From: a virus
Virus genome (UHGV): UHGV-0244975
Length of the DNA: 11,169 nt
Direction: 5' to 3' (one strand)
Part shown: positions 1 through 11,169 of the stretch, piece by piece
Layout: the number at the start of each line of letters is the position of its first letter
How positions within the stretch are numbered: position 1 is the first letter of the stretch
Position numbers and translations under genes: made by a program
Notes under the pieces: generated by a model
What the model was told of the DNA's origin: nothing
What the model saw: the letters and a program-made list of their open reading frames with translations, nothing else
The model's database searches: none

Positions 1-1
1 G

Positions 2-451
2 CTGGCCTGGGGAAAACAGTACGAGAACGACGCCAGAACTCTGTTTGAATTCACTTCCGGCGTGAATGTTACTGAATCCCCGATCATCTATCGCGACGAA
101 AGTATGCGCACCGCCTGCTCTCCCGATGGTTTATGCAGTGACGGCAATGGCCTTGAGCTGAAATGCCCGTTTACCTCCCGGGATTTCATGAAGTTCCGGC
201 TCGGTGGTTTCGAGGCCATAAAGTCGGCTTACATGGCCCAGGTGCAGTACAGCATGTGGGTGACGCGAAAAGATGCCTGGTACTTTGCCAACTATGACCC
301 GCGTATGAAGCGTGAAGGACTGCATTATGTCGTGGTTGAGCGGGATGAAAAGTACATGGCGAGTTTTGACGAGATGGTGCCGGAGTTCATCGAAAAAATG
401 GACGAGGCACTGGCTGAAATTGGTTTTGTATTTGGGGAGCAATGGCGATGA
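2..451 (+). CDS. exo: Lambda-type 5'-3' exonuclease (Red-alpha, YqaJ fold), C-terminal portion; 5' end lies left of the window
   Basis: The frame is open from the window edge ([23 protein letters not shown] precedes the first ATG at 62). The translation ends ...[19 protein letters not shown], which I recognise from memory as near-identical to the phage lambda Exo C-terminus. Stop TGA at 449-451. Confidence 0.85.
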
Positions 452-606
452 CGCATCCTCACGATAATATCCGGGTAGGTGCGATCACTTTCGTCTACTC
501 CGTTACAAAGCGAGGCTGGGTATTTCCCGGCCTTTCTGTTATCCAAAATCCACTGAAAGCACAGCGGCTGGCTGAGAAGATAAATAATAAACAGGAGGAT
601 ATATGA
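448..606 (+). CDS. Small hypothetical ORF (52 aa), possibly translationally coupled between exo and the DGQHR gene
   Basis: Its ATG at 448-450 overlaps the exo stop (ATGA) and its TGA at 604-606 overlaps the ATG of the next gene (ATATGA). Translation [52 protein letters not shown]. It is below the 60-aa cut-off of the ORF track and has no obvious SD of its own. Confidence 0.3.
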
Positions 607-1667
607 GTCAGGTTGGTAATCATTCATTCGAATTTCCGGCATCGCAAGGTGTACAGGGTGGTACTGTTACACTCTTCCTTACCATACCAGGAAGATCGCT
701 GGCTCGTTTCCTCGCTTCAGATAATTACGGCCATACACTGGAACGCTCTCAGCGAGAAATTAATCCAAATCGAGTACGAAAATTTTTAAATTATCTCACT
801 AACGCAGACTCAAGAAATGAGCCTTTTATCATTCCCCCTCTCGTAGGTAACTGTGATTCGAATATAGAATTTGTACCGTTTGGCAACACAAATGTTGGTA
901 TAGCCAGAATTCCCCTCGACGCCGAAATAAAACTTTTTGATGGTCAACATCGTGCAGCTGGCATTGAGATATTTTGCCGAAGTTCCCCATCAACGCTCAT
1001 GGTTCCCATGATGCTTACAATGAATCTGCCGCTAAAAACCCGGCAGCAGTTCTTTTCGGACATAAATAACAACGTTTCTAAGCCATCAGCGACCATCAAT
1101 ATGGCGTATAACGGCCGGGATGATATTGCTCAGGGAATGATATCCTTCCTGACCCAACATACTGTATTTGCCGATATAACCGATTTTGAACACAACGTAG
1201 TGCCATTAAAAAGTAATATGTGGGTGAGTTTCAAGGCACTCACTGATGCAACGTCAAAGTTCGCCAGGAACGGCAATCAACAACTTGAAATGGGATATAT
1301 AGAATCTGTCTGGGAGGCATGGATTACACTAACTCAGATTGACTCAATCCGACATGGTGTACACCACGCTACGTACAAGCGCGATTATATTCAGTTCCAT
1401 GGAGTAATGATTAACGCTTTCGGTTTTGCGGTTCAACAGATGATGGTTAATCATTCCATCGCAGAAATAACTTCTATGATCGAAAAACTATGTGCAACTA
1501 CCAGCTCTGCAGAAAGAGAGGATTTTTTTCTGATGGATAACTGGGCGGGGATCTGCACGAAAGCCAGCCAGGAAAAACTATCTGTTATTGCCAATGTGGC
1601 AGCGCAGAAAGCAGCAGCAAACAGACTGATACAAGCTTTTACCAAAGGAAGTCTGGAATTAACTTAA
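603..1667 (+). CDS. DndB-like DGQHR-domain protein (ParB/sulfiredoxin-fold), orphan
   Basis: 354-aa ORF with a strong SD (AGGAGG at 594-599) 4 nt before the ATG. The translation contains the exact signature ...AEIKLFDGQHRAAGIEIF..., the DGQHR motif that defines the DndB family. The gene is visibly AT-rich compared with flanking exo and int. Confidence 0.85.
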   Translation: MSQVGNHSFEFPASQGVQGGTVTLFLTIPGRSLARFLASDNYGHTLERSQREINPNRVRKFLNYLTNADSRNEPFIIPPLVGNCDSNIEFVPFGNTNVGIARIPLDAEIKLFDGQHRAAGIEIFCRSSPSTLMVPMMLTMNLPLKTRQQFFSDINNNVSKPSATINMAYNGRDDIAQGMISFLTQHTVFADITDFEHNVVPLKSNMWVSFKALTDATSKFARNGNQQLEMGYIESVWEAWITLTQIDSIRHGVHHATYKRDYIQFHGVMINAFGFAVQQMMVNHSIAEITSMIEKLCATTSSAEREDFFLMDNWAGICTKASQEKLSVIANVAAQKAAANRLIQAFTKGSLELT

Positions 1668-1820
1668 TGAATCAACATTGTCTCATATCAGCATGCTGTA
1701 CGGCGTCTTTAAGGAACGGTGAGCATGAAAAACAAAATCATCATGGAGCTACAGGCTCCTTTTTTATTGTTCGCATTCACCCTCAAGCGTATTAACCAAC
1801 AATTTAGGGATTAATGGAAG

Positions 1821-2039
1821 ATGGCAGACATCATTGATTCAGCATCAGAAATTGAAGAATTACAGCGCAACACAGCAATAAAAATGCACCGCCTGAACCA
1901 CCAGGCTATATCTGCCACTCATTGTTGTGAGTGTGGCGATCCGATAGATGAACTAAGACGTCTGGCCGTTCAGGGTTGTCGGACTTGTGCAAGTTGCCAG
2001 GAGGAGATCGAACTTAAGAACAAACAATGGGGATTGTGA
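1821..2039 (+). CDS. TraR/DksA-family C4-type zinc-finger protein
   Basis: 72 aa with two Cys pairs, C-C-E-C-G ... C-R-T-C-A-S-C, spaced as in TraR/DksA C4 zinc fingers, and a size typical of phage TraR-like proteins. Confidence 0.8.
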   Translation: MADIIDSASEIEELQRNTAIKMHRLNHQAISATHCCECGDPIDELRRLAVQGCRTCASCQEEIELKNKQWGL

Positions 2040-2086
2040 TGGCCTCAAAGCAGCAAATTTCAACATCGTCCAACTGAGGTGTAAAA

Positions 2087-2326
2087 ATGTTCAGAATCAT
2101 TTTTCCTAACACCTGGTACGTCGACCACCACGGCACTCCCTGCAAAATCCTGCGTTCTACCCACAACAAAGTTCACTACATCCGAAAAGGCAGAACATGT
2201 ATCGCCAGCATGTTCCGCTTTAATCATGACTTTGAACCTGTGAGTAAAGTGGAATCAGAGCGGATAGCCGAAGAGATCGATACAGCAGAACACATTAAGA
2301 AGTTACGTGCCATACGCAGGAAATAG
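2087..2326 (+). CDS. Hypothetical protein (79 aa)
   Basis: ORF in the same orientation as the surrounding operon, with GAGG 7-8 nt upstream of the ATG. No motif recognised. Confidence 0.55.
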   Translation: MFRIIFPNTWYVDHHGTPCKILRSTHNKVHYIRKGRTCIASMFRFNHDFEPVSKVESERIAEEIDTAEHIKKLRAIRRK

Positions 2327-2465
2327 AAAAATTGATAAATTCAATACTGCATTTCTCAGCATTAAATTTATCTCTATGACCAGTCAAGAGATGTACCTGC
2401 CATGAGCTTAATATCATGTCAGATATATCGGTCACAAACTCCCTCAGCAGCTAAGAGGAGGACAA

Positions 2466-2702
2466 ATGTCTCGACTAATCACTTTACAGGACTGGGCTAA
2501 AGAAGAATTTGGGGACTTAGCACCAAGTGAGCGAGTTCTGAAAAAATACGCGCAAGGGAAAATGATGGCCCCACCCGCTATAAAAGTTGGTCGCTACTGG
2601 ATGATTGACCGAAATTCCCGTTTTGTAGGAACGCTTGCAGAACCGCAACTCCCAATAAACGCAAACCCAAAACTCCAACGGATAATCGCTGATGGCTGCT
2701 AG
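2466..2702 (+). CDS. xis: Excisionase (Xis-type DNA-binding protein)
   Basis: 78 aa, preceded by a strong SD (AAGAGGAGG). The N-terminus MSRLITLQDWAKEEFG...IKVGRYWMIDRNSRF has the pattern of lambdoid excisionases. Its 3' end overlaps the int start by 11 nt, as xis-int pairs do. Confidence 0.8.
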   Translation: MSRLITLQDWAKEEFGDLAPSERVLKKYAQGKMMAPPAIKVGRYWMIDRNSRFVGTLAEPQLPINANPKLQRIIADGC

Positions 2703-3834
2703 ACCCCGATCTCACAAAATCTCTATACCCAATTTATATTGCAAATTAGATAAGCGAACCGGAAAGGTATATTGGCAATACAAACATCCACTATCCGGTC
2801 GTTTTCATAGCTTAGGAACTGATGAGAATGAAGCAAAACAAGTTGCTACTGAAGCAAATACCATTATTGCTGAACAACGTACCAGACAAATATTAAGCGT
2901 CAATGAGCGTCTGGAAAGAATGAAAGGCAGGCGCTCAGACATTACGGTGACAGAATGGCTTGATAAATATATTTCTATCCAGGAGGACAGGCTGCAACAT
3001 AATGAACTAAGACCCAACTCCTATCGGCAAAAAGGCAAACCCATTCGTCTTTTCCGTGAGCATTGTGGAATGCAACACCTCAAGGATATTACCGCACTTG
3101 ATATTGCCGAAATAATTGATGCTGTAAAGGCTGAAGGTCATAACAGGATGGCGCAAGTCGTGAGAATGGTGTTAATCGACGTCTTCAAAGAAGCACAACA
3201 CGCAGGACATGTTCCGCCAGGATTTAACCCAGCGCAGGCAACAAAACAACCGCGAAATCGAGTAAACCGCCAAAGATTATCACTGCCCGAATGGCAGGCA
3301 ATATTTGACAGCGTAAGCAGACGGCAGCCCTATTTAAAATGCGGGATGCTACTTGCTCTTGTCACTGGACAACGTTTAGGCGATATCTGCAATTTGAAAT
3401 TCTCTGATATCTGGGACGACATGTTGCACATTACTCAGGAAAAAACCGGTTCAAAACTTGCTATTCCGCTTAACCTGAAATGCGATGCTCTGAATATTAC
3501 CCTTCGTGAAGTTATATCTCAGTGCAGGGATGCTGTTGTTAGTAAATATCTGGTCCATTACCGTCACACAACCTCTCAAGCAAACAGAGGGGACCAGGTT
3601 TCTGCGAATACTCTGACAACAGCTTTTAAAAAGGCCAGGGAAAAATGTGGCATAAAATGGGAGCAAGGAACCGCGCCCACATTTCATGAGCAGCGATCTC
3701 TGTCAGAACGGTTATATCGGGAACAGGGTCTGGATACGCAAAAGTTGTTAGGTCATAAATCCAGAAAAATGACCGACCGATACAATGATGATCGTGGTAA
3801 AGACTGGGTTATCGTAGATATGAAAACAGCATAG
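2692..3834 (+). CDS. int: Tyrosine site-specific integrase, lambda Int family
   Basis: 380 aa. The N-terminus MAARPRSHKISIPNLYCKLDKRTGK parallels the lambda Int arm-binding domain, and the C-terminus carries the catalytic signature ...TFHEQRSLSERLY...LLGHKSRKMTDRYNDDRG (His-x-x-Arg ... Tyr). It reads toward the adjacent icd fragment. Confidence 0.92.
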   Translation: MAARPRSHKISIPNLYCKLDKRTGKVYWQYKHPLSGRFHSLGTDENEAKQVATEANTIIAEQRTRQILSVNERLERMKGRRSDITVTEWLDKYISIQEDRLQHNELRPNSYRQKGKPIRLFREHCGMQHLKDITALDIAEIIDAVKAEGHNRMAQVVRMVLIDVFKEAQHAGHVPPGFNPAQATKQPRNRVNRQRLSLPEWQAIFDSVSRRQPYLKCGMLLALVTGQRLGDICNLKFSDIWDDMLHITQEKTGSKLAIPLNLKCDALNITLREVISQCRDAVVSKYLVHYRHTTSQANRGDQVSANTLTTAFKKAREKCGIKWEQGTAPTFHEQRSLSERLYREQGLDTQKLLGHKSRKMTDRYNDDRGKDWVIVDMKTA

Positions 3835-3844
3835 AAAATAGCCA

Positions 3845-3881
3845 GTTTTGGGGAAGGGTTTTGGGGAAAGTTTTGGGGAAG
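3845..3881. repeat. Three tandem direct repeats GTTTTGGGGAA(A)G just 3' of int; candidate arm-type Int-binding sites (P' arm)
   Basis: Directly visible: gttttggggaag / gttttggggaaag / gttttggggaag, head to tail, 11 nt after the int stop. Lambda attP has three tandem arm-type Int sites in the equivalent position. The binding function is inferred. Confidence 0.6.
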
Positions 3882-3901
3882 ATTTTACATCATCATAAAA
3901 C

Positions 3902-3924
3902 AACGGGCGTGTTATACGCCCGTT
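3902..3924. terminator. GC-rich hairpin, candidate bidirectional rho-independent terminator (icd fragment on -, int on +)
   Basis: Perfect 9-bp inverted repeat AACGGGCGT-gttat-ACGCCCGTT. On the - strand it is followed by GTTTTAT, 24 nt after the icd-fragment stop; on the + strand by acagTTTTT. Confidence 0.5.
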
Positions 3925-3947
3925 ACAGTTTTTAACGCATGCAGAAA

Positions 3948-4112
3948 TTACATGTTCTTGATGATCGCGTCACCAAACTCTGAACATTTCAGCAGTTTAG
4001 CGCCTTCCATCAGACGTTCGAAGTCATAGGTTACAGTCTTCGCGTTGATCGCGCCTTCCATACCTTTAACAATCAGGTCTGCGGCTTCAGTCCAACCCAT
4101 ATGGCGCAGCAT
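3948..4112 (-). pseudogene. icd: Promoterless 3'-terminal fragment of the isocitrate dehydrogenase gene (54 codons plus stop): phage-borne att-associated icd segment
   Basis: The - strand translates to [54 protein letters not shown], matching the Icd C-terminus as I recall it. Homology stops abruptly at 4112 (next upstream codons are Leu then a stop), so no upstream icd body is present. Confidence 0.85.
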
Positions 4113-4345
4113 TAGTTAGATGACTAAATCGTAACTATTTGACATAGCAACATAATTTTACTAATTTGCATATAACTCATTAGCTCTTAGCATTTCTATA
4201 ACTCATTGATTATAAACATGTGTTTTTGAGTTTTGATAACCATTTTTAGCATAAAAATAGCAGTTAACATTTGCAGAAGTTAAGATCAGAGAAAATTTTT
4301 ATCCTGTAGGGTATTACGTCTTAAATGTGACTTTAATAAACAATT

Positions 4346-5179
4346 TTATTTCTGTAATCGGTTTATATTAACGTAAAGCATCTCGATTAGTTCTTTTGCA
4401 TTTTTACTATAGTGCAATTCTCTATGACAATTCGGACAAAGGGCAACACAGTTATCTGTTGTATCAGCACCACCTGAAAACAGGGGAATTACATGATGCA
4501 CTTCCAAATATGGGTTTCCATCATTTAAATAAAACGGAGCATTTTTACCACAGTTTTCACATATACCTTTACTTTGCTGTAAAATCCAAGCTTTTACCAT
4601 CGGGTCTCGGACATAAACTTTTTGTAGTCTTTCTACCTCAACTGGTTTCCTGGAGCCATCGGGTTGACTCAACGTTTTCTTAATTAATTTACTAACCCTC
4701 ATATTCAGAAGCGATTCATCATCTGTAGGCTGTGAAAGCTCTGATAGTTCTCCACGTATTATAGACGCCCAAAAACTGTCACTATAAATACCTGGAACAT
4801 TTATCAATATTCGTTTCGTTCTATTGCCGGAAGGAATTTCCTTTCTCCCCGTATGACTAAAATAAGCCTGATAACCACACATCTTCAAGCGTATATCGCG
4901 GGGGCTATTACCAATCAAAGTAAAATATTCACCAGGATGGACTTTTCTTTCATCCAAAGAATGCATATGTTTTCTGACTGATGATGACGCCAGATATACT
5001 ACGACTTGGGATACACCAGAATCAACCAACCGTTCAATGATATAATCAAGAGCGATATTGTAATCTTTGTTTCTGTCACCCGGCCCCCACGACTCAAGGA
5101 TTAGACCATAAACACCATCCTCTTCACCTATCAAACACTCTGCTTTCAGTTCAATTCCATTATTATCAAAAACATGCAT
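4346..5179 (-). CDS. mcrA: McrA, HNH endonuclease (Type IV modification-dependent restriction)
   Basis: 277 aa. The C-terminal HNH motif is explicit: CENCGKNAPFYLNDGNPYLEVHHVIPLFSGGADTTDNCVALCPNCHRELHY. The overall sequence is recognised from memory as McrA of e14. The gene is very AT-rich. Confidence 0.9.
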   Translation of the reverse strand: MHVFDNNGIELKAECLIGEEDGVYGLILESWGPGDRNKDYNIALDYIIERLVDSGVSQVVVYLASSSVRKHMHSLDERKVHPGEYFTLIGNSPRDIRLKMCGYQAYFSHTGRKEIPSGNRTKRILINVPGIYSDSFWASIIRGELSELSQPTDDESLLNMRVSKLIKKTLSQPDGSRKPVEVERLQKVYVRDPMVKAWILQQSKGICENCGKNAPFYLNDGNPYLEVHHVIPLFSGGADTTDNCVALCPNCHRELHYSKNAKELIEMLYVNINRLQK

Positions 5180-5285
5180 AATATTAATCTTTAATCAATT
5201 TTTCACGACAATACTACTTTTATTGATAAAATTGCTACAAGTTGCTGTTGTTTTACTTTCTTTTGTACACAAAGTGTCTTTAACT

Positions 5286-5840
5286 TTATTTATCCCCTGC
5301 AGGAAACCTCTTATACAAAGTTGACACACCAACATCATAGATAATCGCCACCTTCTGGCGAGGAACTCCTGATGCAATTAATCGTCCGGCCTGTGCCCAT
5401 TGTTCTGGTGTAAGTTTGGGACGACGTCCACCAATTCGTCCCTGTGCGCGAGCAGCTTCCAGTCCAGCTTTTGTTCTTTCAACAATCAGTTCACGCTCCA
5501 TTTCAGCCAGGGCACCCATCACATGAAAGAAAAAGCGCCCCATTGGGGTACTGGTATCAATTGAATCCGTCAGACTACGAAAGTTGATGCCTCGTTCGCG
5601 CAACTCCTCCACCAGCACGACAAGATGCCGCATACTGCGCCCCAGCCGGTCCAGTTTCCAGACCACCAGCGTGTCACCTGCCGATAATGTCCTGAGCAGT
5701 TTTTTCAGTCCCGGCCTTTCGGACTTTGTACCGCTTATCTTGTCTTCAAAAATCAGCTCGCATCCTGCACAGTTCAGCGCATTACGTTGTAGATCTGTGT
5801 TCTGGTCATTTGTTGACACACGTACATAGCCAATAAGCAT
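5286..5840 (-). CDS. pin: Serine DNA invertase, Pin (Hin/Gin/Cin family)
   Basis: N-terminus MLIGYVRVSTNDQNTDLQ with the catalytic Ser in the YVRVSTNDQ resolvase motif, and a C-terminal HTH. Start chosen at the internal ATG 5838-5840, preceded by AGGGAG, giving 184 aa; the 196-aa track ORF starts 12 codons upstream. Confidence 0.9.
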   Translation of the reverse strand: MLIGYVRVSTNDQNTDLQRNALNCAGCELIFEDKISGTKSERPGLKKLLRTLSAGDTLVVWKLDRLGRSMRHLVVLVEELRERGINFRSLTDSIDTSTPMGRFFFHVMGALAEMERELIVERTKAGLEAARAQGRIGGRRPKLTPEQWAQAGRLIASGVPRQKVAIIYDVGVSTLYKRFPAGDK

Positions 5841-5866
5841 GGTAGCTCTCCCTGACAAAAGCAGGA

Positions 5867-6265
5867 ATGATGCCATTTGCTCGTTATTTCTGCATTTTCA
5901 TAAACGTTGGTTTAGGAGAAGCGGCGAAAAGGGATGTGGGCACAGGAGATAATCAGATACCGGATATGGGAGCATTCGCTTCTGGTTCGGGATGGTTCAG
6001 GCTACCAGGTGGATATATTGTTCAGTTTGGCACTTTTTCAGGAAACACGACCCGCTTTATCAGTGGACACTTCCCTATACCATTCCCTAATCAGCCGATG
6101 GTTTCAGTCAGTGTTATGTCTGATGCCGTTCAGTCAGACCCGTCGAATCCTGCCCCGCAGGTTTTGTCTGTAAATTTTGAACATATCAGTAATTCAGCGT
6201 GGCGTGTGGCAACCAGTGATATCTCACAGCAATACAGATTCAGTTATATTTCGATAGGACGGTAG
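5867..6265 (+). CDS. Alternative tail-fibre C-terminal variable segment, silent in this orientation
   Basis: The frame opens at 5846 just inside the invertible segment and has no credible own start. It encodes NVGLGE at the crossover site, matching ENLGLGE of the expressed fibre, and is followed immediately by a tfa gene. Confidence 0.7.
   Translation: MMPFARYFCIFINVGLGEAAKRDVGTGDNQIPDMGAFASGSGWFRLPGGYIVQFGTFSGNTTRFISGHFPIPFPNQPMVSVSVMSDAVQSDPSNPAPQVLSVNFEHISNSAWRVATSDISQQYRFSYISIGR
5895..5920. repeat. Inversion crossover site, hix/gix/pix-like 26-bp site proximal to pin
   Basis: ttttcataaacgTTggtttaggagaa. Its reverse complement TTCTCCTAAACC-AA-CGTTTATGAAAA resembles the hix/gix half-site pattern and is an inverted copy of the site at 7717-7742. 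Confidence 0.7.
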
Positions 6266-6267
6266 AA

Positions 6268-6708
6268 ATGCAGAAATATATTTTCAGTGCCGATAAAAAT
6301 GCGTTTTTCCCTGTGGAGCTTAAAATCGCTTATCAGGAATCCGGCGAATGGCCCGATGATGGAATCGAAATTGACGACACTGTTGCTGCCGAATTTATGA
6401 AGGAAGCACCAGAAGGAAAATACAGAGGTGTCATCGACGGAATGCCTGCATGGATTGATATTCCACCGCCAACTCATGAGGAACAAATTGCCGCAGCCGA
6501 ACTGAAAAAGCAGCAATTGATTAATCAGGTCAACGAATACATAAACAGTAAGCAATGGCCTGGTAAAGCGGCGATTGGTCGCCTGAAAGGTGAGGAACTG
6601 GTGCAATATAATTTGTGGCTGGATTATCTGGACGCACTGGAACTGGTCGATACTTCCGGTGCGCCAGATATTGAATGGCCTACGCCTCCGGCAGTTCAGG
6701 CCAGATGA
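6268..6708 (+). CDS. Tail fibre assembly protein (chaperone for the silent fibre variant)
   Basis: 146 aa. The C-terminus ...[24 protein letters not shown] resembles the conserved Tfa C-terminal region. It starts 3 nt after the silent fibre segment stop. Confidence 0.8.
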   Translation: MQKYIFSADKNAFFPVELKIAYQESGEWPDDGIEIDDTVAAEFMKEAPEGKYRGVIDGMPAWIDIPPPTHEEQIAAAELKKQQLINQVNEYINSKQWPGKAAIGRLKGEELVQYNLWLDYLDALELVDTSGAPDIEWPTPPAVQAR

Positions 6709-7276
6709 CATCCGGTGCGGTGCTGGTATCTGTTGCCGTCACCGCGTCAATATAATCCAGCACAGCGTTAAGTCGGGTGTTTTCTGGCTGCGTCAGCTTC
6801 CGCCCGGCCTGTAATTTCAGTTGAATCAGACTGATGGAAGCCATTGCAGCATCAATCAGCGACTGGCGCTGTGCTTCTGCCGCTTCTACTGCGGCGCTAT
6901 GCTGTGCCTCGGTATCCGTCACCCATTTCTCACCATCCCATTTATCGTATGGCGTTAACGGTGAAAGCGTGACATAACCGTCTTTGATGGCACCGATATA
7001 ATCCACTGTAACAGCTGCACCATTTTCTGTTGAGTAAACAGTCTCATTGCGATGGTCTTCTTCATGGCTCCATCCCTTACCCGTAAATACTGCCACTTTT
7101 CCCGGAATGTTTTCGCCCGGGTCAATACCAGTGGAACAGGCGGGCATACTTACACCAGTATTAATATATTCATCAGACCAGCCCGTATATTCATACGTTA
7201 CTGCATCATAATAAAAACAACGCATATCGCCCGGCACTGTAGCCAGTCCATTTTCATCAAAAATTGGGGTCATCAT
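6680..7276 (-). CDS. Tail fibre assembly protein (for the currently expressed fibre)
   Basis: 198 aa. The C-terminus ...[24 protein letters not shown] parallels the other Tfa. Its start overlaps the tail-fibre stop (coupled). Confidence 0.8.
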
Positions 7277-8019
7277 TTAGCCCTCACCAGAAAGTTAAAT
7301 GCAATATTTCGCGGTCTGACAGCAACAAAATTAACACCATCTCCTACTGAGTTACTGGTGTACTGAAATCGAGAGAAACCTGGCTGGTGTGCTGATATTC
7401 CATCGTAATCAGCAATCGCATGGCCGGACCCTTCTGGATAATTACCGCCAAATTGCGATAAAGATGTTGCTGCCTGCCAGCTTAATAATGCTCGCCCACT
7501 GTCCGCCCCTCGCCCATCATCCCAGATACGAATGAAATCACCGCGGGCTTCAGGTAATACCAGCGAAGGAAACACTTTTGCCAGCACAGGGTAATCAGTG
7601 GCAGAGAATTTCGCGCCGTTGAACTTCAAAAACACCATGCCGGACCAGCTTTCGATTACGGTATCTGGCATTGCGGCGGACGGCCAGAAGAACGGAACGC
7701 CAATAGCTGGAGCACCTTCTCCCAAACCAAGGTTTTCGAGAGCCGTTTTCACCGTGCCATCCGATTTGATATCGCCAAACGGATTCTTGCGGCTTAACAG
7801 CAGCGCACGAAGCGCGGTAAGCAACTGGTCGTGCCGCGCCTTCTCCAGACTGGCACCGGAGGCCTCCACCACGCTGCAAAGCTCCTCCTGCAACATGTCA
7901 AAGTAGTCATCATCCAGATCGGTGGCAGGCGTACCAGTCTGGGGATTACCACGGGTAAAACCGTTCTTACCCGCGCCGAACTTATCCTTCTGCGCGGTTT
8001 TCGTGTCTATACGATGCAT
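7273..8019 (-). CDS. Tail fibre protein (constant N-terminal part joined to the currently expressed variable C-terminal part)
   Basis: 248 aa. The crossover site lies at codons 95-100; the C-terminal portion is inside the invertible segment. Confidence 0.85.
7717..7742. repeat. Inversion crossover site, hix/gix/pix-like 26-bp site inside the tail-fibre gene at the constant/variable boundary
   Basis: TTCTCCCAAACC-AA-GGTTTTCGAGAG, in inverted orientation relative to 5895-5920. It falls on the codons for ENLGLGE in the tail fibre, and the silent segment encodes the matching NVGLGE at the other site. Confidence 0.7.
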
Positions 8020-8022
8020 GGA

Positions 8023-8607
8023 TTACTCCGGATATTTAAAAATTACGTAGGTATGCGACGGGCAGAGTTTGTTAAGCACACACTCGACAACGGTGTCGCC
8101 CCAGATACGCAGTGCGGAATCACAGGGATCGCCACATGTCATCCAGGTGGTGTTTGTGGCGGCTGGCATGTTGACCTGCCAGTAATACAGCCATTCCGGC
8201 GCATTCACCGCGTCAGTACAGGCCGATGAGCAGGTGAACGTGCTTTTGTCGTATCGCGTGATGGTAGCGTCTGGTCTGCCCAGGGCAGCAAGCTGTGCAA
8301 GATAAAAATTCTCGTTGATGCCGCCCGCCAGGTTAACCTTCGCATCCAGCCGTTGCTGACGCTGGCGAAGGGTCTGTGTCCCTGCGGGAATACATTCATC
8401 CGGCAGACCGCACAGACGCTCCCAGCGGTTTATCAGTTCAGTGGTGGTGCGCGGATCCAGCTCCCGCATCAGGGCATCCGCACGCTGATGAACGCGGGTT
8501 AATGACGGTGCCGCACCGGCAATCGACGGATCGCTGGCTGACCACGCCGGACCGGGGGGCAACAGTGCCGACAACAGACGGATGTAATCATCGTTTGTCA
8601 CGTCCAT
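8023..8607 (-). CDS. Mu gp48-like tail/baseplate protein (DUF2313, YmfQ-like)
   Basis: 194 aa, same size and position as YmfQ of e14 and gp48 of Mu, sitting between the baseplate J-like gene and the tail fibre. Its start overlaps the upstream stop. Confidence 0.75.
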
Positions 8608-9656
8608 GAAATCGTCCCCAGTACCGCCAGTTCATTTTTTGCAATGGAGATATTGTCTGCCGGTGCAAGCAACTGATGGCTGTATTCCCCGTTCGCACCG
8701 GAAATCGCCTCACTGATACGCGATACCTTCAGTTCTCCCTGCGGATAACCATCACGCAGCAGGAACGAACGCAACTCCGCGGTGATGGCAGCCCGTATTT
8801 CCGGTGTGTCCGGCGTCACGCGGATATGAAAATCCACTTTATGCGCCACCGGCCTGAATACATACAAATCAGAGCCTGCCACCGGGGCCAGTGGCTCAAT
8901 GTGTTGTCTTGCCGCCGTTTCCGTTGATTCTTCCGGAATGGGATTAATCAGGTCACTGCTGGCAATCATCACACCGACAGTCCCCGTTCCCATCCAGTGG
9001 CGGTATGTCCATGCACGGGTAATGCCTGGCACTTCTTTAGCCCAGACGACATAGTCCCCGTCAGCCCCGCCCTGAGGCGTCCAGTAATACCGCTCAATGA
9101 CGCGGGCGCGCCACGTTTCCAGCTCTTCAGTATCAAATCCGCCTGTAAGGGTGTCAGCCACACCGGAAGACGGCAGACCATTCACCGGCGTGACCAGGAT
9201 TAATGCCGTACCGTCGTCAGCGTTACCGACCGCACCTGCACTTGAGCAGGCGATCGGCACGCGCAGGACACCACCGGAGCTGGTTGCATCGTCAGTTGTC
9301 GTGTACTGCACCAGGTCATCGCGCTGAATAGCACTCCCGGCGGTCACCTTCAGGCCATCGCTGACACCTTCCCAGCGCATATACCCGCTGGCAGCCGTGG
9401 CCCCCTTGCGCGGACACCGTTTCATCGCAGCATGTCGCGCCAGCCAGGACTCATCGCACAGGTCAGGCAGCATGTTCATTGCCAGATAATCGATGTAACC
9501 GTAAACCGTATGCAGCGCCGCCGCATACACCTTTGCCCGCACGTCTTCATCCATGCGCCGGAGCGTGTCGCTGACGTCCAGCCTGGCGAATAAATCGTTA
9601 CGGAGCATACTGATATTTTCTGCCAGCGTCGGGCGCTGAAATTCACTGTCCGCCAT
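8598..9656 (-). CDS. Baseplate J-like protein (Mu gp47-like)
   Basis: 352 aa. Size, position and overlapping start/stop coupling fit baseplate J-family proteins of Mu-type tails. Confidence 0.8.
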
Positions 9657-10071
9657 GCGTTATCGCACTCCACAGATCATCAAAAGAAATCATTACCGGT
9701 CCGTCACGACGCCAGAGGGTGATACTGTTACTCAGTTCATTAATCCCGGTGCGGCGGATATCCAGATCAATACGGGACACCACGCCGTCATCAATCATCC
9801 ATTGCAGGCATTCGCGGATATACCCCCTTACCGTCTGCACCAGCTGATTGGTCAGTTTGCTGCGCTGAAGCAGCCACAGTCGGGAGCCGTAACGGTCATT
9901 CTGTACCGCAGGCCAGGTATCCCCCCACCATCCCATCGGGACATCGGCGTTGTCATCAGGCTCCGCCCGCCGCCAGGTAAACAGGGAAATCACCACGGCG
10001 CGGGTCAGCGGATCCAGCTGTGCGCTGGCGCAGGTGCGTTTACCGTTCACCGTCAGCCACAGTTCCATCAT
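9643..10071 (-). CDS. Mu gp46-like baseplate protein (GPW/gp25-like)
   Basis: 142 aa, between the V-like and J-like genes, with ATGA-type overlap to its upstream neighbour. Confidence 0.7.
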   Translation of the reverse strand: MMELWLTVNGKRTCASAQLDPLTRAVVISLFTWRRAEPDDNADVPMGWWGDTWPAVQNDRYGSRLWLLQRSKLTNQLVQTVRGYIRECLQWMIDDGVVSRIDLDIRRTGINELSNSITLWRRDGPVMISFDDLWSAITHGGQ

Positions 10072-10616
10072 GCCTCCATCGCTTTATCAGGTTTGTCGGT
10101 GTTACTGCCCTGACCGTTCTCTCTGTGACGATGCCCGTTATAGGCAAGCCGCATCGCTGACATGGTGGTACCGCCGGAGTCGCACAGGTCTTTCACCTGT
10201 CCGGTCACTTCCAGGTCCATTTCAAAACGTGCTCTGGGCGCATTGCGAAACGTGATCGTTTTACCTGCACCGTCCACCACGATCCCCTCCCGGGTCAGCG
10301 TCACAGACTGCCCCTGATCGTCATAGACAGCCACCTCACCCGTCTGCAGCCCTTTCAGGCGGTAGCGCCGGTCCGACACCGTAACAACCACCGCATGAGA
10401 ACGGTCGCCATCCGGAAACAACACCACCGCTTCCGCACCGCTGTTTGCCCTTGCGGTAAAACCGTAGGGTTCAAGATGTTCAACCCCGGCTTTGGGTTCA
10501 CCGGCAATCAGGGACACATCCACGGTCTGACATTTCGTGGCGGCACTGATGCTTTTCACCACTGCCCGCCCAATCAGCCCGAGGAGTTGTCGCTGCATGG
10601 CTTCAATCGTCCTCAT
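10068..10616 (-). CDS. Baseplate assembly protein V-like (Mu gp45-like spike)
   Basis: 182 aa, at the conserved position upstream of the gp46-like and J-like genes. Start codon 10614-10616 overlaps the upstream stop 10616-10618. Confidence 0.75.
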   Translation of the reverse strand: MRTIEAMQRQLLGLIGRAVVKSISAATKCQTVDVSLIAGEPKAGVEHLEPYGFTARANSGAEAVVLFPDGDRSHAVVVTVSDRRYRLKGLQTGEVAVYDDQGQSVTLTREGIVVDGAGKTITFRNAPRARFEMDLEVTGQVKDLCDSGGTTMSAMRLAYNGHRHRENGQGSNTDKPDKAMEA

Positions 10617-11169
10617 CAGAACGGGTCCTCCTGTACTCTGGCTTTTTTCTTTTTCCGCGCGCCGGGGGCTTCGGGTTCAGGCAGATAAGCATCAGGCGGG
10701 CCGACACGGATTTCCGTCAGGGTGCCGTTCTGGTCCTGAGTAAACGTGACTTCCGAGACAAGCAGTTCGGTATTGTCGAAACCACAGATCGGATCGAAGA
10801 CAATCACCCGCTGGTTGGGCTGCCAGAGCGTACCGTTACCCTGTCGCCAGCCCTGCACCACATAGGTGGTTTCATCCGTCCGCGCCGCCCGTTGCCGGGC
10901 TTCAAAGTCAGCACGCGCAATACAGCCTGCCCCCGTGGCCTGCCCTGTCTGCCTGATATACATCGGACGGTAACGGGCAATAAATGCGTCTTCTGTGCGG
11001 GCCCGCAGCGCGGTGGTGGTGGCCTCACCGAAATCATCGTCGTTTCCGGCACGCTGCCCCGCCACCTGGTAAACAGAAAACCGCTCCCGGATACTCTTCT
11101 CCGTATCGCAGGAAAGGATGTTTTCCCCGAGTACCAGCGCGGTATGTGCCCGCGTTGAGCCAATACCGC
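10616..11169 (-). CDS. Mu gp44 (P)-like baseplate hub / tail protein, C-terminal part; 5' end lies right of the window
   Basis: The - strand frame is open from the window edge through the GTG at 11063-11065 that the track reports as the start, down to the stop at 10616-10618. The gene therefore continues beyond 11169. Confidence 0.65.
   Translation of the reverse strand, partial: GIGSTRAHTALVLGENILSCDTEKSIRERFSVYQVAGQRAGNDDDFGEATTTALRARTEDAFIARYRPMYIRQTGQATGAGCIARADFEARQRAARTDETTYVVQGWRQGNGTLWQPNQRVIVFDPICGFDNTELLVSEVTFTQDQNGTLTEIRVGPPDAYLPEPEAPGARKKKKARVQEDPF

What the first reader, a model, noticed from the sequence alone, without database searches (positions are those of the whole stretch)
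603..1667. Orphan DndB-like DGQHR-domain gene in the lambdoid exo-xis accessory slot
A 354-aa protein with the exact DGQHR signature (IKLFDGQHRAAGIEIF) sits alone between exo and the TraR-like gene. DndB proteins normally work inside multi-gene phosphorothioation or 7-deazaguanine DNA-modification clusters, and no DndA/C/D/E, DpdA or other partner is present here. The gene is AT-rich (about 35% GC in a sampled 60-nt line, against about 60% in the tail genes), has a strong AGGAGG SD, and occupies the hypervariable slot where lambdoid phages carry moron, defence or anti-defence cargo. It could be a single-gene anti-phage or superinfection-exclusion factor, or a phage counter-defence protein against host DNA-modification-based immunity.
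Basis: partly seen in the sequence, partly recalled or inferred. Interest (0 to 1): 0.8.

Follow-up and report, generated by a model that had tools for sequence, protein, structure and literature searches.

The report
Orphan DndB-like gene in prophage
A real, well-conserved DndB-like (ParB-fold, nucleotide-binding) gene sits without any DNA-sulfur-modification partners in the early operon of an E. coli lambda-like prophage; it belongs to a little-studied group carried by many phages and conjugative plasmids, usually beside DNA methylases or anti-restriction genes, so it most likely helps incoming mobile DNA survive host defences, but this has never been tested.

Summary
Window 603-1667(+) encodes a 354-aa protein that passes the curated cut-offs of the DGQHR domain (TIGR03187, 188.8 vs 58.85 bits) and Pfam DndB (158 vs 29 bits). 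It has all three family motifs and a predicted ParB/Srx fold. It is not a true DndB (TIGR03233, 107 vs 328 bits), and no dnd or dpd gene lies nearby.

It is not a moron. It overlaps the lambda orf60a homologue (DUF1317) by ATGA, and that gene overlaps exo, so it is probably read from the pL operon. Its GC (42.9%) matches the surrounding early region (43.3%). The GC-rich "tail genes" belong to a second, e14-like element.

The gene is under purifying selection (dN/dS about 0.07-0.10). It occurs in 284 of 5,426 complete E. coli genomes. Homologues occur in over 200 viral contigs and 1,071 plasmid records, including the pOXA-48 leading region.

Across lineages, a DNA methyltransferase from one of seven families lies just downstream in 22 of 58 clusters, against 1 upstream. 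Plasmid homologues adjoin anti-restriction, PsiA and SSB genes.

Best reading (inferred, confidence about 0.4): an NTP-dependent DNA-binding factor for establishment or anti-restriction. The defence and anti-Dnd readings are less supported.

The parts
603..1667 (+). 354-aa orphan DGQHR-domain (DndB-family, ParB/Srx-fold) protein gene
744..755 (+). R48-S-Q50-R51: the 'QR pair' motif of DGQHR domains
   Evidence: R48, Q50 and R51 are invariant or nearly so in 126 family representatives. The motif is defined in PMC4619093.
939..953 (+). D113-G-Q-H-R117 signature, the counterpart of the ParB GxxRxxA nucleotide-binding box
   Evidence: Seen. Invariant in 124-126 of 126 representatives. The analogy to the ParB box is stated in PMC10164549.
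1053..1067 (+). F151-S-D-I-N155: the FxxxN motif
   Evidence: F151, D153 and N155 are invariant in 125-126 of 126 representatives.
593..598 (+). AGGAGG Shine-Dalgarno, 4 nt upstream of the ATG and inside the upstream ORF
   Evidence: Sequence.
442..606 (+). DUF1317 gene (lambda orf60a homologue). Its stop overlaps the DGQHR start (ATGA) and its start overlaps the end of exo.
   Evidence: PF07026 106.8 bits on the near-identical copy from L001. Lambda orf60a is annotated DUF1317 and lies directly after exo. The -4 overlap with the DGQHR gene is seen in all 45 loci where DUF1317 is the upstream gene.
1..451 (+). 3' part of the lambda-type exonuclease gene (exo), cut by the window edge
   Evidence: YqaJ domain. 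Annotated as lambda exonuclease in near-identical prophages.
1745..1769 (+). Weak terminator-like hairpin plus T-run in the 153-nt spacer after the DGQHR gene
   Evidence: Consensus scan only: 6-bp stem, GGAGCTACAGGCTCC followed by TTTTTTATTG. Function not shown.
1821..2039 (+). TraR/DksA-type zinc-finger gene, the next gene in the operon
   Evidence: PF01258 and TIGR02419. It follows the DGQHR gene in nearly all of the near-identical copies.
2087..2326 (+). DUF4222 gene
   Evidence: PF13973 69.6 bits.
2466..3834 (+). xis (2466-2702) and lambda-type integrase (2692-3834), the end of the prophage. It is followed by the icd 3' fragment (3948-4112, minus strand) that marks the attachment site.
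   Evidence: Exc, Arm-DNA-bind_1 and Phage_integrase domains. Iso_dh C-terminus. The same prophage is integrated in icd in strain AVS0747.

Best explanation
The gene encodes a stand-alone member of a mobile-element branch of the DGQHR/DndB family. The protein has an N-terminal ParB/Srx-type nucleotide-binding domain and a helical C-terminal domain.

Expression (inferred). It is made early after infection or induction, as part of the pL (gam-bet-exo-orf60a) transcript, and not from the lysogen.

Most likely function (inferred from context and from DndB/DpdB biochemistry, not shown). It binds DNA in an NTP-dependent way and helps the incoming or replicating element escape host restriction. The leading candidate mechanism is promoting or tuning DNA modification by methyltransferases. 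That would parallel the ParB-like ATPase DpdB, which is required for DpdA to modify DNA, and the ParB-methylase fusions of phages.

This E. coli lineage has no methylase in cis. Here the protein would have to act with host methylases or through a methylase-independent anti-restriction or establishment activity.
For: Shown:
- Family membership and intact motifs.
- ParB/Srx fold.
- Strong purifying selection.
- ATGA coupling to orf60a and exo, with no promoter-like site upstream.
- The same exo-DUF1317-DGQHR-TraR module in prophages with different integrases and attachment sites.

Context:
- In 206 loci, a DNA methyltransferase lies within 2.5 kb downstream on the same strand in 22 of 58 lineages (95% clusters), 14 of 35 (80%) and 7 of 20 (60%). 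Only 1 lineage has one upstream in each case.
- Seven methyltransferase families are involved: MT-A70, Dam, D12, N6_N4, two C5 types and DUF4942.
- The methylase often overlaps the DGQHR gene by 4 nt.

Plasmid homologues (37-42% identity, 1,071 records, 885 of them conjugative):
- In the IncL/M pOXA-48 leading region, among RadC/JAB, DUF4942, Hha, an antirestriction gene and ssb, all transcribed towards mobA and the relaxase gene.
- Immediately upstream of an antirestriction gene and ardR in an IncN-like plasmid.
- Next to psiA and an antirestriction gene in Buttiauxella and Dryocola elements.

Precedents:
- DpdB ATPase is needed for DpdA-dependent DNA modification, without a stable complex (PMC10164549).
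- A bacterial DndB-like protein binds ATP and GTP, and phage ParB-fold proteins are often fused to methylases (bioRxiv 10.1101/2025.10.10.680097).
- Leading regions are enriched in anti-defence genes and orphan methylases (PMC11541004).
Against: - There is no experimental data for any member of this branch.
- The window's own lineage (33 loci at about 99% identity or more) never has a methylase nearby. The rest of a near-identical prophage has none either. The methylase-helper idea therefore cannot be applied directly to this gene.
- Methylase adjacency could simply reflect a shared cargo slot near int. Four-nucleotide overlaps are common in phage operons. I ran no control for how often methylases occupy this slot in phages that lack the gene.
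- Closely related DGQHR proteins sit next to four different methylase families. That argues against a specific protein-protein partnership.
- The pOXA-48 homologue is split by IS1 in many successful plasmids, so it is dispensable there.
- The only characterised close relative, DndB, is a transcriptional repressor.
Confidence: 0.4

Rival explanations
1. It is a DndB/KorB-like transcriptional regulator. An NTP-modulated DNA-binding repressor or silencer would tune expression of phage exo-xis or early genes, or of host genes. This would be comparable to how other lambda exo-xis genes influence the lysis-lysogeny decision.
For: - The closest characterised relative, DndB, binds the dnd promoter and represses the operon (PMC4507180).
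- KorB is among the top structural neighbours.
- The next gene is a TraR/DksA-type RNA polymerase regulator, so the slot does carry regulators.
- A role in this lineage without a methylase would be explained.
Against: - No HTH domain is detected.
- The gene lies inside a long operon without an adjacent promoter to regulate.
- The neighbours are highly variable across 206 loci, so there is no conserved cis target.
- A dedicated regulator does not explain the recurrent methylase and anti-restriction neighbourhoods in unrelated phage and plasmid backbones.
Confidence: 0.2
2. It is a single-gene anti-phage defence or superinfection-exclusion factor carried as prophage cargo. The DGQHR NTPase would sense foreign or modified DNA, as the related DUF262 domains of SspE, BrxU and DndI do.
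For: - The fold is shared with the sensor NTPase domains of SspE, BrxU and DndI.
- The exo-xis region is a variable accessory slot.
- A weak terminator-like hairpin follows the gene.
- The gene is present in 5% of E. coli genomes.
Against: - There is no nuclease or other effector domain. The EH dipeptide at residues 196-197 is not conserved across the family.
- No promoter of its own was found. The gene appears translationally coupled to exo-orf60a, so it is expected to be silent in the lysogen.
- It matches no PADLOC model other than DndB.
- Homologues sit in plasmid leading regions, which carry counter-defence rather than defence functions (PMC11541004).
Confidence: 0.12
3. It is a specific counter-defence against modification-based immunity (Dnd, Ssp or Dpd). 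It would act as a decoy of the host DndB/DpdB-type component or interfere with it.
For: Homology to DndB runs along most of the length (PADLOC DndB 126 bits, residues 7-299). Mimicry of host components is a known phage strategy (general knowledge).
Against: - The protein is only distantly related to true DndB (TIGR03233 107 vs 328 bits).
- There is no hit to DpdB models.
- The branch is spread over many Enterobacterales, Vibrio and Shewanella phages and broad-host-range plasmids. That fits a general rather than a system-specific role.
- No co-occurrence data were obtained.
Confidence: 0.08

Closest known systems
DndB (DptB) of the dndBCDE phosphorothioation operon (TIGR03233; Pfam PF14072)
   Same: - Same Pfam family, with homology over about 285-300 residues.
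- Same three motifs: QR pair, DGQHR and FxxxN.
- Similar length, about 355 aa.
- ParB/Srx-type N-terminal domain followed by a helical C-terminal domain.
   Different: - Scores 107 bits against the 328-bit equivalog cut-off.
- No dndA/C/D/E genes nearby.
- Encoded in a phage early operon rather than divergently from a modification operon.
- Relatives annotated 'DndB' on plasmids are only 24-33% identical. The one whose neighbourhood I read (Vibrio plasmid) has no dndCDE nearby.
DpdB, the ParB-like ATPase of the Dpd 7-deazaguanine DNA modification system
   Same: - ParB/Srx-fold protein of similar size.
- Acts together with a DNA-modifying enzyme without forming a stable complex with it.
   Different: - DpdB has DGQQR rather than DGQHR.
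- The PADLOC DpdB models do not match this protein.
- No DpdA/TGT gene is nearby.
- The partner enzymes in related phages are methyltransferases, and this lineage has none.
ParB-fold/DNA-methyltransferase fusion proteins of phages and plasmid leading regions
   Same: A ParB-superfamily NTP-binding module is associated with orphan methylases on mobile elements. Those elements express it early on entry.
   Different: - Here the ParB-like module is a separate protein from a different branch (DGQHR, not PF02195).
- The association is by gene neighbourhood only.
- The association is absent in the window's own lineage.
DUF262 (GmrS-like) sensor NTPase domains of SspE, BrxU/GmrSD and DndI
   Different: - No DUF1524/HNH nuclease domain.
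- Belongs to a different Pfam family.
- Carried by the invading element rather than by a host defence island.
Lambda exo-xis region genes (orf60a, orf63, orf61, orf73, ea22) and restriction-alleviation genes of pL operons (lambda ral, Rac lar)
   Same: Same genomic slot and the same expected expression as a delayed-early pL gene. The ral and lar precedent, recalled from memory, shows that such operons carry modification-enhancing anti-restriction genes.
   Different: No sequence relationship to any of them. It replaces orf63 and orf61 rather than resembling them.

Membership tests
DGQHR domain / Pfam DndB superfamily (TIGR03187, PF14072) | Score above the curated HMM cut-offs | tested here: met
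   TIGR03187 188.8 bits vs 58.85. PF14072 158.2 bits vs 29.1.
DGQHR domain / Pfam DndB superfamily (TIGR03187, PF14072) | QR pair, DGQHR pentapeptide and FxxxN motif | tested here: met
   R48-S-Q50-R51, D113-R117 and F151-N155 are all present. They are invariant across the phage branch and across 126 family representatives.
DGQHR domain / Pfam DndB superfamily (TIGR03187, PF14072) | ParB/sulfiredoxin-type fold in the N-terminal domain | tested here: met
DndB proper (regulator of the dnd phosphorothioation operon) | Equivalog-level similarity (TIGR03233, at least 328 bits) | tested here: not met
   106.9 bits.
DndB proper (regulator of the dnd phosphorothioation operon) | Encoded next to dndCDE (and dndA) | tested here: not met
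   None in the window. None in the rest of a near-identical prophage. None among the recurrent neighbour families that I annotated across the 206 related loci; many singleton neighbours were left unannotated.
DndB proper (regulator of the dnd phosphorothioation operon) | ATP-modulated binding to the dnd promoter | not testable with these tools
   Requires biochemistry.
DpdB (Dpd system ATPase) | Match to DpdB models and a neighbouring DpdA (TGT-like) gene | tested here: not met
   The only PADLOC hit at E<=0.01 is DndB. No TGT-like gene is in the window.
GmrSD / SspE / BrxU type (DUF262 + DUF1524) restriction enzymes | C-terminal HNH/DUF1524 nuclease domain | tested here: not met
   No nuclease domain in Pfam or PADLOC. 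H197 of the local 'EH' dipeptide is replaced by R/K in most of the family.
Partition ParB | ParBc/HTH_ParB domains and a parA/parS partner | tested here: not met
   No PF02195 or PF17762 hit. No parA gene in the window.
Moron (autonomously expressed prophage cargo) | Own promoter and terminator, with atypical base composition | tested here: not met
   No promoter-like site upstream on the + strand, and ATGA overlaps with the upstream genes. GC equals that of the surrounding region. Only a weak terminator-like hairpin lies downstream.
Leading-region / early-operon establishment (anti-defence) genes of mobile elements | Homologues located in plasmid leading regions or phage early operons beside known anti-restriction or anti-SOS genes | tested here: met
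   pOXA-48 family, an IncN-like plasmid, and psiA/antirestriction loci. Methylase downstream in 22 of 58 lineages. This holds for homologues at 30-74% identity, not for the window's own lineage.
Leading-region / early-operon establishment (anti-defence) genes of mobile elements | Demonstrated inhibition or evasion of a host defence | not testable with these tools
   No publication on this branch was found.

The most novel reading that the evidence does not exclude
The protein is a stand-alone, NTP-gated DNA clamp that phages and conjugative plasmids deploy in the first minutes after entry. It would make their DNA a better substrate for whatever methyltransferase is at hand, host or element-encoded. 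Alternatively it would act as a roadblock to DNA-scanning defences. Either way it would be a generic 'modification accelerator / anti-restriction' factor, functionally akin to lambda Ral but built on the DndB/ParB fold. That would also reinterpret DndB and DpdB as members of one class of helper NTPases for DNA-modifying enzymes.
Probability: 0.2. Interest if true: 0.8.

Novelty: new variant of a known kind. Interest (0 to 1): 0.55.

Why it matters
DGQHR/DndB proteins are thought of as components of phosphorothioation and 7-deazaguanine clusters. This gene belongs to a large branch that is carried only by mobile elements and has no such partners:
- about 5% of complete E. coli genomes;
- more than 200 viral contigs;
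- more than 1,000 plasmid records, including the pOXA-48 carbapenemase plasmids.

No published function was found for this branch in the literature searched. Its neighbourhoods point to early protection of incoming DNA.

If that is right, it would add a new protein class to the anti-restriction repertoire of phages and resistance plasmids. It would also give a simple, genetically tractable model (a lambda-type prophage in E. coli) for what DndB/DpdB-type NTPases actually do on DNA.

Tried and rejected
- Sequence search of the PDB: nothing beyond a chance hit.
- Megablast against deposited phage genomes: no near-identical phage. Only protein-level relatives were found.
- Rfam scan of the window: no RNA family.
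- Literature: searches for DGQHR, DndB-like, PF14072, DndB with prophage or anti-defence, pOXA-48 with DndB, and leading region with DndB found no functional study of phage or plasmid DGQHR proteins. The main text of the pOXA-48 Tn-seq paper does not mention the gene. The Samuel & Burstein supplement lists DGQHR only as a 7-member family.
- A His-Me (HNH-like) nuclease motif around D194-F-E-H-N-V-V-P201: considered and rejected, because H197 is not conserved outside the phage branch.
- 'Recent fragment of a dnd operon': rejected. The gene is full length, has dN/dS about 0.07-0.10, and has conserved homologues in 58 lineages.
- 'AT-rich foreign moron': rejected on GC and operon structure.
- The small Myb/SANT-like repeat proteins (my cluster c79) that flank the gene in Salmonella-type phages were examined. 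They are absent from the window and were not pursued.
Full report
**What is in the window**

The left 3.8 kb is the end of the early-left (pL-type) operon of a lambda-like prophage. In order it holds:
- the 3' part of exo (to 451);
- a 54-aa DUF1317 gene (442-606);
- the 354-aa ORF in question (603-1667);
- a TraR/DksA-type zinc-finger gene (1821-2039);
- a DUF4222 gene (2087-2326);
- xis (2466-2702) and a lambda-type integrase (2692-3834).

A 54-codon fragment of icd follows (3948-4112, minus strand), so this is the phage-21/e14-type attachment site. Beyond it lies a second, e14-like element. That element carries mcrA, the pin invertase, invertible tail-fibre segments and Mu-like baseplate genes. 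A near-identical prophage integrated in icd, but without the e14 neighbour, is present in E. coli AVS0747.

**Checking the observation**

The ORF, its coordinates and the quoted peptide are correct. The family assignment is far beyond chance:
- TIGR03187 (DGQHR domain) 188.8 bits against a cut-off of 58.85;
- Pfam DndB 158.2 bits against 29.1;
- PADLOC DndB 126 bits;
- a full-length match to PHROG 7901, a phage family of unknown function.

All three motifs that define DGQHR domains (PMC4619093) are present: R48-S-Q-R51, D113-G-Q-H-R117 and F151-x-D-x-N155. They are invariant both in the phage branch and in 126 representatives of the wider family.

The AGGAGG box is at 593-598. No dnd or dpd gene is in the window or in the remaining 20 kb of the near-identical prophage.

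1. The gene is not directly next to exo. The lambda orf60a homologue (DUF1317) lies between them. It overlaps exo at its start, and its stop overlaps the DGQHR start codon (ATGA).
2. The gene is not unusually AT-rich. It is 42.9% GC, against 43.3% for the whole 600-3834 region.
3. The GC-rich 'tail genes' used for contrast belong to the other prophage-like element.

With no promoter-like site upstream, the gene is best read as an integral delayed-early gene of the pL operon, not a moron. Only a weak terminator-like hairpin (1745-1759) follows it.

**Is it a functional gene?**

Yes.
- Against a 73%-identical homologue, dN/dS is 0.07-0.10.
- Against 62-66% homologues, dS is saturated while dN is 0.25-0.31. 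Among near-identical copies there are 17 synonymous and 6 non-synonymous variant codons.
- Twenty-two diverged homologues align end to end, with 65% mean column identity.

**Distribution**

- *E. coli.* The gene is in 284 of 5,426 complete genomes, always at 99% identity or more. It sits in the same bet-exo-DUF1317-DGQHR-TraR module, joined to different integration modules such as icd and argU/intD.
- *Other Enterobacterales.* Homologues at 53-73% identity occur throughout the order. They are also in isolated temperate phages: Salmonella SPN1S and SPC32H, and Klebsiella ST101-KPC2phi6.3.
- *More distant hosts.* Homologues at 30-40% identity occur in Vibrio, Shewanella and Rheinheimera phages and prophages.
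- *Viral contigs.* IMG/VR holds more than 200 contigs encoding relatives.
- *Plasmids.* 1,071 plasmid records, 885 of them conjugative, carry a homologue at about 37-42% identity.
- *Size of the wider family.* A search of 1.84 billion cluster representatives found 586 with E<=1e-3 and 42 with E<=1e-30.

**Genomic context as the main functional evidence**

I called ORFs in 206 related loci and clustered the neighbours. The neighbours are very variable, so there is no fixed multi-gene system. Two regularities stand out.

First, a DNA methyltransferase lies within 2.5 kb downstream on the same strand far more often than upstream.

| DGQHR clustering level | Lineages with methylase downstream | Lineages with methylase upstream |
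|---|---|---|
| 95% identity | 22 of 58 | 1 |
| 80% identity | 14 of 35 | 1 |
| 60% identity | 7 of 20 | 1 |

- In the first 129 loci, at 90% clustering, the counts were 14 downstream and 1 upstream (two-sided sign test p about 0.001).
- Seven different methylase families are involved: MT-A70, Dam-PF05869, D12, N6_N4, two C5 groups and DUF4942.
- In the MT-A70, Dam and D12 cases the methylase often overlaps the DGQHR stop by 4 nt.

Second, the plasmid homologues sit in leading or establishment regions.
- In IncL/M pOXA-48-type plasmids the gene lies among RadC/JAB, DUF4942, Hha, DUF1380, an antirestriction gene and ssb. All are transcribed towards mobA and the relaxase gene. DUF4942 is labelled a putative methylase in the supplement of PMC11541004.
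- In an IncN-like plasmid it is immediately upstream of an antirestriction gene and ardR.
- In Buttiauxella and Dryocola elements it is followed by psiA and an antirestriction gene.
- Leading regions are known to concentrate anti-defence genes and orphan methylases (PMC11541004; PMC7736820).

The important caveat is the window's own lineage. Its 33 loci never have a methylase nearby, and the rest of a near-identical prophage has none either. I could not run a control for how often methylases occupy this slot in phages without the gene. Four-nucleotide overlaps are common in phage operons generally.

**Mechanism**

Shown or directly supported:
- a ParB/Srx-type fold with the nucleotide-binding signature intact;
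- apparent translational coupling to exo and orf60a.

Inferred from relatives: NTP binding or hydrolysis coupled to DNA binding.
- DndB is an ATP-modulated DNA-binding repressor (PMC4507180, and Xia et al. 2019 as cited).
- A bacterial DndB-like protein binds ATP and GTP (bioRxiv 10.1101/2025.10.10.680097).
- DpdB is a ParB-like ATPase without which DpdA cannot insert preQ0 into DNA. The two proteins form no stable complex (PMC10164549).

The DpdB case and the widespread ParB-methylase fusions of phages give a coherent picture. In it, this class of NTPase helps DNA-modifying enzymes act on DNA. The methylase neighbourhoods fit that picture. So does the observation that closely related DGQHR proteins pair with four different methylase families: that suggests functional rather than physical coupling.

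For the window gene, which has no methylase in cis, two possibilities remain. It may act with host methylases, as lambda Ral does with EcoKI (recalled from memory). Or it may have a methylase-independent role in early DNA protection. I put this family of explanations at about 0.4.

**Rivals**

- *Regulator, DndB- or KorB-like (0.2).* This fits the closest characterised relative and does not need a methylase. But there is no HTH domain, no adjacent promoter and no conserved cis neighbour.
- *Lysogen-protecting defence or exclusion factor (0.12).* The fold is shared with SspE, BrxU and DndI sensors. But there is no effector domain and no promoter of the gene's own, and relatives sit in plasmid leading regions.
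- *Specific anti-Dnd, anti-Ssp or anti-Dpd decoy (0.08).* Nothing beyond homology supports this.
- *Decaying fragment.* Excluded by the selection data.

**Comparison with known families**

It is a member of the DGQHR/DndB superfamily, since all tested criteria are met. It is not DndB proper: it scores 107 bits against 328, and there is no dnd operon. It is also not DpdB, a GmrSD-type enzyme or a partition ParB. RefSeq already annotates it 'DGQHR domain-containing protein', and PHROGs lists the family as unknown function.

No paper in the searched library addresses phage or plasmid DGQHR proteins. The gene as such is therefore catalogued. What appears undescribed is the existence of a mobile-element-only orphan branch with methylase and anti-restriction neighbourhoods.

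**Verdict**

This is a real feature and a new variant of a known kind. It is a good, testable candidate for an establishment or anti-restriction factor shared by temperate phages and clinically important plasmids. The mechanism is still inferential, and the strongest contextual clue (methylase linkage) is absent from the lineage in this window. Interest 0.55.

Noticed in passing
window 3834-5179: Two mobile elements appear to sit in tandem at the icd attachment site. The lambdoid int (2692-3834) is followed by a 54-codon icd 3' fragment (3948-4112, minus strand). Next comes the e14-type type IV restriction gene mcrA (4346-5179, minus strand; PADLOC mREase_IV 658 bits). A bidirectional terminator-like hairpin lies at 3900-3926.
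   Followed up: partly
window 5286-7276: The pin-type serine invertase (5286-5876, minus strand) lies next to oppositely oriented tail-fibre C-terminal and tail-fibre-assembly genes (5867-6265 +, 6268-6708 +, 6680-7276 -). This resembles an e14/Mu-style invertible host-range segment. I did not search for the inverted repeats.
   Followed up: no
plasmid hits H81-H96, e.g. NZ_CP068318.1 30197-31929: In the ~63.5-65.5 kb pOXA-48 variants listed, the DGQHR homologue is split by an IS1 insertion. It is intact in the 61,881-bp plasmid NZ_MK249859.1. The gene is therefore dispensable for plasmid success in the clinic, and these variants form a natural knockout series.
   Followed up: partly
L129 16279-17903 (E. 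coli AVS0747 prophage): Between the cI-like repressor and kil, the near-identical prophage carries a two-gene insert: a 273-aa hypothetical protein plus a DUF3037 protein. This is a candidate lysogen-expressed cargo or defence pair in the position of lambda rexAB. It lies outside the window.
   Followed up: no
L003, L008, L009, L086-L117 (phage loci): In Salmonella and Enterobacter-type phages the DGQHR gene is often flanked by small proteins made of Myb/SANT-like 'W..E...L' HTH repeats (my cluster c79, 50-180 aa). One of them typically sits between the DGQHR gene and the methylase. This may be a third member of a DGQHR-HTH-methylase module.
   Followed up: partly
L006 (JAEWTL010000063.1, 'MAG: Bacillota bacterium'): A 5.5-kb contig binned as Bacillota carries the bet-exo-DUF1317-DGQHR-TraR-int module. 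Its DGQHR protein is 99.7% identical to the E. coli one. This is almost certainly a mis-binned E. coli prophage fragment.
   Followed up: no
L131 (Vibrio mediterranei plasmid NZ_CP033579.1) 8001-14836: A 458-aa protein annotated 'DndB' has no dndCDE nearby. It lies just upstream of a CBASS-like operon (nucleotidyltransferase, ThiF/E1, JAB, SAVED) and radC. Database 'DndB' labels on plasmids should not be read as evidence of a dnd system.
   Followed up: partly
window 1667-1795: A 42-codon ORF starts at the DGQHR stop codon (ATGA again) and is conserved in the near-identical copies (my cluster k9, 33 loci). It overlaps the terminator-like hairpin at 1745-1759. It could be a real small gene or just conserved spacer sequence. 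It is not annotated in RefSeq.
   Followed up: no

Follow-up and report, generated by a model that had tools for sequence, protein, structure and literature searches.

A mixed e14-type and phage-21-type attachment junction at icd, probably within a tandem pair of Escherichia coli prophages

Genes and attachment-site features around the icd fragment

The window, i.e., the whole stretch of 11,169 nt that was analyzed, holds a fragment of the isocitrate dehydrogenase gene (icd′) between an integrase-excisionase module on one side and mcrA and pin on the other (Table 1). The sequence-only reading that preceded this analysis had described a 54-codon icd 3′ fragment on the minus strand, with int on its 3′ side and mcrA on its 5′ side. 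The fragment was confirmed as an open reading frame, and the positions of the neighboring reading frames bear out the order: int ends 113 nt past the 3′ end of icd′, and mcrA ends 233 nt past its 5′ end. The 165 nt of icd′ share 92 to 100% identity with E. coli icd genes and icdC pseudogenes at their 3′ ends, with a perfect match (165/165) to the last 165 nt of the full 416-codon icd adjoining the same prophage in three other loci (L014, L015, and L017) and 92 to 95% identity to host-derived copies. The abrupt end of icd homology claimed for position 4112 also stood, as alignments with the full-length icd of L014, K-12, and 82.0311 break exactly at 4112/4113. The 233 nt 5′ of icd′ are AT rich, the G+C content being 31% in 4051 to 4350 versus 42 to 60% elsewhere in the window.

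Table 1. Positions of genes and attachment-site features in the window
Feature	Coordinates	Strand	Basis
xis, excisionase of a phage-21-type lambdoid prophage	2466..2702	+	78-aa ORF; identical gene in L007 has PF07825 (Exc); phage 21 (OL657228.1) has its annotated excisionase at this position
int, tyrosine integrase of phage-21 type	2692..3834	+	380 aa; PF09003 and PF00589
Three arm-type repeats of phage-21 type (P′ arm), TTCCCCAAAA x3, putatively Int binding	3846..3880	-	Direct repeats, spacing of 13/12 nt; annotated attP subsites in phage 21
216-nt block: icd 3′ end plus 51 nt with terminator, common to attL-type and attR-type loci	3897..4112	-	21-only loci match 1-4112, e14-only loci 3895/3897-11169
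Bidirectional intrinsic terminator, phage copy of the icd terminator, also ending int	3900..3926	.	Terminator-like hairpins on both strands; annotated terminator in phage 21
icd′, 54-codon 3′ fragment of the isocitrate dehydrogenase gene, replacement copy of the 21-type phage	3948..4112	-	54-aa ORF; identity to icd 3′ ends
AT-rich P arm of e14 type, forming the right end of the e14-like prophage	4113..4345	-	233/233 to e14-only attR (L003/L004)
e14-type arm motif TTATCAAAA in the P arm	4231..4239	-	At -126 from the first icd′ base
mcrA, cargo gene for an HNH endonuclease specific for 5-methylcytosine, right end of the e14-like prophage	4346..5179	-	277-aa ORF; PF01844 (HNH); mcrA in the annotation of K-12 and of many genomes
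pin, serine DNA invertase of the e14-like prophage	5286..5876	-	ORF; PF00239/PF02796; annotated pinE in K-12

The 216-nt block is the sole stretch common to 21-type and e14-type loci, and this comparison places the recombination core within it, probably toward its 4112 end. The SNP patterns of attL, junction, and attR copies gave no firm position for the crossover inside the block, because host and phage icd′ copies are mosaic; e.g., a C at +18 is shared by the phage 21 attP, one host-derived copy, and one junction. The terminator within the block contains a perfect 9-nt inverted repeat (3902-3910/3916-3924). No RNA family was found in the window at the Rfam gathering threshold, and a promoter scan of 3700 to 4500 gave nothing above chance. 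The 54-aa icd′ peptide was considered as a clue to the origin of the DNA and dropped as uninformative, since an exact look-up returned a common E. coli Icd C terminus that is listed in 7,109 blocks of the collection.

The int side of the junction is of phage 21 type. The integrase is identical to that of phage 21 at 375 of 380 residues (99%) and only 60% identical to IntE of e14. The arm motif TTCCCCAAAA has three exact matches in the window versus 0.05 expected, and in the phage 21 record the repeats are annotated as attP subsites P1P2P3, with the consensus YYTTCCCCAAAA, followed by a terminator and an icd pseudogene. Counted from the first icd′ base, the phage 21 attP carries TTCCCCAAAA at -127 in the P arm and at +233, +245, and +258 in the P′ arm; the three window repeats occupy the same P′ positions. 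The segment holding these repeats (3835 to 3896) is identical to L014 and to the phage 21 attP (62/62) and unrelated to e14, and the following segment with the terminator (3897 to 3947) is identical to L014 (51/51) and 86 to 90% identical to e14-type loci. The P′ half of a 21-type attP is present: a 21-type int lies next to three YYTTCCCCAAAA repeats, which are followed by the icd terminator, and the icd homology extends over ∼210 nt. The corresponding P arm was sought in 4113 to 4412, where TTCCCCAAAA was not found with up to one mismatch allowed.

The mcrA side is of e14 type. The P arm at 4113 to 4345 has 98.3% identity to that of the K-12 e14 attR and is unrelated to the P arm of phage 21 (54% in a forced global alignment). 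Its motif, TTATCAAAA, stands where the phage 21 attP has TTCCCCAAAA, i.e., at -126 versus -127; it has two matches in the whole window, with 0.2 expected, and K-12 and 82.0311 each have three copies of it in the e14 P′ arm (+234/235, +245/246, and +258/259). TTATCAAAA is a putative IntE-binding site. The reference for e14 attachment sequences was attR plus attL of K-12, where the motif stands at -126 and at +235, +246, and +259; the e14-type ends in 82.0311 depart from these positions by ≤1 nt. The P half of an e14-type attP is present as a P arm adjoining mcrA and bearing TTATCAAAA. For the P′ half, TTATCAAAA was not found downstream of icd′ in the window, and the integrase there shares only the 60% identity with IntE given above. 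Phage vB_EcoM-689R6, tried as a positive control for an intact e14-type attP, was dropped, its record being partial and rearranged.

Further features of both arms were observed. The e14-type P arm contains TATAACTCATT, an exact direct repeat of 11 nt, at 4171 to 4181 and 4197 to 4207 (26 nt apart), which might be a site for an accessory protein of the Xis or IHF type. The cargo slot at the e14-type att arm varies among loci: the equivalent of window positions 4346 to 5179 in L029-L034, L036, L037, L026, L001, and L002 was compared, and the slot holds mcrA (as in the window), a GmrSD/DUF262 nuclease gene, or a LEM-3-like GIY-YIG gene with an acyltransferase gene. It looks like a swap site for nuclease or defense-type genes at the prophage end. 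Farther into the e14-like arm, a 1.8-kb tail fiber segment (5902 to 7735) is inverted in L006, L010, and L011, in assemblies otherwise >99.9% identical, and its ends (about 5905-5925 and 7712-7735) are imperfect inverted repeats, AAACGTTGGTTTAGGAGAAG and AAACCTTGGTTTGGGAGAAG. The segment corresponds to the P segment of e14, which Pin inverts, and is seen here in either orientation. In the 21-type left arm, a DndB-like ORF of 354 aa (PF14072; 603 to 1667, plus strand) lies between the exo/DUF1317 genes and a TraR-like gene. It is a cargo gene in the recombination arm and is absent from 82.0311 and PEC131, whose matches skip window positions 606 to 1685 and 599 to 2082, respectively.

The two arms at single-prophage and tandem loci

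Comparison loci were fetched by exact protein look-ups and fell into three kinds. Loci with the 21-type arm alone (L014, L015, and L017) match window positions 1 to 4112 at 99.8 to 99.95% and continue into a full 416-aa icd, rluE, nudJ, mnmA, and, beyond these, phoPQ, as a simple attL. Loci with the e14-like arm alone (L003 and L004) match 3895/3897 to 11169 at 99.5 to 99.8% and continue into host ymgL, ycgX, bluR, and onward to minE, as a simple attR of the kind present in K-12. Loci with both arms, i.e., the source contig and its relatives, match the whole window and continue as the window does. The window itself is neither a simple attL nor a simple attR at icd, as the sequence-only reading had recognized. 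The icd body (codons 1 to 362) is not continuous with the 3′ fragment, and host DNA (iraM/ymgL/ycgX) is absent downstream of the fragment, where 21-type arm repeats and int are found instead.

Two of the single-prophage loci, L003 and L017, are separate contigs of one assembly (GCA_018428085.1), in which the 21-type int adjoins full-length icd and the e14-type mcrA-icd′ end adjoins host ymgL. With the two contigs not joined, this suggests a tandem in the opposite order (icd, 21-like, e14-like).

Phage 21, for which attP and attL are described (OL657228.1; Wang et al. 1997 J Bacteriol 179:5705, as cited in PMC12803456 and PMC3603311), shares with the window the integrase (99%), the P′ arm (100%), the three identical TTCCCCAAAA repeats, and the positions of the terminator and the 165-nt icd′, with identities of 93.3% for icd′ and 86.3% for the 51 nt with the terminator. 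It differs on the 5′ side of icd′, where the window has an e14-type P arm rather than the 21-type P arm of attP or the icd body of a simple attL. The e14 attR of K-12 (pinE-mcrA-icdC; Hill, Gray & Brody 1989, as cited in PMC13626634) shares mcrA, pin, the 233-nt P arm, and TTATCAAAA at its place, followed by an icd 3′ fragment. Unlike K-12, the window has the 21-type P′ arm and int downstream instead of host iraM/ymgL, its fragment is the 21-type copy rather than the displaced host copy, and its e14-like element keeps full baseplate and tail genes, whereas e14 of K-12 is a remnant.

In phage lambda, Int bridges arm-type sites to core sites in attP, attL, and attR. The arrangement at icd is similar in having arm-type repeats on either side of a core and one arm per prophage end, and it is different in that ∼216 nt of gene-restoring icd sequence lies between the core and the P′ repeats. 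Laboratory K-12(21) lysogens in which phage 21 adjoins e14 were reportedly studied by Wang et al. in 1997.

Several lines of evidence bear on whether the junction belongs to a chromosome. The window is 100% identical to about 168.4 to 179.6 kb of AATPDW010000001.1 (GCA_013041555.1), a contig of 456,347 bp, which is far larger than a phage and therefore places the junction in a chromosome. Within this contig, the junction falls at about 175.3 to 175.8 kb. The junction recurs at 99.8 to 100% in further draft assemblies and one metagenome contig, and in two further assemblies the contigs, of 190 and 466 kb, run on for 174 and 450 kb on the e14-like side. Of 5,426 complete E. coli genomes, 4 had an icd fragment with both arms around it.

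The sequence-only reading had offered two explanations for the absence of a simple attL or attR, an intact attP or a tandem prophage junction, and the first of these fared poorly. An intact attP would belong to one complete phage, be it a free or excised genome or a phage contig, with e14-like tail genes and a lambdoid exo-xis-int arm together in a mosaic like SfI. The succession of tail fibers, cargo, att, int, xis, and Red genes is indeed the normal order across attP in SfV/SfI-type mosaic phages (PMC3636060), and SfI matches both ends of the window (42% coverage). The window nevertheless lies inside the 456-kb contig, and its arms are mismatched (e14-type P and 21-type P′), whereas the actual attP of phage 21 bears the 21 motif in either arm. 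Because the arms belong to different integrases, the site matches the attP of neither phage. Further, the two arms were contiguous in 0 of 50,697 phage records, among which the best coverages were 59% and 47% with one arm each. In closed genomes, the two sides lead into two separate prophages, each complete with a set of packaging, head, tail, and lysis genes. An intact attP is thus extremely improbable. The tandem explanation gained support from the large contig, from the two phages whose arms are each found alone at icd, and from the layout in complete genomes.

That layout is seen in full in 82.0311. From phoP, the order runs through rluE to full-length icd, cargo, intE, xisE, and a complete e14-like prophage with regulators, Q, lysis genes, a P27-type terminase, an HK97-type head, a Mu-like tail, tail fibers, pin, and a truncated mcrA. 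These are followed by icd′, int, and xis, then exo, bet, and gam, then cI, then O and P, and then Q, lysis genes, a lambda-type terminase, head, tail, and J. After J come sitABCD, a further icd′, ycgX, and bluR, with minE beyond. Its three att sites carry the arm motifs that a tandem layout predicts: three e14-type motifs after full icd, mixed e14 and 21 motifs at the junction, and a 21-type P-arm motif before the last fragment. The order in PEC131 is the same with other cargo genes, and H22 and CP057347.1 are further variants of the layout, again with other cargo genes; the tandem in the closed genome CP057347.1 was found through the icd′ peptide look-up and lies outside the annotated collection. 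Both outer att sites, one formed by full icd next to a second integrase and the other by a further icd fragment, are present in 82.0311 and PEC131. A feature particular to PEC131 (L039, 20705 to 20914) is a short integrase pseudogene with extra ORFs between intE and full icd; the record has four icd-3′-like places, and the pseudogene is possibly the relic of a third element at the icd hotspot.

The same genomes bear on whether the junction was created in silico, the 216-nt icd repeat having led a short-read assembler to mis-join a 21-type attL to an e14-type attR. In favor of this, the assembly of origin is a draft, and the repeat is short, with three copies per tandem lysogen. Against a misassembly, the join occurs in at least eight independent assemblies, including 82.0311 and CP057347.1 (closed), PEC131 and H22 (chromosome level), and the metagenome contig, and the repeat copies differ by 2 to 8%, enough for assemblers to separate them. 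We give this explanation next to no weight.

It is also conceivable that the junction is a fossil, i.e., part of a single recombinant prophage left when an older tandem lost its outer att sites or large parts of its sequence, and dead as attR or attL. Decay is common at the locus: in H22, int is interrupted by an internal stop and a deletion extends from lysis genes to J, mcrA of 82.0311 is truncated, and e14 of K-12 is itself a remnant. However, int, xis, mcrA, and pin of the window are full-length ORFs, the arm repeats are identical to those of phage 21, and both arms run on intact in the source contig, through O and P on the 21-like side and through the tape-measure gene on the e14-like side. 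Such a fossil, which we consider very unlikely, would moreover be a later state of the same tandem junction and not a different origin.

Past the left end of the window, the source contig (L018, 1 to 3610) carries an inverse autotransporter gene that is also found in E. coli H22 (L026, 9306 to 13169). The gene, which has ∼1,290 to 1,300 codons and is invasin/intimin-like (IAT_beta, Big_1, and Invasin_D3), is flanked within the 21-like prophage by replication gene P and the nin region, and it may be adhesin cargo.

Probable tandem integration at icd and its predicted consequences

icd is an established prophage hotspot, and integration there duplicates its 3′ end (PMC3603311, PMC10111431, and PMC12803456, which cite Wang et al. 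1997 and Hill et al. 1989). The gene stays intact in the process, its displaced 3′ fragment ending up at the opposite end (PMC3603311, PMC12803456, and PMC13626634, which cite Hill et al. 1989 and Wang et al. 1997). Tandem arrays of prophages or islands sharing an att site have three related att sites per pair and are resolved by TIGER/Islander (PMC10111431). As in such arrays, two elements with different integrases share one target, and the internal site has one arm of each, with complementary arms at the outer sites (82.0311). Nothing essential sets the window apart; it is a natural case that joins a complete e14-like myovirus to a 21-like lambdoid with extra cargo (the DndB-like gene and the inverse autotransporter).

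We conclude that 3835 to 4345 is very probably the internal junction of two different prophages integrated in tandem at the icd hotspot of an E. coli chromosome. As read from its sequence, the junction would consist of the attR (P arm and core) of an e14/SfV-like myovirus and the attL (core, icd′, P′ arm, and int) of a phage-21-type lambdoid. The complete layout proposed for the source contig rests on the 456,347-bp contig, with genes seen ±10 kb around the window, and on related closed genomes, which are 93 to 95% identical to the window across the junction. The sequence-only reading had also entertained a complete e14 with an exo/Red arm, and this part has to be abandoned. The complete e14-like prophages of 82.0311 and PEC131 are without exo, bet, and gam, and therefore the Red arm of the window (exo-xis-int) belongs to the 21-like prophage, as the left arm of a 21-like lambdoid.

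The tandem could have formed as follows. Both phage types carry in attP a copy of the icd 3′ end of ∼216 bp with its terminator, and recombination at the 5′ edge of this copy would swap out the host icd 3′ end, so that icd stays intact and a core-containing icd fragment is left at the opposite prophage end. As both prophage ends would keep a core, a second icd-specific phage could use either copy. Two routes can be envisaged, entry of a 21-like phage into the e14 attR or of an e14-like phage into icd of a 21 lysogen, and they would give an identical product. Either order of integration is compatible with the sequence, which does not tell the two apart. The predicted product comprises (i) icd(5′) joined to the e14 3′ copy, intE, and the e14-like prophage through to pin and mcrA; (ii) the junction, with e14 P arm, core, 21 icd′, terminator, and 21 P′ arm; and (iii) int21, xis, exo, and the 21-like prophage, ending in 21 P arm, core, and host icd′, followed by host DNA.

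Several consequences for the two elements can be predicted from the lambda paradigm and from published work on 21/e14 specificity. In the lambda paradigm, attR needs only a P arm and attL only a P′ arm. Each prophage would probably still be able to excise alone with its own Int and Xis, because the junction offers the e14 P arm to IntE/XisE and the 21 P′ arm to Int21. Conversely, the junction would not be a functional attP for either integrase, and it is expected to perform poorly as a hybrid attP or in coexcision of both elements. Cross-excision between adjacent e14 and 21 prophages is said to have been poor in the 1997 work of Wang et al. The icd′ at the junction is probably a silent by-product.

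A more speculative consequence, and one that we think improbable, is that the hybrid junction is a natural starting point for SfI-type mosaic phages or that the tandem is mobilized or reshuffled as a unit. In mosaics of the SfI type, an att/int module would connect e14-like structural genes with a lambda-like early region; such phages could arise by homologous recombination between the Q/lysis regions of the two prophages or by low-level cross-reaction of Int21 or IntE on mismatched arms.

A tandem prophage junction at icd is an already known and ordinary arrangement, and the finding itself is of little importance. It corrects the impression of a complete e14 phage with a Red recombination arm, and it documents natural double occupancy of the icd hotspot, with this exact arm pair in only the 4 closed E. 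coli genomes counted above. Where an attP-like order is met in a chromosome, a tandem junction and a true attP can be sorted by whether the arm repeats on both sides fit the same integrase. Tandem strains are possible material for studies of integrase specificity and of independent excision.

Follow-up and report, generated by a model that had tools for sequence, protein, structure and literature searches.

The stretch of DNA analysed here (the window, 11,169 nucleotides of the virus genome UHGV-0244975) carries the gene for a small DNA invertase close to two alternative tail-fibre C-terminal parts, of which one is joined to a fibre N-terminus and the other is not. The locus raises the question whether the DNA between the invertase gene and the constant part of the fibre is an invertible segment, where it would be cut, which fibre its present orientation encodes and which function the alternative may have. 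An initial annotation, made from the sequence, had read the locus as a Pin-controlled switch of tail fibres. We conclude with high confidence that the window carries the invertible P segment of an e14-type prophage with an SfV/Mu-like tail, located at icd, in which Pin would flip 1,824 bp.

Genomic setting of the locus

The baseplate genes of the window are read on the minus strand and are of the Mu/SfV type; they are followed by the tail fibre and by a 198-amino acid chaperone. The genes surrounding the segment are the following:

10068-10616, minus strand: baseplate V-like gene
9643-10071, minus strand: gp46-like gene
8598-9656, minus strand: Baseplate_J gene, intact, 352 amino acids
8023-8607, minus strand: Mu gp48/YmfQ-like gene, the upstream neighbour of the fibre
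5286-5840, minus strand: pin, 184-amino acid small serine DNA invertase of the Hin/Gin/Cin/Pin subfamily (Pfam Resolvase 1.5e-51, HTH_7 1.7e-13)
4346-5179: HNH protein in the position of mcrA, adjoining pin
3948-4112, minus strand: 54-amino acid ORF with the length and position of the 165-bp icdC pseudogene of K-12

Prophages of the e14 type are found in icd, whose 3' end is duplicated, and their right end is composed of the fibre module, pin, mcrA and the icd fragment. The right end in the window has this composition: positions 3895-5921 (icd fragment, mcrA and pin) align to icdC-mcrA-pinE of K-12 e14 at 97.1% identity and positions 7712-9385 align to e14 at 96.8%. The MG1655 annotation of the "cryptic prophage e14" lists a matching gene order, which is ymfQ, ycfK/stfP, tfaP, tfaE, stfE, pinE, mcrA and icdC. 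Beyond the icd fragment the window has a second prophage, in distinction to K-12 e14. A search of complete E. coli genomes for coverage of the whole window returned none.

The Pin invertase and its putative enhancer

The Din invertases are proteins of about 180-195 amino acids with an N-terminal resolvase catalytic domain, whose active serine lies near residue 9-10, and a helix-turn-helix at the C-terminus. Pin of the window has the Resolvase and HTH_7 domains and carries Ser9, which is invariant in this protein, Gin, Cin and PinE. Its identity is 98% to K-12 PinE, 83% to P1 Cin and 78% to Mu Gin, and the closest solved structure is that of Mu Gin (3uj3, E = 3.6e-94). A longer ORF call for the same gene (5286-5876) merely reflects an earlier in-frame ATG. 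The gene is separated from the left crossover site, described below, by 54 bp.

In the Gin, Cin and Pin systems the 5' part of the invertase gene contains a recombinational enhancer that acts in cis and depends on Fis. The candidate in the window is defined by its position:

5751-5822, no strand assigned: putative Fis-binding "sis" element (recombinational enhancer), located in the 5' end of pin

This region corresponds to nt 19-90 of cin, annotated in the P1 record as the enhancer of Cin inversion, and one match to the Fis consensus is common to pin, gin and cin at nt 71-85. DNA identity to gin and cin was 75-76% in the enhancer region and 69-72% in the remaining gene, and was judged not to be higher than in the rest. 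Nor was conservation of synonymous sites higher, with 10/22 and 9/20 codons in the enhancer region and 53/115 and 55/125 in the remaining gene. Because conservation does not exceed that of the rest of pin, either in DNA or in synonymous codons, the enhancer is a positional assignment, and it is the weakest link of the mechanism proposed below.

The crossover sites

Systems of the Din family recombine two inverted 26-bp sites, in which 12-bp half-sites form an imperfect dyad around a 2-bp core, the cores of both sites being identical. The corresponding features of the window are:

5895-5920, minus strand: left crossover site (pixR equivalent), core TT/AA at 5907-5908, outer half-site (pin side) 5895-5906, inner half-site 5909-5920
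7717-7742, plus strand: right crossover site (pixL equivalent), core AA at 7729-7730, inner half-site 7717-7728, outer half-site (constant side) 7731-7742
5907-7730, no strand assigned: invertible P segment, 1,824 bp including both core dinucleotides

The right site reads TTCTCCCAAACC-AA-GGTTTTCGAGAG on the plus strand, and the left site reads TTCTCCTAAACC-AA-CGTTTATGAAAA on the minus strand. The two are in inverted orientation, have AA in both cores and are identical at 20 of 26 positions, with an internal dyad symmetry of 9/12 in each. An independent search for repeats also found the pair, listing 5902-5921 and 7716-7735 as an inverted repeat of 20 nt with 90% complementarity. The motif TTCTCCYAAACCAASGTTT, with up to two mismatches, occurs at only two positions of the window, which are the two sites, and in none of 200 dinucleotide-preserving shuffles. 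Repeat search and shuffles thus agree with the initial annotation, which had placed an inverted pair of 26-bp sites at exactly these positions.

In the published table of Din-family sites (PMC3241671) pixL is TTCTCCCAAACC AA GGTTTTCGAGAG and pixR is TTCTCCCAAACC AA CGTTTATGAAAA. The right site is identical to published pixL (26/26), and the left site departs from published pixR at a single position (25/26), having T for C at position 7; T is found there also in functional cix and in several mix sites (PMC3241671). Identity is 20/26 to hixL and to cix and 18/26 to gix. Judged by their sequence, the two 26-bp sites are the published pixL and pixR. The hix/gix-like character suggested earlier is therefore borne out by alignment with the published pix, hix, cix and gix sites, and because of these matches the objection foreseen at the time, that the sites might be unrelated to the Hin family, fails.

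The homology of the window to K-12 e14 stops at 5921, beside the left site, and resumes at 7712, close to the right site. As the crossover dinucleotides are 5907-5908 and 7729-7730, the DNA flipped amounts to 1,824 bp, while 1,796 bp lie between the two 26-bp sites. Further crossover sites, as would be found in a p15B-like multiple inversion system, were sought in the window, which has just the two full sites. A third half-site-like match, at 3868, lies in a triple direct repeat by the integrase of the second prophage and was discarded as unrelated. A perfect 13-nt inverted repeat (5885-5897 and 6266-6278) is not shared by K-12, which differs in one base, and is probably due to chance.

Fibre and chaperone cassettes

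Five coding features, in part inside and in part outside the segment, make up the fibre module:

7731-8019, minus strand: constant N-terminal fibre part, ending ...TALENL, with its ATG at 8019 behind a GGAG ribosome-binding site
7273-7728, minus strand: joined variable fibre C-terminal part, StfE-like, 41% identical to the K-12 stfE product
6680-7276, minus strand: tail-fibre assembly chaperone, 198 amino acids, TfaE-like, co-oriented with the joined fibre (Caudo_TAP 1.6e-27; 62.5% identical to K-12 TfaE)
6268-6708, plus strand: tail-fibre assembly chaperone, 146 amino acids, TfaP-like, belonging to the alternative fibre part (Caudo_TAP 9.3e-34; 56% identical to K-12 TfaP)
5909-6265, plus strand: alternative fibre C-terminal part with a gp53-like domain (Pfam Gp53-like_C 2.4e-09), at present unjoined to the fibre N-terminus

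The constant part shares 98% identity with the first 103 residues of SfV orf21, and by eye it is near-identical to the N-terminus of K-12 StfP. Together with the StfE-like variable part it forms one continuous fibre ORF of 248 amino acids (7273-8019, minus strand), which reads across the right site, and the start of the 198-amino acid chaperone overlaps the fibre stop codon (ATGA at 7273-7276). The inner half-sites encode the conserved residues G-L-G-E. The Leu codon of ENL contains the core dinucleotide, so that the constant part ends in ...ENL and GLGE belongs to each variable part. The initial annotation had located the right site at the ENLGLGE joint between fibre and variable part and had named 7273-8019 as the variant of the present orientation; the single intact ORF crossing this site is in accordance with both.

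The alternative fibre part shares 37% identity with the variable region of the short tail fibre of SfV. It is contained in an ORF of 132 amino acids (5867-6265, plus strand), which starts at an in-frame ATG at 5867, outside the segment, and reads FINVGLGEAAKRD across the left site, as expected from the earlier placement of this site on NVGLGE codons of the alternative segment beside pin. The description of this segment as promoterless goes further than the observations. A scan of 5650-8150 for promoters and terminators found nothing above shuffle expectation, with no promoter-like match upstream of pin or of the ORF at 5867; however, the segment has an ATG at 5867 which opens the 132-amino acid ORF, and this ORF is annotated by RefSeq in other genomes.

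When 5907-7730 is flipped in silico the reading frame is kept, and the product is a fibre of 215 amino acids with the gp53-like tip, followed by the 146-amino acid chaperone. Residues 1-100 are common to the 248- and 215-amino acid fibres. The constant N-terminus is therefore in frame with either C-terminus, each of which is then followed by its own Caudo_TAP chaperone. The inversion of about 1.8 kb proposed at the outset, swapping the fibre C-terminus and its chaperone, is in this way reproduced in silico as a change from the 248/198 to the 215/146 pair of proteins.

Both orientations in natural genomes

In order to follow the orientation of the segment in nature we used 600-bp junction queries on 5,426 complete E. 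coli genomes, counting a junction as contiguous at a coverage of at least 80%. The pin-side junction was found in its present form in 115 genomes and in the form inverted in silico in 229. For the region 5700-7950 the present orientation was found in 61 genomes and the inverted one in 52.

Alignment to MG1655 places the flanks of the segment on one strand and its interior (6553-6961, 89.7% identity) on the opposite strand. The chaperone next to the constant part is TfaE-like and the one next to pin is TfaP-like, whereas in MG1655 the order is the reverse. As the interior aligns oppositely and the order of the chaperones is reversed, the window is inverted relative to MG1655. The E. coli loci L004-L006 also have an interior which, compared to the window, is opposite in orientation to the flanks.

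Strain EcE.CRE.COL (L013), which has an intact pinE, carries the window sequence 5902-7314 reverse-complemented, at 98.8% identity, between co-linear flanks. The strain has an annotated fibre of 215 amino acids, identical to the predicted fusion except for one residue. The T/C difference in the inner half-site is found here at the right-hand site, so that it moves with the gp53-like cassette, as recombination at the core would produce. A second comparison concerns MSB1_6C (L007) and WP3-W18-ESBL-08 (L008), in which the prophage lies by yfhH. The two strains have 100% identity in flanks of 3,222 and 3,079 bp, while the interior of one is the exact 1,834-bp reverse complement of the other with 2 mismatches, and the overlap between the alignments corresponds to the 20-bp repeats.

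Inversion with breakpoints at the sites is thus documented for homologous loci. The initial annotation had suggested looking for assemblies in both orientations, and these were found in related E. coli genomes with breakpoints in the repeats; the evidence consists of assemblies of homologous loci. For K-12, clonal cultures in which both orientations coexist were reported in 2014 (PMC4272514), and the inversion is reported to be carried out by PinE and PinQ (Kirigo et al. 2025, PMC12529663).

Comparison with known invertible segments

The closest relative of the locus is the P segment of K-12 e14 with PinE. The two share the icd fragment-mcrA-pin neighbourhood at 97% DNA identity, a Pin protein 98% identical, an identical pixL, a pixR matching at 25/26, a segment of about 1.8 kb and the layout, which is a constant fibre part, two cassettes of variable part plus chaperone, and then pin. 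In contrast to K-12, the segment of the window is opposite to the MG1655 reference orientation and its variable parts are other alleles, with 41% identity to StfE and a tip without detectable similarity to that of StfP. The chaperones are 56-62% identical (56% for TfaP, 62.5% for TfaE), and baseplate J is intact in the window and a pseudogene in K-12.

The G segment of Mu with Gin has the same order of genes, i.e. gp47, gp48, the constant part of S, Sv-U and U'-Sv', then the invertase. As in the window, the invertase is transcribed away from the segment and a crossover site lies just upstream of its gene; the enzymes are 78% identical and the 26-bp sites belong to one family (18/26 to gix). 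Mu differs in the size of its segment (3 kb) and of its fibres (about 500 amino acids), in the core, which is GA in Mu and AA in the window, and in the constant part of S, of about 170 amino acids against about 96 in the window. For the C segment of P1 with Cin, the resemblance lies in the invertase (83%), in cix with its AA core (20/26) and in the enhancer, annotated within the first 90 nt of cin at a position conserved in pin. Unlike pin, cin points towards the segment, its 3' end is overlapped by cixL and the C segment has 4.2 kb. The Min system of p15B has six sites and shuffles several cassettes, compared to the two sites of the window.

The SfV-family phages of Shigella flexneri (SfV, SfII, SfIV and SfI) are about 98% identical to the window in their baseplate genes and in the constant first 103 residues of the short tail fibre, and the tip of the SfV fibre has a relative in the alternative, gp53-like cassette. 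In distinction to the window they have a single fibre and a single chaperone and carry neither invertase nor pix sites. Their homology to the window begins exactly at pixL (window position 7716).

Proposed mechanism

Dimers of Pin, encoded just outside the segment, would bind the two 26-bp pix sites, which according to the known mechanism of the Hin/Gin family would be brought together with a Fis-bound enhancer. The four strands would then be cut with a 2-bp stagger at the AA/TT cores, 5907-5908 and 7729-7730, and rotation of the subunits and religation would leave the 1,824-bp segment flipped. The constant fibre part, from 8019 down to 7731, lies outside the segment and would be transcribed with the baseplate genes. 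The segment itself consists of two back-to-back cassettes, each encoding a fibre C-terminus and its own assembly chaperone, so that the present orientation is predicted to yield the 248-amino acid StfE-type fibre with the 198-amino acid chaperone and the inverted one the 215-amino acid fibre with the gp53-like tip and the 146-amino acid chaperone.

This work observed an intact invertase, sites identifiable as pixL and pixR, an in-frame alternative product and both orientations in natural genomes, with breakpoints in the sites. Going by its sequence, Pin is probably active in the source strain, and by analogy it would need Fis and the enhancer inside pin. As in Mu and P1, the two fibres may recognise different receptors, and inversion would then change the host range. 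The near-identical constant part is carried by the single short fibre of SfV-family phages, which supports the view of fibres as small as these as functional.

Alternative explanations

The repeat could in principle be a mere conserved coding joint for GLGE, with inversions arising by occasional homologous recombination, and the inner half-sites do encode G-L-G-E. We give this explanation almost no credence. The similarity reaches into the outer half-sites, which are non-homologous, each site has a dyad of the Hin-family type (9/12), the sites match experimentally defined pix sites (pixL at 26/26, pixR at 25/26), and a dedicated invertase lies 54 bp away. In addition, a repeat of 20 bp is far below the length of an efficient RecA substrate, and pinE and pinE pinQ mutants of K-12 are reported to be locked in one orientation (PMC12529663). 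A different possibility is that the switch is a fossil, in which sites and pin were kept while inversion ceased, leaving the segment frozen in the StfE-type orientation. The defective nature of the e14 prophage in K-12, the truncated invertase genes at many related loci and the one substitution of the left site relative to published pixR would fit such a history. We regard it nevertheless as very improbable: pin has its full length and its product is 98% identical to the K-12 enzyme, which is active, AA is present in both cores, and the T at position 7 is shared with functional cix and mix sites and sits in EcE.CRE.COL in the opposite site after inversion. Even the loci with a truncated local invertase (L007 and L008) are found in both orientations, and other Pin-type enzymes are reported to be active in trans (PMC12529663).

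It is less easy to separate the tail-fibre switch from a reading in which the same machinery serves mainly, as its selected function, in host defence, with the pin-side ORF 5867-6265 acting as a recombinase-gated anti-phage decoy. In K-12 the inverted state is reported to create StfE2, composed of the stfE leader and the StfP variable part, whose gp53-like domain spans residues 47-125 and which reportedly blocks adsorption of T2 and of other phages; individual proteins including StfE2 were tested by production from plasmids (PMC12529663). ORF 5867-6265, with a 17-residue leader and a gp53-like tip, occupies the place that StfE2 has in K-12, shares its leader (MMPFARYFCIFINVGLGE in the window and MPFACYFFIFINVGLGE in K-12) and contains a Gp53-like_C domain, and mcrA, also a defence gene, adjoins pin. 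On the other hand, the gp53-like part has no similarity detectable by BLAST to the StfP variable part of K-12, and because the tips lack detectable similarity any blocking specificity would differ from that of K-12. The absence of a promoter-like site upstream of 5867 and the plasmid-borne production on which the published StfE2 effect rests (PMC12529663) also speak against this reading, as does the visible tail module, which is intact (baseplate J of 352 amino acids, a pseudogene in K-12) and thus fits a working phage using the switch for its own fibres. Defence as the main selected function therefore appears unlikely to us; the functions in defence and in host range are compatible and neither excludes the other. 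It is a more doubtful proposition still that the present allele expresses the 132-amino acid leader plus gp53-like protein as an StfE2-like receptor-masking decoy, whose tip, and with it the range of phages blocked, would differ from those of K-12, and that the mosaic cassettes of E. coli represent a defence repertoire. If this decoy reading were true, the mosaic cassettes would be a diversified, recombinase-gated defence repertoire and not host-range modules alone.

Significance of the locus

The preferred reading of the window is an invertible P segment switching tail fibres under the control of Pin, and the tail-fibre inversion switch of e14 is already known, textbook biology; the P-segment system of e14 was described in 1985 (Plasterk & van de Putte 1985, EMBO J 4:237, as cited in PMC4272514) and has been taken up repeatedly since then. 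The finding is mainly a positive control, in that the sites, the logic of the reading frames and the current orientation were read correctly from raw sequence. Its biological addition is small and consists of one more combination of e14-type P-segment alleles, opposite in orientation to MG1655 and with a tail module which is apparently more intact than that of K-12. The survey of genomes adds that natural genomes commonly carry either orientation and that a boundary between exchanged fibre modules coincides with the crossover site.

A second prophage at icd

Positions 1-4112 of the window form the end of a second, lambdoid prophage, which directly adjoins the e14-type element at a fragment of the icd gene; the two prophages are therefore arranged in tandem at icd.

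Features of the second prophage and of its meeting point with the e14-type element
62-451: exonuclease fragment
603-1667: DndB/DGQHR protein
2466-2702: excisionase-like gene
2692-3834: lambda-type integrase
3845-3855, 3858-3868 and 3870-3880, minus strand: TTCCCCAAAAC in three direct copies, spacing 12-13 bp
3948-4112, minus strand: icd 3' fragment (165 bp), where the two elements meet

The three copies of TTCCCCAAAAC follow the stop codon of the integrase gene and precede the icd fragment; they may be arm-type sites to which the integrase of the second prophage binds. Window 1-4112 has a match of about 98.8% in several genomes. No complete E. coli genome covered at least 80% of window 1-5200, and a pattern search of the genome contigs collection gave no match to the exact tandem-prophage junction pattern.

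Inversion and the flank of the left site

In two E. coli strains, MSB1_6C (L007) and WP3-W18-ESBL-08 (L008), the homologous segment (3203-5036 in each locus) is exactly inverted in one with respect to the other, although both retain only 267 bp of the adjoining, truncated invertase gene. The flip was made either by an invertase from another locus acting in trans or before the truncation occurred; PinQ and PinR have been reported as invertases acting in trans (PMC12529663).

A perfect 13-nt inverted repeat, TATTTCTGCATTT / AAATGCAGAAATA (5885-5897 and 6266-6278), has one arm in the flank of the left site that faces pin and the other around the start codon of the 146-aa chaperone gene. The repeat is found in several related loci, with one base different in K-12, and is probably either fortuitous or left over from a previous rearrangement.

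Tail fibre and baseplate genes

RefSeq labels the 248-aa tail fibre of one related E. coli locus (L002, 6545-7291, NZ_CP070071.1) as an integrase (WP_204608482.1), and the surrounding DNA stretch is 99.9% identical to the window. A fibre fragment in a further genome (L006, 4297-4758) is likewise labelled integrase, and both labels are evident mis-annotations.

8598-9656, minus strand: baseplate J-like gene, intact 352-aa ORF

Its counterpart in e14 of K-12, jayE, is annotated as a pseudogene, whereas the window copy is intact, so that decay may have gone less far in the window prophage than in the K-12 element.

In the Shigella flexneri phages SfV, SfII, SfIV and SfI, which unlike the window are without an invertase, homology of about 98% starts exactly at pixL (window 7716) and spans the baseplate genes. 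The crossover site thus falls on a module boundary of the mosaic, between one fibre tip and another.
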